Shown here: positions 1-58,829 of the stretch, one piece after another
How the letters are laid out: every line of letters starts with the position of its first letter
How positions within the stretch are numbered: the stretch's first letter is position 1
NCBI GenBank assembly: GCA_032249135.1
Contig: JAVVGL010000013.1
Location: 1 to 58,829 of the forward strand
Source of the DNA: Candidatus Calescibacterium sp.
GTDB lineage: Bacteria > Calescibacteriota > Calescibacteriia > Calescibacteriales > Calescibacteriaceae
DNA: 58,829 nt
Direction: 5' to 3'
Translations under genes and position numbers: made by a program
Notes under the pieces: model-generated
The model's input: only the letters and a program-made list of their open reading frames with translations
Told to the model about the DNA's origin: nothing
Database searches by the model: none

Positions 1-244
1 TCCAGAGTAGATTTTTTGAAATATCCATTTTCTTACCAACTAAAAATTTAATCATCTCGAAAAAAAAAAAAGTCAAGATTTTGAACAATCTCCGGAAGCC
101 TTGTCAGATAAGGGGAAGAAAGCGATAGAAAATTGAAATTATAGATGGGGAGATTCAAGCCATTTTTAATAAATGTAGTTTTTAGATTAAAATAACAAAA
201 CGAAAAACTCCAAAAATAAATAAAAACTAAAATAGAACTGAAAA

Positions 245-3079
245 ATGAAAACACACCATTCAAAATCTTCAAAGAGAATTTTTTTCTGGAAACTCAAATT
301 ATCTTTCATGCTCCCTCTGATTTCATTAATCGTCACAACTTTACATTGCTCAAATAAAGTCGGGAAAAATGAGAAAGAGAAAAAAGTTTTAGTTGTAGCT
401 ATGGAAGATGCTCCATCAACTTTATATCCTCCACTTGCAAGATCTGCCTACTCATTCCGAGCAGTAGAACTTATTCACAGAGGACTTTTCAAATTTGATG
501 AAAATCTCAACCCAATCCCTGATCTCGCAGAAGAAGTAAAAATAGAAAATTTAGATGAAGAAAAAAAACGAAAAATCGCTCTGACGATAAAAATAAAAGG
601 CGCAAAAACATGCTCGGGAGAAAAAATATCAGGAGATTTAGTTAAAAACTCACTTGAAGAATACAAAAGATGGGGAAAATTTGATTACATAGAAAAAATT
701 GAAGCAGAAAACGATAAAGTTAAACTAATATTATCAAGACCTTATTCTTCGGTTTTTTACGACCTTGCTGTTCCTATATTCCCCAAAAATTTCACAGATT
801 GTACAGGTCTTTTCAAAGTAAAAAAATTCATTCCAGAAAACATAACAGAACTCGAATCACAAGACGGGAAACTCAAAGTAATAATAAAAGGAGTAAAAAA
901 CGATATAACTCGGGTTCTTGAACTTGAGAAAGGAGATATAGATATCGTTGTAAACGCAATTCCGCCTCACCTTATAGATTATGTCAAAAGCCTGAAAAAT
1001 GTTCATCTTCTGGTCTCACCCGGAATAAATATAACCTACATCGCCTTTAACCTAAAAAATGACATACTCAAAAATAAAAATGTAAGATTAGCAATAGCTC
1101 ATGCAATACCAAAAGAGGAAATAATAGAAAATATACTTCAAAATCAAGCCGAACCAATTTTCTCTTTCATCCCAAAAAGATCAGAATTTTATTTTGAAGA
1201 CAAAAAAATAGAGTATAATCCAAAATTAGCAGAAAAAATTTTGGATGAATCAGGTTTCAAAAAAAACGAAAACGGAATAAGATTTGAACTCACATGGAAA
1301 ACTTCAACTGTAAAATATGCGATAAGAAACGTAAAGGCTATCGCAAGCTATCTTGAAAAAATAGGAATAAAAATAAACATCGCCCAAAGAGAATTTTCAA
1401 CCCTGATTTACGAAATAAACAAAGGTAATTTTGATTTATTTTCTCTTAACCTTGTTGGGGTAAAAGATCCACAAATTCTGAAAGATATCGCACACAGCAA
1501 AAAAATACCACCATACGGACTCAACAGAGTTTTCTTCTCAAATCCTACTTTTGACGAAATAGTAGAAAAAATAGAAGAGGAAATTGATAAAGAAAAAAGA
1601 AAAGAACTTGTGATATTGGCTCAAAAAATCATTCAAGAAGAACTACCCTACTTACCACTATGGCAAGTGAAAGATATAATAGCAATAAGAGAAGATAAAA
1701 TCCCACAGGAAAAAATAAGTAAAATAAAAATCACTCCGGGCGGAAGCCTTCTCTTTCTATCTTATCTTCTGCAAAATAAAATTTATCCTGAAACCCAAAG
1801 CAAAACAAAAAACGAAGACGAAAGAAACCGTGATCTACTCAACCACAACAACAAAACACCTCCCGAAAATAACAAAATATATCTTGAAGAGTTTCCAGAA
1901 GGCAGAAAGTTAAAATTAAGATTTACAAATCCTGTATTTTTTACAGAAAATCCTATTCACAAAGGTATATTTTATGTCATAGAACAACCTGGGACAGTAA
2001 AGTATATATACGAAGGAAAAGTAGGAATTTTTTTAGATATAAAAGATAGGGTTGATTTCGGCGGAGAGAAAGGACTACTCGGATTAGCTTTCTCGCCAGA
2101 ATTTGGAAAAAACGGAAGGGTTTATGTATCTTATGTAGATAAATTCGGAAACTCAGTAATCTCATATTTTATCTCAGAAGACAGAAAATTTAAAGTAGAT
2201 CATAAAAAAGAGTTCATCGTAATTAAAGTCAAACAACCTCCTTTCCCTAATCACAAGGGAGGTATGATAGCTTTTGGAGAAGATAAAATGCTATATATAA
2301 GTTTGGGAGATGGAGGGGGAGCAGGAGATCCTCTTGATAACTCACAAAATACAAAAAATCTTCTTGGGAAAATTCTCAGAATAGACCCTGAACCAAAAAC
2401 AAAATTACCCAAAAACATAACTTACTTGATACCAAAAGATAATCCCTTTTACGGGGATGTAATGTGTGGAATTGAAAAAAATAAAAAACCAAAATCCGGA
2501 TGTGCCGAAATATTCGCGTGGGGATTAAGGAACACTTGGAGGTTCAGCTTTGACAGAAAAACAGGAATCATCTGGGCAGGAGATGTGGGACAAGACAGAT
2601 GGGAGGAGATAAACATAATTCAAAAAGGTAAAAACTATGGATGGAGATGTTTTGAAGGTTTTGAACCTTTCAACCTCAAAAACTGCAAAAAAGAGAATTA
2701 TCTTGACGAATATCAATTCCCAATTACAGTATATCCTATATCAAAAGTTCAAGATTGTGCCGTAATCGGGGGATATGTTTATAGAGGTTCAAAAATAAAA
2801 CCACTTTATGGAAAGTACATTTTCGGTGATTGGTGCTCTGGGAAAATCAGAGTATTAGACGCAGACAAATTATACCAAGATTATAAAAACGAACTTTTAT
2901 CAGATAATCAGAAAAAGAATATCGTTTTCCAAAATGTTAAAACAGAAACTTTGATTGATACAGATTTTATGATATCTTCATTTGGTGAAGATAATGAAGG
3001 TGAAATTTATGTTTTAGACCACAAAGGAGGTAAAATCTACAAAATCAAAATTTTTCTCTATTCTAGTTCAGAACTATGA
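245..3079 (+). CDS. Lipoprotein fusion: family 5 ABC solute-binding protein (N-term) + PQQ-dependent glucose/sorbosone dehydrogenase beta-propeller (C-term)
   Basis: Lipobox-like LIVTTLHC; SBP_bac_5 motifs (GLFKFDENLNPIPDLAE, NVRLAIAHAI, QEELPYLPLW); GSDH motifs (GEKGLLGLAFSPEF, NHKGGMIAFG, LGDGG, GLRNTWRFSFD, DVGQDRWEEIN, SSFGEDNEGEIY). Confidence 0.85.
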   Translation: MKTHHSKSSKRIFFWKLKLSFMLPLISLIVTTLHCSNKVGKNEKEKKVLVVAMEDAPSTLYPPLARSAYSFRAVELIHRGLFKFDENLNPIPDLAEEVKIENLDEEKKRKIALTIKIKGAKTCSGEKISGDLVKNSLEEYKRWGKFDYIEKIEAENDKVKLILSRPYSSVFYDLAVPIFPKNFTDCTGLFKVKKFIPENITELESQDGKLKVIIKGVKNDITRVLELEKGDIDIVVNAIPPHLIDYVKSLKNVHLLVSPGINITYIAFNLKNDILKNKNVRLAIAHAIPKEEIIENILQNQAEPIFSFIPKRSEFYFEDKKIEYNPKLAEKILDESGFKKNENGIRFELTWKTSTVKYAIRNVKAIASYLEKIGIKINIAQREFSTLIYEINKGNFDLFSLNLVGVKDPQILKDIAHSKKIPPYGLNRVFFSNPTFDEIVEKIEEEIDKEKRKELVILAQKIIQEELPYLPLWQVKDIIAIREDKIPQEKISKIKITPGGSLLFLSYLLQNKIYPETQSKTKNEDERNRDLLNHNNKTPPENNKIYLEEFPEGRKLKLRFTNPVFFTENPIHKGIFYVIEQPGTVKYIYEGKVGIFLDIKDRVDFGGEKGLLGLAFSPEFGKNGRVYVSYVDKFGNSVISYFISEDRKFKVDHKKEFIVIKVKQPPFPNHKGGMIAFGEDKMLYISLGDGGGAGDPLDNSQNTKNLLGKILRIDPEPKTKLPKNITYLIPKDNPFYGDVMCGIEKNKKPKSGCAEIFAWGLRNTWRFSFDRKTGIIWAGDVGQDRWEEINIIQKGKNYGWRCFEGFEPFNLKNCKKENYLDEYQFPITVYPISKVQDCAVIGGYVYRGSKIKPLYGKYIFGDWCSGKIRVLDADKLYQDYKNELLSDNQKKNIVFQNVKTETLIDTDFMISSFGEDNEGEIYVLDHKGGKIYKIKIFLYSSSEL

Positions 3080-3144
3080 TGTTAAACCTTTCAGAAGTTT
3101 CAAATCTTAAATTTAAAATAAAAAGATTTAAAATATCCATATAT

Positions 3145-3904
3145 ATGAATGAACTAATAAGAAAATCATTAAATGTGATCAGGAATGAGGGGATAATTTC
3201 TTTTATTCGTAGGGTAAACTATCACATAATAGGAGCGATCCTGACTCCCTATTTTATTAATAAATTAAAGCGAGAAACCTCCAAAATAAGCAAGCTCGAG
3301 GATTTGGTAGATCTCGCTTTTAACTTTAAGATAGAAAGATATAATTATTCTTCCAGGTCAAATTAAAGAAGAAGTATTAGAGTTATTAAAAATTCTGGAG
3401 AAAATTAAACCAAAAACAATCCTTGAAATAGGAACAGCTCACGGAGGCACTTTATTTCTTCTTTCACAAGTCGAAGATGATAATGCAACAATTATAAGCA
3501 TTGATTTACCTTGGAGTAAATTAGGCTATCCGATATGGAAAGTACCTGTATATAAATCCTTTGCTAAAAGTAATCAGAAAATTCACCTCATCAGATCAGA
3601 TTCTCACAGTGAAAAAACATTAGAGAAAGTTAAAAGCATTTTAGGTAATAGAAAAATTGAATTCCTTTTCATAGATGGAGACCATAGTTACGAGGGAGTA
3701 AGAATGGATTTTGAAATGTATAGCAAACTTGTGAGAGAGAATGGTGGGATTATAGGTCTGCATGATATTGTTCCCGGTTCAAAGGGATTGGTAGGAGGTG
3801 TGCCAAAATTCTGGGAAGAAGTAAAAAATAAATACAAAAAAAGTATTGAAATTGTAAAAGATTGGAAGCAAGGTGGATATGGAATAGGTTTAATTTTTCT
3901 CTAA
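3145..3904 (+). pseudogene. Class I SAM-dependent methyltransferase (Methyltransf_24-like), frameshifted near 3334
   Basis: Frame from ATG 3145 stops at 3366. The +1 frame from 3335 is open to 3904 and reads KTILEIGTAHGGT, FLFIDGDHSYEGV, GGIIGLHDI. May be a sequencing indel. Confidence 0.75.
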
Positions 3905-4779
3905 AGATTAGGTTGTGAAGTCAAAGGCTCAGAATAATCAGAAGAGAAGCTTTCCTCATAAAGAATATTTTTTTCTCGCATTTTGAGAAATTCAAAAATA
4001 GCATCTGCTACTGACTGAGAAAATAGAGGTGAAAAATGACCAGCAGATTCTAACTCAAATTTTCCCGCACCATCTATAAAAGAACTTTCATAAGGTATAG
4101 TTAGCTGATCATACTCTGCTCCAACACAGAAATATAAAGAAGGATTTTTTACTTCATGATATTTTTCTACAAATTCCGAACCTGGTACCATCTCCAATGC
4201 ATTCTTACCAATTCCAAAGACTGCAATTTTTGTCCCCCGATGCGGAGAACATATAGTAACACACCCCTGAACATCTAACCCAAAAACTTCTTTATTTTCT
4301 GCAATATACTTTGCCACAAGTCCTCCCAATGAATGTCCAATAATAAAAACCTCTTTACTTTCTATCGCTAAACTTTCAAGAATTTCTTTTATTATCCTGG
4401 CACAATTTGAAGCTATATCATCTATGCTACCTGTAAATGGACCTGGATTTATAACATATATGTTTTCAAACCCTCTATTTCTCAACATGTAGAAAAGAAA
4501 AAAAACGGATGCTCTGTTTAAAAAATATCCGGGTATTATGAAAGTAGGGATTTTGACTCCGCCGAGCTTTCTTGGTATGTAATTTTCATACGGAAAAAAA
4601 CCGAAGATCCAACTTAAAAAAAGGTAAATATAAGCTAAAAATTCTTTAAGAAAAGAAAAAAAAAGCTTTCTCGGATCTAATCTATAATGAGCATTTAATC
4701 TCTCATAAACAAAGATAGTATATGATATTGCTGTAAGAAAAAAAGATAAAAAGATTACAACCTTCAAAATAAACCACAT
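3901..4779 (-). CDS. Membrane-anchored alpha/beta hydrolase (lipase/esterase)
   Basis: N-terminal TM helices, GHSLGG nucleophile elbow, SPHRGT, Asp (YDQL), His (AGHF). Confidence 0.8.
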   Translation of the reverse strand: MWFILKVVIFLSFFLTAISYTIFVYERLNAHYRLDPRKLFFSFLKEFLAYIYLFLSWIFGFFPYENYIPRKLGGVKIPTFIIPGYFLNRASVFFLFYMLRNRGFENIYVINPGPFTGSIDDIASNCARIIKEILESLAIESKEVFIIGHSLGGLVAKYIAENKEVFGLDVQGCVTICSPHRGTKIAVFGIGKNALEMVPGSEFVEKYHEVKNPSLYFCVGAEYDQLTIPYESSFIDGAGKFELESAGHFSPLFSQSVADAIFEFLKMREKNILYEESFSSDYSEPLTSQPNL

Positions 4780-4846
4780 ATCAAATATAATTTAAGAACT
4801 AGGAAAGTAAAATTAGCTCTTATTTGCAGATTTACCTTTAAGATTA

Positions 4847-5824
4847 TCACTTACTTGCAGATTTACTTTGCTCTTTATTGAGTTTTCTTGCAGAATGAAT
4901 AGCCATAAGTGCTACCCAATTACTTGCTCTCACCGCATATTCTTCAAGAGTAGCAACAAGATTATTAGCTCTTGACGATATTATAGCAAACAAAATAACA
5001 CCTGTTATAGCTGCAATAAGTCCAAAAGCTGTTGAATGCATGACGATAGCAATTGATTTTGAAAGATATATTTGTCTTTGAGCCGGATCCATTGCCCCAA
5101 CTCCCGAGAAAGCTTCTATAAGACCTACAACTGCACCAAGCAATCCCAATAGCACAGCAGTATTAGCAAATATATGGATAAGTGGTACCCTTCTTTGAAT
5201 TTTGGGAACAAACCTCAAAAACTCCTCTTCCACTGCAGAACTTACAAGTTCTTTTATTTCTTCCTCATTTATATTTGAAGGATTACCTTCTTTGACAACC
5301 CTCAAAGCAGAATACATAATGGCGCCTATTGGTAGGTTAGAGTTCTGTTTTGCAACTTCTAACGCTCTATCTAATCCGCCCTCTTCAAAGGCAGCTTTTA
5401 CCTCATCAAAAGTTTTAGCAGGATTTTTACCATAAACAAAATAAATAGCTATTATTCTTTCAATTGAAAAAGCAAGTATAACAAGGAAAAAGAGCAAAAT
5501 AAAATGCATCGGCCAATCCCCAACCTTATAAGCTTCTATGAGTTTAGCGATAAGACCCTTTTCCTCTTTCTTTTCCCCTGCTTCTTTCTTTTCTTCTCCT
5601 GCCTCAGCTTTCCCACCTCCCTGAACAGCACCACCGGGAGGAGTAATTCCCTGCGTAGTCTCAGGAGAAGCGCCCCCTTGTTGTTCCACCGAGGGAATTG
5701 CTCCTTGTGGTCCTTGGGTTCCTTCCTGAGAGAATGAACTCACAACAAATACCCCTAAAACCAAAACCAAAGAAATAAAAGATAATAATAATATTTCTTT
5801 TTTTCTAATTTTTATTCCCCCCAT
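4847..5824 (-). CDS. MotA/TolQ/ExbB proton-channel family protein
   Basis: LLGLLGAVVGLIEAF and STAFGLIAAI TM helices, SIERI motif, N-terminal signal plus low-complexity linker, GGAGG RBS upstream. Confidence 0.85.
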   Translation of the reverse strand: MGGIKIRKKEILLLSFISLVLVLGVFVVSSFSQEGTQGPQGAIPSVEQQGGASPETTQGITPPGGAVQGGGKAEAGEEKKEAGEKKEEKGLIAKLIEAYKVGDWPMHFILLFFLVILAFSIERIIAIYFVYGKNPAKTFDEVKAAFEEGGLDRALEVAKQNSNLPIGAIMYSALRVVKEGNPSNINEEEIKELVSSAVEEEFLRFVPKIQRRVPLIHIFANTAVLLGLLGAVVGLIEAFSGVGAMDPAQRQIYLSKSIAIVMHSTAFGLIAAITGVILFAIISSRANNLVATLEEYAVRASNWVALMAIHSARKLNKEQSKSASK

Positions 5825-5986
5825 ATCAGAAACCTCCTTTTCTTATTTTTTTTATTTTCCTTAGATTTCTATATTTTTTTCAAAAATATATAGTTTAAGT
5901 TTTTTTCAAATTTTTCCCAAAATTTTTTTCTCAACAAAAATTCGGTAATCTCAAAACAGAAAAACTCACAAGAATCAAACCTTACA

Positions 5987-6850
5987 TCATTTTGTTAGCT
6001 CCGATATTATCATCTCTATTAATTTTATTGATGCGATGAAAATGACAACGAAACCAAATATTTTTTTTATTATTTCTGCCGAAAACTTTCGCGCTCCCAA
6101 GAATGAACCGGCAAATGCTCCCAAAACAACAGGAAGAGAAAATTTTAAAATCGGTATTATATCCGGGCTTTGTTTAGTTATGTTTCCTAAAAGTCCGAAG
6201 ATTGAATTGAAAAATATAAATATTGCCCCCGTTGCCGAAGCTGATTTATAATCCATAATCCCAATCCAATAAACAATTGGTATGAGAAAGATTCCTCCAC
6301 CTATTCCTATCATCCCAGATATAAATCCTATTGCTGACGATAAGGGCAGAACCAAAATTATTTTTTTTATCTTTGATTTATCATCATCATAATGGTAATT
6401 TGATGTTTTCTGCTGATAATTTGATATTTTTTCCGTTCCGATTTTTGAGTCGCTCTTTCTATTATCTTTGTTTTTATTTCTTTCGTTTTCTTTCTCTTCC
6501 CTCTCAGATTTGAGCATCAAAAATCCAACTAAAAAAAGTGTTATGATAAGCAGTATATTGAAAGTCGTCTGGGAAATTTTCATTTTCCCCCCAAAAAAAG
6601 CAGCAGGTACCGATGCTATTAAAAAGAGTATTGAAGTTTTTTTAATGTATCCGCTTCTTATCCAGTTTATAGTTGATGTGAAAGTAGAAAGAACACTCAA
6701 AAAAAGAGCTGTCGGTGGTATATGTGTATGTTCCAGTTTCATTAATGAAAAATATGCAAGATATGCCGAAGCTCCTCCGAGACCGCTTGCAGAATAAAAA
6801 AATGAAGTTATAAAGAATACGAAAATCCATATAAAATCAATCATAGACAT
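5987..6850 (-). CDS. Sulfite exporter TauE/SafE family permease
   Basis: GLGGAS and GMIGIGGGIFLIP repeats, multiple TM helices. Confidence 0.85.
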   Translation of the reverse strand: MSMIDFIWIFVFFITSFFYSASGLGGASAYLAYFSLMKLEHTHIPPTALFLSVLSTFTSTINWIRSGYIKKTSILFLIASVPAAFFGGKMKISQTTFNILLIITLFLVGFLMLKSEREEKENERNKNKDNRKSDSKIGTEKISNYQQKTSNYHYDDDKSKIKKIILVLPLSSAIGFISGMIGIGGGIFLIPIVYWIGIMDYKSASATGAIFIFFNSIFGLLGNITKQSPDIIPILKFSLPVVLGAFAGSFLGARKFSAEIIKKIFGFVVIFIASIKLIEMIISELTK

Positions 6851-6953
6851 AACCGTATTAAAGTAAGATACTACAATCTATAGTTCTAAAATTTATAGTT
6901 CTACAAACTGAAAAAATAAAAATATACCAAATACGAGATTAAAATTGGATTTT

Positions 6954-8564
6954 ATGGGAGAAAAGATTTTTATATATGATACAACACTACGAGATGGAGC
7001 ACAAGGATTAGGTTCATCATGGACACTTGAGGATAAAGTAAATATAGCTCATTTGCTTGACGATTTCGGAATAGATTACATAGAAGGAGGATGGCCCGGT
7101 TCTAATCCAAAAGATGAAGATTTTTTCTCCATTATGAAAAATGTTAAGTTAAAACATGCAAAGCTTTGTGCTTTTGGCTCAACTTGCAGAGCAGGGAAAA
7201 AACCCGAAGATGACCCACAAGTTATAAAGCTCCTTGAAGCTCAAACCCAAGTTATCACAATATATGGAAAAACCTGGGACCTCCATGTAAAAAAAGTAAT
7301 AAAAACCACCCTTGAAGAAAATTTGAGAATGATAAAAGAAACTGTAAGATTTTTGAAAAAGGAAGGAAGAGAAGTAATTTTTGATGCCGAACATTTCTTT
7401 GACGGAGCAAGATTAAATAAAGAGTACGCTTTCAAATGTATAGAAAGCGCACTTGAAGGCGGAGCCGACTGGATTGTTCTGTGCGATACAAATGGAGGCT
7501 CGCTTCCGTGGTTTATAAGAGAAAAAATAGAAGAACTCAAAAGCGTGTTCGGAAATATAAAAATAGGAATACATGTTCATAATGACCTTGACCTTGCAGT
7601 AGCAAATTCAATAGAAGCTGTAAAAGCTGGAGCAAAGCAAGTTCAGGGAACAATAAATGGACTTGGCGAGCGATGCGGAAATGCAAACCTTACATCAATA
7701 ATCCCCATCCTAAAATTCAAAATGGGATACGATATATCTCCTGATACATCTAAACTCAAATTTGTTGCTGATTACATATGGGAACTTTCTAACATTTCAC
7801 CTCCGAGAAATCAACCTTTTGTTGGGGAATCTGCTTTCGCTCATAAGGGAGGAGTTCATATTGACGCTATGACAAAAGATATGAGCTCGTACGAACATAT
7901 GCCGCCGGAACTCGTCGGAAACAGAAGAAAAATAGTAATTTCAGACCTCGCAGGTAAAACGGCAATAAAGCTGAAATTAGAGGAACTGGGATTTGAACCA
8001 GATGATAATATAGCAGCAAAAATACTGAATAAAGTTAAATTTCTTGAAAAAGAAGGTTATGATTTTGAAATGGCTGATGCTTCACTGACGCTACTCATAT
8101 TAGATGAACTTGGCAAAAGACCAAAATTTTTCGACTTTGAAGGATTCACAGTCATCATTCACAGAACAGAAAATGAAAAAAGAAAAGAAGATATACACTG
8201 CCAAGCTATGGTGAAACTGCGTGTAAACGATGAATTAGAGCACACAGCAGCAGATGGAAATGGTCCGGTAAATGCTCTTGATAGAGCAGCAAGAAAAGCT
8301 CTTGAAAGGTTCTTCCCTGAAATAAAACAGATTGAACTTTCTGATTTCAGAGTTAGAGTTGTTTCTGGAAGCCAGGGAACAGGAGCGAAAGTCAGAGTAT
8401 TTGTTGAATCAAAAGATAAAAATTCTGATTTAAGATGGGGAACAGTCGGAGTGTCAGAGAACATAATTCAAGCTTCATGGAAAGCTCTATTAGAAAGCAT
8501 AGAATATAAACTTATATTATCAAGAACCAATATCATCCCACAAAAAAAGAAAAACGGCGAATAA
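6954..8564 (+). CDS. cimA: Citramalate synthase
   Basis: DTTLRDGAQG, IEGGWPGSNPKD, DAEHFFDG, HVHND, GERCGN, AFAHKGGVH, LeuA-type regulatory domain; ATG 6954 preferred over TTG 6945. Confidence 0.92.
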   Translation: MGEKIFIYDTTLRDGAQGLGSSWTLEDKVNIAHLLDDFGIDYIEGGWPGSNPKDEDFFSIMKNVKLKHAKLCAFGSTCRAGKKPEDDPQVIKLLEAQTQVITIYGKTWDLHVKKVIKTTLEENLRMIKETVRFLKKEGREVIFDAEHFFDGARLNKEYAFKCIESALEGGADWIVLCDTNGGSLPWFIREKIEELKSVFGNIKIGIHVHNDLDLAVANSIEAVKAGAKQVQGTINGLGERCGNANLTSIIPILKFKMGYDISPDTSKLKFVADYIWELSNISPPRNQPFVGESAFAHKGGVHIDAMTKDMSSYEHMPPELVGNRRKIVISDLAGKTAIKLKLEELGFEPDDNIAAKILNKVKFLEKEGYDFEMADASLTLLILDELGKRPKFFDFEGFTVIIHRTENEKRKEDIHCQAMVKLRVNDELEHTAADGNGPVNALDRAARKALERFFPEIKQIELSDFRVRVVSGSQGTGAKVRVFVESKDKNSDLRWGTVGVSENIIQASWKALLESIEYKLILSRTNIIPQKKKNGE

Positions 8565-8599
8565 AAATATAAGAAATTATAATTTTATAGCGCATAAAT

Positions 8600-9289
8600 T
8601 TAAACCTTTCTATAAAGTCTTAAAGCAATTTTATCAAAAAAGCTTATTACATCATCAACTCTTACTTTTTTGAGCATATTTAAAGGTATGAATTTCAGGT
8701 TTTTCAAAACTTCTAACCTTTGCTCTATCTCAAAAGCAGCACTTGGTGGATCATCAAATAGGGCTTCCTTTTTTATGCAAATTTTATAAATCTCATCAAA
8801 ATCCAAATTGAAGTTTTTCATAATAAAATAAAAATCTATCAAGTCCCTGATTTCTAACCTTGAAACAATAGCGCAAAGTTTATTACTTGCTATATTTTCG
8901 ATACAGTCAATAGTGAGTTTCCTTTTATTCTCAAATTCAAATGCATTTCTGACACAATTTATAGAAAGCTTATCAATTACAAAATCAACCCTCATATTGA
9001 AAATCTCATAAGATAAATAAAATTCAGAGGCGCTGACTATATTTGCATTGCTTGAAAATTTTAACTTTATCCAAAAGCTTAAATCACCTAAATTAACATC
9101 CGATGTTGTAAAAAAATCTAAATCTTCTGAGATTCTATGACCTAAGTAAAAGACAGAAAGAGCTGTTCCACCTGTCAAGAAAAATGATTTCTCAATAATC
9201 TCATTTTCCAGCAATTTCAGTAGTAGCTCTCTTTGTTCAGGAGATTTGTAAGCTTCTTTTATTTCAGCAACTCTAAAATTCTTTTCCAT
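8600..9289 (-). CDS. AbiEii/AbiGii-family nucleotidyltransferase toxin (type IV TA)
   Basis: LTGGTALSVFYLGHRISEDLDFF, NKLCAIVSR, RDLIDFY. Confidence 0.88.
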   Translation of the reverse strand: MEKNFRVAEIKEAYKSPEQRELLLKLLENEIIEKSFFLTGGTALSVFYLGHRISEDLDFFTTSDVNLGDLSFWIKLKFSSNANIVSASEFYLSYEIFNMRVDFVIDKLSINCVRNAFEFENKRKLTIDCIENIASNKLCAIVSRLEIRDLIDFYFIMKNFNLDFDEIYKICIKKEALFDDPPSAAFEIEQRLEVLKNLKFIPLNMLKKVRVDDVISFFDKIALRLYRKV

Positions 9290-9510
9290 TTCTTTTTTGA
9301 CCTTCCTGAAATTTTCAGCTTATCTATATTTTTCTCAATCTCTTCAAGAGAAAAAATTTTCAGAGTATCCACTACCCTCCCATATTCTAAAAATCTTGAC
9401 ATAATCCATAGATAAACGGATTCGTTATGTTTATTCTCTTTCAGAAATTTTAGAAGCTTATTTTCATCTTGAAATTCATCATAATCCCAAAATACTCTTT
9501 TCAAATTCAT
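9259..9510 (-). CDS. Small putative antitoxin (DUF6922-like) partner of AbiEii toxin
   Basis: VFWDYD ... IMSRFLEYG pattern; overlaps the toxin start by 31 nt. Confidence 0.7.
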   Translation of the reverse strand: MNLKRVFWDYDEFQDENKLLKFLKENKHNESVYLWIMSRFLEYGRVVDTLKIFSLEEIEKNIDKLKISGRSKKKWKRILELLK

Positions 9511-9513
9511 AAA

Positions 9514-10302
9514 TCAGATTACATCTTTTGCTGTTATCTTCTTTTCTTCAATTTTTAGTTTTTCTTCTTCAATTTTTACTCCTTTTTCTTTAAGTAATTT
9601 CTCATACCCTTTTTCTTCAAGCTCACTTGCCAAAGATTCATCACCAGATAAAACTATTTTTCCATCAAAAAGTATATGGACAAAATTTGGTTTCACATAG
9701 TTTAAAATTCTTGGATAATGAGTTATTATTATGATTATTTTTTCCTTCGTCATAAAATTTATTACGGCTGATGCAACAATTTTTAGAGAATCAACATCAA
9801 GTCCTGAATCTATCTCATCCAAAATAACAAGTTTAGGATTCAGCATTAACATTTGCAAGATTTCTGTTCTCTTTTTTTCTCCACCTGAAAAACCCTTGTT
9901 TATCTCTCTTTTTGCAAATTCTTCCGGAATTTTGAGCAAAGACAATTTTTCCTTGAACTCACGAGAGAAAGCTGAAAAATTTTTCTCACCCCCTGCTACT
10001 GTCCACAAAAATTTTCCAAGAGGAACACCGGGGATCTCTTGCGGATATTGAAAAGCAAGAAAAATCCCTTTTTTTGCTCTCTCATGAGTTTTGAGGTTAT
10101 TTATTTCTTCACCTTCAAAGGTAATCCTTCCACTTTCTATTTTGTATCTTGGATGTCCCATTATTGTAAAAGCAAGAGATGTTTTTCCAGAGCCATTTGG
10201 TCCCATCACAGCGTGTATCTCTCCGCCCCGAGCAACAAGATTTATACCTTTTAGAACCAATTTCCCCTCCACAGAGACATTTAAATTTTCTATTTCAAGC
10301 AT
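9514..10302 (-). CDS. sufC: Fe-S cluster assembly ATPase SufC
   Basis: GPNGSGKT, LAFQYPQEIPGV, FSGGEKKR, LDEIDSGLDVD, ITHY. Confidence 0.93.
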   Translation of the reverse strand: MLEIENLNVSVEGKLVLKGINLVARGGEIHAVMGPNGSGKTSLAFTIMGHPRYKIESGRITFEGEEINNLKTHERAKKGIFLAFQYPQEIPGVPLGKFLWTVAGGEKNFSAFSREFKEKLSLLKIPEEFAKREINKGFSGGEKKRTEILQMLMLNPKLVILDEIDSGLDVDSLKIVASAVINFMTKEKIIIIITHYPRILNYVKPNFVHILFDGKIVLSGDESLASELEEKGYEKLLKEKGVKIEEEKLKIEEKKITAKDVI

Positions 10303-10434
10303 ATGAATAATCCTTCTTACTCAAAAATTGATTATCCTTTTAAATTTGTACACAAAATTATCTTTTTCACTATTTCCTAATTTTAATTTTTGAATATCTC
10401 AAAATAGAAAAACTGCCGATAAATCATTTCATTT

Positions 10435-11052
10435 ATGATACCTTCACATTATCAGGACGAACTAGACGAACTTGAAAAGCTTGACGATCCATTTAACATA
10501 TTTTCAGCGTGGTATAAAATAGCGTCGGAGAAAGAAAATGATCCAACTTATATGTATATTTCAACGGTTGATGAAGAGGGGAGACCGAATATAAGAACAG
10601 TTCTTTTGAAAAAATTTGGGAAAGAAGGTTTTGTATTTTTTACAAATATTGAATCTAAAAAAGGTAGAGAAATCCAAAAGAACCCTTTTGTTGCGGCACT
10701 CTTTTGGTGGCAAAACTTTGGCAGACAAGTGAAAATAAGAGGTAAAGCTGAGAAAATCTCCGAGAAGGAAGCCGATGAATATTTCAAAACAAGACCAAGA
10801 TTAGCTCAAATTGCAGCTTGGGCATCAAGACAAAGCCAACCGATAAGTTCATATAAAGAACTGATTGAAAGATTCAAAAAGTATGAAAAAGAGTTTGAAG
10901 GGAAAGAAGTTCCTCGCCCTCCATACTGGCTTGGCTTCAGAATAATTCCTTACGAATTTGAGTTTCTGATTTACACCACCGAAAGATTACACAAAAGAGC
11001 TTTATTTTATCTTGAAAGCGGAAGATGGAAAAAGACCTTTTTGTGCCCTTAA
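10435..11052 (+). CDS. pdxH: Pyridoxamine 5'-phosphate oxidase
   Basis: RTVLLK, FFTN.ESKKG, RQVKIRG, YFKTRP, AWASRQS, RPPYW. Confidence 0.92.
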   Translation: MIPSHYQDELDELEKLDDPFNIFSAWYKIASEKENDPTYMYISTVDEEGRPNIRTVLLKKFGKEGFVFFTNIESKKGREIQKNPFVAALFWWQNFGRQVKIRGKAEKISEKEADEYFKTRPRLAQIAAWASRQSQPISSYKELIERFKKYEKEFEGKEVPRPPYWLGFRIIPYEFEFLIYTTERLHKRALFYLESGRWKKTFLCP

Positions 11053-12090
11053 ATTGAAGGAAGTAAAAAACAAAGATGTAAAAAGAAGCCAAGCGTTAAC
11101 TTGATGTAGAACTCCCCAAAGAACTGGTATGTCTCCTTTTGAGTTCAGGGTTGTTATGATTCCCAAAATGAGCTGCATTAACCAAAGAATAATTGGCAAA
11201 AAAACCCCTTTTAAAGCAAGGAAAATCAAAACCACACCTAAAATCAGAGCAAAATGCCTGTGAAAAAAATTTAAAAATAGAGGATTGTTTAGAAAATCTT
11301 TTTGTGAAAATAAATTTGGTGGTATAAGATGTCCGTTCATATCAGGGTAAGTTGGAGCTAAAAGAGCAGCTTTATGTCCAGCGACCAATGTCCCGGCAAT
11401 GAATTGGAAAACAAAAATCAAAATAGCAACCAAGCTCAACATCTTTATCTTTCTGAAATCTGTTGAAAATCCAGCTTCTTCATAATTTTTATTTCCAATA
11501 TTTTGATTAATAACTTCATTTTGACTAACAACTTCTTTCCCTGTCGTTTTAGATTTATATATTCCGTAAAGAACGAAAGAGTATAATCCGAGAGCAAAAG
11601 TGTTATGTAAAGCTAAAAATATAGGAGAAACAAAAATTCTATCTTCAACAATCCCTGTTCTCACCATAAGCCATCCTAAAACTCCTTGAACAAAAATCAA
11701 AAAGATAAGTGTAATGAAGTATTTTACCCATGTTTTATCTATTACTTTTTTCAGAGAAAGTATAATTAGAGGAAAAATCACCGCAAAACCAATCATCCTG
11801 CCCCAGAGCCTGTGCAGATATTCCAAAATGTAAAGTTTTTTGAACTCTTGCAAACTTATAGAGAACATAAGTCTTCTGTATTGAGGTATTTTTTTATATT
11901 TTTCAAACTCTTCCTCCCAGTGCCTTTGAGTCAAAGGAGGGATTATTCCAGTCACCGGTCTCCATTCAACGATAGCTAATCCAGCCTTTGAAAGCCTCGT
12001 AATACCTCCAAGCAATACCATGACAAAAATCATAAAACCAAGAATGCTCAACCATATTGCAATAATATTATTTCTTTTACCATCCCCCAT
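11002..12090 (-). CDS. ctaA: Heme A synthase (COX15/CtaA, type 2)
   Basis: GGITRLSKAGLAIVEW, EYLHRLWGR, QGVLGWLMV, LALH, FFHR, LHQ. Confidence 0.88.
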   Translation of the reverse strand: MGDGKRNNIIAIWLSILGFMIFVMVLLGGITRLSKAGLAIVEWRPVTGIIPPLTQRHWEEEFEKYKKIPQYRRLMFSISLQEFKKLYILEYLHRLWGRMIGFAVIFPLIILSLKKVIDKTWVKYFITLIFLIFVQGVLGWLMVRTGIVEDRIFVSPIFLALHNTFALGLYSFVLYGIYKSKTTGKEVVSQNEVINQNIGNKNYEEAGFSTDFRKIKMLSLVAILIFVFQFIAGTLVAGHKAALLAPTYPDMNGHLIPPNLFSQKDFLNNPLFLNFFHRHFALILGVVLIFLALKGVFLPIILWLMQLILGIITTLNSKGDIPVLWGVLHQVNAWLLFTSLFFTSFNLRAQKGLFPSSAFKIK

Positions 12091-12289
12091 AGCTTTTTAA
12101 TTCTCATTTTTATTATGCAATTTTCTTCATAATTTAGCGATGTAAAAAATAAGTTAAAAGTTTCCGAATTAAAATTTTGCGAAGTGTTTTTGATTTTTTA
12201 GCTTTAATAACATTTGTTGGGTTTTATTGGTAAGTTCATTTTTTTAGGAAAGTAGATTAAATTTTTATATTTAAGGAGGTGAAAGAGTT

Positions 12290-12718
12290 GTGAAATTTGA
12301 TAAGATAATAAACCACATAAGGGAAATAAACGAGAAAAATAGGGCAGAAATGATGACAATTCCCCGCAAGATAAGTCCGGCAAACTTCGCAGAATGTGTT
12401 GATGTTATACTCAAATTCTTCAATTCAATAATGAGAGCCCACCTTGTCGTTCAGATGTGTGAGATCGCAGAATCTCTTGAAATTCCCCCACGAGATAAAG
12501 CTCAACTTACATATCTTAAAGAAACGATAAAAGAGAACATACTCGGATTATACAAAGCGGTATCTTTAATAATTGATGGACTCTTAAAAAACTATTCACA
12601 AGAATCATTTGAATACAAAGCTTTTGATGAGCTGAAAGGAAATATAGAGCAAATTATGAGCAAATACTTACCACGAGAGACTGAAAAGAATGTCGCAGAA
12701 GAAATAAAATCTGCTTAA
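12290..12718 (+). CDS. Hypothetical alpha-helical protein
   Basis: 142-aa ORF with a strong TAAGGAGGTGA RBS at 12272-12282 before GTG; no motif recognised. Confidence 0.7.
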   Translation: MKFDKIINHIREINEKNRAEMMTIPRKISPANFAECVDVILKFFNSIMRAHLVVQMCEIAESLEIPPRDKAQLTYLKETIKENILGLYKAVSLIIDGLLKNYSQESFEYKAFDELKGNIEQIMSKYLPRETEKNVAEEIKSA

Positions 12719-12824
12719 AGATTAGGCAAAATAAAGACAAAATTTTACAACAAGCAATAAAATTCAAACAGAAATTTGATTGCCAAACAATAAGTTCGTT
12801 CAATCACATATAATGTTTTAGTCT

Positions 12825-13301
12825 ATGAGGAAAAGATGGGCTATATTTTTTATCATTTCGCTTTGCATTTTCGCTGCTGATATTTCAACAAAATATATAA
12901 TTGAGCAAAAATTACCATATCTTTCAGAAGTGAAAGTCACAGAATTTTTCAATATAGTTCATATAAGAAATAGAGGTGTAGTCTTTGGAATGCTTTCCGA
13001 TATTCAAAACGAAAAAATAAGGTTAGTTCTCAATTTTATATCGGTTTTTGTTATGGTTGCCCTCCTTTATTTCGCAAGATTTTTCTCCGGTATTCCCTTT
13101 TACACGATAGGAGCTATGTTCGGAGCAGCTCTCGGGAATGTCTCCGAAAGAATTTTCAAAGGCTATGTAGTTGATTTTTTAGATTTCCATATAGGTAAAT
13201 ATCACTGGCCAGCTTTCAATATAGCGGACTCAGTTATAACGGTAGGAATGATAATTTTGGTTTCGCATGGATTATTCTCAAAAAAACACGAGCAAACTTG
13301 A
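12825..13301 (+). CDS. lspA: Lipoprotein signal peptidase II
   Basis: DISTK, NRGVVFG, GALGN-like AALGN, VVDFLD, WPAFNIADS. Confidence 0.93.
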   Translation: MRKRWAIFFIISLCIFAADISTKYIIEQKLPYLSEVKVTEFFNIVHIRNRGVVFGMLSDIQNEKIRLVLNFISVFVMVALLYFARFFSGIPFYTIGAMFGAALGNVSERIFKGYVVDFLDFHIGKYHWPAFNIADSVITVGMIILVSHGLFSKKHEQT

Positions 13302-13350
13302 AGCAGAAAAATAAAAAAACGGAGGAGCTGCAATAAATAAAAAATAAAAA

Positions 13351-14589
13351 ATGGAAAGGATTAGTTCTGATCAGAAAATAGCCATAATCGGTATAAATGA
13401 AGACGGAATTGCTGGTTTATCTAAAAAAGCTATTGACCAAATAAAATCAGCAGATATTATTGTAGGTGGTAAAAGACATATAAATCTTGTATCACAAATT
13501 CTTTCTCAAAGCCAAAAGATAGTTTATATAGGCGCAAATATAAGTTCCACCCTTGATGAAATAGAATCTTACATCAAAGAAGGGAAAAGAATTGTAGTTT
13601 TAAATTCAGGAGATCCTTTATTTTTCGGGTTTTCAAAAAATCTATTTGAAAGGTTTGGAAAAGATATCTTTGAGGTTATACCGAATTTATCATCTTTGCA
13701 GCTTGCATTTGCGAAAATAAAAGAAACATGGGATGACGCAAAAATTATAAGTATTCATTCAAAAGCGTTCAGTTTAGATGATTTTTTCTGGGATATAGTT
13801 GAAAATGAAAAAATATTTATATTGACATCTGGGAAAGATGATCCTAAAAAAATAGCGGAATTTCTTGAAAAGAACGATATAAATGTGAAGAAATTTTTTG
13901 TTCTTGAAAATTTAGGTGGAGAAAACGAAAGAGTTTTAGAACTTAATACAAAAGATGTATCAAAATATGATTTCTCACCTCTGAATGTCGTAATAATACT
14001 TAAAGATAAAAAAGAAAGAGTTTTTCATATCGGAGAAGAAGATGAAAATTTTGCCTCAAAAGAGGGTCTGATAACGAAATCTGAAATAAGAGCAATAGTT
14101 TTATCTAAACTTTGCTTGAAAGAAAATTCTGTTGTGTGGGATATAGGTGGTGGTTCAGGTTCAGTATCAATAGAATGCGCACTTATTGCAAGAAAAGGTA
14201 AAGTATATTGTATAGAAAAAAGAAAAGATTTGATTGACATTATAAAAGAAAATACAGAAAAGTTCAAAGCAAAAAATTTAGTAATTGTTCACGGTGAAGC
14301 TCCACAAATATTAGAAAATTTAGAAGATCCTGACTCGGTTTTTATAGGTGGAGGAGGAGAAAAAATAGAAGATATAATAGAAGAATGCTTAAAAAGAGAA
14401 AAATTGAAAAATCTTGTTGCAACATTCGTTGTCCCATCACATTTTATAAGAGCAAAAGAGTTCCTTGAAAAAAAAGGCTTTAATCCAGAATGCCTTTTTA
14501 TAAATGTTATGAAATTAAAAAAAATTGATAGGTTTGAAAAATTTGAAGAGAAAACAAATGTATTCTTGCTGAATGTTAAAATAAAGTGA
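13351..14589 (+). CDS. cbiE: Precorrin-6Y C5,15-methyltransferase, CbiE-CbiT fusion (CobL-like)
   Basis: GGKRH, SGDPLFFG, SSLQLAFA, ENLG, ITKSEIR, WDIGGGSGSVSIE, PDSVFIGG. Confidence 0.9.
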   Translation: MERISSDQKIAIIGINEDGIAGLSKKAIDQIKSADIIVGGKRHINLVSQILSQSQKIVYIGANISSTLDEIESYIKEGKRIVVLNSGDPLFFGFSKNLFERFGKDIFEVIPNLSSLQLAFAKIKETWDDAKIISIHSKAFSLDDFFWDIVENEKIFILTSGKDDPKKIAEFLEKNDINVKKFFVLENLGGENERVLELNTKDVSKYDFSPLNVVIILKDKKERVFHIGEEDENFASKEGLITKSEIRAIVLSKLCLKENSVVWDIGGGSGSVSIECALIARKGKVYCIEKRKDLIDIIKENTEKFKAKNLVIVHGEAPQILENLEDPDSVFIGGGGEKIEDIIEECLKREKLKNLVATFVVPSHFIRAKEFLEKKGFNPECLFINVMKLKKIDRFEKFEEKTNVFLLNVKIK

Positions 14590-14609
14590 AAATGTTAAAA
14601 TAAAGTGAA
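14572..14609. repeat. Perfect 19-nt tandem duplication (AATGTTAAAATAAAGTGAA x2) spanning the cbiET stop codon
   Basis: Read directly from sequence. Confidence 0.9.
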
Positions 14610-14614
14610 GATGA

Positions 14615-14821
14615 TCACTTAAAAATCCCATCTAAAATTTTGTTTGCACCAAAATTTTTCAGATTTGGCGAAAAATAAGAATGTTTAAAAGAGGAAATAC
14701 TCATTCCTCTGAAATCTTTTGTTCTAAAATCTAAAATTCCATTTATATTTTGCGGATAAAATCCACAGGATTTACATTTTAAGTTTTCAACTTTCCCTTT
14801 GCAGTCTGGACAGATGAACAT
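14615..14821 (-). CDS. Small Zn-ribbon protein (Trm112-like), possibly a truncated methyltransferase N-terminus
   Basis: FICPDCK...LKCKSCG.YP..NGILDF. Confidence 0.5.
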   Translation of the reverse strand: MFICPDCKGKVENLKCKSCGFYPQNINGILDFRTKDFRGMSISSFKHSYFSPNLKNFGANKILDGIFK

Positions 14822-14887
14822 CTTCTAAAAAATAATTACTTTTTGACTAATTTTCAATAAATTTGAGTAAATTGAGCTTTTGAAAAA

Positions 14888-17476
14888 TCAATCAACAAAG
14901 TCTGTTATAGGAGACCTATATATTTTTGATATAGCGACTTGGGATATATACCTGAATTCATAAATTTTCTCAATTTGCCTCAGAACCTCAACAGTTTGAG
15001 AAACCATTCTTGCCAAATCTCCAACTTCAATTCCACTCTTTTCCTGAACATCATGAATATCTCCACCTTTCGCCCATATCTTCATAGCAGAATAAATTTT
15101 GCCATCTAAAAAAGCTAAGACAGTATATTTTGCCCCCCATTTGCGCACAACCACCTCGGCTGGTTTAAATTTTGGGGTAATTCCGAATTTCAGCTCAAGC
15201 TGATATATCTTCTCAACTTCACGCTCTATATGTTGAGGAGGTTTTACAAAAGGAGGTTTTGGTTCGCCCAAAAGCATAGCTAATGTTGCAGCAAAAATTG
15301 CAGGGTCATTCCCAAAAAGTCCCTTCTTCAACAACTCATATATATATATGGACCGCGGGGTTTTCAGGTTTGAAGCCTCCCATCCTTTCTCTGTGAGCAT
15401 ATAATCCTGGTCCAAATACCCCATAAATTTCAAGAATTCTATCGTTCTTCTGAACTCTTTTTCAACTTCATCTGGATTATCTTTTAACATTTTATTTAGT
15501 TTATCATCAAGTTCCTTCAAATTTTTAGATATTTCTGAACATACATCAAAAGCTTGACAAGACGAACAAGGAAATCTTGATATTTCCTCAATTCTCCTTT
15601 TATTCTCTTCTTTTATTTTGATGACCAATTTTTCAGATCTGTTGATTAAAGATTGTATCGCTTGAAGCAGATTTTCTTTATCATAAAACCTTTTATCTGT
15701 AAAAAGTGGGAGTATTTTCTCCTTTGTAAATTTTTTTTCGTCCTCTTTCAGCGAAATAAAAAATTCAAATTTGAATTTCTTTTTCTTTTTTCCATCGTCA
15801 GAATTCCCAAAACATTCCCAGTCCTCCGATAGTATGAGCTTTCCTTTTTTATTTACAAGAAATCTAACCAAATTTCCATTCATTGAATTTTCACCCTTTA
15901 TTGAATTAAGAAGCTTTTCAAGAATTGATACCCTTGTTTTGAGTTCCTCTATCGTTTTTTCACCTTGATACAAATTTTTTTGAGTGTTCAGAAAATCTAT
16001 TTTAGTTTTTGGGGAACATCTTTTCTCTTGCGGCTTTATTTTCTGAAATTCTGAAATGAGCTGATCTATCTTCGCCTTTACACCTTCTTTTTCTTTCTCC
16101 CACTTCTCAACAGAATTTGATATCTCAAAGAATTTTAAACTCTTTCTTATAAGCTCCAAACACTTTGGTATATCAAGTGATTTGAGAAGATTAAGAACAA
16201 GATGTGGAGTGATATAAAAACTTGATCTTATAGGCTCTATATCGCCAAAAAATTTCTTTATTTCTTGACCACAAGGTGCAGCTATGAATACATAACCCAC
16301 AGTATCTTTGCCTCTTCTACCTGCTCTTCCTGTCATCTGCAATACCTCGGAGGGAGAGAGCAATCTTTCTCTTTCTCCATCAAATGTGTATTTTGAGGCT
16401 ATAACAACAGATTTTGCTGGAACATCAATTCCTGATGCAAGAGTTTTTGTAGCGAATATAGAGTGGGCAAGACCGATTTTGAGAGCATCTTCAAAGAGAA
16501 CTTTCATAGCTGGAAAAAGTCCAGCGTGATGAGGAGCTACACCTGTTTTTATAAAATTCAAAACAAAAAGATCATCACGAAGATATGGGAAATTTTGGAA
16601 GTAACTTTCACAAAACTCTCGTCTCCTTTCCTCATCTTGATCAGAATCATCTAAATTTATTTTTCCTTCATCAACCATCTTACCTACTTGCAAGGCATAC
16701 TCTTCACACTCTTTTCGTGAAGAGAAGAAGATAATAGAAGGGGTTGCTCCTTTTTCTTTGAGTTTAACAAGAGCTCGCGGAACAGAAAAATCACTTTGAT
16801 TTTCTATTATCTCCCCAGGTTCAATTTTCAAAGATGATGAGACCTCTGTTTTAAAAAGAGGCTTAATTGTTCTGCCCAAAGAGAACCAAATGAGCGGTAC
16901 AGGTCTTTCAAACTTGAAAACAACTTTGACATCCTTCTGTCTGGTTTTTGATATCCATAAAGCTATTTCTTCTACATTTGGAAAAGTTGCAGAAAGTAGA
17001 AGAAGTTGAGCTTTCTTTGGAGCAAAAATTATCATCTCTTCCCAAACAACTCCCCTTTCTTTATCAGCTATCCAGTGAGCTTCATCAAGAACAATAAAAT
17101 CTACATCCAGATCTTTTACTAATCCTTCCTCAATTATTATATTTCTGAAGATTTCCGTTGTTCCCACAAGAATTGGAGCTTTTGTGTTTTCTTTTCTATC
17201 CCCTGTCATTATGCCGACATTTTCTGGGCCAAAGAGTTTTTTGAAATCTCTGTATTTGTCGTTTGATAGAGCTTTCAGAGGAGAAGCATACCAGGTTCTC
17301 CCCCCCTTTTTTAGTATATCCTGAATTCTGACTTCTGCTATTAAAGTTTTCCCAGAACCCGTTGGAGCAGAAACGAGAACATCAAAACCTTGGAAAAGAT
17401 AATCTATTGCTTCTTTTTGAAAATCGTCTAACTTTATTTTTCTTTCAAGTTCTATTTGTTCAAAAACATAGTTCAT
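14888..17476 (-). CDS. Ski2-like DEAH-box RNA helicase (HelY-like)
   Basis: APTGSGKT, PLKALSNDKY, DEAH, LSAT, HHAG, QMTGRAGRRG, DSHCT-like C-terminus (GDLARMV). Confidence 0.9.
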   Translation of the reverse strand: MNYVFEQIELERKIKLDDFQKEAIDYLFQGFDVLVSAPTGSGKTLIAEVRIQDILKKGGRTWYASPLKALSNDKYRDFKKLFGPENVGIMTGDRKENTKAPILVGTTEIFRNIIIEEGLVKDLDVDFIVLDEAHWIADKERGVVWEEMIIFAPKKAQLLLLSATFPNVEEIALWISKTRQKDVKVVFKFERPVPLIWFSLGRTIKPLFKTEVSSSLKIEPGEIIENQSDFSVPRALVKLKEKGATPSIIFFSSRKECEEYALQVGKMVDEGKINLDDSDQDEERRREFCESYFQNFPYLRDDLFVLNFIKTGVAPHHAGLFPAMKVLFEDALKIGLAHSIFATKTLASGIDVPAKSVVIASKYTFDGERERLLSPSEVLQMTGRAGRRGKDTVGYVFIAAPCGQEIKKFFGDIEPIRSSFYITPHLVLNLLKSLDIPKCLELIRKSLKFFEISNSVEKWEKEKEGVKAKIDQLISEFQKIKPQEKRCSPKTKIDFLNTQKNLYQGEKTIEELKTRVSILEKLLNSIKGENSMNGNLVRFLVNKKGKLILSEDWECFGNSDDGKKKKKFKFEFFISLKEDEKKFTKEKILPLFTDKRFYDKENLLQAIQSLINRSEKLVIKIKEENKRRIEEISRFPCSSCQAFDVCSEISKNLKELDDKLNKMLKDNPDEVEKEFRRTIEFLKFMGYLDQDYMLTEKGWEASNLKTPRSIYIYELLKKGLFGNDPAIFAATLAMLLGEPKPPFVKPPQHIEREVEKIYQLELKFGITPKFKPAEVVVRKWGAKYTVLAFLDGKIYSAMKIWAKGGDIHDVQEKSGIEVGDLARMVSQTVEVLRQIEKIYEFRYISQVAISKIYRSPITDFVD

Positions 17477-17504
17477 TTATTACAACGAAATCTTTTCTCC
17501 TTTT

Positions 17505-17596
17505 GGGCGGAGGGGACGGGATTTGAACCCGTGCGCCCCTTTTTACGGGGCACGTGGTTTCCAGCCACGCTCCTTGGGCCGCTCGGACACCCCTCC
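17505..17596 (-). tRNA. tRNA-Ser (anticodon GGA)
   Basis: Acceptor GGAGGGG/CCCCTCC, anticodon arm CGTGG-CT GGA AA-CCACG, long variable arm GCCCCGTAAAAAGGGGC, GGTTCAAATCC T-loop, discriminator G followed by CCCA. Confidence 0.95.
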
Positions 17597-17600
17597 TTTT

Positions 17601-17675
17601 TGGCTGGGGGGCGAGGACTCGAACCTCGACCCTCGGATCCAGAGTCCGATGTTCTGCCAATTAAACTACCCCCCA
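17601..17675 (-). tRNA. tRNA-Gln (anticodon CTG)
   Basis: Acceptor TGGGGGG/CCCCCCA, anticodon arm TCGGA-CT CTG GA-TCCGA, GGTTCGAGTCC, encoded CCA. Confidence 0.96.
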
Positions 17676-17718
17676 ATTTTTTATATTTTAAGACTTAAAA
17701 GCAAAACAAAATAAAAAT

Positions 17719-19992
17719 TCAGGTTTTGTACACCACCCTTCTTAAACGCAGAACTAAAAAAACTGAAAATATGTATATAGCAAATATTAAAATTGAATAA
17801 AAATCATTTTGCGATGAAACAAAACATCCGCAAGAGTCCCCATCAAACCCTATACCAGATGTATAAACTTTTTTCCTCTCCACACTACTTCCTCCAGTTT
17901 CCCCACTACTGTTTCCAAGTCCTATCCATCCCCCTAAAAACTCCACTTCAAACTCACTCGGTACCGTTGAATCAAAATATAGCTTATGATAAGTGCTCCA
18001 TCCAAGATCATAATAACCTGACGAATCAAGAACACGAAATGGAACAGAACTTTTCATTAAAATAACGGTATATGTTTTGTTTCCTACTCTCTCAGATGAT
18101 TTTTGAATTTCCACACTTTTTCCTTCTTTATTGATACCAGATGGTACCACAGGCGGAATATTGCTCAGGAATTCAGGAACTCTGAGTTTGCCACATCCCC
18201 AGATTTTGTTTGGGACATCACCTGTAAAATTATCTTTCAGAGCACCCTTACACAGAGCATCAATTATTTCTTGCGGAGTAAGATAAGGATTCCTTTCAAG
18301 AGCCAAAGCAACTGCCCCCGTAACATGCGGTGTCGCTTGCGATGTTCCTGAATCTCCACATAAATAATCATCACTTGACGGACAAAGAGAATATATTACC
18401 TCTCCAGGAGCCGTTATGTTAGGTTTTGATGAATCAAATCCCCAAGAAGAAAAGACAGAAATTTGACCTCTCTCTCTTTTTGCTGATGTCAAGTTATACG
18501 AACCAACAGCTATTATATCAGGAGATGTTCCAGGAACGGAAATAGTTCCTTCAGATACCGGTTTTAAATCTCCCTCTGATGAAAAAAGACATCCTTGGGG
18601 ATCAGATGATACCCATCCATCTATTCTTACTTTTTTTGAACTTTTGAATTTCAATACAAGTTTATCATTTATTTTTTCCGAAGCGAATATTATGCCATCT
18701 TTTATTTCAGATTTTGAATAAGTTATATTTTCAAGGTAAAAAGATATATCTGCTCCTCCTTCGTAATCAATAAGAGCTCTTTGCGATCCAGAGTTGACGA
18801 CAAATTTTCTTTCTCCCTTTTTGATTTCTGTATAAGAGTCTTTTATACCTAAAATATAGGCAGATATTTCAAGGTTTGAACCTTTACCTACCCAAAATTG
18901 GACTTCACAATCTCCTAACAAATCTATTACCACTGATACTTCGCCTTGAAATTCACCACCAACATGTATTTTTTGATTTGCCTCGTTTCCAGCTGCTGCA
19001 ACTATAATTCTACCTTTTCCAAGTTGTTGTCTGAGAAGTAGTTCAAATAAACTTGTTCCATCGTGTGGACCAAAGTGTCCTCCCAAACTTATATTTACAA
19101 CTGCCGGTAACCTCCATTTTTCAGCATAAGAGAAAATATATTTCACGGCATCAACTACTAAATCTTCGTACATGGGTGTTGATACCACAATTAAAAGAGA
19201 TTCAGGAGCTATTCCTACCTCCTTACCATCTCCTGCATCAAGAGCAATCACTCCAGATATGTGAGTTCCATGACCTGATTTATCACTATGAGGACATCCT
19301 TTGTAGTCTTTTATATCATCTCTCAAAGAAGGGAACAAGCATTCTACTCCGTAATTGAAGTTCTGAGGTGTGGTGAAGCCTCCTGTGTAATTTTTACTTT
19401 CTTGATCCCATATTATAGTTGCTTTTGAAAAGTTTCTTTTCAACCCAAAACGGGAAAGAGCATCTGAAATATCATACGCAAAAAATTCAGAGTACCATCT
19501 TACGCCTGTATCTATTATTCCCACTATTACTCCTTTTCCGCTGACCCTGAAAATATCACGAGCTGCTCTTGCTCCTATTTCCTCTGATGATTCATAAATT
19601 TTTGCAAAGACTCTCCTCAAATAGTTTTCACCGCTATGCTCCACATTTTCCTGTGTATTTTTGGGAAAAAGCTTGCGAGGATATCTCAAATATATTATGT
19701 TTTCAGTAAAACATTTCCTTGGATTCCACAAGTTTTTTAAAATACAATCTATATCATCCTTCCGAAGTTCTTTTGCCCAGACAACCGGGATAAAGTTCAT
19801 TCCCAATTTAGGCCCCCAAAAATTCAGAGGAGATAAATTACCCTGCAAATTAATCTCTACTTCTTTCAGCTCCACAACCATAATTTTTTTATTTTCCTGA
19901 TGGGTATGAGCTTTCAGAATCAATAAAGGATCTATAACAACTTTTTCTGGTATTAATCCGAGAAAAACAAAGCAAAATATGAATGAGTTCAT
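17719..19992 (-). CDS. Subtilisin-like S8 serine peptidase with C-terminal Cys-containing membrane anchor
   Basis: IIDTG (Asp), GHGTHISG (His), AAGNE (oxyanion Asn), SGTSQATPHVTG (Ser); C-terminal SCGC + TM helix + RLRR. Confidence 0.9.
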   Translation of the reverse strand: MNSFIFCFVFLGLIPEKVVIDPLLILKAHTHQENKKIMVVELKEVEINLQGNLSPLNFWGPKLGMNFIPVVWAKELRKDDIDCILKNLWNPRKCFTENIIYLRYPRKLFPKNTQENVEHSGENYLRRVFAKIYESSEEIGARAARDIFRVSGKGVIVGIIDTGVRWYSEFFAYDISDALSRFGLKRNFSKATIIWDQESKNYTGGFTTPQNFNYGVECLFPSLRDDIKDYKGCPHSDKSGHGTHISGVIALDAGDGKEVGIAPESLLIVVSTPMYEDLVVDAVKYIFSYAEKWRLPAVVNISLGGHFGPHDGTSLFELLLRQQLGKGRIIVAAAGNEANQKIHVGGEFQGEVSVVIDLLGDCEVQFWVGKGSNLEISAYILGIKDSYTEIKKGERKFVVNSGSQRALIDYEGGADISFYLENITYSKSEIKDGIIFASEKINDKLVLKFKSSKKVRIDGWVSSDPQGCLFSSEGDLKPVSEGTISVPGTSPDIIAVGSYNLTSAKRERGQISVFSSWGFDSSKPNITAPGEVIYSLCPSSDDYLCGDSGTSQATPHVTGAVALALERNPYLTPQEIIDALCKGALKDNFTGDVPNKIWGCGKLRVPEFLSNIPPVVPSGINKEGKSVEIQKSSERVGNKTYTVILMKSSVPFRVLDSSGYYDLGWSTYHKLYFDSTVPSEFEVEFLGGWIGLGNSSGETGGSSVERKKVYTSGIGFDGDSCGCFVSSQNDFYSILIFAIYIFSVFLVLRLRRVVYKT

Positions 19993-20076
19993 ACTTTTTC
20001 AGACAGGTAAAACTTTAAAAATAATTTTTTTGATTTTTTGAAAATTGATTTTATTGTTTTAATTTCATAGTTTTAT

Positions 20077-20421
20077 ATGGAAGTAAAGAGTGGGAAAATT
20101 TGTAAAGTTTGTACAGGCGAGTTACCGCCAATAACATATAAAAATCCTGATTTTTTGGCTCAATTTCTTACTCCACGTGGTATGATAAAAGCAAAAAAAA
20201 CCACTGGATTATGCTCAAAGCACCATAGACAACTTGCAAGAAATATAAAGAGAGCAAGGCATCTAGCTTTATTACCATTTACAACAGTAGGGGTAAAGCT
20301 TCAACCTCACGAATTGAAAGAAATTTTTGAGTTATCTGCTAAAAAGAAACAAAACGAAGATCAGCAACAAAAATCTAAGCAAAAAGAAGAAGAACTAAAA
20401 GAAGAAGAAAAAGAAGAATGA
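20077..20421 (+). CDS. rpsR: 30S ribosomal protein S18 (Zn-binding type, charged C-terminal extension)
   Basis: CKVC, YKNPDFLAQF, TGLCSKHHRQLARNIKRAR.LALLPF. Confidence 0.93.
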   Translation: MEVKSGKICKVCTGELPPITYKNPDFLAQFLTPRGMIKAKKTTGLCSKHHRQLARNIKRARHLALLPFTTVGVKLQPHELKEIFELSAKKKQNEDQQQKSKQKEEELKEEEKEE

Positions 20422-20477
20422 AAAGAGTAAAAAAATAAAGCAAAAAACTAAAAATAAATAAAAAAAGGAGGTTTTTG

Positions 20478-20930
20478 ATGATGAAAGTTTATTTTATTCA
20501 GGAAGCAGGAGAATACGGAAGAAAAGGAGAAATCAAAGAGGTTTCAGACGGTCTCGCAAGAAATTTTCTGATAAGGCGTGGATTAGCAATAAAATTGACA
20601 GAATCTTTACAAAAACACCTACAAGATATTGAAAAGGAAAAAAAGAAAAAATATGAAAGACTTCTGAAATTTGCAGAGAAAGAATCAAAAGAGCTTGATG
20701 GAAAAACTTTTGAATTTTATGAAAGAGCCAATCAAGACGGCTCCCTTTACGGTTCAGTAAGGAAAGAAGACATAGAAGCAAGAATAAAGTCAAAATTTGA
20801 CTTCAAATCTGAATTTGAGGTTATTTTGGAAAATCCAATAAAATCCATAGGAAAGTATGAGGTTGAAGTTGATTTTATGAAAAAATTCAAAGCTAAAATA
20901 AAAGTCGTAGTAAAACCCAAAAATGTTTAA
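20478..20930 (+). CDS. rplI: 50S ribosomal protein L9
   Basis: GRKGEIKEVSDGLARNFLI, LYGSV, PIKSIGKYEV; AAGGAGG RBS. Confidence 0.92.
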   Translation: MMKVYFIQEAGEYGRKGEIKEVSDGLARNFLIRRGLAIKLTESLQKHLQDIEKEKKKKYERLLKFAEKESKELDGKTFEFYERANQDGSLYGSVRKEDIEARIKSKFDFKSEFEVILENPIKSIGKYEVEVDFMKKFKAKIKVVVKPKNV

Positions 20931-21864
20931 TCTTCCATCCTCAAATTTCCCGATTTCTCCAAATTTTGGGTATGTACGAAAGCTTTCAAAGAAATTTTTT
21001 GAACTCCTGAAAGAGAAAAAAATAAAATGTGCAGTTGTTGAATGTTCAACAGGAGGTATTATTTCATCTGAAATAGTCAGAAATGCTGGTGCCTCTGAGG
21101 TTTTCGTGGGAGCTTTTTTGCCCTATTCAAATGAACTGAAATCTTTTTTATCAGCTGACATTTCTGATGGTGCAGTATCTGAAAAATGTGCCATCTCTCT
21201 TGCAAGGAAAATAAAAAGTATCACAAATGCAGACTTAGTGTTATCTGAAACATCTATATTGGGACCAAAAGGTGGTACAGAGCAAAAGCCAGTTGGTCTC
21301 TCTTTTTTAGCAATAGCTTCAAACAAAGGTGAATATTCTTTTGTAAATCTTTTCAAAGGTGAAAGAGAAAAAATAATGGAATCTGTTGCAAGTTCTGCTT
21401 TCTTTTTTGCAATAAATCACATATTGGGTTGGGAGCTTCAAACAAGAAAAGTTGCATCCACCTTTGTAGAATACAAAGGGAAAATCTTGATACTAAAAAG
21501 AAGTAGAAAAGTTGGAAGTTATAGAGGAAAATGGGGAGTTGTGTCAGGACATATAGAAGAAGGAGAAACAGAGGAAGAAACTTCATTAAAAGAACTCAAA
21601 GAAGAAATAGGACTTGACCCAACCCTGATAGAAAAACTCATAAAATCCACCCCATTTGAGCTCTCGGATGCAAAACTTGGAATAAGGTGGGAGATAACTC
21701 CTTTTCGTGTGATTCTGAAAACCAAACCAGATATAAAAATAGATTGGGAACATGTAAAGTTTTTATGGATAAAACCATCTGAACTTTCAAAATTCAAGAC
21801 TGCTCCATTACTATATCAAGGATACCTTAAAACCATTTTCAACCCTATTGATGCAAGAATTTAA
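20923..21864 (+). CDS. PncC/CinA (NMN deamidase-like) domain fused to a NUDIX hydrolase
   Basis: ECSTGG, GASEVF, YSNELK, GAVSE, GPKGGTEQKPVGL; Nudix box GHIEEGETEEETSLKELKEEIGL; IDWEH. Confidence 0.85.
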   Translation: MFNLPSSNFPISPNFGYVRKLSKKFFELLKEKKIKCAVVECSTGGIISSEIVRNAGASEVFVGAFLPYSNELKSFLSADISDGAVSEKCAISLARKIKSITNADLVLSETSILGPKGGTEQKPVGLSFLAIASNKGEYSFVNLFKGEREKIMESVASSAFFFAINHILGWELQTRKVASTFVEYKGKILILKRSRKVGSYRGKWGVVSGHIEEGETEEETSLKELKEEIGLDPTLIEKLIKSTPFELSDAKLGIRWEITPFRVILKTKPDIKIDWEHVKFLWIKPSELSKFKTAPLLYQGYLKTIFNPIDARI

Positions 21865-21923
21865 CAGCCTATTTAGTATTATTATTGGATTTTTTTTATC
21901 TTCTTTTTTCTCTTTTCTGCACC

Positions 21924-22511
21924 TTACATTTTTATTTTTTCAAGTATAGTTTTCAAAAATAAGATTTTTAGTGAATTGTGTAGCGCCAAAGTTAAAAACA
22001 GAGCTTCATCAAGGTCTTTTCCTCCCACAAAAACGCCGTGACCTTTTGCGATACACAATTTAAATTCTGCGACACATTCTGGTATTTCATTGTATTCTGC
22101 CACTTTTATTCTCTTTATAAAGTACTGAGCTTCATAGTCGGGAGGTATTACCTCATCTTGAAAAAACGATAAAGCAACTGCTTCCGCCATATGGCAGTGT
22201 AAAACTGCATTTATATCTTTCCCTTTATTTTCTGACTCTATGTAGATTCTCCGATGTATTTTGAGGTCCGATGAGGCTAAATTATCTTTTTCCGTCTCTT
22301 CGTAGATTGGTAAAACTATAACATCTTTTTTTGTTATATATGGCATAGAGGAACCTGTTCTTTTTATTATAAGTTTGTTTTTTGTCAATTTTACGCTTAC
22401 ATTTCCTGACCTTGTATCTACCAAATTTTTTGAAAAAAGAATTTCACCGCATTCTCTCATCTTCTTCACTATCTTATCTAATTTCTCTTCACTCCGATTT
22501 TTTCTACCCAT
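21924..22511 (-). CDS. Class II aldolase/adducin family protein
   Basis: [24 protein letters not shown]. Confidence 0.85.
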
Positions 22512-22574
22512 AATAGGTTTAAAAAATTATACAAAAACTTGAAAATTTCTACTGAATGTTTAAAATTTTTTGAT

Positions 22575-23657
22575 ATGTTGGGGGTTATAAGTGGATTAGG
22601 ATTTCTTACATTAGTTTTTATCATTTATTCTGCGTTAGGTGGATTCTCTTGGGCATCCATAATATTGTTTCTTGGTGGGATTGTTGGAATTATATTAGCT
22701 TTCATACTATCAAGGATTTATGAGAAAAAAAGGTTCAATTTTATTCTTGAAGATATAATGTCAGAAACTCCATCAACAGAAGAAGGAAGAAAAATAAAAG
22801 CTCTCATAGATAACCAAATAAGCGCAGAGAAAAATAGAATCCTTTCTAAGTTAAGGGAAGCATTGGAAAAGTTGAGAGCGTTTGAGGAGGATTACCTTAA
22901 TGTCGTCAAGGAGAATGATATGCAACTTAATAAAATAAATGTAATAGTAACTGCTTCCGAGGAACTTTCTGCTTCTGCTGCTGAGGTTGCTTCAAGAATA
23001 GTTCAGATCGCAAATATGGTTGACCAGACAGCGCAAATCTCACAGGAAGGTTTGAAAAAAATAGATAACATTGTGAAAATGATAGCCGATATAGAGGCAA
23101 CTATGACCATGGTCAGAGATTTAGCAAAAAGTCTTGAAAGTGAAACAAAAGAAATATCAGAAATAATTTCAACGATAGAAGATATAACAGACCAGACCAA
23201 TCTTCTTGCTCTGAATGCTGCGATAGAGGCAGCAAGAGCGGGAGAACAAGGAAAGGGATTTGCAGTCGTTGCAGGTGAAGTAAGGAAACTTGCTGAAAGA
23301 ACTTATCAATCCGCCAGAGATATATCTGAAAAGATAAACTCAATCATAGCTAGGGTAAGTCAAACTTACGAAGCAATAGAAAAGGCTTTTGAAGCTGTCA
23401 AAAAAGGAGTTGAGATTGTCCATGAAGGTAAAAGGAGCTTTGATGAGGTGAATCAATACACAGCCAAAATAAATACTGAAAGTTCTGCAATTTCTACGGC
23501 AACAGAGGAAGAATCAAAAGTCACAGATGAGATTTCAAGAAACTTACTTTCCCTACTTGAAAGCGCAAAAAATATAGAATCTATGTATAAAAAAGCTCTT
23601 GAAACATTTAAGATGGCAAAAGAAGATTTTAAGAGCATAGAAGAACTCCTAAAATGA
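22575..23657 (+). CDS. Methyl-accepting chemotaxis protein
   Basis: [37 protein letters not shown] hairpin; two N-terminal TM helices; ATG 22575 preferred over TTG 22539. Confidence 0.92.
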
Positions 23658-24146
23658 ACCCGCAGCTTTTATCAACATGTTAATGATTTCTTTTCTTTCA
23701 GCAGGTGGAAGTTTATCTATTATAAGTTTCCCATCAAGATGGTCTATTTCGTGTTGAAAAAGGACGCTTTCTAAATTTTCTAATTCTTTTTGGTGCTCAT
23801 TCCCCCTTTCATCAATCCACTTTACTATTATTTTTCTTGACCTTTTTATTGGAAGTCTCAATCCGGGAATTGATAGACATCCTTCTTCAAATTCTATTTT
23901 CTCTTGGCTTTTTGAAATTATTCTTGGGTTTATGACAACCTGTGGTGAATTTTTTTCTTCTGATATATCAAATGTGAAAATTCTAAGTTGAATTCCGACC
24001 TGAGTTGCAGCAAGACCTATCCCATCTGCTTCATACATAAGTTCTTTCATCTCTCCTAAAATCAAGTTGATTTCTTTATCTATAAATTTAAGTTCCTTTG
24101 CTTTTATTCTCAATCTCGGATCTGGAAACTTCAATATTTTGAGCAT
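23649..24146 (-). CDS. def: Peptide deformylase
   Basis: [24 protein letters not shown]. Confidence 0.96.
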
Positions 24147-24252
24147 TATAAATTAAATTTTAGATTTTCTGTCCCAAATATTTAGTAAAATCAGGTTGTT
24201 TTCCTTAATGAATAAAAATTTGGATTTATTTTTGAAAAAAGATTATAATTTT

Positions 24253-24735
24253 ATGATGCAAGAAGAAGGAAAAGGTAATATAGATACAGAAAAAAAAGAT
24301 GAGATCATAAAAAAGGATCTATCGTACATACTAAATTTTTTGAAGGAAAAGGGTATAAAACTTACCTCCCAACGAAAGATTATATTAGATATATTTTTGA
24401 AGCTCGGGGGACATGTGAGCGTTGAGGAGATTTTCCATGAGATCAGGAAAAGAAAAAAAAATATAGGGCTTGCGACAATATATAGGACTTTTAGTTTGCT
24501 CAAAAATGTAGGCTTAGTTTCTCAAAGGGAGTTTGGCGATGGGATTTCAAGATTTGAAGTTGTCTCTTCACATCATGACCATCTTATATGTCAAAAATGC
24601 GGCAAAGTCATTGAGTTCAAAGATGAAAGGATTGAAGAAATTCAAGAGGAGGTAGCTAAAAAATTTGGTTTTATTCTCATAAGCCATAGACACGAACTTA
24701 TAGGGATATGTCCTGATTGTAAAAAAGCTTTGTAA
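24253..24735 (+). CDS. fur: Fur family transcriptional regulator
   Basis: LTSQRKIIL, GLATIYRT, HHDHLICQKCG, CPDC; start ATG 24253 or 24256. Confidence 0.9.
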   Translation: MMQEEGKGNIDTEKKDEIIKKDLSYILNFLKEKGIKLTSQRKIILDIFLKLGGHVSVEEIFHEIRKRKKNIGLATIYRTFSLLKNVGLVSQREFGDGISRFEVVSSHHDHLICQKCGKVIEFKDERIEEIQEEVAKKFGFILISHRHELIGICPDCKKAL

Positions 24736-24751
24736 GTATGAACTTTTCAAT

Positions 24752-25525
24752 TCACAATCGTATGATTTCTCCTTCCTTTGGAATGAATATATCTAACTTC
24801 AACTTCTTTGCTATTTGATCTATTTCTTTCCTTACCTCATCAAAAAATGCAGGTTTTATATGTACAACAAATATTTTCACTTTCCTTTTTAGTTTTTTTA
24901 GCTCTTCTTCAAACACATCTGTTGAGAGATGTTTCGCTTTCTCTCCCAAATCATGAAGCCGTGCAGGATATGATACATCTATAAAAATAGCCTTAACTTG
25001 CTCATCATCATTTGTAAGCTTCCATATGTTTTGCTGGACATAAGTGTCACCAGAAAATATTACAGATTTTCCTCGGAAAGTTATCTTAAATCCGAGGGTT
25101 GGTATAATATGATTTGACTTGAAAGGCAAAATCACATATTCTCCAATCTGCAAAATTTGACCAGCCTTTACTTCATAGTATTGCAACGAAAAACTCCCAT
25201 TTTTTCTCAACTTCAACGCAGAAAAATCTGGCCATATCTTATGGTTCATAATAAACTTCTTCATAGCTCTTATTGTATGCGAGCTTGCAAATATACGCAG
25301 AGGTTTTAATCTTGAAGGAAAAGATTCAGATATAAGAAAAGGAATCTCTGCAATATGATCAAGATGGTAATGAGTAAGCAAAATATTTTCTATATCAAAA
25401 GCTTTATCCCCAAGCGGATTTAAGACATTTCCCGCATCTACCAAAATCTTATCATCAACAAGAAAAGATACCATATTTTTATCTTTGAATTTTGAACCAA
25501 ATGCCCCAAGAACATGTATCCGCAT
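24752..25525 (-). CDS. MBL-fold 3',5'-cyclic nucleotide phosphodiesterase (class II-like)
   Basis: LVDAG, THYHLDH, IWPDF, NHIIP, FSGDT, DVSYP, KHL, HIKP. Confidence 0.82.
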   Translation of the reverse strand: MRIHVLGAFGSKFKDKNMVSFLVDDKILVDAGNVLNPLGDKAFDIENILLTHYHLDHIAEIPFLISESFPSRLKPLRIFASSHTIRAMKKFIMNHKIWPDFSALKLRKNGSFSLQYYEVKAGQILQIGEYVILPFKSNHIIPTLGFKITFRGKSVIFSGDTYVQQNIWKLTNDDEQVKAIFIDVSYPARLHDLGEKAKHLSTDVFEEELKKLKRKVKIFVVHIKPAFFDEVRKEIDQIAKKLKLDIFIPKEGEIIRL

Positions 25526-25594
25526 TCTTTTATTTTATTACTTTTTTTTATTTTTTTTCTTTCTTTTATATATATTAAAAGCCCTCTAACAAAG

Positions 25595-27004
25595 CTACTT
25601 CCCTATGCAGAAGTTAGAGAAAATTTTATTTATAACTTCCTCTGAACTTCCGACACCAAAAACTTCGTCAATTTTCCCAAGAGCGTCTTTTAGAGAATAT
25701 GAAGCTCCTATATACTCTGAATTTTTCATAAAATCCAATGCACGCTCCACATCAGCAGCTACTCCATCTAATAATATTTTCTGCCTCGTACTTATCACTG
25801 ATAAATCGTCTGACCTGAAAGTATTCAAAAAACTTCTTATCTCTGCTCTCAACTTTTCAATACTTTCTTTATAATTTACAGATGTTGCAATTATAGATAT
25901 ATCTTTCTTATCTTCTGGATCAGACGCACCGGAAACAAAATCAGAAATCTTTTCTCTCAAAAGGTTTTCCCACTTTCTCAAATCACCTATATCTATTTTG
26001 TTAATCACAAATATTAACTTAGAAGCATCAGAGATCAAAGTGTATTCTAATGCATCTTTATCATCATCTTGAAAATCAGATGAAGAGTCAAAAACACATA
26101 TTGCAACATCAGCAGATTTTAAAACTTCTTTTGTCCTCCTTATACCTTCCTCTTCTATCGGATCAGGGGTTCTTCTTATACCGGCTGTATCTACTATCGT
26201 AGCTATCACACCTCCTATATCTATTTTCGCATCTATAAAATCACGAGTTGTACCAGGTATAGGAGAAACAATAGCACGAGATTGCCCCAAAATAGCGTTA
26301 AATATTGATGATTTCCCAACATTAGGTTTTCCAACTATAACACATTTTGGACCATCTATGAGGACTTTTATAGATTTCCATCTCTGAGCAATTTCTTTTA
26401 CTTTTTTTGAAACTTCCAAAACCTCCTGATACAATTTTGCGTAAGGGAGTTCCCAATCAACATCTTCTGGAAAATCAATTGATGCCTCAATCTTTGATAA
26501 AACATCTACGATTTCATCTTTTATTTCTTTCATTAAGACCTCAAATTCTCCTCTCAAAACTTTGAGAGAACTTTTTATACCCTCCAGAGTTGAAGCCCTT
26601 ATGATAGAATTTATAGCTTCCGCTTTCTCTAATGTTATCTTGCCGTTAAGATAAGCTCTTTTCGTAAATTCTCCCTCTCCGGCAAACCGAGCACCATATC
26701 TTATGCACAGATTGACAACATAATCAACCAGCAGAGGATTTCCATGAAGATATATTTCTGCCATATCCTCACCAGTATAAGATTTCGGTCCCTTAAAAAA
26801 AACAGCCATCCCCTCATCTATAACTTCTTTGCCATCCTGATCATATATTCTCACAAACTTGATTTTATTTGGAACTTCAAAATCTGAATTCGTAAGTCTT
26901 TTCAAAATAGAAAGGGTATCTTTTCCTGAAATTCTAATTATCGCTATCGCAGATGGAAATGGAGGAGTCGCAGGAGCAACTATTGTATCATCAACCCTCA
27001 CCAT
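25595..27004 (-). CDS. mnmE: tRNA modification GTPase MnmE
   Basis: SYTGED, GEFTKRAYLNGK, GKPNVGKSS, GTTRD, DTAG, NKID, terminal FCIGK. Confidence 0.96.
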   Translation of the reverse strand: MVRVDDTIVAPATPPFPSAIAIIRISGKDTLSILKRLTNSDFEVPNKIKFVRIYDQDGKEVIDEGMAVFFKGPKSYTGEDMAEIYLHGNPLLVDYVVNLCIRYGARFAGEGEFTKRAYLNGKITLEKAEAINSIIRASTLEGIKSSLKVLRGEFEVLMKEIKDEIVDVLSKIEASIDFPEDVDWELPYAKLYQEVLEVSKKVKEIAQRWKSIKVLIDGPKCVIVGKPNVGKSSIFNAILGQSRAIVSPIPGTTRDFIDAKIDIGGVIATIVDTAGIRRTPDPIEEEGIRRTKEVLKSADVAICVFDSSSDFQDDDKDALEYTLISDASKLIFVINKIDIGDLRKWENLLREKISDFVSGASDPEDKKDISIIATSVNYKESIEKLRAEIRSFLNTFRSDDLSVISTRQKILLDGVAADVERALDFMKNSEYIGASYSLKDALGKIDEVFGVGSSEEVINKIFSNFCIGK

Positions 27005-27093
27005 AATCTAATTTGTAAAAAATGGTATTCATATTATATTGAACCTTCGTGCACTATTTACCAAATCACAAAAGTGATATTAACTTTATCTTA

Positions 27094-27837
27094 ATGAAGA
27101 TGAAAAGACAAAAAAGATTGAGCAGAATAGATAAAATAGAACAAATAATTCAGAGACTTTCTGAAAGAATTGAAAGATTCTCCAAAGAAAACGAAAAAGG
27201 GTTTAGGGAGCTTAGGGAAACTATCGCTAAATTATCTGAAAGGGTAGACAGAGCATATGAGCTATCAGAGAAAGCTTTTGCAGCGGCAGATAGAGCTTTT
27301 GCAGCAGCAGATAGAGCCTCGCAAGAAGTAGCAAAAGCATCGGAAGAGATAAGAAAACTGAAAACAGAAGTGAGCCGGCTCACAGGAAGCTGGGGAGAGG
27401 TTCCAGAAGGTATGATTGAACCCTCCGCTATAAAGTTTATGGAAGAAAAAGGCTTTAAGGTAGTTGGAGTATATCCGGAGGCAAAAGTTTCACGAGATGG
27501 TGAGAACGCAGAATATGATTTATATTTGGTCTGTGAGAAATCAAATAATACCAAAAGTAAAGGCAATAATAACAGAAAAAAAGAGAAAGTTATTTTGTTG
27601 GTATCTGCAAAAACAAAAGTTTCTTCCCAAGATGTGGATGAGCTTTTAGAAGACATGAGAAAATTTTTCTTTTTCCTTGAACAATACAAAGGTTTTAAAT
27701 TAATAGGGGCTATTGCTGGGATAAGATTTGGAAAAGGCGCAGATTTATACGCTTTAAGATCGGGACTGATTATTATGAAACCAGCGGGAGAGGTTATGGA
27801 AATTCACGAACCGAAAAAGCTCAAAGTTATTGTATAA
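27094..27837 (+). CDS. Coiled-coil + PD-(D/E)XK-like domain protein (DUF3782-like)
   Basis: N-terminal heptad repeats, WGEVPEGM, EYDLYL...LVSAKTK, YKGFKLIGAIAG, YALRSGL; start ATG 27094 or 27100. Confidence 0.7.
   Translation: MKMKRQKRLSRIDKIEQIIQRLSERIERFSKENEKGFRELRETIAKLSERVDRAYELSEKAFAAADRAFAAADRASQEVAKASEEIRKLKTEVSRLTGSWGEVPEGMIEPSAIKFMEEKGFKVVGVYPEAKVSRDGENAEYDLYLVCEKSNNTKSKGNNNRKKEKVILLVSAKTKVSSQDVDELLEDMRKFFFFLEQYKGFKLIGAIAGIRFGKGADLYALRSGLIIMKPAGEVMEIHEPKKLKVIV
27273..27317. repeat. 21-nt in-frame tandem repeat (one coiled-coil heptad AFAAADR x2)
   Basis: AGCTTTTGCAGCGGCAGATAG / AGCTTTTGCAGCAGCAGATAG, one mismatch. Confidence 0.9.
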
Positions 27838-27840
27838 AAA

Positions 27841-28899
27841 ATGGAAATTAGAAAAACTCCGTTTTTTGAACTTGAAAAAAAAGAAGGGGCTTTTTTTACG
27901 GAATTTGCAGGATGGTATCTCCCCCTGCACTTTGGATCAGCCATTGAAGAGGTCCTATCTGTAAGACAAAACGTAGGATTCTTTGATGTATCTCACATGG
28001 GTAGGGTAAAAATATTTGGTAAAGACTCAGAAAAACTTATAAGTAAAGTTTTCACAAGAAAGTTAGACCAAGAAAAAAAAGGATTATACGGATTTTTCGT
28101 ATCAGAAGACGCAAAAATAATAGATGATGTTGTAGTCTTCAAAAAAAAAGAAGATGAGTTTTTTTTAGTAGTAAATGCGAGTAGAAAAGAAAAAGATATA
28201 GCTTTACTTGAATACGAAAAACAAAAAAATTCTTTCAAAGCCGAAATAGAAGACATATCAGATAAAACAGTTTTCGTAGCTATACAGGGTCCAAAATCCC
28301 CTGAAAAAACCGTGAAAATAATGAGTAAATTCTCCCCTGATTTATCTCAAAAAATCTCCGAGCTCAAAAGATTTCAATTTGATGAAGACGGAGAAATATT
28401 CATTTCAAGAACGGGATACACAGGGGAGGATGGATTTGAAATCGTTATGCCAAAAGAAAAAGCTTATGAGCTGTGGAATGAAATAAAAAAGGAGGTAAGA
28501 CCATGTGGGCTCGCAGCAAGAGATATTTTAAGACTTGAAGCTGGACTTATTCTTTTTGGGATGGATTTGACAGAAGAAACCCCTCCCCCATTCCATTCAC
28601 ATCTTGAAAGATTCATTTCAGAAAAATCAGAAAGATTTGAGATTCTGAAAAAAAGATTTGAGGAAAATCCTTTATACCTCAAAGGCATTATATTTGATAG
28701 CTTACCTGTACCAAATCCCGGTGCTAAAACTGAACCAGAAGGAGTAATTTCATCCGCTGTATTTTCCGCAGTCTTGAAAAAACCCATAGCTTTCGGATGG
28801 TTCAAAGAAAACATAAAAGATGGAACAAAAATAAAAGTTTTCATAAGAAACAGAATATCAGAAGGTATAATATCTAAAACCCCCTTTTTCAAAAATTAA
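27841..28899 (+). CDS. gcvT: Glycine cleavage system aminomethyltransferase T
   Basis: FAGW.LP, FDVSHMG, IIDD, AIQGP, SRTGYTGEDGFE, GLAARDILRLEAG. Confidence 0.93.
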   Translation: MEIRKTPFFELEKKEGAFFTEFAGWYLPLHFGSAIEEVLSVRQNVGFFDVSHMGRVKIFGKDSEKLISKVFTRKLDQEKKGLYGFFVSEDAKIIDDVVVFKKKEDEFFLVVNASRKEKDIALLEYEKQKNSFKAEIEDISDKTVFVAIQGPKSPEKTVKIMSKFSPDLSQKISELKRFQFDEDGEIFISRTGYTGEDGFEIVMPKEKAYELWNEIKKEVRPCGLAARDILRLEAGLILFGMDLTEETPPPFHSHLERFISEKSERFEILKKRFEENPLYLKGIIFDSLPVPNPGAKTEPEGVISSAVFSAVLKKPIAFGWFKENIKDGTKIKVFIRNRISEGIISKTPFFKN

Positions 28900-29017
28900 A
28901 AACAACTTAAAAACTAACGAAAGAAAGTTAGCAAAATAAACAAAAATAACAAAAAAATAGAAAAAGGATTAAATTATATTTACGAGATTAGCAGGATATT
29001 AAATACGGGGTAGAAAA

Positions 29018-30676
29018 ATGGCGTGGGGAAAAACAAGAATTTATATTTCCCCCAAGATTTCAAAAAAAAATCCAAAGAAATTTTTGAACGAACTTTCAAA
29101 TTTTGTAGAAATTGAAATATCAAAAACAAAGAAAAACTCAGACATAATTGTTATCTCCGAAAAAGAACTGAAAAATCAAGTGAGAGCAATAAAGGAAGAA
29201 AAAGAAGAAGGAAAAGCTTTTATTATACTGTGCGATAATATAAAAAAAATCCTCAAATTTGACACTTTACTTGATGAATTAGGAAGCAGCAATTTGGTAG
29301 ATGTTATACCAGAAAAAGGATGGGAAAAGATTCTACCTTTGTTGATTTTGAAGCTTTTGAAATTGAAAGATAAACAGAAAAAAGAAGGTAGAAGCTCTTT
29401 TATTTCAGGAATAAAAAATAAAATAGAGAACATTCAAAAAACTTATTTCATATTAGGTTTAGTTCAAATAACCAATTTTGATTTCATATCAGCATACTTT
29501 GGGGATAAATTAGCCCTTGAAATATTAGAACATATATTTCATAAGTTAAAAGAGATAGTTTTGGAAAATAACACAAATGGGGAAGATATTGAAACCAGAA
29601 GAGAAAACAAAGTAGGCGAAATTTATAGGATTTCAGATAGGAAATTTGGTTTTATCTTAAAAACATCAGCAAAAACTGAAAATGAGGCATATGAAAAAGC
29701 AAAAAGGTTAATAAAAAAGTTAAAAAGTGAATTAAACTATCATCTGAAAGTTGATGGTAGAAAAATTTATGTATCATCAAATGGAGGAGTATACATTTAT
29801 TTTTCATCAGGGCATCAAAATGGTCAAAATATTCTTGATATTCTTGACATATTAGAAACAACTTTATATGAATCAACAAAATTAGGAAGTGAAGAATATT
29901 TGATAGCAAATGAAATCATAGAAGGCATTCCTAAAAAACTTGAAGTTATAAGAAACATATCAAAAGCAATAGAAGAAAAGAGAATTGGAGTTGTATTCCA
30001 GCCAATTTATGATTTAAAAGATATGAAAATAAAAATGTTTGAAGTACTTTTGAGATGGAAAGGACAAGATATAAACCCAGAAGACATAATAGACATAGCA
30101 GATGCATCAGGAACGCAATCTGATTTGCTAGATTTTATACTTGAAAATACAGTAGATATTATGAAAAGCTTGAGAAAATACAAATTTGCAATAAACCTTA
30201 CAGCAAGAGCAATAACAGAAAAAAGAGCTTATAGAATACTTCAAATTCTATCAAATCAGGGTATCCCCCCAACTAATTTATGCTTGGAAATAAGTGAAAA
30301 GTCAAACTACGAGGAAATAAAAGCAGTAAAGAAGAATATAGAGCTTCTTCATAAAGCAGGAGTAGATATAGCAATTGATGATTTCGGATCGGCTTTCTCT
30401 GAAATTGGGCTTCTATATGAGCTCCCAATAAAATTCATAAAAATTGATGGTTCAGTAATTAAAAGTTTGAAAGAAGGAGATGAGAAACAAAACATAATAG
30501 CAGAAGCAGTAATTTACATGGCTACAAATTTAGCAAAAAGAGTAGGTGCAGAAACAATAGCAGAAAAAATAGAAACAAAAGAAGAACTTGAAATAATAAA
30601 AAGATTAGGAATAGACTACGCTCAAGGTTTCTTTTTATCTTATCCTCTTACCCAAGAAGAACTGCTGCAAATCTGA
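29018..30676 (+). CDS. Degenerate GGDEF + EAL c-di-GMP phosphodiesterase
   Basis: FQPI, EVLLR, AINL, LEISE, IDDFGSAFS, IKIDG, IAEKIE, AQGFF; GGDEF position reads SDRKF. Confidence 0.88.
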   Translation: MAWGKTRIYISPKISKKNPKKFLNELSNFVEIEISKTKKNSDIIVISEKELKNQVRAIKEEKEEGKAFIILCDNIKKILKFDTLLDELGSSNLVDVIPEKGWEKILPLLILKLLKLKDKQKKEGRSSFISGIKNKIENIQKTYFILGLVQITNFDFISAYFGDKLALEILEHIFHKLKEIVLENNTNGEDIETRRENKVGEIYRISDRKFGFILKTSAKTENEAYEKAKRLIKKLKSELNYHLKVDGRKIYVSSNGGVYIYFSSGHQNGQNILDILDILETTLYESTKLGSEEYLIANEIIEGIPKKLEVIRNISKAIEEKRIGVVFQPIYDLKDMKIKMFEVLLRWKGQDINPEDIIDIADASGTQSDLLDFILENTVDIMKSLRKYKFAINLTARAITEKRAYRILQILSNQGIPPTNLCLEISEKSNYEEIKAVKKNIELLHKAGVDIAIDDFGSAFSEIGLLYELPIKFIKIDGSVIKSLKEGDEKQNIIAEAVIYMATNLAKRVGAETIAEKIETKEELEIIKRLGIDYAQGFFLSYPLTQEELLQI

Positions 30677-30695
30677 AAAGTTTCAAAGAATAATT

Positions 30696-31631
30696 TCAGG
30701 CAACAGAATCACCAACCTTTAACCTTAATCCATTTACAAAATCTTTTCCTGATACAACTTTTTTCCCGGGTCTCTGTATTTTTTTTATGGCTATTGGTTT
30801 TTTATCACCGCAAAGAACCCAAAAAGATTCTTCATTTATTTTGACTATTGTTCCGGGTTTCCCATCAAACTCAAAATCAGGGAGGAAAGTTTCATGTATT
30901 TTCACAGTTTCGCCTTTTATTTTTGTAAATATTTTTGGCCAAATACAGAATGCTCTCATCTTTCTGTGAATATCTTGTGCTCTCTCTTGAAAAGAGAAAA
31001 AACCATCTTCTTTTTTTATTACTCTTGCCCATGTTGCCAAACTTTCATCTTGTGCTAAAAACTTTGTCTTACCCAAAATTATATCATGTATAGATTTTAT
31101 AAGTAGCTCCGCTCCCAACTCAAAAAGTTTTTGCGAAAGAGTAAGGTATGTATCATCATCTGAGATTTTGATTTCTTCTTGTGAAACTATGTATCCGCTA
31201 TCAACTTTCTCTTCAACAGTACAAATTGTAACACCAGTTTTTTCATCTTGCGAAAGTATAGCCCACTGCACAGGAGCAGGTCCACGCCACCTTGGTAGCA
31301 AAGAAGGATGAACATTCAATCTCCTTTTTTGATCTAAAAGATAAAGAATTTTTTTAGGTATTATTTTGCCGTAAGAGGCTACAACCATAAAATCAGGTTT
31401 GAAATCGTAAATTGTAGAATAAATTTTCTCCCAATCATCTGTATCTAAAAAATTTATTTTGTTCTGGATACAAAAATTTTTTACCGCATTAGGTTTTAGC
31501 TCTAAACCCCTTCCAGCAGGCTTATCTTGTGAAGTGATAACAAAACACCGAAATAAAGTAATGAGTTTTTTTAGAACCAAAACAGATAAATCAGAATTAC
31601 CAAAGAAAACAACTTTCACATCTGAAAACAT
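30696..31631 (-). CDS. fmt: Methionyl-tRNA formyltransferase
   Basis: DKPAGRG, ASYGKII, NVHPSLLPRWRGPAPVQ, TGVT. Confidence 0.95.
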   Translation of the reverse strand: MFSDVKVVFFGNSDLSVLVLKKLITLFRCFVITSQDKPAGRGLELKPNAVKNFCIQNKINFLDTDDWEKIYSTIYDFKPDFMVVASYGKIIPKKILYLLDQKRRLNVHPSLLPRWRGPAPVQWAILSQDEKTGVTICTVEEKVDSGYIVSQEEIKISDDDTYLTLSQKLFELGAELLIKSIHDIILGKTKFLAQDESLATWARVIKKEDGFFSFQERAQDIHRKMRAFCIWPKIFTKIKGETVKIHETFLPDFEFDGKPGTIVKINEESFWVLCGDKKPIAIKKIQRPGKKVVSGKDFVNGLRLKVGDSVA

Positions 31632-31687
31632 GAGATTAAATCCTTCTATCTATTTTATTTTTTATTTTTTACTTTTTATTTTTTGTC

Positions 31688-32851
31688 TCACATCAGCTGT
31701 TTCAGTTGAGGTATTAGTTTTGCTGCTTTCTCTATGTCTTCGTCTTTTGCTGTAAGTGATATCCTTACAAATCCTTCCCCACCATCACCAAAACCTATAC
31801 CGGGAGTAAGCAAAATTCCGAATTTATCAAGTGCATTTTTTACGAAGTCTTTTGAACTCCCACCGCAGCGGAACCAGATATAAAAAGTCGCATAAGATTT
31901 GAAAAAACTTATTCCAGCTTGCTCCAATGCAGATTCTATTTTTCTTTTTCTTCTTTCATAAACTTTCAGTATATCTGGGACTATCTTGTCGTAATTTTCA
32001 AGGGCAAATTTTGCAGCCATCTGGATCGCCCTGAAAACTCCGGAATCAGTATTCGTTTTTACTTTGCCAAGTGCAGAAACAACATCTTTATTCCCCACCG
32101 CCATACCTATTCTCCAACCAGTCATTGAAAAAGTTTTGGAAAATGAATGGAACTCAATAGCATAAATTGAGTCATCTTTTACGACTTGAAAGAAGGAAAG
32201 AGGCTTTTTATTATCAAAATATATTTCAGAGTAGGCGAGATCTATGGCTACAACAAAATCATATTTTTTTGCATAAAAAGCAACTTTTTCATAAAACTCC
32301 CAAGTAGCACACGCACCAGTTGGGTTATTCGGATAACAGAGCCAAAAAATTTTTGCACGAGAAAGTATATCTTGCGGTATATTTTCTATATCTGGTAAAA
32401 ATCCATTTTCTTCTTTCAGAACAACATTATAAACTTTACCTCCCGCAAACTTTGTCCAGATACCATACACTGGGTACCCGGGAGATGGAACTATTGAAAT
32501 ATCGCCTTCATTCAAAAAAGCGAGATGAAAATGAGCTATTCCTTCTTTTGAGCCGATCAAAGTTAATGCAGAAGATGGAGAAAAGCTGAACCCGAATCTT
32601 TCATAATACCAATCAACAAAAGTTTTTCTTAAAGATATATCTCCATCATAAGAAGGGTACCTATGGTTGCGAGGATCTTTTACTTCCTCTCTCATTTTTT
32701 CTACAATAAGTGGATGAGTAGGTAGATCAGGATCTCCTATGCTAAGGTCTATAACATAAACTCCTTCCTCTATTTTTTTAGTTCTAAGTTCGTCTATTTC
32801 CGCAAAGAGGTATTTTGGTAAAGATTTTATTCTTTCAGAAACTTCCGGCAT
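31688..32851 (-). CDS. dapL: LL-diaminopimelate aminotransferase (class I/II PLP)
   Basis: LPKYLFA, GDPDLPT, GSKEG, YPNNPTGA, DLAYSE, SFSKTFSMTGWRIG, KTNTDSG. Confidence 0.8.
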   Translation of the reverse strand: MPEVSERIKSLPKYLFAEIDELRTKKIEEGVYVIDLSIGDPDLPTHPLIVEKMREEVKDPRNHRYPSYDGDISLRKTFVDWYYERFGFSFSPSSALTLIGSKEGIAHFHLAFLNEGDISIVPSPGYPVYGIWTKFAGGKVYNVVLKEENGFLPDIENIPQDILSRAKIFWLCYPNNPTGACATWEFYEKVAFYAKKYDFVVAIDLAYSEIYFDNKKPLSFFQVVKDDSIYAIEFHSFSKTFSMTGWRIGMAVGNKDVVSALGKVKTNTDSGVFRAIQMAAKFALENYDKIVPDILKVYERRKRKIESALEQAGISFFKSYATFYIWFRCGGSSKDFVKNALDKFGILLTPGIGFGDGGEGFVRISLTAKDEDIEKAAKLIPQLKQLM

Positions 32852-33117
32852 AGCTAAAAATTTTTTAATCAACTGAAATTTTACCTTTTCTTTTTCAGGT
32901 TTCTCTGGAAGGTAATTTAGGATAAATTTCAGATGTTCCTTTATCTGTAAAACTCTGAAAGTTTTTGAACAACCTCTCTAAGAAGTTGAACCTTCTTTTT
33001 AACAGTCCTCATAATAGATAGCATTTTTGTAAAAGTAATTTATCTCACTCTTTTTTATTTTTCCGCTGTGCGCAAAGGAAACCACCAAATGATCCTGCTG
33101 AACTTTACAAAATTGCT

Positions 33118-33687
33118 ATGCAAAAAGCAGAGGGTGGCATCTTTGCAGCGGATTATGAAACAGCGGAAAAATATTTACAAAGAATTATAGAACTATTCCC
33201 AACTTCTCAATATGTTCCAGATGCAAATTTTGGTTTAGCTTATGTTAGGATGAAAAAAGGAGATTGTGCCGAAGCTGCTGTTTTATTTGAAAATTTTTAT
33301 CAAAGATACAGCTCTCACAAAAAATCTCCTCATGCTTTGTATTATTCTATTTTGTGCTATATGAAATTTGTTGATACGGCTGATAGAGATATTGAATATG
33401 TGAAAAAAGTAAGAGAGTTATCTTCAATATTCCTTCAAAGGTATCCAGACCACGAAAAAGCAGAAGAAGTATCAAAAATAAGGGAGAAGGTTCTTAATAT
33501 TTTAGCAGAGCATCACCTTCTTGTCGCAGAGTTTTATTTAAGAAGGAAATTATATGAGCCAGCTATAAGAAGGCTTGAAATTATTGTTGAAAAAGACAAG
33601 GAGCTTTTGGGGACATCTGTTGGGAAAAAAGCTCAAAAGCTTTACGAGGAAATAAAGAAAGATAAAACTTCGCGGTTGCAATATTAA
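33118..33687 (+). CDS. bamD: Outer membrane assembly lipoprotein BamD (5' end uncertain)
   Basis: TPR pattern FPTSQY, YSSH, DRD, LAEHHLLVAEFYLRR...AIRR; frame stays open upstream to FRCAQRKPP but has no in-frame start after TAG 33019. Confidence 0.8.
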   Translation: MQKAEGGIFAADYETAEKYLQRIIELFPTSQYVPDANFGLAYVRMKKGDCAEAAVLFENFYQRYSSHKKSPHALYYSILCYMKFVDTADRDIEYVKKVRELSSIFLQRYPDHEKAEEVSKIREKVLNILAEHHLLVAEFYLRRKLYEPAIRRLEIIVEKDKELLGTSVGKKAQKLYEEIKKDKTSRLQY

Positions 33688-33745
33688 ACTTTATATTTTT
33701 TGGATGGCTTGAAAAGGCATTTGTTTTTTAAATTCTAAATTGTTT

Positions 33746-33781
33746 TTCCTTCAATTTTGTCTATTCCTTCAATTTTGTCTA
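33746..33781. repeat. Perfect 18-nt tandem duplication (TTCCTTCAATTTTGTCTA x2) between bamD and rplY
   Basis: Read directly from sequence. Confidence 0.9.
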
Positions 33782-33809
33782 TTGTTTTTTTATTTTTAGT
33801 TTTTTGAGG

Positions 33810-34112
33810 TCAGTTGTGTTCTATAATTTCTTTGCAATAAAAATCAAAGTGTATCGGTAAATCTGTGATTGGATTTATTTGTACATCTTGCAACCTTACT
33901 CTGTATATTTTGTTTTCTACGGCTATTTCAAATTCTGTTACACCTGCTTTTAGGATTTTTGAAATATCACTATATTTTACTTTTAAGTGTTCGTAAATTT
34001 TCCCATTTGCATATATTACCGCAGGAATAAAGCCTTGCTTTCTTATTTTTTTCGCATCTTCTTTCCCAAGTTTTTCTCTCTTTGATCCCTCTATCCTTAT
34101 TACTTCTGCCAT
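33810..34112 (-). CDS. rplY: 50S ribosomal protein L25 (short form)
   Basis: GK.DAKKIRKQGFIPAVIY, QDVQINP...IHFDFY. Confidence 0.9.
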   Translation of the reverse strand: MAEVIRIEGSKREKLGKEDAKKIRKQGFIPAVIYANGKIYEHLKVKYSDISKILKAGVTEFEIAVENKIYRVRLQDVQINPITDLPIHFDFYCKEIIEHN

Positions 34113-34293
34113 AATATTCCTATTTTTTACCTTACTAAAAAAGTTTCTTTTTTTTCAGATTTTATTTGGACAGAGCTTTATATACACTTTTATTTTACAA
34201 TTACGGGATTCGCCAGAGCAAACTATCATTGACTATTGTTGAAGGAAGAAAGGAGAAAACAAAAATAAAAATCTTACCTTAATTTATATTCAA

Positions 34294-35547
34294 ATGCCAT
34301 CTTATATTGGACGACTAAAAAAAAGCCAAATAGAAGAGTTATTTAAAAATCATGTTTCATCTGGGAAAGTAAGAGTTTTCACTTCGTTCGGTATGGATTT
34401 TATCTTCGGTAAAAGAGATGGAATTTATGTCTATGATGTGGAGACCGGAAAGGAACTTATAAATTGCCATTGCAACGGGGGGGTCTTTAATTTGGGACAT
34501 AGAAATCCTGAAATAGTTAATACTCTCAAAGACGCTTTGAATGAACTTGATATAGGTAATCATCATCTGATAAGTGAACAAAGAGCACTTCTTGCGAAAA
34601 AGATGGCTGACCTTATGCCTCCGGGCATAACTTACACAGTTTTTGGAGTTGGAGGGGGTGAAGCTGTTGACCTTGCTATAAAAATTGCAAGAGCTTACAC
34701 GAAAAGACCAAAAATAATATCAGCAAAAGGTGGATATCATGGACACACAGGTTTTGCTCTTGCTACCGGAGATGAAAAATATAAAAAACCATTTGAACCA
34801 CTTGCACCCGGATTTGTACAGGTCCCATTCAACGACATTGAAAGCCTTGAAAAAGCTGTTGATTCTGAAACTGCTGCGGTTATTTTTGAAACTGTTCCAG
34901 CTACTCTTGGAATTTATGTCCCGGATAAAGAATTTTTTAAGGGAGTGAGGGAAATTTGCAACAGAAAGGGTGCTCTAATGATTATTGATGAAGTTCAAAC
35001 TGGTCTTGGAAGAACTGGGAAACTTTGGGGGATAGAACATTTTGGAGTTGTTCCAGATATAATCGTCGTTGGAAAAGGTTTGAGCGGGGGAATTTACCCT
35101 ATATCTGCCACATCTTTTAAAGCTGAGCTTGAAAGCGTTTTTCATAATGACCCATTTATTCATGTCTCAACTTTCGGTGGAGCTGAATTAGGCTGTGTTG
35201 TTGCGATGAAAGTTCTTGAAATATCTTCTTCTCCTGAATTCCTCAAACATGTAAATGATATAGCAGAATTTTTTAAAAGGGAACTCAATAAGTTGAAAGA
35301 TGAGTATTCTGATGTGATATCGGAAATAAGACAGCTTGGAATGATGATGGGTATAAAAATGAAAAATGAGCTTTTATGCATGTATATGGTGAAAGCTTGT
35401 TATGAATCTGGGCTTTTATGTATATACGCTAATAATGATCCATCCGTACTTCAATTCCTTCCTCCTCTGATAATAAAAGAATATGAAGCAGAGGAGGTTA
35501 TAAGAAGACTTGATAGAGCACTCTCTATGGTAAGCAAAATTGCCTGA
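34294..35547 (+). CDS. Class III PLP-dependent aminotransferase family protein
   Basis: GVFNLGHRNP, GGEAVD, GYHG, DEVQTGLGRTG, GKGLSGG (PLP Lys), STFGG, FLPPL. Confidence 0.92.
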   Translation: MPSYIGRLKKSQIEELFKNHVSSGKVRVFTSFGMDFIFGKRDGIYVYDVETGKELINCHCNGGVFNLGHRNPEIVNTLKDALNELDIGNHHLISEQRALLAKKMADLMPPGITYTVFGVGGGEAVDLAIKIARAYTKRPKIISAKGGYHGHTGFALATGDEKYKKPFEPLAPGFVQVPFNDIESLEKAVDSETAAVIFETVPATLGIYVPDKEFFKGVREICNRKGALMIIDEVQTGLGRTGKLWGIEHFGVVPDIIVVGKGLSGGIYPISATSFKAELESVFHNDPFIHVSTFGGAELGCVVAMKVLEISSSPEFLKHVNDIAEFFKRELNKLKDEYSDVISEIRQLGMMMGIKMKNELLCMYMVKACYESGLLCIYANNDPSVLQFLPPLIIKEYEAEEVIRRLDRALSMVSKIA

Positions 35548-35603
35548 TATTTTTTATGTTTTTTGTAAGTGTTTTTTGCTTGAATTGATAATTATCGTGA
35601 TAT

Positions 35604-35663
35604 GGTTTTTATTGAAAAATGGTTTTTTTATTGAAAAATCGTTTTTTATTGAAAAATGGTTTT
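35604..35663. repeat. Three imperfect tandem copies of (G/C)G-T5-7-ATTGAAAAAT directly upstream of ORF 35671
   Basis: GGTTTTTATTGAAAAAT, GGTTTTTTTATTGAAAAAT, CGTTTTTTATTGAAAAAT, then GGTTTT. Confidence 0.85.
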
Positions 35664-35670
35664 CTGATAT

Positions 35671-36624
35671 GTGAGCGAAAAAATGCTTTTTGATATAAAT
35701 AAAAATATTTTGAAAGAATTTGAAGATGGACTGAATACATTGAACCCCGAAAAAAGTAAAATCCCAGCAAGAATAATAGGCTACGGAGAGATAAGTACGG
35801 TTTTTATTATTGAACATCCTTCATTTCATTCTCTGGTTTTCAAAAGGATACCTGTATTTTCTTCCAGAGAGGAAGCTGAATATTATGACGGAATCTTGCA
35901 AGAATATTTGCAGATATTGAAAGATGATGTCGGAATAGATGTTGCACAATCGCAAGGTGTAATAGTTGAAACATCTGACGGAAGAATTGTTTATTATATA
36001 GCCCAAGAGCTTATACCTAAATCAAACATTGCAAATTCATTTATAACTTCGGTTGATGACAAAGATAGGACAAATGTTTTTAAGCATGCAGTTATTGAGA
36101 TTCTCAAAGTAAAGACTTTCAACGACCGAAGTAGTAAAATAAAGGTTGGCATTGATGGACAAATATCTAACTGGGCAGTTAAAAACTCTTCGGGAAATAT
36201 ACATTCGGGAAATATACAATTGACTTATATTGATGTATCTACTCCGCTTTATAGAAAAGATGGTAAGGAGATGCTTCCTGCTGAATTGTTTCTGAAAAGC
36301 ACTCCGCCAATTATCAGGGGTATTTTAAAATTAGCTTTCCTTAAGGAGGTCCTTGATAGATATTATGATTTCAAATCTATATTAATTGACCTTGTAGCAA
36401 ACCTTTTTAAGGAGGGGCTGATTGAATTTGTTCCAAAAGCTGTGGATATTGTGAATGATTTCCTTGATGACAAAATTTCTTTTGAGCAGGTCAAATCTTA
36501 TTACAAAAGGGATGCATTTATATGGAGTTTATTCCAATCTATGAGGCGAACTCACAGATTTTTCAGAACAAAAATTATGAGAAAAAGATACGAATTCATA
36601 CTCCCAGGAAAAATAAAAAGATAA
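35671..36624 (+). CDS. Uncharacterised protein (DUF6206-like from recall) with protein-kinase-like fold motifs
   Basis: IGYGEISTV (Gly loop), VFKR (Lys), IDGQISN (DxxxxN), YID (metal-binding Asp). Confidence 0.65.
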   Translation: MSEKMLFDINKNILKEFEDGLNTLNPEKSKIPARIIGYGEISTVFIIEHPSFHSLVFKRIPVFSSREEAEYYDGILQEYLQILKDDVGIDVAQSQGVIVETSDGRIVYYIAQELIPKSNIANSFITSVDDKDRTNVFKHAVIEILKVKTFNDRSSKIKVGIDGQISNWAVKNSSGNIHSGNIQLTYIDVSTPLYRKDGKEMLPAELFLKSTPPIIRGILKLAFLKEVLDRYYDFKSILIDLVANLFKEGLIEFVPKAVDIVNDFLDDKISFEQVKSYYKRDAFIWSLFQSMRRTHRFFRTKIMRKRYEFILPGKIKR

Positions 36625-36818
36625 AAGGGAAAAAGTGATAGAAGAGAAGGCGGAGACTTTCAGAGGCTGATTTTTATAGGAGAATTTAGCTTTTGAAAAT
36701 CTGAAATCAAATTTGGTCGGGATTGCAAATTTTTGTGGAAAAATTTAATTTCTTTATTAAAATATTTTGATCGTTAAATTAAAAACTAAAAAATTAAAAT
36801 GAAAAGGAGGTAAAAAAT

Positions 36819-38630
36819 ATGCAGTATGAGGTAAAAATACCTTTCAGGAACATTCCTGATCTTTACAAGTGGAGGGTGAACGAGACGCCGGATAGACCTG
36901 CTTTCTCATATAAAAAAGATAATCAGTGGGTAGATATCAGTTGGAAAGACTTTTTTGAAAGAGCGAAATGTATAGCCTCTGCGCTAATTCATATGGGATT
37001 CAAAAAAGGGAACACAGCTGCGATATATTCCTACAACAGGCTTGAATAGGTTTTAGCAGATCTTGGAATTCTGCTTGCAGGTGGTGCTTCGGTTACTATA
37101 TATCATTCTTTACCTTTCAACCAATCATCTTACATAATCAACGATTCTGACTCCATTTTCGTTTTTGCTGAAAACAAAGCAATAATTGAGGAGATGAAGG
37201 AAAAGAGAACTGAAATCCCGAATGTTCAAAAGGTTATATCTTTTGATAACGGAGTTAAGGAGGGAGATTTTATTATTGGTTTTAAAACATTTGAGGATTT
37301 GGGAAGGAGCTACTTGAGAAATTATGAAAAGCAAATAGAGGAGAACATAGAAAAAATAAAACTTGATGATATAGCAACTATAGTATATACATCTGGAACC
37401 ACAGGCGTTCCAAAGGGAGTTATTCAGACGCACCTTAATCATCTCTCTATGGTTGAGATGCTCTATGATATTGGAGATATCAGAGAGGATGATGTATGTT
37501 TGTTATTTCTGCCTCTTGCACATTCTTTTGCAAAAGCAGTTGAGTATGTCCATCCGAGATTTGGTATAAAAATAGCCTTTGCTGAAAGTATAGATAAAGT
37601 TATAGATAATCTCGCGGAGGTGAGACCTACGGTATTCCCATCTGTTCCGAGAGTTTTTGAAAAAGTTTATGCAAAAGTTAGAGCTAATGCCGAGGCAAGT
37701 CCTATAAAAAAGAAAATTTTTGATTGGGCAATCTCGGTCGGTAAAAAATATGGTGATTACAAGATAAAAGGTCAAAAGCCACCTTTGGGGCTTTCTATAA
37801 AACATAAAATAGCTCATAAGCTCGTTTTCTCAAAGATTCACGAAAGGGTTGGAGGAAGAATAAGATTCTTCATATCCGGTGGAGCTCCGTTGTCAAAGGA
37901 AATAGCTGAGTTTTTCTGGGCTGCTGGACTTCTAATTCTTGAAGGATATGGTCTCACAGAAACTACTCCTGCTATATCTATAAATACAACTCGTGAATTC
38001 AAATTCGGAACTGTTGGGAAACCCTTGAAATGGGTTGAAGTTAAGATTGCAGAAGATGGTGAGATATTGGCTCGCGGTCCAAACATAGCGAAAGGATATT
38101 GGAAAAAACCAAAAGAAACAGAGGAGGTTTTCAAGCCAGATGGTTGGTTCCACACAGGTGATATCGGTATCATAGATGAAGATGGTTTTCTGAAAATAAC
38201 AGATAGGAAGAAAGACCTTATAAAGACTGCTGGTGGAAAGTATGTTGCTCCGCAACCTATTGAGAATGCTATAAAGGCTGGTTCTCCTCTTATAAGTCAA
38301 GCCGTTGTCATAGGAGATGCAAGACCGTACTGTGTAGCTCTGATTACTCTCAACAAAGATGAAGTTTTGAACTTTGCAAAAGCGAAAGGATTAGATACAT
38401 CAAAAAGCTATGAAGAGATAATAAATGATCCAGTAATCGTTTCAGAAATACAGAAGGTTATTGACGGAGTGAATTCAAAACTTGCTTCTTTTGAGACGAT
38501 AAAGAAATTCAGAATTATTCCTCAAGATTTTATGATTGAAGACGGTTCATTAACTCCAACTTTGAAGGTAAAAAGGAAAGTTATTATGGAAAGATATAAA
38601 GATATTATAAATGAAATGTATTCTTCTTGA
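36819..38630 (+). pseudogene. Long-chain fatty acid--CoA ligase interrupted by a single in-frame TAG at 37047-37049
   Basis: ORFs 36819 and 37194 share a frame with no other stop; NRLE*VLADLG aligns to the family pattern NRxEW; YTSGTTGVPKG, GYGLTET, WFHTGDIG, DRKKDLI; AAGGAGG RBS. Confidence 0.88.
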
Positions 38631-39249
38631 AAAGAAAAATAGAGTTTTTTCCTTTTATTTTATTGTTTTAACTTCGGTTTTCTTCATTTTTTCTTTTCGG
38701 CGTTCTGCTTTTGCTCAGGAGATAAAGGAAGCTTTTGAGAGTTTGAGAAAATTTCAAAGTTGGCAAGTTGAGTTCTACGAGGAAATTGTTGAAAAGGGTA
38801 GTGTAATAGAAAGAAGGGAAGGGAAAATTTATTTTGAAAAACCTCTGAAATTCAAAATATCTTATCAAGATGGAAATGAGGTTCTCTCAGATGGAACTTT
38901 CATTTACTTTGTAAGAAAAGATAAAAATAAGGTTTATGTGAGAGAGCTTAAAGATGAAGTTTCTGAAAATCTTATTGTTGAAATTCTGAGAGGCTCGGAT
39001 AGAGTTTTTGATTTTTTCTTTGTTAAAAAAATTGACGAAGGAGAGTATGAACTCTATCCAAAAAAAGATGTTATAAAAAATGTAAGCAGAGTCATAGTAT
39101 ATCTTAACCCTATTGTGTTCCCAATAAAGAAAGTTGAGATATGGAGGGGAACTTTGGGAGTAAAGCTTGAAATCAAGAATGTTTCCTTCAAAAAAGAAAG
39201 TATGAGATTTTCCTTTGAAGGCTTAAACATAATAAGAGAGCCTAAATAA
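38611..39249 (+). CDS. lolA: Outer membrane lipoprotein carrier LolA
   Basis: Signal peptide ending AFA; GKIYFEKPLKFKISY, SDG motif. Confidence 0.78.
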   Translation: MKCILLEKKNRVFSFYFIVLTSVFFIFSFRRSAFAQEIKEAFESLRKFQSWQVEFYEEIVEKGSVIERREGKIYFEKPLKFKISYQDGNEVLSDGTFIYFVRKDKNKVYVRELKDEVSENLIVEILRGSDRVFDFFFVKKIDEGEYELYPKKDVIKNVSRVIVYLNPIVFPIKKVEIWRGTLGVKLEIKNVSFKKESMRFSFEGLNIIREPK

Positions 39250-39302
39250 TAAGAGAACTAAATGACAATTTCTATTTACTTATATCAGGGAGAAAATACT
39301 AT

Positions 39303-39962
39303 TTACTCATCTTCCTTTATGTTTTCATCTTCTGTGTTCTTCATTATTTCATTTCCCTTTCTCTTTTCTCCAATTATTTCTTCTACATTCGTTATTCTCT
39401 TTTTATTTTCTTGTTTTTCGTTTTTTGTTGACCAAGCTTGACCCTTTAATATAAACGATACTTTTTCATCTTCTGAATTTTTCATATTCACTATTTCTGT
39501 TCTTACCAAGAATTCACCTCTTTTTTTTGAAAGTCTTTTTGAGAAATTATTCGCATTTTGGAGCTCTTTTGCTTGACCTTTGATGAGGAAATTAATCTTT
39601 GTGTCTTCCGGGATTATTTCAAGTTCTTCTAAGCTTATGTTTTTTGATGAAACTTTTGAGGTTCGCAAAAGCAAGGAGTAAATATCTGCTGTTTTATTTT
39701 TGCTCATTTCCCATGATGAGTGATTTTGCCTGAGTTTGTGCAAATTCTCTTTTAGTGTTTTCATATCTCCCTCAACTTTTTTTGATTCATCTTCTATTGA
39801 TTTTTTTAAAGATTTTATCTGTGGTTCAAACTTTTTTTTCGTATTTACTTTGATAGAAAAGAATATAATCAAAGATATAGCTATTATAGCGAGGTTCAAT
39901 TTTATAAAGTTTTTTGTCCTTCTATCTAATTTTGCTTTTTCTACTATATCTCTGATGTCCAT
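39303..39962 (-). CDS. PilN-like single-TM coiled-coil protein
   Basis: TM helix, coiled coil, then ISLEELEI...IKGQA...NFSKRL...SFILKG pattern; no pilM/pilO neighbours. Confidence 0.5.
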   Translation of the reverse strand: MDIRDIVEKAKLDRRTKNFIKLNLAIIAISLIIFFSIKVNTKKKFEPQIKSLKKSIEDESKKVEGDMKTLKENLHKLRQNHSSWEMSKNKTADIYSLLLRTSKVSSKNISLEELEIIPEDTKINFLIKGQAKELQNANNFSKRLSKKRGEFLVRTEIVNMKNSEDEKVSFILKGQAWSTKNEKQENKKRITNVEEIIGEKRKGNEIMKNTEDENIKEDE

Positions 39963-40159
39963 TTTGTATCAATCTTCTATATCAGTTTTCAGGCTTATCT
40001 TCAAAAAGATAATTTAGTTTTGATTTTTTCTTCTGTTGAATTTTTTCTCTTCTACTTTTCGGATTTATATATGGTGAGCATATTTCCTGTGTGTTTTAGA
40101 TAAATTGAAATAAACCAAAGATAAATCTTGTAAATTAACCTTTTCATTTAAATTGTCCT

Positions 40160-41629
40160 ATGACTGAGTACGAAATAAGATATAATAAGCTTAAAAGGCT
40201 TGTTCAGGCAGGTCTTGACCCATATAAGCAGAAGTTTAGACCAACTTATTCTTCAGCAAAAATAAAGGAGGAATTTCAATATTTAAATCAAGGGGAACAT
40301 AGTGTAGATAAGTCTGTTTCGGTTTCTGGAAGAGTCTTAACTATAAGAGATTTCGGCGGTTCAGTCTTTTTTCATATTTTAGATCATGCTGGCACTATAC
40401 AGGCATTTATTGAGAAAAAATATAGTCAAGAACTTTTAAATTTTTTCAAAGAGTTTGTTGATTCTGGGGATATAGTAGGAATTGAAGGAACAGTTTTCAG
40501 AACAAAAAAAGGAGAAATAACGATTTATGTTAATTCTTTGAAGATTTTAGCGAAATCTCTTCATCCTCTACCTGAAAAGTGGCATGGACTAAAGGATGTT
40601 GAGGCGCGTTTCAGAGCTCGGTATCTTGACCTTATAATGAATCCCGATGTTAGAGAAATTTTCATAAAGAGGCACAAAATAATAAACTTTATAAGAAATT
40701 TTCTTATTGATAGGGGATTTATTGAGGTTGAGACACCAATTTTACAGCCTGTCCCATCAGGTGCGGTCGCTCGCCCGTTTAAAACTTACCATAATGAACT
40801 TGAAGTAGAGCTTTTCCTCAGAATAGCTCCTGAACTCTATCTCAAAAGGTTAATAATAGGAGGATTTGATAAAGTTTTTGAGATCGGGAAAAATTTAAGA
40901 AATGAAGGCGTGTCCTCTCACCACAATCCCGAGTTTTCTATGCTTGAACTCTATCAGGCTTACTCAGATTACAACGATCTTATGAAACTTACGGAGGAGC
41001 TTTTCTCACAAGTTTGTCAGATTATTAACGGAAAACTCACAGTAAAGAGAGGAGAAGAAGAGATAGAGTTTTCTGTTCCATTTCCGCGACTTAGTATAAA
41101 AGATGAATTTATAAAACATTCAGGAATACCAGAAAATAAAATAAAGGATGAGAGTTTTCTGAGAAAAGTTCTGAAAGACAAAATGAAAATTGAGGACGAT
41201 ACGGACTGGGGAAACATAGTTTTAGAATATTTTGAAACTTTTGTAGCAGATAAAATTAAAGCTCCTACATTTGTGATAGATTTTCCTACTTCAACATCTC
41301 CCCTTGCCAAAAGAAAAGAAGATGACCCGGATTTTACAGAAAGATTTGAACTTTATGTCTTTGGAATGGAAGTCGCAAATGCTTTTTCTGAACTTTCTGA
41401 CCCGGAGGATCAAAGAAAAAGATTTGAGGAACAAATAAAAATAAGGAGAATGAAAGAACTCCTTGAAGACATGGATTGGGATTTTGTAAGGGCTCTGGAA
41501 TATGGTATGCCTCCTACGGCAGGGGAGGGTATAGGTATTGATAGATTGGTTATGTTGATAACCGGTGCTACGACGATAAAGGAAGTCATACTTTTCCCAA
41601 CTTTGAAGCCGGAAAAAATTAAGGAATAA
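40160..41629 (+). CDS. lysS: Lysine--tRNA ligase (class II)
   Basis: LPEKWHGL, RYLDL, EVETP, LRIAPELYLKRL, RNEG, HNPEF, ALEYGMPPTAGEGIGIDRL. Confidence 0.97.
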   Translation: MTEYEIRYNKLKRLVQAGLDPYKQKFRPTYSSAKIKEEFQYLNQGEHSVDKSVSVSGRVLTIRDFGGSVFFHILDHAGTIQAFIEKKYSQELLNFFKEFVDSGDIVGIEGTVFRTKKGEITIYVNSLKILAKSLHPLPEKWHGLKDVEARFRARYLDLIMNPDVREIFIKRHKIINFIRNFLIDRGFIEVETPILQPVPSGAVARPFKTYHNELEVELFLRIAPELYLKRLIIGGFDKVFEIGKNLRNEGVSSHHNPEFSMLELYQAYSDYNDLMKLTEELFSQVCQIINGKLTVKRGEEEIEFSVPFPRLSIKDEFIKHSGIPENKIKDESFLRKVLKDKMKIEDDTDWGNIVLEYFETFVADKIKAPTFVIDFPTSTSPLAKRKEDDPDFTERFELYVFGMEVANAFSELSDPEDQRKRFEEQIKIRRMKELLEDMDWDFVRALEYGMPPTAGEGIGIDRLVMLITGATTIKEVILFPTLKPEKIKE

Positions 41630-41630
41630 C

Positions 41631-42989
41631 ATGAAAATTTTTTATATGAGGGAAATTCTTCTTCAAATCTTTGTCGGTTATATTGTTTTGCTCCATTTAT
41701 TAATTTCATGTTCAACTACTGAAAAAGAAAAAGATAAGCGTACGGATATTTTTAGAACCCAAGGTATGTTTATTTTGACACCTGATGACGAAAAAATTTT
41801 GTTGAGAGGAGTTAATATATCTCATACGGCAAAGTTTTCGTATGCTCCTTGGGTTGGAGAGGAGGAGTTAAGAGTTTTAGCAGAAAGGTTTGGTTTGAAT
41901 TTTGTTCGTCTTACCATTTTTTGGAAAAACATAGAACCCGAGAGAGGAAGGTATGATATTCAATACATCGAAAAAATAAGGCAAGTAATTCGTTGGTGTG
42001 AAAAGCATTCTGTATATGTTATGTTAGATATGCATCAAGATTTGTTTGGATTTCAGGCTCATGGAGAGGGTAGTGGCATGCCGGATTGGGCAAGAGATAA
42101 TGAATGCCCTTCTTTCAAAAACCTTTCTCCATGGTTTGCAAATTATTTAGATGATTCTATTTCTTGCCAATTTGATTCTTTTTGGAAAAACAAAAATTCA
42201 GTTCTTTCTGATTTTATTAAGGCGTGGGTTTTAGTTGTAAAGGAACTTGGTCAAGAAAAAGCTGTTATTGGTTTTGATGTGATCAACGAACCTTGGCCAG
42301 GTTCCTACTGGAAAGACGATGAAAGTCGCAAATACTGGGAACAAAATATTTTGACTAAATTTTATAACCAAATAATAAAGGAGATAAGGAAATATTCTGA
42401 AAAAATAATCTTTTATGAGACTCATCCTCTTTCAGATTTTGGAGCTCCTGTAAATATTTTGAAGCCGGAGGGAGAAAATTTAGCCTATGCTCCACACATA
42501 TATACTATTACTGGAACTGTGGGACAAGCTGGTACGAGTTGGAATCAAGAAATAGATCTTACCTTTTCTAATCATTATACACACGCTCAAAAGTATAATG
42601 TGCCTATTGTTGTTGGTGAGTATGGAATAGGTTATGAGCATCCTCTTGCTGCTGAAATTTCAAGGTATTTTATAGATAAGTTTGATGAGAATTTTGTAGG
42701 TTCAGCTATTTGGTCATTTGATAAAGCTCCTTATTACGATCTTGCTACTATTGATGAATATTTAAATCCTCTTACAAATTTTGCTCCTGTAATAAGACCG
42801 TACCCTGAAAAAGTGAAAGGAGAAATTTTAGAAATTGATTACGATAAAGATAAATTGAAGATAAAGGCGCGAGGCGATTATATAATTTTTTCTTGCCCTC
42901 AAATTAAGCCTTGTTTCGGAGATAAAATAGGAAAGATAAAATTCGAACTTGACAGAAATAACCCTATTGATGTTGAAATCAGATTTTGA
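41631..42989 (+). CDS. GH5 glycoside hydrolase lipoprotein, endoglycoceramidase-like
   Basis: Lipobox LISC; LRGVN, LDMHQD, GMPDWA, INEP (acid/base), YAPHIY, VGEYG (nucleophile), RPYP. Confidence 0.82.
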   Translation: MKIFYMREILLQIFVGYIVLLHLLISCSTTEKEKDKRTDIFRTQGMFILTPDDEKILLRGVNISHTAKFSYAPWVGEEELRVLAERFGLNFVRLTIFWKNIEPERGRYDIQYIEKIRQVIRWCEKHSVYVMLDMHQDLFGFQAHGEGSGMPDWARDNECPSFKNLSPWFANYLDDSISCQFDSFWKNKNSVLSDFIKAWVLVVKELGQEKAVIGFDVINEPWPGSYWKDDESRKYWEQNILTKFYNQIIKEIRKYSEKIIFYETHPLSDFGAPVNILKPEGENLAYAPHIYTITGTVGQAGTSWNQEIDLTFSNHYTHAQKYNVPIVVGEYGIGYEHPLAAEISRYFIDKFDENFVGSAIWSFDKAPYYDLATIDEYLNPLTNFAPVIRPYPEKVKGEILEIDYDKDKLKIKARGDYIIFSCPQIKPCFGDKIGKIKFELDRNNPIDVEIRF

Positions 42990-43026
42990 GGTTTTTGAGA
43001 TTTTGAGGTGTTTGGAAATATAAACT

Positions 43027-44223
43027 TTACTCATATATGAATTTTTGAGGATTGTATTCAAGAGGAGCTCTTGCTCCAAACTCTGTGTGAAATGTTCCGG
43101 GACAAAATAGCTTTACTTTTTTATCATCTATTTCTATTTCTATTTCAGCAGATTCAATTTCACTATTGTGGCAGAAAGCATTTTCTCCATCTGGATCTTC
43201 GTAGGTAGCCACGATGAAGTTGTTTTTTTCTCCCTTCATAACAAGGTTAAAATTCATTTTTTTTGATCTTACTTCCCATCTTATGCTATCTCCGTATTCC
43301 CATTTTGCCGAGTTGAATAAAATATCTCTGAAATTATTGAAGTCAAAATTTTTACCTTTGTATCTCAGAGAAAATAAGGTCATGGGTGGAAGGATAATCG
43401 GTCCTCGTTTAGCAACAACTGTTAAACCTTCAAAGAATGAGTCTTCTAACATTTCGCCATTTTCATCTAATATTGCGTTGCAGTGCCCCCATACCCATCT
43501 AAAAGCATGTTTTGTTCCCCATATGTGCGTTTGGTATCCTTTCCCATCTACCTTTATATCGTGGATTTGTGATTGCGTTTCTAAATTCTTTACCTTTATA
43601 TATCCTTTGAGTTTAAGGTCTGGATTTGGTGATAGAACTTCTGTTTCAAGAGGTAGATAATAAGCTGCTTCGGGTAGGTGTTTATAGACATATCCTGTTG
43701 GTTCAAACTCTATTTCCCACTCTGTAAGGATGTTTCTTACATTTATTTTGCCTTTTAACTTTTTTTCTGCAATTTCGTTTTCTTCTCCTATTTTTACAAG
43801 AAAGTTCTTGTTTATATTGTGGAAAGCTGAAAGCGGAAATTTTCTACATACTCCTAATGGTTTTTCACCTTTTTTGAATACTGCGCACCAAACTCCACTC
43901 CAACTATTATACCCGTCTTCCGAAACATTCAAGGTATATCTTAGGAAGAACAGGTTTGAATTTTTCATACTCATCTGGATATAGATAAGGTTGATGAGAT
44001 GAATCAAAGAAAATGAATGAGAAAAACGGTTTTGTATAGAAAAAAAAGCTATACCCAAATTAGGTGCAAAGAAATTTGAGACAAATGGAATAAATTTGAA
44101 GATAAAAGAATTTTCGCTATATTGCAAGTTGGGTAAAGAGATGAACATCAAAAGAATCATATTCATAAGAGCAATAAATATAAAAGAATAAAATCTCATC
44201 ATGAATGAATTTTCATACCACAA
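43027..44223 (-). CDS. Tocopherol cyclase-like beta-barrel protein (start uncertain)
   Basis: FLRYTL, GYQTHIWGTKHAFRWVWGHCN, FFEG, YEDPDG...CHNSE. Confidence 0.6.
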   Translation of the reverse strand: MWYENSFMMRFYSFIFIALMNMILLMFISLPNLQYSENSFIFKFIPFVSNFFAPNLGIAFFSIQNRFSHSFSLIHLINLIYIQMSMKNSNLFFLRYTLNVSEDGYNSWSGVWCAVFKKGEKPLGVCRKFPLSAFHNINKNFLVKIGEENEIAEKKLKGKINVRNILTEWEIEFEPTGYVYKHLPEAAYYLPLETEVLSPNPDLKLKGYIKVKNLETQSQIHDIKVDGKGYQTHIWGTKHAFRWVWGHCNAILDENGEMLEDSFFEGLTVVAKRGPIILPPMTLFSLRYKGKNFDFNNFRDILFNSAKWEYGDSIRWEVRSKKMNFNLVMKGEKNNFIVATYEDPDGENAFCHNSEIESAEIEIEIDDKKVKLFCPGTFHTEFGARAPLEYNPQKFIYE

Positions 44224-44304
44224 ATAATATATAGATCCAAAGATAAAAATTTCTGTTTATTAATAAAATTGGTTTGACTTACAAAAAATAATGCCTCATA
44301 GAAA

Positions 44305-45414
44305 ATGAGGATTCTTTATGATATAACGCCAATCTTTATCCAAAGAGTGAATGGAGCAAAAAGACATATTTATGAGATAGCTAAAAACATGCTAAAAATC
44401 GCCCCTGAGCATGAGTATATTTTTAGCATAAGACGAAGCAAGTGGAAATTCATTAAAGAAAATAAGAATTCCCCTATTGCATACAATATACTGCAGCTTA
44501 AAGCTAAAATAATAAAGCTATATAGCTTTTCATTTTCCTCCAGAATATTAAATCTATCTTGGGAACCACATTATGTGTGGTTAAATAATGATGTAGATAT
44601 ATATCATGCTAACTTCAAAGTGTACAAAACATTTCCAAAAAAACCAAAAAAAACGATCTTGACTTTACACGACCTAAATCCTATTCTGTTTTCAGAAGAC
44701 CCAAAAGTGAAGAGAAAGAAAATGTCCTTAACAAAGAAAGTAATAGATATTGCAGATGTGGTTATAACTGTTTCAAATTTCTCCAAAAGGCAAATTTGTG
44801 AAACTTTCAATATACCCGAAAGCAAAGTAAAAGTAGTATATAATGGATGTGGGGATGAATTTCATAGAAAAAGCGAAGAAGAAGTCAATAAGGTATTAAA
44901 TAAATTTGAAATTAAAAAACCATATATCCTCTTTATAATATCAAGCAAAAAAGATGAAAAACATATCGTAGATTTTGCAGAAAAAATATCCGAAAAGTCT
45001 GGATTCCAAGTCGTTATAACTGGGGATAAGCCTCATACTAAAAGCAAAATCAAATCATTAGGATATGTAAGCAATGAGGAACTTGCTGCACTTTACAGCG
45101 GAGCTTTCTGCCACATTTTGCCAGATATAAGGGAAGGATTTGGATTAACAGTTTTGGAAGCTCTAAAATGTGGTTGCCCAGTAATAACCCATCCAAACTC
45201 CCCTATGGAAGAGATAGCAAAAGATTCAGCTTTATATGCACAAACACCAGATGAAGTAATAAGTCTAATAAAATTACTTGAGAAAAATAGTGTGAGAGAA
45301 AAAATTATAGAAAAAGGAATTGAAAGAGCCAAAGAGTTCACATGGGAAAGAGCAGCAAAAGAAGTTCTAAATATCTACGAAGAATTAATTGGACAACATA
45401 ATAGAGAAGATTAA
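44305..45414 (+). CDS. Glycosyltransferase family 4
   Basis: TLHDL, ITVSNFSK, VVYNG, EGFGLTVLEALKCG, FTWE. Confidence 0.9.
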   Translation: MRILYDITPIFIQRVNGAKRHIYEIAKNMLKIAPEHEYIFSIRRSKWKFIKENKNSPIAYNILQLKAKIIKLYSFSFSSRILNLSWEPHYVWLNNDVDIYHANFKVYKTFPKKPKKTILTLHDLNPILFSEDPKVKRKKMSLTKKVIDIADVVITVSNFSKRQICETFNIPESKVKVVYNGCGDEFHRKSEEEVNKVLNKFEIKKPYILFIISSKKDEKHIVDFAEKISEKSGFQVVITGDKPHTKSKIKSLGYVSNEELAALYSGAFCHILPDIREGFGLTVLEALKCGCPVITHPNSPMEEIAKDSALYAQTPDEVISLIKLLEKNSVREKIIEKGIERAKEFTWERAAKEVLNIYEELIGQHNRED

Positions 45415-45450
45415 TTATTGAAAGATTAATCATTACCTGATATTCATAAC

Positions 45451-46536
45451 TTGCAAAAAATTCAGCATATGGTAGGTGATAATAACGAAATAAGAATCTT
45501 GAATGTATCAGCTTCTGGGAAAGGGGGTTTAGAGGTATTTGCGAATGAACTTGAAAAAGAACTGAGTGAAGAATTCAACATAACAACTATAAAACACGAA
45601 AATATCTCTAATATTATACCATATCTTTTGAGAAGTGATATAGCTATATTGCATAGACTGAGATTAATAAAAAAGCTAATCATATTCTTCCCTTTTATCA
45701 GAGATAAGAAGATAATAGTCTTCAACCATGGAAAGGTCAGCTGGAAGAAAGATATCTTCCATGCAATATTATATTCAAGAGTAAATAAGTTTATCGCTAT
45801 ATGCGAAAGGATGGCAGAAAGTATGCGAAAAAACTGGGCAGTTGATCCCCAAAAAATTATAACAATATATCTTGGTGTAGACGAGAAAAAATTTTCTTTT
45901 TCCCCAGAATTAAGACAATATATAAGAGAAAAACTAAAAATAGAAAAAGATGAAATTGTTTTCGGAGTAGTCGGAAAGATTGAAAAGAGAAAGAATCAAG
46001 AATTAATAATAAAAGCTGTATCAGGTTCTGAAAATCTGAAAAACGAGAGAATAAAAATGGTATTTGTTGGAGAAGCAGTAGATGAAAATTACTACAAAAA
46101 AGTCCTGAAAAGTGTAAGAGAAAAAGGGCTTGAGAACAAAGTAGTTTTTCTACCTTTCACGGAGGAAATAAATAAAATCTACAACGCTTTTGATTTTCTT
46201 GTTATAACATCAAAAAGGGAACCCTTTGGACTCGTAGGTCTTGAAGCGCTTGCTACCAAAATCCCTGTAATAGCTCCTGACGAGGCAGGAGTATCAGAGG
46301 TTTTGGAAGATGGTAAAGACTCTTTCATATATAAAACAAACAACGAAAAAAGTCTTGCAGAAAAAATTGAAACCGCTCTCGGAACCTCAGAGGAAAAAAG
46401 AAAAATGATGGGAGAATACGGAAGAAGAAAAATTGAAGAGAAATTCACAATGAAAAGATGTGCATCAGATATAAAAAAAGTAATTTACGAACTTATTTCT
46501 TCCTCCCCAAAGAATAAGGCCAAGGTTCTGGAATAG
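45451..46536 (+). CDS. Glycosyltransferase family 4
   Basis: GGLE, IYLGVD, KRKNQ, EPFGLVGLEAL; start may be ATG 45469. Confidence 0.9.
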   Translation: MQKIQHMVGDNNEIRILNVSASGKGGLEVFANELEKELSEEFNITTIKHENISNIIPYLLRSDIAILHRLRLIKKLIIFFPFIRDKKIIVFNHGKVSWKKDIFHAILYSRVNKFIAICERMAESMRKNWAVDPQKIITIYLGVDEKKFSFSPELRQYIREKLKIEKDEIVFGVVGKIEKRKNQELIIKAVSGSENLKNERIKMVFVGEAVDENYYKKVLKSVREKGLENKVVFLPFTEEINKIYNAFDFLVITSKREPFGLVGLEALATKIPVIAPDEAGVSEVLEDGKDSFIYKTNNEKSLAEKIETALGTSEEKRKMMGEYGRRKIEEKFTMKRCASDIKKVIYELISSSPKNKAKVLE

Positions 46537-46900
46537 CTAAAAACATAAGAGCAGACGACATCAACCCCATGTTCTTCAAAAAATGAATCATATGCATCAT
46601 TCTCATCTGAGCATCTTGTTCAGCCCAGAAGTTGTGCATAATAAAAGTGACTGGTAAAAAGAAAACAACCAAACTCAAAACTCCAAGATATGGCAAAAAA
46701 CCAGTAAGTATTGTGATACCCCCAACGAGCAACAAAATCCCTGAAACAATAACACTAAGTTCAGGTAGTGGAACTCCTTTTGATGCTGTCCACTGAGCCA
46801 TTTGTTTCAACTGGGTAAAATGATTTAATCCCGCGCTAATATAGTAAAGACCTAAAATAATCCTTCCTATCAAAAAGAGAATATTTTTTACTTTCTCCAC
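46493..46900 (-). CDS. DoxX family membrane protein
   Basis: LIGRIILG..Y...GLNH, HNFW, HFLKNMGL; AAAGGAGGTG RBS. Confidence 0.9.
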   Translation of the reverse strand: MEKVKNILFLIGRIILGLYYISAGLNHFTQLKQMAQWTASKGVPLPELSVIVSGILLLVGGITILTGFLPYLGVLSLVVFFLPVTFIMHNFWAEQDAQMRMMHMIHFLKNMGLMSSALMFLAIPEPWPYSLGRKK

Positions 46901-46941
46901 AATTTTTCACCTCCTTTCTTAAAAAATTACTTTTGGAGAAA

Positions 46942-47154
46942 TTAACCTTCTTCAATTTTTTCTAATTTTACTTTATATCTTTTACCATCTTCATAAATAT
47001 AAAGTTCATCGTCTTTTTCATCTCTTGTTTGCTTATGCCTACCTGAACAGTAAGGCGGATTATCAGTAAGCCCACATCTACATATCCACACACTCTCCCC
47101 TCCTACTTTTATTTCAACAGGAGATTTATCTTTTCTTATCACAACCCTTGCCAT
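46942..47154 (-). CDS. CDGSH iron-sulfur domain protein
   Basis: WICRCGLTDNPPYCSGRH (3Cys-1His); AAGGAGGTG RBS. Confidence 0.9.
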   Translation of the reverse strand: MARVVIRKDKSPVEIKVGGESVWICRCGLTDNPPYCSGRHKQTRDEKDDELYIYEDGKRYKVKLEKIEEG

Positions 47155-47195
47155 TTTTTTACACCTCCTTTTTTATTTTTTGTTATGCAAAGATA

Positions 47196-47237
47196 ATTTT
47201 ATCATTCCAAGCTTTGATTTCAGTGATATATATCACA
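47196..47237 (-). promoter_or_regulatory. CRP/FNR-type box (TGTGA-TATATA-TCACT, 47237-47222) plus extended -10 (TGATAAAAT, 47204-47196) upstream of CDGSH-DoxX
   Basis: 9 of 10 half-site matches to TGTGA-N6-TCACA; centre about -41 from the start implied by the -10. Confidence 0.7.
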
Positions 47238-47811
47238 ATTTATCTTCAGACCTACTATCAAAGAAATTGAGATGAACTACAATTTTTCTTCTTGATATTT
47301 TAACTTCACCGTCTTGCTCCATAAATTTCAATATTTTAGATGTACATTCTCTTGAAGCTCCTAAGAAAGAAGAAAGCTCTTGATGAGATAAATTGAGTTC
47401 AACAAATCCATTTTTCCTTCTTCCTAATCTTTCTGCGAGATAAAGGATTGTGGGTTTTATTCTTTGTTCAAGTGGTAAAAGAACAAACTCCTTTATTCTC
47501 TTTTTGAGGAAAGAGTTCCTCTTTGAAAGAGCAGAAATTAAACCCACTGCTACTCTATTTTTTAAATCTTTTAATCCCCATTTTGGTATGAATATTAATT
47601 CGCAATCTTCAAAAACTTCTGCAAATTCTTCAACTTCACCATCCAAACTCCCAAAAACATCATTTTTGATTAAGACTTCAAGCGAAAACTCTTTGCCATC
47701 TTGACTTAAAAAATATGTTCTAACTTTACCATGTTTGATAACAAAAATTCCTTCTATATCATCCCCAGGTTTATATATTATTTCACCTTTTTTTAACTTG
47801 AACGTTCTCAC
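47233..47811 (-). CDS. Crp/Fnr family transcriptional regulator
   Basis: cNMP-binding-fold pattern (KKGEIIY.PGD, G.VR...S.DGKE, FG); HTH LSHQELSSFLGASRECTSKIL. Confidence 0.9.
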   Translation of the reverse strand: MRTFKLKKGEIIYKPGDDIEGIFVIKHGKVRTYFLSQDGKEFSLEVLIKNDVFGSLDGEVEEFAEVFEDCELIFIPKWGLKDLKNRVAVGLISALSKRNSFLKKRIKEFVLLPLEQRIKPTILYLAERLGRRKNGFVELNLSHQELSSFLGASRECTSKILKFMEQDGEVKISRRKIVVHLNFFDSRSEDKL

Positions 47812-47874
47812 TTTTAATATTATAATTAAAGTTCAAAAGAGAGAAGGTCCAAAAAGTAAAATATTTATTGGCAG

Positions 47875-48435
47875 ATGAAAAATCAAAACAGCAAGATATA
47901 TCCTTTTGCGCTTGTGATGATGCTTTTTATACCTATTTCAAAGGCAAAAGGAGAATATTCTATGTATTTGATAGGGGAAAGTTTCATATGGGAACAGGAC
48001 GAGGATGTGAGTGGGAGAAGGAAAAAATCAGGGTATTCTTTATGGTATAGGAGCACTGGGAAAATGGAATCTATATTCTAACCTTACTTTCAAAATCATT
48101 ACCGAAACCAAAGGGAACAGGTTTGATAGAAATATCAAAATTCTCATGATTAGAGAGTTTGATCAGGATGTTGAATTCCTAATGATTAGAGTATCAGGCG
48201 ATATAGGTTATAAGTTCAAAATAATTGATTCTTTATTGTTGGACCCTTTTTTGGTTTTGGTTATAGACGATGGTTGAGAGATTTGTTTGTTATCCTTTCA
48301 ATTTTCTCACTCATAGACATAATCAGAGAAATTGCTGCGTATAAGAAATTAAACCTTTTTTGGCTTTCCATTCTAATAACAATCAGTATATTCTATCTTA
48401 CGATAAAATATTTAAAAAAGAAAAAGAAAATCTAA
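47875..48435 (+). pseudogene. Degraded outer-membrane beta-barrel gene remnant
   Basis: Signal peptide + ESFIWEQ...KSG / ILYGIG ... GDIGYKF...DPF / FGFGYRRWLRDL readable only across frameshifts near 48031 and 48247-48252. Confidence 0.5.
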
Positions 48436-48455
48436 CGATCACTTTGGTAATTTGA

Positions 48456-49709
48456 TCAGTTTCTACTTTCATCTCTTTTATTTGTAAATATCCGAAAAAC
48501 AAAAATAAGTAAAAAAGCTGGCAAGGCAGGTAAAGACACAATAAACCAGAATTTTCTGGGATCATGATGAAACAAATCAAATACGAATCCACCAAAATAC
48601 TTTCCAACAGACCATCCAATAGCTTCAGAAAACTCAAAAAATCCAAGATATGTACCCTTTTTATCTTTTGGAGCAAAATTCATTGCCAAATCCATAGAGA
48701 ATGTCTGAAAAATTATCTCTCCCAAAGTTAAAATAAAAACACAAAAAGAATACCAAGCAAAACTTTGATAAAACCCAAAAAAGTTGAAAGCAACAACATA
48801 AAGTAAAAGCCCCAAAAATACTGCTGAAATTTTTCTACTACTGATATTATTATTGTTAATCGCTTCTTCTCCGATTTTTATATCATCATTTATGAAAAAC
48901 TTCATTATGAACTTTACAAGAGGTATTTGCAAAATTATGACGAAAAATCCGTTCTCAGTGAAGAAAAAACCTATTTGACGATTTGAAAAATTTTGGGCTT
49001 TGGCTATTATAGGCAACGAATTTAAAAACTGAGATATAATAACTCCACCAAAAAATACAAATAATAGAAGAATTAAAAATTGAGCATCAAGAATGGGCGA
49101 AAAAACATCCTTGAACGAAATTTTTTCACCAAGATTTCGTGATTTTGCAATCTCCCCATCTATCTTATTTTTTATCTTTATTACAAAAATCAAAAGAACA
49201 AAAGATAAAATCCCCGATATCAAGAACAAAAGAGGAAATGAAAATTCGGAAATAAAACCTCCCAAAAGAGGTCCAACTGAAAAACCTATGTTTATTCCAA
49301 CTCTTACGATACTAAGAGCACGAGTTAAATCAAGCTCACGGAAGTATAAACTTATTATTGAATTAGAAGATGTGATGAGGAATGAAAAGGCAGCGGAATT
49401 GAGCAAAAGCAACGGGAAAAACCAAATCAAACCAAAATCATAATACATAAAAACTGCAATCATAACCAGAGCAAATCCCCTCAAAAAAATACCAAAAATG
49501 AGAACTCGTGATGGACCAAAAATATCAGAAAGTAAACCGGAAGGAATCCTCATAGCAGAGCCTACTATTGTTGATATACCTGTGATCAGCCCTACATAAG
49601 CCATGCTATATCCTCTTTCAAAAAAGTAAATGTTGAGAAAAGACAAGGATATGGCAAATATAGCTGCTGAAATTCCCCTTATGATTGCGATATCTTTCGC
49701 GACAATCAC
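48456..49709 (-). CDS. MFS transporter
   Basis: GLLSDIFG motif A, NIGFSVGPLLGG, NG..VIILQ, LGE, APKDKKGTYLG; about 12 TM helices. Confidence 0.9.
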   Translation of the reverse strand: MIVAKDIAIIRGISAAIFAISLSFLNIYFFERGYSMAYVGLITGISTIVGSAMRIPSGLLSDIFGPSRVLIFGIFLRGFALVMIAVFMYYDFGLIWFFPLLLLNSAAFSFLITSSNSIISLYFRELDLTRALSIVRVGINIGFSVGPLLGGFISEFSFPLLFLISGILSFVLLIFVIKIKNKIDGEIAKSRNLGEKISFKDVFSPILDAQFLILLLFVFFGGVIISQFLNSLPIIAKAQNFSNRQIGFFFTENGFFVIILQIPLVKFIMKFFINDDIKIGEEAINNNNISSRKISAVFLGLLLYVVAFNFFGFYQSFAWYSFCVFILTLGEIIFQTFSMDLAMNFAPKDKKGTYLGFFEFSEAIGWSVGKYFGGFVFDLFHHDPRKFWFIVSLPALPAFLLIFVFRIFTNKRDESRN

Positions 49710-49730
49710 TTTAAACTATAATTTTTCTTC

Positions 49731-50042
49731 TCAACTCTCATCATCCTCAAAAATTTCAAAATCAATTCTCTTTTCCTCTTCTGATATTATGTTCATTACA
49801 TCTTTTAAAACTTCAAGGCGAATCTTATCTTCTTTTGTTATTTTGCTCTTAGATTCTATTTCATCTATAATTTTAGCTATTCTCAATTTTATTCTTGCAG
49901 TTGTACTTCTTTCACTTGCTCTCACAAAATCTATAAACTTCTTCACAGCTTTTTCAAACAAATTCGGGTTCAAACCTATATTTTGTAGAATATTAGATAA
50001 AAATTTCCAAAGCTTTTCTATATCAGATACAGAAAGACGCAT
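49731..50042 (-). CDS. Hypothetical protein
   Basis: 103-aa ORF with typical charged composition, upstream of the MFS gene. Confidence 0.55.
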   Translation of the reverse strand: MRLSVSDIEKLWKFLSNILQNIGLNPNLFEKAVKKFIDFVRASERSTTARIKLRIAKIIDEIESKSKITKEDKIRLEVLKDVMNIISEEEKRIDFEIFEDDES

Positions 50043-50188
50043 ACGAACCTTTTTACTTTTAAAAATTTTTATCTTCTGTTGTGAATTTACAAAACAAAGC
50101 TAAAATAGAAAAAGGAATAAGGAGAAAAAATAAAAACATAAACGGGCTCACTAAACTTGATTTTCAAATTATAAAATGAAAATTAAAT

Positions 50189-51184
50189 ATGGGAAAAGAG
50201 AAGGAAACAGGAAAGTTCTTGGTAACTGGTTGTGCAGGATTTATAGGTTGTTTCACAGCCAAAAAACTTTTAGAACAAAATTTTGAAGTGATAGGAATTG
50301 ATGACCTTAACGACTACTACGATATCAAACTCAAAAAATTCAGACTTGATATACTCAAAAGTTTCAGGAAATTTACATTTTTGAAATTAGACATTTCAAA
50401 AAAAGATGAAGTCTTTTCTTTGAAAGGAGAGAAATTAGATTGCATATTCAATCTCGGAGCAAGAGCAGGAGTAAGAGCAAGCATAAAAAATCCTCAAATT
50501 TATGTAGATGCAAATATAACGGGAACTCTAAATCTACTATCTTTATGTGTTGAGAATTCAATAGAAAAATTTGTTCTCGCATCAACATCAAGCATATATG
50601 CTGGAGTAAAAGCCCCCTTCAGAGAAAGCGCCAAAACAGATTCTCCTTTATCTCCTTATGCTGCAACGAAAAAGGCAGCAGAGCTTTTAGCATACACATT
50701 CCACAAACTCTATAAAATAGATATAACTATCCCAAGATATTTTACTGTATATGGACCTGCTGGAAGACCTGATATGAGCATATTCCGTTTTATAAAAAAT
50801 ATAATGGAAGACAAACCTATTATAATCTACGGCGACGGAAAACAAAAAAGAGATTTTACATATATAGATGACATAGTAGAAGGAACAATAAAAGGAACAA
50901 AAAAATTAGGATATAAAATAATAAATCTGGGAAATTCAAGAGCCGTAGAACTTATGTATGTCGTAAAACTCATAGAAGAAAATTTAGGCAAAAAGGCTAA
51001 AATAATTTTTGACAAACCAAATCCTGCGGATCTCCCTGAAACCTGTGCCGATATAACCAGAGCAAAAAAAATATTGAACTGGGAACCAAAAACGACAATA
51101 GAAGAAGGAATTAAAAAAACATGTGAGTGGTTCATAGAAAATAAAGAATTCATAAAAACAATAAGCACAGAAGAAAAAGTATAA
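50189..51184 (+). CDS. NAD-dependent nucleotide-sugar epimerase (UDP-glucuronate 4-epimerase-like)
   Basis: TGCAGFIG, ARAGVR, ASTSSIY, YAATKK, FTVYGPAGRPDM, RDFTYIDD. Confidence 0.9.
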   Translation: MGKEKETGKFLVTGCAGFIGCFTAKKLLEQNFEVIGIDDLNDYYDIKLKKFRLDILKSFRKFTFLKLDISKKDEVFSLKGEKLDCIFNLGARAGVRASIKNPQIYVDANITGTLNLLSLCVENSIEKFVLASTSSIYAGVKAPFRESAKTDSPLSPYAATKKAAELLAYTFHKLYKIDITIPRYFTVYGPAGRPDMSIFRFIKNIMEDKPIIIYGDGKQKRDFTYIDDIVEGTIKGTKKLGYKIINLGNSRAVELMYVVKLIEENLGKKAKIIFDKPNPADLPETCADITRAKKILNWEPKTTIEEGIKKTCEWFIENKEFIKTISTEEKV

Positions 51185-51252
51185 ATGAAAAATAACAAGA
51201 GGGTAAAAAATAAAACAGAGTAGAAAAAAGCAATTGAGAAAAGAACAAAACA

Positions 51253-51783
51253 ATGGGGAAAATAAGAGTTAGTGGTGGTGAGCTCAAAGGAAGAGCTTTA
51301 AAATTCAAAGGCGACGCAAGACCACTTACATCACTCATAAAGAAAGCTATCTTTGATTCAATAGATGTTTCAGGAAAAACAGTTCTTGACCTTTTTGCAG
51401 GTTCCGGCTCGTTCGGAATAGAAGCTATATCACGCGGAGCTGAATTCGTGTTATTCGTTGAATCAAATCCAAAAACAGTAGAAAATCTGAAAAAAAATAT
51501 TTACGAACTTGGAATTGAAAAAAAATCAAAAGTTGTATGCCAAGATGTAATAAAATTCCTGAAAAGAAATAATCAAAAGTTTGACATTATTTTCGCAGAT
51601 CCACCTTTCTCCTACAAAGTATCAGAAGAACTCATAAAACTTATGAAAGAAAGTTCAAACTATCTTGTCATTCTGAGAAGGTTCAAAAAAACAGATGATG
51701 AAAAAATATTCTCCTTCTTCTTTGAAAAATATGAAAAAAGAAAATATTCAGACTCGGTCCTATTTTTTGGGTTTCTAATTTAA
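51253..51783 (+). CDS. rsmD: 16S rRNA m2G966 methyltransferase
   Basis: GGELKGR, RP, LDLFAGSGSFGIEAISRGA, FDIIFADPPF. Confidence 0.9.
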   Translation: MGKIRVSGGELKGRALKFKGDARPLTSLIKKAIFDSIDVSGKTVLDLFAGSGSFGIEAISRGAEFVLFVESNPKTVENLKKNIYELGIEKKSKVVCQDVIKFLKRNNQKFDIIFADPPFSYKVSEELIKLMKESSNYLVILRRFKKTDDEKIFSFFFEKYEKRKYSDSVLFFGFLI

Positions 51784-51824
51784 TAAATTTGCAATGCAAA
51801 AACTACACACAAAATATCAGTAAT

Positions 51825-52712
51825 TTACGATTGCAATAACCACTGAGAGCGAGGTCTTGTTTCAAATATTTTCGTAAATGATACACGAGAAACCCTGTAA
51901 ATTTCTTCAGGATGAAATAAATTCACCTTCATTGCTGGAACATTGATGTTTTTCGTCTTCCAGAAATCCTCTACTTTCCTTTTGAGATCAGGAGAATCTG
52001 ATTTACTTACCCAACCAATACCGAGTATCCCTTGACCCGAAGGAATATCAAAAATTAAAATTGATATAGGACATGGTTTTTCAGCATTTATTTGGGTTTT
52101 GTGCCGAGTTGAATCACCGAATACCCACGCATCAGGGGTTACCTCAACAATCCATCTTGGAGTTATGTTAGGAATACCGGTTAGTGGATCTATTGTTGAG
52201 ACTACGGAATATATACCTTGTGAATGAGCTTTATCTCTTATTGATACAACTTCATTCAGTATGTTTTGCGGTATGGAAAAATTATAGCTTGCAAACTTAA
52301 AATTTTTAGAAAACTTGGTTTGAGCCCACAAAAGCTTTTTTCTATAAATTGGTATGGTCAAATCAATTCCTGCTTTTGGAATAACATCGTATATTTCATA
52401 TATTTCAAGTCTGAACCTCTCAACTTCTCTTTTAGCTAATCCCTTTACTTGCAGACCCGTAGGATTTTCCCATTTTATTACTGAATCCATATCAACAAGT
52501 GAAAGAGAGACTTCCGGAAACTTTTCAATAAGTTCGTAAGCTGGATTTTGCCTTGTAGTGTCAAAAATAATAAAATCATCTTTTAGTTCACAATATGTAA
52601 GGTGAAAAGGAATAGGAACTCCATCTTGGTCCTTTACACAACCAAAATGTATTTTAAAAGAAGAATTTATTGCCCTTATTAATGCATCTTTCAGATCCTA
52701 TCTTATTTCCAT
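51825..52712 (-). CDS. Tandem pyridoxamine-phosphate-oxidase-like (split-barrel) protein; in-frame TAG at codon 5 (52700-52698)
   Basis: Frame is open from 52697 through the listed ORF: DLKDALIR...DQDGVP...PEVSLSLVD...GLQVKGLA, second domain STIDPLTGIPNITP...HKTQIN; ATG GAA ATA AGA TAG precedes it. Confidence 0.6.
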
Positions 52713-52797
52713 AAATAAATAAATAAATAATATGTATGAAAAACAGAAAAAAACAGATTTTTTCATAAATCAGATCCCTTGTAATATAATCAAAAGT

Positions 52798-53358
52798 ATG
52801 CCGGAGGATATTAAAAATAAAGAAGAAGAAACTGAAAAAGTGGAAAAACAAGAAGGAGAAACCGAGAGAGAAGAAGAGAAGACTGAAAAAATAGAAATGA
52901 CAACTTTAAGGTCTTTAAAAGCAGATGAAGGTGAAGTAGAAAAATATGTATCAGATGAAATAAAAGAAGCAGAAAGTAAAGGCAAAAACTATGTAGAAAG
53001 AAACGGAAGATTAAAAAGAATAAAAGTCTATGAGTTTACCGTAGTTATAAGACCAGACCTTGGACAGCAAAAGGAAAAAGAAGTTATAGAAGAAATAAAA
53101 GATTTCGTATCAAGAAAAGTCGGCTTAATAATTGAAGAAAAAAACTGGGGAGAAAAGGAATTAGCTTACAGAATAAAAAGATATGATAGAGGTAAATATT
53201 TTTACTTTGAATATAAATCAACAGGAGAAGGAGAACGAGAACTACGGAAATTCCTTGAAACTCACGATGATGTTCTAAGATACCTTATAGTCAAAAAAGA
53301 AAAGATAGAAACAAAAGGGCATCTGTGGAGACAAAAGATGAAAGAAGCATTATCATAA
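52798..53358 (+). CDS. rpsF: 30S ribosomal protein S6 with acidic N-terminal extension
   Basis: YEFTVVIRPDL, WGEKELAYRIK, GKYFY, DVLRYLIVK. Confidence 0.9.
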   Translation: MPEDIKNKEEETEKVEKQEGETEREEEKTEKIEMTTLRSLKADEGEVEKYVSDEIKEAESKGKNYVERNGRLKRIKVYEFTVVIRPDLGQQKEKEVIEEIKDFVSRKVGLIIEEKNWGEKELAYRIKRYDRGKYFYFEYKSTGEGERELRKFLETHDDVLRYLIVKKEKIETKGHLWRQKMKEALS

Positions 53359-53362
53359 ATAT

Positions 53363-54118
53363 TTGATGGGAATTTTTAGGTCAATCATAAATGATGTTTT
53401 AGGGATTTTTACTTTTTCTGGAACTATTCTGAAAGAAATAGTAAAGCCTCCGTTTAGATTCTCCCTTTTATACAAAGAAATAGAGTTCTGCGGGATGAAA
53501 TCACTCCCCATTATTTTCATAACATCAACATTTCTTGGGATGGTTTTCACTTTACACTCAATAAGAGCTTTTTCACTTGCAAAAATGGAGTCTTTGGTTG
53601 GACCATCTGTTGTTTTATCTTTTGCAAGGGAGCTTGCAAGCGGATTCAGCGCGCTCATAATAACAGGAAGAGTTGGCTCCGCCTATTGCTCAAAGATAGG
53701 AACGATGAAAATTACAGAACAAATAGACGCCCTCTCTGTTATGGGAATCTCTCCAACTCACTATGTAGCAGTACCAAAAATATTAGCTCTATCTATAAGC
53801 ATGCCAATAATATATTTTCTGTTTATAGTCTTTGGAATTTTTGGTGGAATAATATCAGCAGCATCATACAACATAGACGCAGAGCTTTTTCTGAAAGATG
53901 TTCATAACTGGGTTGATATTGAAGACATAGTTTTAGGTGCAACAAAATCTTTTTCATTTGGACTTACAATAGGAATAGTATCGTGTTATTTTGGTTTTTC
54001 CACAAAAGGTAGCGCAGAAGCAGTAGGCGAAAGAACAACAGAATCAATAGTCTATACTATGGTAGCAATATTTATCCTCAACTACATAATATCTTATCTT
54101 TTCTACACAATAAGATGA
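53363..54118 (+). CDS. mlaE: MlaE family ABC permease
   Basis: SLPII, RELA, GRVGSA, IGTMKITEQIDAL..MG, KGSAEAVG..TT. Confidence 0.92.
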   Translation: MMGIFRSIINDVLGIFTFSGTILKEIVKPPFRFSLLYKEIEFCGMKSLPIIFITSTFLGMVFTLHSIRAFSLAKMESLVGPSVVLSFARELASGFSALIITGRVGSAYCSKIGTMKITEQIDALSVMGISPTHYVAVPKILALSISMPIIYFLFIVFGIFGGIISAASYNIDAELFLKDVHNWVDIEDIVLGATKSFSFGLTIGIVSCYFGFSTKGSAEAVGERTTESIVYTMVAIFILNYIISYLFYTIR

Positions 54119-54119
54119 T

Positions 54120-54314
54120 TTACTTCAAATCCCCCTCCACGAATTCATCCTCCGTATAATTTGGAGACCCGTATCTTTCTTGAATATCCTTCATTTCTTC
54201 ATCAGAGACATAAGGTAGAGAATTAATCCACAAGTTCAAAAATTCTTCATGCAAAACTTCCCTTACAGCCTCTTTGATTATCTCTTTTAACTTTGATATA
54301 TCTAAACTATCCAT
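54120..54314 (-). CDS. Small hypothetical protein, antitoxin-like
   Basis: LKEIIKEAVREVL...LPYVSDEEMKDI.ERYG. Confidence 0.55.
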   Translation of the reverse strand: MDSLDISKLKEIIKEAVREVLHEEFLNLWINSLPYVSDEEMKDIQERYGSPNYTEDEFVEGDLK

Positions 54315-54397
54315 AGCACAATTTATTACATCTTCATTTATTTTAATTTTACCAGTAGTAATAATTTAAGAATTTTGAAACCTTTGGAAGAAAAATT

Positions 54398-56065
54398 TCA
54401 AAGTTTTTCTATATCTTCAAGAGCATATTCTGAAAGTTTTTGAAACTCATCAATCTCTATATCGTAAATCTCTGTTTTTCCTACATCTACTATAACTGGA
54501 AATTTCAATTTATTCCCTCTTGTTTTTTTATCAAGCTTCATAGATGAGAAAAATTTTTGACGGTCTATATTTTTTTTGAACTTTGACCAATCAACACCGG
54601 AGAAAAATTCATAGAAAATTTGTTTTGCCGCATCATAAACTTTTGAATTTCCCAAAATAGCAGATGAAATTTTACTTTCAGCTATCAAACCTAACGCAAC
54701 AGCAAGTCCATGAGGTATTGAAAAACCTAAACTTGATTCTATTGCGTGTCCGATAGTGTGTCCAGCATTCAAGATCATCCTCAAACCCGTCTCCTCTTTT
54801 TCATCCTCTGACACAATTTTTGCTTTCAAAGAAGAACTTAAAGAAATAACATTTTTGAGATGTTCAGGTTCTCTTCTCAAAATGCTTTCTTTGTTTTTGA
54901 GCAAAAATTCATAAAGCTCATAGGACAAAGATAGAGCGTATTTTATTACCTCTCCCATTCCAGACAAAAATTCCCAATCAGGTAAAGTTTCAACAAATTT
55001 TATATCCGATATTACAATTGATGGCTGATAAATTACTCCTATCATGTTCTTCGCTTTCAGAGTATTGACCCCTGTTTTTCCACCTATTGCAGAGTCAACT
55101 TGTGAAAGTAAGGTAGTAGGTATGTTTATATAACCTATACCTCTTAACCAGCATGCAGCAATAAACCCTCCAAGATCACCAATAACTCCACCACCAAGCA
55201 AAGTGAGAAAATCACTTTTTTTAATATCTAAATCTGAAAAATAGTTCCAGCTGTAAATGGCATAAAAAACATCCTTTGTATTTTCTCCTTCTGGTAGAGT
55301 CAATTCAAAAGTTTCAAGTCCCAATTTTGAAAGAAAATCTAATATTACTTCTCCTACTCTTTTTTCATCAGAATACATCACATCTTTTATTGAGTGAAAA
55401 GATAATATAGCTGTTTTTCTCGCTTGCGGAAAAATCCTTTTGAGTTTCGCTGAAAGATAATCTAAAACATCCAAGTTATCAAAGATTTTGTATCCTACAA
55501 TAATATCATATGACCTTTCCGCGAGATTGACCCTTACAAAATCAATCAGAGATGTAAGTTTGAGAAAATTCAATATTTCTTCCACCACTTCATCGGGAGT
55601 TTTTTCTGTTGTATCTATGTAAAAATCGTTTATTTTATACCACTTTTCTCTTTGCAAGATAAGTTGTTTTAGTCTTTCTTCTGGTGAATCTCCTTTGAGA
55701 AGAGGTCTTTCTTCACGACTTCCCTTTATTCTCTCAAAAAGTTTTTCAGGCTTTCCTAAAAGATTAATCACTATCCCATTATTTCTTATTGTGTGAAGAT
55801 TTTGGGGATTTATCACGGCTCCTCCACCGAGAGAAACTACAAAATTGCCTTCCTTCTGAACAACATCCCGAATTACTTTTGCTTCCAAAAACCTAAAATA
55901 ATCTTCGCCATCTTGCAAAAATATATCTTTTATTTCCTTACCAGAAATCTGCTTTATTATTTCGTCTGTATCTAAAAATTCATATCCAAGTTTTTGAGCT
56001 AAAATTTTACCAACAGCAGACTTTCCAGATCCAGACGGACCAGTTATAAAAATAAACCTTCTCAT
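54398..56065 (-). CDS. aroB: Bifunctional shikimate kinase / 3-dehydroquinate synthase (AroK-AroB)
   Basis: GPSGSGKS, DTD, GE.YFR, LGGG, RPLL; GGGVIGD, PTTLLSQVDSAIGGKTG, LNAGHTIGHAIE, HGLAV, DKK. Confidence 0.94.
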   Translation of the reverse strand: MRRFIFITGPSGSGKSAVGKILAQKLGYEFLDTDEIIKQISGKEIKDIFLQDGEDYFRFLEAKVIRDVVQKEGNFVVSLGGGAVINPQNLHTIRNNGIVINLLGKPEKLFERIKGSREERPLLKGDSPEERLKQLILQREKWYKINDFYIDTTEKTPDEVVEEILNFLKLTSLIDFVRVNLAERSYDIIVGYKIFDNLDVLDYLSAKLKRIFPQARKTAILSFHSIKDVMYSDEKRVGEVILDFLSKLGLETFELTLPEGENTKDVFYAIYSWNYFSDLDIKKSDFLTLLGGGVIGDLGGFIAACWLRGIGYINIPTTLLSQVDSAIGGKTGVNTLKAKNMIGVIYQPSIVISDIKFVETLPDWEFLSGMGEVIKYALSLSYELYEFLLKNKESILRREPEHLKNVISLSSSLKAKIVSEDEKEETGLRMILNAGHTIGHAIESSLGFSIPHGLAVALGLIAESKISSAILGNSKVYDAAKQIFYEFFSGVDWSKFKKNIDRQKFFSSMKLDKKTRGNKLKFPVIVDVGKTEIYDIEIDEFQKLSEYALEDIEKL

Positions 56066-56070
56066 TACTA

Positions 56071-57342
56071 CTATCCAAAGAAAATAATTTTTGCAACAAA
56101 TATGAGCGTTAAAACCAAAATTATCGGATTAAGCTCATTCCATTTTCCTGAAACAATTTTTAAAAATGTCCAGCTTATGAAACCAAAAATAATTCCATCA
56201 GATATGCTCAAAGTGAAAGCCATAGTTATCAGAGTTATAAAAGATGGTAAAGCTGATGTGATATCATCCCAATTTACTTTCAAGGAAGAAAGCATAAAAA
56301 ATCCAACAAATATCATGGGTACAGCAACTTGTGGATAGAAAATTTTGCCTTGATACTCTATTCCTCCCGCAACAGATTTTACAACCGGGTAGAAAAATAA
56401 AGAAAGGAGAAAAAGAATTGCAACTACAAAAGCAGTAATTTTTGTTTTTCCTCCCGCCTGAATGCCAACAGCTGATTCAACATAAGTTGTAAGAGTTGTT
56501 GTGCCAAGTGGAGCTCCGATACAAGCTCCAAGAGAGTCAACTATAAAACACCTTTTTACTGTCTTTTTATCGGGTTCTATTCCACTTACTTGAAATAATC
56601 CAACCAAAGTTCCCGCTGTATCAAAAACATCAAGAAATAAAAGTATAAGTAATGCTTTCACAAAAATTTCAAAATTGGGCAAAAAAGGAGAAAAATAAGG
56701 GAATTCAGAGGGTAAGTGAGGCATCTGAAAAAATTTTTCAAAAGATACAAAACCTTTAAAGTGCAGAAAAATTGTGGATGCAATAACTCCCAAAATAACT
56801 GCCCACCTTATGCCGATCGCATATAAAGTGGCTGAGACAGCAAGTCCCAAAGCAGTAGCTAAAAAAGGAATACTTGATACATCACCAAGTTGGGTTAAAG
56901 TTGCAGGATTTGCCTGAATTATTCCTCCCCACTGTAATCCTACAAAAGTAATAAGGAGACCAATTCCAGCAGATATAGCGCTTTTGAGATCGGCAGGTAT
57001 AGACCTCAAAATCAGAGGCAAAATTCCTGAAAGAGAAATGATCAGCGATATGATAGCTGAAATAAAGTTTATAAATAGAGCTTGTTTTATATTAAGTCCA
57101 AGCGCTCCTGCAACAAAAAGCGCAACAAAAACATTATGTCCCATAGCAGGAGCAACAGCAAATGGAGTGTTTGCGAAAAGTCCCATAAGGAAAGTAGCAA
57201 TTGCAGAACTTAAAGCAGTAGCAAAAAAGACAATATAAGGGTCAGCCCCTGCACCTTGAAGAATTGAAGGCTGAACAAAAAGAATATAAGCCATAGCCGA
57301 AAAAGTTGAAAATCCAGCAAGAACTTCCCTTATGAAAACCAT
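56071..57342 (-). CDS. NCS2/AzgA-family nucleobase (purine) permease
   Basis: MAYILFVQP, APAMG, GIGL, DVFDTAGTL, YVES..GI.AGG.T, SISDGI. Confidence 0.9.
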   Translation of the reverse strand: MVFIREVLAGFSTFSAMAYILFVQPSILQGAGADPYIVFFATALSSAIATFLMGLFANTPFAVAPAMGHNVFVALFVAGALGLNIKQALFINFISAIISLIISLSGILPLILRSIPADLKSAISAGIGLLITFVGLQWGGIIQANPATLTQLGDVSSIPFLATALGLAVSATLYAIGIRWAVILGVIASTIFLHFKGFVSFEKFFQMPHLPSEFPYFSPFLPNFEIFVKALLILLFLDVFDTAGTLVGLFQVSGIEPDKKTVKRCFIVDSLGACIGAPLGTTTLTTYVESAVGIQAGGKTKITAFVVAILFLLSLFFYPVVKSVAGGIEYQGKIFYPQVAVPMIFVGFFMLSSLKVNWDDITSALPSFITLITMAFTLSISDGIIFGFISWTFLKIVSGKWNELNPIILVLTLIFVAKIIFFG

Positions 57343-57374
57343 AGCTATTTCAAACCTCCTATCCCCTACTCCAC

Positions 57375-57394
57375 TTCAAAAAAATTTTTTTGAA
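57375..57394. promoter_or_regulatory. Perfect 20-bp palindrome TTCAAAAAAATTTTTTTGAA in the permease leader
   Basis: Read directly; function unknown. Confidence 0.4.
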
Positions 57395-57447
57395 CCTCAA
57401 CTTAATTTAAATCTACTCCGCTTTTTAAATTTTACTCCATTTAAATT

Positions 57448-58431
57448 TTATCTTAAAACTTCACCTACCGTTTTCATTCCGGGGACAAGATATCTTTTAA
57501 CATAATCTTGAATTTTTTCTTTGATGTTCTGAATTTTTGATACATCGTATCCTGATTCTTCGAGCTTTTTTATATTGGCTTGTGTGAAGTTCTGATATTG
57601 CTTTTTTATATCTTCTGGCATATCAAAGTATTCTATTTTCGGTTCAAGTCCAAGAGCAGAAAATGTAGATTCTACCACAAAGTTGAAAGAATGAGCCTTT
57701 CCAGTTCCCACATTGAAAATCCCTGTTTTACCTTTTTCAAAAAGATAAAAAACTATATCAACAACATCAAAAACATAAATAAAGTCTCTCTTCTGCTCCC
57801 CATCTGGTATTTCTGGAACAAAAGATTTAAACAGCTTAACTTTCCCATAATTTACTATTTGCTCATATGCTTTCGATATAAAGCTTCTCATATCACCTTT
57901 ATGGTATTCATTAGGACCGAAAACATTGAAAAATTTCAATCCGAGAGCATAATTTAAGTAGTTGTTTTTCCAGAGCCACAAATCAAAAAGATGTTTTGAA
58001 AAAGCGTACGGATTCAAAGGGGTAAGTTCGGGGAGTTTTTCCTCATCATCATCAAATCCTTTTTCACCTGCACCATATGTTGCAGCAGAAGATGCATAAA
58101 CGAACCTTATATTTCTTGAAAGAGCAAAAAGAAAAAGTTTTTTTGAGAACTCATAATTTTCTTTTAGAACGAGACCAAAATTTTTTTCTGTCGTTGATGT
58201 TTTTGCTCCAAAATGAAAAATCACATCTACCTTCATTGATTGAACGACATCAAAAAAATCATTTTTATCTATAACATCATAAAATTCAAGACCCACAAGA
58301 TTTCTCCACTTTGAATGTGAGTTGGTATCAGAAAACGAATCAACCACGAGAATTCTATCTTCACCTTCTTTATTTAGTTTCCATATAAAAACGCTGCCTA
58401 TGAATCCTGCTCCACCCGTGACCACAACCAT
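57448..58431 (-). CDS. hldD: ADP-L-glycero-D-manno-heptose 6-epimerase
   Basis: TGGAGFIGS, STTE, YASSAATYG, PLNPYAFSK, FNVFGPNEYHKGDM, YQNFTQA. Confidence 0.93.
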   Translation of the reverse strand: MVVVTGGAGFIGSVFIWKLNKEGEDRILVVDSFSDTNSHSKWRNLVGLEFYDVIDKNDFFDVVQSMKVDVIFHFGAKTSTTEKNFGLVLKENYEFSKKLFLFALSRNIRFVYASSAATYGAGEKGFDDDEEKLPELTPLNPYAFSKHLFDLWLWKNNYLNYALGLKFFNVFGPNEYHKGDMRSFISKAYEQIVNYGKVKLFKSFVPEIPDGEQKRDFIYVFDVVDIVFYLFEKGKTGIFNVGTGKAHSFNFVVESTFSALGLEPKIEYFDMPEDIKKQYQNFTQANIKKLEESGYDVSKIQNIKEKIQDYVKRYLVPGMKTVGEVLR

Positions 58432-58829
58432 TTTTTCTGTCCCCCCTCTTCTTTGAAAAAAACCAATTTAAATTTTCCTTTTATTTTTTCTCCTTCAAGT
58501 TCAAAAACCACTCTGTTATTTTTCACACTTATCCATTTTACCTTGCCTTTATCGTATATTTTGACATCTCCTGCTCCGTACATACCTTCTGGAATTTTGC
58601 CTTCAAAGTTGTTATATTCAACGGGATGAGGTTCAGTTTCTATTGCAAGCAGTTTTTCACCTTTTGCAGGTTCTTTTGCTTTTGGTATAGCAAAGCTCCA
58701 CATAACGGTATCTTTGTTTTCAACTTTTATACCTAATAACTCATAAGATTTTTTATCCATTTGCTCAAAATCATCGGGAGTTGAAGGTACTTCCAATCTC
58801 AGATCCCAGTGAAGTCTTTTTGCTTTGTG
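58398..58829 (-). CDS. LigD-type DNA 3'-phosphoesterase domain protein (5' end outside window)
   Basis: Frame open to the window edge: HKAKRLHWDLRLE, SFAIPK, LAIETEPHPVEY..FEGKIPEG.YGAG.V.IYD.G. Confidence 0.88.
   Translation of the reverse strand, partial: HKAKRLHWDLRLEVPSTPDDFEQMDKKSYELLGIKVENKDTVMWSFAIPKAKEPAKGEKLLAIETEPHPVEYNNFEGKIPEGMYGAGDVKIYDKGKVKWISVKNNRVVFELEGEKIKGKFKLVFFKEEGGQKKWLWSRVEQDS

Follow-up and report, generated by a model that had tools for sequence, protein, structure and literature searches.

The locus studied here raises the question of what two neighboring genes, one for a protein of the Pfam family DUF6206 and one for a PLP enzyme, accomplish together. Both genes lie in the window, by which we mean the whole analyzed stretch of 58,829 nucleotides from Candidatus Calescibacterium sp. 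(contig JAVVGL010000013.1). The original prediction, made from the letters alone, had placed a kinase-like protein in ORF 35671-36624, preceded by a class III PLP enzyme and followed by an acyl-CoA ligase on the same strand. This arrangement was recovered: the ORF list and its translation gave a + strand ORF of 317 aa with a GTG start, and Pfam assigned the upstream gene to PF00202 and the downstream gene, also on the + strand, to the acyl-CoA ligases (AMP-binding). Since the kinase-like DUF6206 protein nearly always adjoins one PLP enzyme that is devoid of the residues for ordinary transamination, the pair probably constitutes a previously undescribed pathway of two steps that handles a small amine compound. 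A literature search yielded no publication mentioning DUF6206, and nothing on this pair was found in the literature on class III phospho-lyases with kinases and on aminotransferases. The locus is composed of the following features.

34294..35547, + strand: class III-fold PLP enzyme of 417 aa (PF00202, 306.6 bits, E = 2.9e-91), a PatA-like offshoot
35606..35663, + strand: tandem repeat (19 nt x 3.1, TRF score 102) inside the 135-nt spacer between the PLP-enzyme gene and the DUF6206 gene
35683..36624, + strand: DUF6206 gene for a predicted ATP-dependent kinase of protein-kinase-like (PKL) fold, 313 aa from the ATG at 35683; the longest ORF starts at the GTG at 35671
36819..38630, + strand: acyl-CoA ligase gene, whose reading frame is broken in this assembly by a stop codon (in-frame TAG) at 37047-37049

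The ATG at 35683 is probably the true start of the DUF6206 gene, which is present in a single copy in the genome, because homologs start at this position and because in L001, a relative with 87% identity, the corresponding ATG is preceded by an in-frame TAA. The repeat in the spacer is not kept in L001, and an RNA-library contig of run X19 lacks one of its units (18 nt). The contigs from this run covered parts of both genes, none of them bridging the two, and as contigs they make no statement on transcription or on an operon. A scan for promoters and terminators in positions 33600-36900 gave sites that were not above those in shuffled sequence, and the prediction of a complex between the two proteins (score 0.00, mark 0.32) provided no evidence either way.

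The Predicted DUF6206 Structure Resembles Small-Molecule Kinases

The family name DUF6206 given in the original prediction proved correct: the protein matched PF19709 with 79.4 bits, where the cut-off is 30.4 (E = 3.4e-22), covering profile positions 33 to 270 of 271. No other Pfam family was matched at E ≤ 0.01, including the kinase family APH (PF01636), and there was no match in NCBIfam, nor any at E < 0.1 in a sequence search of solved chains. The comparison by hhalign of the DUF6206 family profile with SrkA of E. coli, an APH-family kinase, gave a probability of 0.5, which is no detection, and the protein atlas returned sub-threshold leads alone (ABC1, RIO1, and YrbL; 0.87 to 0.88).

The predicted structure (pLDDT 92.7, pTM 0.90) shows the two-lobed, protein-kinase-like fold that had been anticipated from the motifs. 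All 50 matches listed by Foldseek were kinases, with E values of 1.1e-5 to 8e-5 and TM scores of 0.27 to 0.42, and the best rows were the eukaryotic-type protein kinases CDK11B, PKR, and CDK1. A VIA-align search of 48,161 chains was headed by the amicoumacin kinase 6sum (Z 11.5), the aminopropanol kinase 6ef6 (Z 10.8), and APH(2'') 3tdv (Z 10.5). The matches listed by this tool ranged in Z from 11.5 to 8.7, and each row with a title that names the chain was a kinase or phosphotransferase. Twelve of the 50 listed rows aligned through residue 317, all of them small-molecule or peptide phosphotransferases, whereas the protein-kinase rows stopped by residue 287. The fit of the model to solved kinases is modest, the TM scores being 0.27 to 0.42 and the best Z of 11.5 lying only a few units over the background of 7 to 8 stated for the tool. 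Judged on the model, the protein looks like a working small-molecule kinase.

The residues that support this resemblance were examined in an alignment of 30 DUF6206 homologs with 41% to 89% identity to the window protein. All the motifs named in the original prediction were located where it had put them (35776, 35842, 36154-36171, and 36232).

35779..35796, + strand: Gly-rich loop G37-Y-G-E-I-S42, between predicted strands 33-38 and 43-47, in the stretch I36-G-Y-G-E-I-S-T-V from 35776
35842..35844, + strand: K58 of VFKR, candidate ATP-binding lysine of strand beta3, within predicted strand 55-63; K in 30 of 30 homologs
36154..36171, + strand: catalytic-loop motif D162-G-Q-I-S-N167, with D162, Q164, S166, and N167 in 30 of 30
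36189..36218, + strand: 15-nt in-frame tandem duplication (SGNIH/SGNIQ) in the variable loop that separates N167 from D188 (TRF 2.0 copies, 100% match)
36232..36234, + strand: D188 of Y-I-D, candidate metal-binding Asp at the DFG Asp position, with Y186 and D188 in 30 of 30
36589..36621, + strand: conserved C-terminal tail from Y307 to the last residue, R317, a predicted coil after helix 271-302; Y307, L311, P312, I315, and R317 in 30 of 30

The PKL order of Gly-rich loop, beta3 Lys, D-x4-N, and metal-binding Asp is thus present and conserved throughout the alignment. G37, G39, E40, S42, K58, R59, D162, Q164, S166, N167, W168, Y186, and D188 were identical in all 30 homologs, so the motifs are more than chance. 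The expectation that the catalytic Lys, Asp, Asn, and Asp would be conserved was accordingly borne out by K58, D162, N167, and D188. The acidic helix EEAEYY, which had been counted among the core motifs, did not hold up, since E67, E68, and E70 were found in 17, 20 (Q in 10), and 14 of the 30 homologs, respectively, and Y72 was the sole invariant residue there. A better candidate for the Glu of helix C, which would pair with the beta3 Lys, is E78; it occurred in 25 of the 30, the others having R (3), D (1), or Q (1), and so is not invariant. The 15-nt duplication is absent from L001, and the block corresponds to the lowest confidence in the model (pLDDT 67).

No fused DUF6206 forms longer than 555 aa were found, although this is weak evidence. 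A single protein, P0263 (392 aa), combined half of a beta-keto-acid-cleavage enzyme domain with a DUF6206 part without the N-lobe, and is probably a gene-calling or deletion artifact.

The Partner Enzyme Has Replaced the Glu/Arg Pair of Transaminases

Orthologs of the partner are publicly named [quoted passage not shown] or "putrescine aminotransferase". The window enzyme missed every NCBIfam transaminase cut-off, with 309.4 bits against 410.05 for TIGR00707 (argD), 294 against 612 for NF008570 (putrescine aminotransferase), and 253.9 against 658.65 for TIGR03372. Its closest solved relative is E. coli YgjG/PatA (4uox; E = 3.7e-70, 240 bits), to which the predicted structure (pLDDT 91.2) could be superimposed with a TM score of 0.93 and an rmsd of 1.9 at 32% identity, and the enzyme branches beside putrescine aminotransferase in the tree. 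Among the best 60 of 164 matches to solved structures, the nearest relatives were PatA, ArgD, PigE, and OAT, and no phospho-lyase was named.

We compared 63 members of the partner family with GabT, ArgD, and PatA of E. coli and with the ArgD-like paralog encoded in the same genome. The positions compared include the following.

34744..34746, + strand: H151, aligned with the Arg for the substrate carboxylate (GabT R141; Lys183 in PatA); H in 62 of 63 members, and also H in the genome's HemL
34903..34905, + strand: T204, at the position of the "switch" Glu (PatA E243, GabT E211, OAT E235); T in 63 of 63, E in all four references
35074..35076, + strand: K261, PLP Schiff-base lysine, invariant in all 63 members and aligned with GabT K268, PatA K300, and the ArgD Lys
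35452..35454, + strand: Q387, aligned with the Arg that binds the alpha-carboxylate of 2-oxoglutarate (PatA R426, GabT R398, OAT R413); of the 63 members, 60 have Q, 2 have I, and 1 has K, against R in the four canonical references

The cofactor residues K261, D232, Q235, and T293 were kept in all 63 members. According to PMC4244111, the Glu/Arg pair is strictly conserved in class III aminotransferases and is needed for 2-oxoglutarate. The partner lies on the same side of the tree as PatA and has in common with it the residues that bind PLP as well as an entrance Phe (F288, PatA F327), a position at which GabT and ArgD have Gly. It differs in that E243, R426, K183, F91, Q119, and T151 of PatA correspond to T204, Q387, H151, G62, H90, and G122, which are fixed in 60 to 63 of the 63 members. 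By sequence, the protein is a class III aminotransferase fold with intact cofactor residues and without the Glu/Arg pair for 2-oxoacids. Because this pair has been replaced, the enzyme is probably not the transaminase of its public names. The original prediction had left the choice between a phospho-lyase and a transaminase; ordinary transamination with 2-oxoglutarate is disfavored by the same replacement, while the phospho-lyase alternative is what we infer.

The genome also carries separate ArgD-like, BioA, and HemL paralogs, so that the partner is not needed for those jobs. Two altered active-site loops in the partner, YHGH and E-T-V-P-A-T-L-G, resemble those of the genome's HemL, a glutamate-1-semialdehyde 2,1-aminomutase (GSAM) (YHGH-type and E-V-I-P-A-N-M-G), and the 2 proteins are 27% identical. 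Orthology to HemL was nevertheless rejected, as the likeness is confined to these loops, the partner scores much higher with PatA (240 bits) than with the GSAM structure 3bs8 (125 bits), and the genome has its own HemL with 365.5 bits to GSAM 5i92.

The Two Genes Are Tightly Coupled Across Bacteria and Archaea

The co-occurrence of the two genes in other genomes, as had been proposed, was observed in both search directions. Of 80 genome loci with DUF6206, 73 had an ortholog of the PLP enzyme directly beside it and in the same orientation, with the partner first in 56 and the kinase first in 17, and a reverse search from the PLP enzyme recovered DUF6206 alongside in 73 of 80 metagenome loci. 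Clear exceptions to adjacency numbered 3, in 2 of which a partner with the signature residues was located elsewhere in the genome. Many of the gene pairs overlap by 4 to 7 nt. The pairwise distances of the two families were correlated (r = 0.73), a value reached in none of 999 permutations.

The DUF6206 gene was identified in at least 566 species genomes, and a profile search gave 792 matches at E ≤ 0.001 among 1.84 billion cluster representatives. The pair is present in all 6 other genomes of the window's own family, and the module ranges over Calescibacteriota, Chloroflexota, Thermodesulfobacteriota, Actinomycetota, Asgard archaea, and Archaeoglobi.

No third conserved gene was found, in that no other neighbor occurred in more than 9 of the 80 loci; the commonest were a C69-like hydrolase (9), an acyl-CoA ligase (7), and glycyl-radical enzymes (5). 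The pair was frequently surrounded by housekeeping genes (ribosomal proteins, trmD, SAM synthetase, LysRS), and its neighbors gave no consistent clue to the substrate. The suggestion that the substrate is lipid-derived is based on the adjacent acyl-CoA ligase, a neighbor in just 7 of the 80 loci, whose gene contains a premature stop in the window.

Carriers of the pair were mostly without the B12-dependent ethanolamine ammonia-lyase EutB and often without cobamide assembly (CbiB). EutB was detected in 3 of 50 carrier genomes, a count without a baseline that was for this reason left out as support; it is compatible with a B12-independent route for ethanolamine. A role in cobamide synthesis, with aminopropanol phosphate supplied for CbiB, was considered and rejected as a general role, since CbiB was found in only 14 of the 50 carrier genomes. 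The window's genome contains both CbiB and CobS, and CbiB is absent from the single-chromosome assemblies G048 and G049.

A Proposed Kinase and Phospho-Lyase for an Amino Alcohol

The reading that we consider likeliest, at a little below an even chance, treats the genes at 34294-35547 and 35683-36624 as a metabolic module complete in itself, whose kinase and phosphate-eliminating lyase would act on an amino alcohol. The analysis shows the fold with its invariant catalytic residues (on a predicted structure), the tight genomic coupling, and the loss of the Glu/Arg pair, whereas kinase activity, the order of the two steps, phosphate elimination, and the substrate are inferred. DUF6206 would be an ATP-dependent kinase with a PKL fold of the aminoglycoside/choline-kinase type that phosphorylates the hydroxyl of a small metabolite bearing a primary amine. 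The partner, presumably descended from transaminases similar to putrescine aminotransferase, would bind PLP and form an external aldimine with the terminal amine, but no longer bind 2-oxoglutarate. It would then most likely remove the phosphate by beta-elimination, to give a carbonyl compound, ammonia, and phosphate. Ethanolamine, 1-amino-2-propanol, or another short amino alcohol might serve as the substrate, as might a diamine that carries a hydroxyl group.

This scheme has parallels in known systems. [quoted passage not shown] This (S)-1-amino-2-propanol kinase is reported to act together with an aminopropanol-phosphate phospho-lyase of class III fold, and as in our proposal an amino alcohol is phosphorylated before a PLP enzyme acts on the phosphate ester. 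The identity in the structural alignment is only 11%, DUF6206 has no APH-type Pfam match, the window partner derives from PatA-like transaminases, and no microcompartment genes are located near the pair. Hydroxylysine kinase is likewise said, by Veiga-da-Cunha et al. in 2012, to be paired with 5-phosphohydroxylysine phospho-lyase, and ethanolamine kinase with ethanolamine-phosphate phospho-lyase; here too the proposed likeness is that of a kinase with a PLP enzyme of class III fold whose reaction is other than transamination. Class III-fold phospho-lyases are on record in PMC8154272, and 5G4I is a bacterial phospho-lyase structure from A. aurescens (PMC6750192). By ranking of the best 60 of 164 matches, the window enzyme is nearest to PatA, ArgD, and OAT, and none of those 60 is named as a phospho-lyase of the kind of ETNPPL, PHYKPL, or 5G4I. 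The architecture of known kinase and phospho-lyase pairs, on which the original prediction was modeled, therefore stands as a functional analogy and not as proof of membership, since by nearest-neighbor tests the enzyme adjoins putrescine aminotransferase and appears to be no close relative of the known phospho-lyases. With PatA, ArgD, PigE, and OAT as its nearest solved relatives, the elimination chemistry would need an independent origin.

Because two loops of the partner resemble HemL, a mutase-like or other non-lyase reaction fits equally well. The two proteins could act on one metabolite in such a way that the PLP step is an aminomutase-like isomerization with internal amino transfer, a racemization, or a decarboxylation, and the kinase traps or prepares the product, for example for a phosphorylated amine. 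The loss of the Glu/Arg pair suits any reaction without an external 2-oxoacid, the housekeeping surroundings are no less suited to biosynthesis or salvage than to catabolism, and racemases and a decarboxylase occur in class III, as indicated by PDB names and PMC8154272. However, the partner is far closer to PatA than to GSAM, it keeps Q235, which is missing in HemL, and the biosynthetic idea of aminopropanol phosphate for cobamides failed for want of CbiB in most carriers. We regard this alternative as unlikely, and we know of no precedent for a kinase paired with a class III mutase. Somewhat less probable again is that the partner is still a transaminase, with an unusual acceptor or donor that has no alpha-carboxylate for the Arg (an aldehyde, a ketone, or pyruvate bound otherwise), and that the kinase phosphorylates its substrate or product. 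The intact cofactor residues, the fold nearly identical to that of PatA, the public annotation, and the entrance residue F288 shared with PatA (PMC4244111) would all agree with this, but both Glu and Arg are replaced in 63 of 63 members, with Arg in none, and all transaminase cut-offs were missed.

Two further explanations concern the kinase. That DUF6206 is a protein kinase, or a partner without catalysis of its own, and controls the PLP enzyme or forms an assembly with it, could account for the best Foldseek rows, for the many overlapping genes, and for the N-terminal helix and the C-terminal tail, conserved to the last residue, which could be docking elements. This seems improbable to us, as VIA-align puts small-molecule kinases first and, among its 50 listed rows, only these align over the entire C-terminal helical part, the complete catalytic set is invariant, and fused forms were not found, the last being weak evidence. 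Inactivation of an amine-bearing antibiotic or xenobiotic is suggested by the top structural matches AmiN 6sum, APH(2''), APH(3'), and macrolide phosphotransferase. AmiN and the APH enzymes are the best full-length matches (Z 11.5 to 9.0), and their Gly-rich loop, Lys, D-x4-N, and Asp follow one another as in DUF6206, but they are only 8% to 17% identical to DUF6206, in which N167 and D188 are spaced by 21 residues that include the variable loop. The pair is moreover stably carried in the window's own family, and its housekeeping surroundings and constant association with the same PLP enzyme are unlike the pattern of resistance genes; neither protein matched the PADLOC defense library, though this library was not built for resistance genes. 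We consider a resistance function very improbable.

A bolder extension of the kinase and phospho-lyase reading, which we put forward as speculative and rather unlikely in its full form, is that the pair constitutes an independently evolved, vitamin B12-independent route for the breakdown of ethanolamine-type amino alcohols. An unrecognized kinase family and a descendant of putrescine aminotransferase turned phospho-lyase would then have spread horizontally as a two-gene cassette between anaerobes of the subsurface and of hot springs, Asgard archaea among them, in convergence with the ethanolamine kinase and phospho-lyase route of animals.

Implications for the Family and Its Carriers

If the proposed function is true, it would provide the Pfam family DUF6206 with a function and correct a systematic misannotation of the partner orthologs as putrescine or acetylornithine aminotransferases. 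It would also mean that a transaminase scaffold has been repurposed for other chemistry, apparently independently of the known class III lyases, and metabolic models of uncultured anaerobes such as Asgard archaea, Dehalococcoidia, Syntrophales, and Calescibacteriota would gain a step.

Genomic context of the gene pair

The gene for the class III PLP enzyme is followed by the gene for the putative kinase in the window, which has a GC content of about 0.30 to 0.38 and belongs to a genome of 2.10 Mb in 51 contigs (completeness 87%) whose nearest named relative is Candidatus Calescibacterium nevadense. The features of the region are:

34294-35547, + strand, class III PLP enzyme of 417 aa
135-nt spacer between the PLP enzyme and DUF6206 genes, holding a 19-nt tandem repeat
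35671/35683-36624, + strand, DUF6206 ORF
36819-38630, + strand, acyl-CoA ligase with its own ribosome-binding site, 194 nt 3' of the DUF6206 ORF

The surrounding genes code for BamD, ribosomal protein L25 (- strand), LolA, lysyl-tRNA synthetase, and a GH5 glycosidase, and the setting of the pair is ordinary housekeeping. The corresponding locus in a close relative, L001, showed 87% identity for the DUF6206 protein and 92% identity for the DNA stretch.

The repeat in the spacer (35606-35663) comprises 3.1 copies and is not retained in L001. A contig from X19, an RNA-library sequencing run from a hot-spring sample, is short of one unit (18 nt), which indicates that the copy number differs among populations. 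Near-exact matches to X19 contigs, which may derive from DNA, were identified at 34279-35068, 35167-35418, 35571-35978, and 36211-36516; these cover parts of both genes, and none of them bridges the two.

The acyl-CoA ligase gene (FadD11-like) is split by an in-frame TAG at 37047-37049, where L001 contains TGG (Trp). Position 37048 is G (TGG) in all three of the other runs that cover it, i.e. the RNA library X19 and the DNA runs X4 and X7. The stop is thus confined to this assembly or strain and reflects a nonsense mutation or an error rather than recoding.

The DUF6206 and PLP enzyme genes are paired across genomes

To survey the DUF6206 genes, one genome per species was searched with a pattern scan, in which at least 566 of 599 matched stretches were confirmed relatives, and the best 80 loci were retained. 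An ortholog of the PLP enzyme, with 46% to 95% identity to the enzyme in the window, directly adjoined the kinase gene on the same strand in 73 of these best 80 loci, with distances ranging from a 47-nt overlap to a 207-nt gap. Among the 7 loci without an adjacent PLP enzyme gene, 4 had a contig end no more than 620 nt from the kinase gene, and in 2 of the remaining 3 genomes a PLP ortholog bearing the active-site signature was located on another contig. The third genome, G015, contained only canonical relatives with 43% and 41% identity. A reverse survey of metagenome contigs with patterns of the PLP enzyme alone gave DUF6206 as the adjoining gene on the same strand in 73 of 80 loci, a count that is not fully independent of the genome survey, since some contigs may share organisms. 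In 6 of the 7 unpaired loci, the metagenome contig broke off on one side of the gene after about 210 nt or less, leaving a single locus, L137, that truly lacked DUF6206.

The PLP enzyme gene came first in 56 of the 73 paired loci and the kinase gene in 17. The latter order was restricted to a single clade of Actinomycetota and Anaerolineae in the DUF6206 tree, for which 39 of 78 length-filtered rows were used. Pairwise distances of the 2 proteins were correlated across 62 loci (r = 0.73, a value reached by none of 999 permutations), as predicted by co-inheritance, although shared species history alone would give the same result. DUF6206 was carried by all 6 other genomes from the family of the window genome, by 2 of 24 genomes from other families, and by none of 14 well-known control genomes.

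No third conserved gene was identified beside the pair among the 80 loci after removal of antisense shadow ORFs. The commonest neighbors were a C69-like hydrolase (9 of 80) and S-adenosylhomocysteine hydrolase (7 of 80), while an acyl-CoA ligase was found nearby in 7 loci: the relative L001, five Asgard loci, and L029. At the Thor-/Promethearchaeota loci L013, L022, L032, and L033, the pair was followed on the opposite strand by 2 acyl-CoA ligases and HGD-D, a 2-hydroxyacyl-CoA dehydratase component; ahead of the pair lie genes for an AsnC-type regulator and a hexapeptide transferase.

In 5 of the 80 loci, from Actinomycetota, Geothermincolia, Anaerolineae, and a deltaproteobacterium, large glycyl-radical enzymes were encoded no more than a few kb from the pair (L044:2256-5225, L058:1-5790, L061:2970-5870, L065:139-2535, and L079:9809-12046). 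At L061, the enzyme contains an SCP2 domain, and an activase is encoded upstream of it. Other genes that recurred in these lineages code for C69-like hydrolases, amidases, and xylose-isomerase-like barrels.

DUF6206 is a predicted kinase-fold family

The original prediction named the family as DUF6206, and a match to PF19709 (79.4 bits; cut-off, 30.4) confirmed this assignment. The family is of moderate size, with 792 cluster representatives at E ≤ 0.001 out of 1.84 billion. Translation of the ORF placed all of the predicted kinase motifs at the expected coordinates. In an alignment of 30 homologs with 41% to 89% identity to the window protein, G37, G39, E40, and S42 of the Gly-rich loop were invariant (numbered from the GTG at 35671), as were K58-R59, D162-x-Q-x-S-N167-W, Y186-x-D188, and T191-P192. 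The proposed acidic helix EEAEYY was not conserved among the 30 homologs; for the helix-C glutamate, E78 is the strongest candidate, occurring in 25 of them. Translation probably starts at the ATG at 35683, since the close relative has a stop codon 5' of the matching ATG.

The C-terminal tail (36589-36621) is conserved to the last residue, with Y307, L311, P312, I315, and R317 in 30 of 30 homologs; it is predicted to be coil and may act as a docking element or a lid. At 36189-36218, the gene contains a perfect in-frame tandem duplication of 15 nt (SGNIH/SGNIQ), which L001 lacks; it falls in a variable loop, modeled with low confidence, that separates the catalytic loop from the metal-binding Asp.

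Two unusual forms of the protein were noted. A long form of 430 to 527 aa (P0134, P0138, P0162, P0167, P0177, P0189, P0202, and others) carries an N-terminal extension of about 120 to 250 residues, for which 22 of 23 scanned proteins had no Pfam match. In the second, P0263 (392 aa), the first half of a PF05853 beta-keto-acid-cleavage-enzyme domain is joined to a DUF6206 part without the N-lobe. This is probably the product of 2 adjacent genes merged by deletion or by a calling error, and it hints at a keto-acid/amino-acid catabolic neighborhood in that organism. No fusion of the kinase to the PLP enzyme was found.

Pfam, NCBIfam, solved chains, and hhalign gave no link by sequence between DUF6206 and known kinases. 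An AlphaFold2 model based on the alignment of 30 sequences was confident (mean pLDDT 92.7, pTM 0.90), and the 50 Foldseek matches listed from the PDB were kinases only, including CDK11B, WaaP, PKR, PsiK, and APH(2'') (E 1.1e-5 to 8e-5, TM 0.27-0.42). In a VIA-align search of 48,161 representative chains with this predicted model as the query, where even the best Z values exceeded the background of 7 to 8 stated by the tool by only a few units, the top rank was the amicoumacin kinase AmiN (6sum; Z 11.5, 229 residues, rmsd 5.2), followed by an unnamed axoneme-map chain (Z 10.8), the microcompartment aminopropanol kinase 6ef6 (Z 10.8), and APH(2'')-IIIa (Z 10.5). Further ranks included the KEOPS-complex chain 8k20_B, WaaP, Rv3168, N-acetylhexosamine kinase, and more APH enzymes, with the named Bud32 entry 4ww5 at rank 13. 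The alignment extended to the last residue, 317, in 12 of the 50 matches listed, all of them small-molecule or peptide phosphotransferases, and stopped by residue 287 in the protein-kinase matches. We read the modeled architecture as APH/choline-kinase-like.

The PLP enzyme has lost the residues that bind 2-oxoglutarate

The PLP enzyme was most similar to the E. coli putrescine aminotransferase YgjG/PatA, both in sequence (E 3.7e-70) and in predicted fold (TM 0.93, 32% identity; model pLDDT 91.2), followed by ArgD/LysJ, PigE, and ornithine aminotransferase, and it fell below every NCBIfam cut-off. A tree of 23 rows was inferred from the window enzyme, every fourth of 63 full-length members, and reference sequences (E. 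coli GabT, ArgD, and PatA, the ArgD-like paralog of the genome, and the 2 canonical G015 relatives). In this tree, which has long branches and a midpoint root only, the DUF6206-linked enzymes formed a single cluster (support 99/98) on the same side as PatA, beside the 2 canonical relatives.

The active site was examined in an alignment of the 63 full-length members out of 73, excluding 10 truncated or over-long ORFs, with 4 references (the 3 E. coli enzymes and the ArgD-like paralog). The PLP lysine K261 and the cofactor-holding Asp, Gln, and Thr were present in all 63 sequences. The "switch" Glu (PatA E243) was replaced by Thr in all 63, and the Arg for the alpha-carboxylate of 2-oxoglutarate (PatA R426) by Gln in 60, Ile in 2, and Lys in 1, whereas both residues were retained in the 4 references. 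In the YgjG structure paper, Glu243, Gln274, and Arg426 are described as strictly conserved, and the binding of 2-oxoglutarate is assigned to the Glu-Arg pair (PMC4244111). The substrate-carboxylate position (GabT R141, PatA K183) was His in 62 of 63 sequences, and PatA F91, Q119, and T151 corresponded to Gly (63 of 63), His (61 of 63), and Gly (63 of 63), respectively.

The enzyme is PatA-like overall, but its altered loops around H151 and T204 (34690-34750 and 34885-34915) resemble those of the glutamate-1-semialdehyde aminomutase HemL encoded by the same genome (contig C10, locus L084:910-2298), with Y-H-G-H in the one and E-T-V-P-A-T-L-G compared with E-V-I-P-A-N-M-G in the other. HemL requires no external oxoacid. 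The likeness strengthens the reading, drawn from sequence comparison, that the enzyme is not an ordinary transaminase, without telling which other reaction it would catalyze. Since the genome also encodes the ArgD-like paralog, BioA, and HemL, a fourth class III enzyme would be superfluous for those roles.

A candidate kinase and phospho-lyase route

The reading with the fewest assumptions is that the pair acts in two steps on one small primary amine. The DUF6206 kinase would phosphorylate the hydroxyl adjacent to the amine-bearing carbon. The PLP enzyme would then form the aldimine, take a proton off the amine carbon like its transaminase ancestors, and expel phosphate, so that the products would be phosphate, ammonia, and a carbonyl compound. 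The arrangement is the same as in the pairs of hydroxylysine kinase or ethanolamine kinase with their phospho-lyases, and we also count as a precedent the aminopropanol kinase, the second-best structural match of DUF6206. Descent from PatA-like enzymes, together with the narrow entrance residue F288 that PatA also has, suggests a short aliphatic amine as the substrate. The observations behind the original prediction, namely the motifs, the family, and the pairing, held up, and its interpretation as a kinase feeding a phospho-lyase or transaminase was supported in part.

Other roles for the pair were considered. A supply of aminopropanol phosphate for cobamides looked attractive because the window genome encodes CbiB and CobS (contigs C17:36992-37852 and C31:3515-4186), and so assembles the lower part of cobamides; this role was dropped, as CbiB was present in just 14 of 50 carrier genomes. 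EutB was found in 3 of the 50, a count without a baseline that does not conflict with a B12-independent ethanolamine route and proves nothing. The pair had no match in a library of defense systems.

Neither DUF6206 nor its pairing with the PLP enzyme was mentioned in the literature searched. The concept of a kinase combined with a lyase of the class III fold is already known, and both components here come from lineages other than those of the known kinase/lyase pairs. The DUF6206 and PLP enzyme genes represent a real, conserved, and uncharacterized pair.
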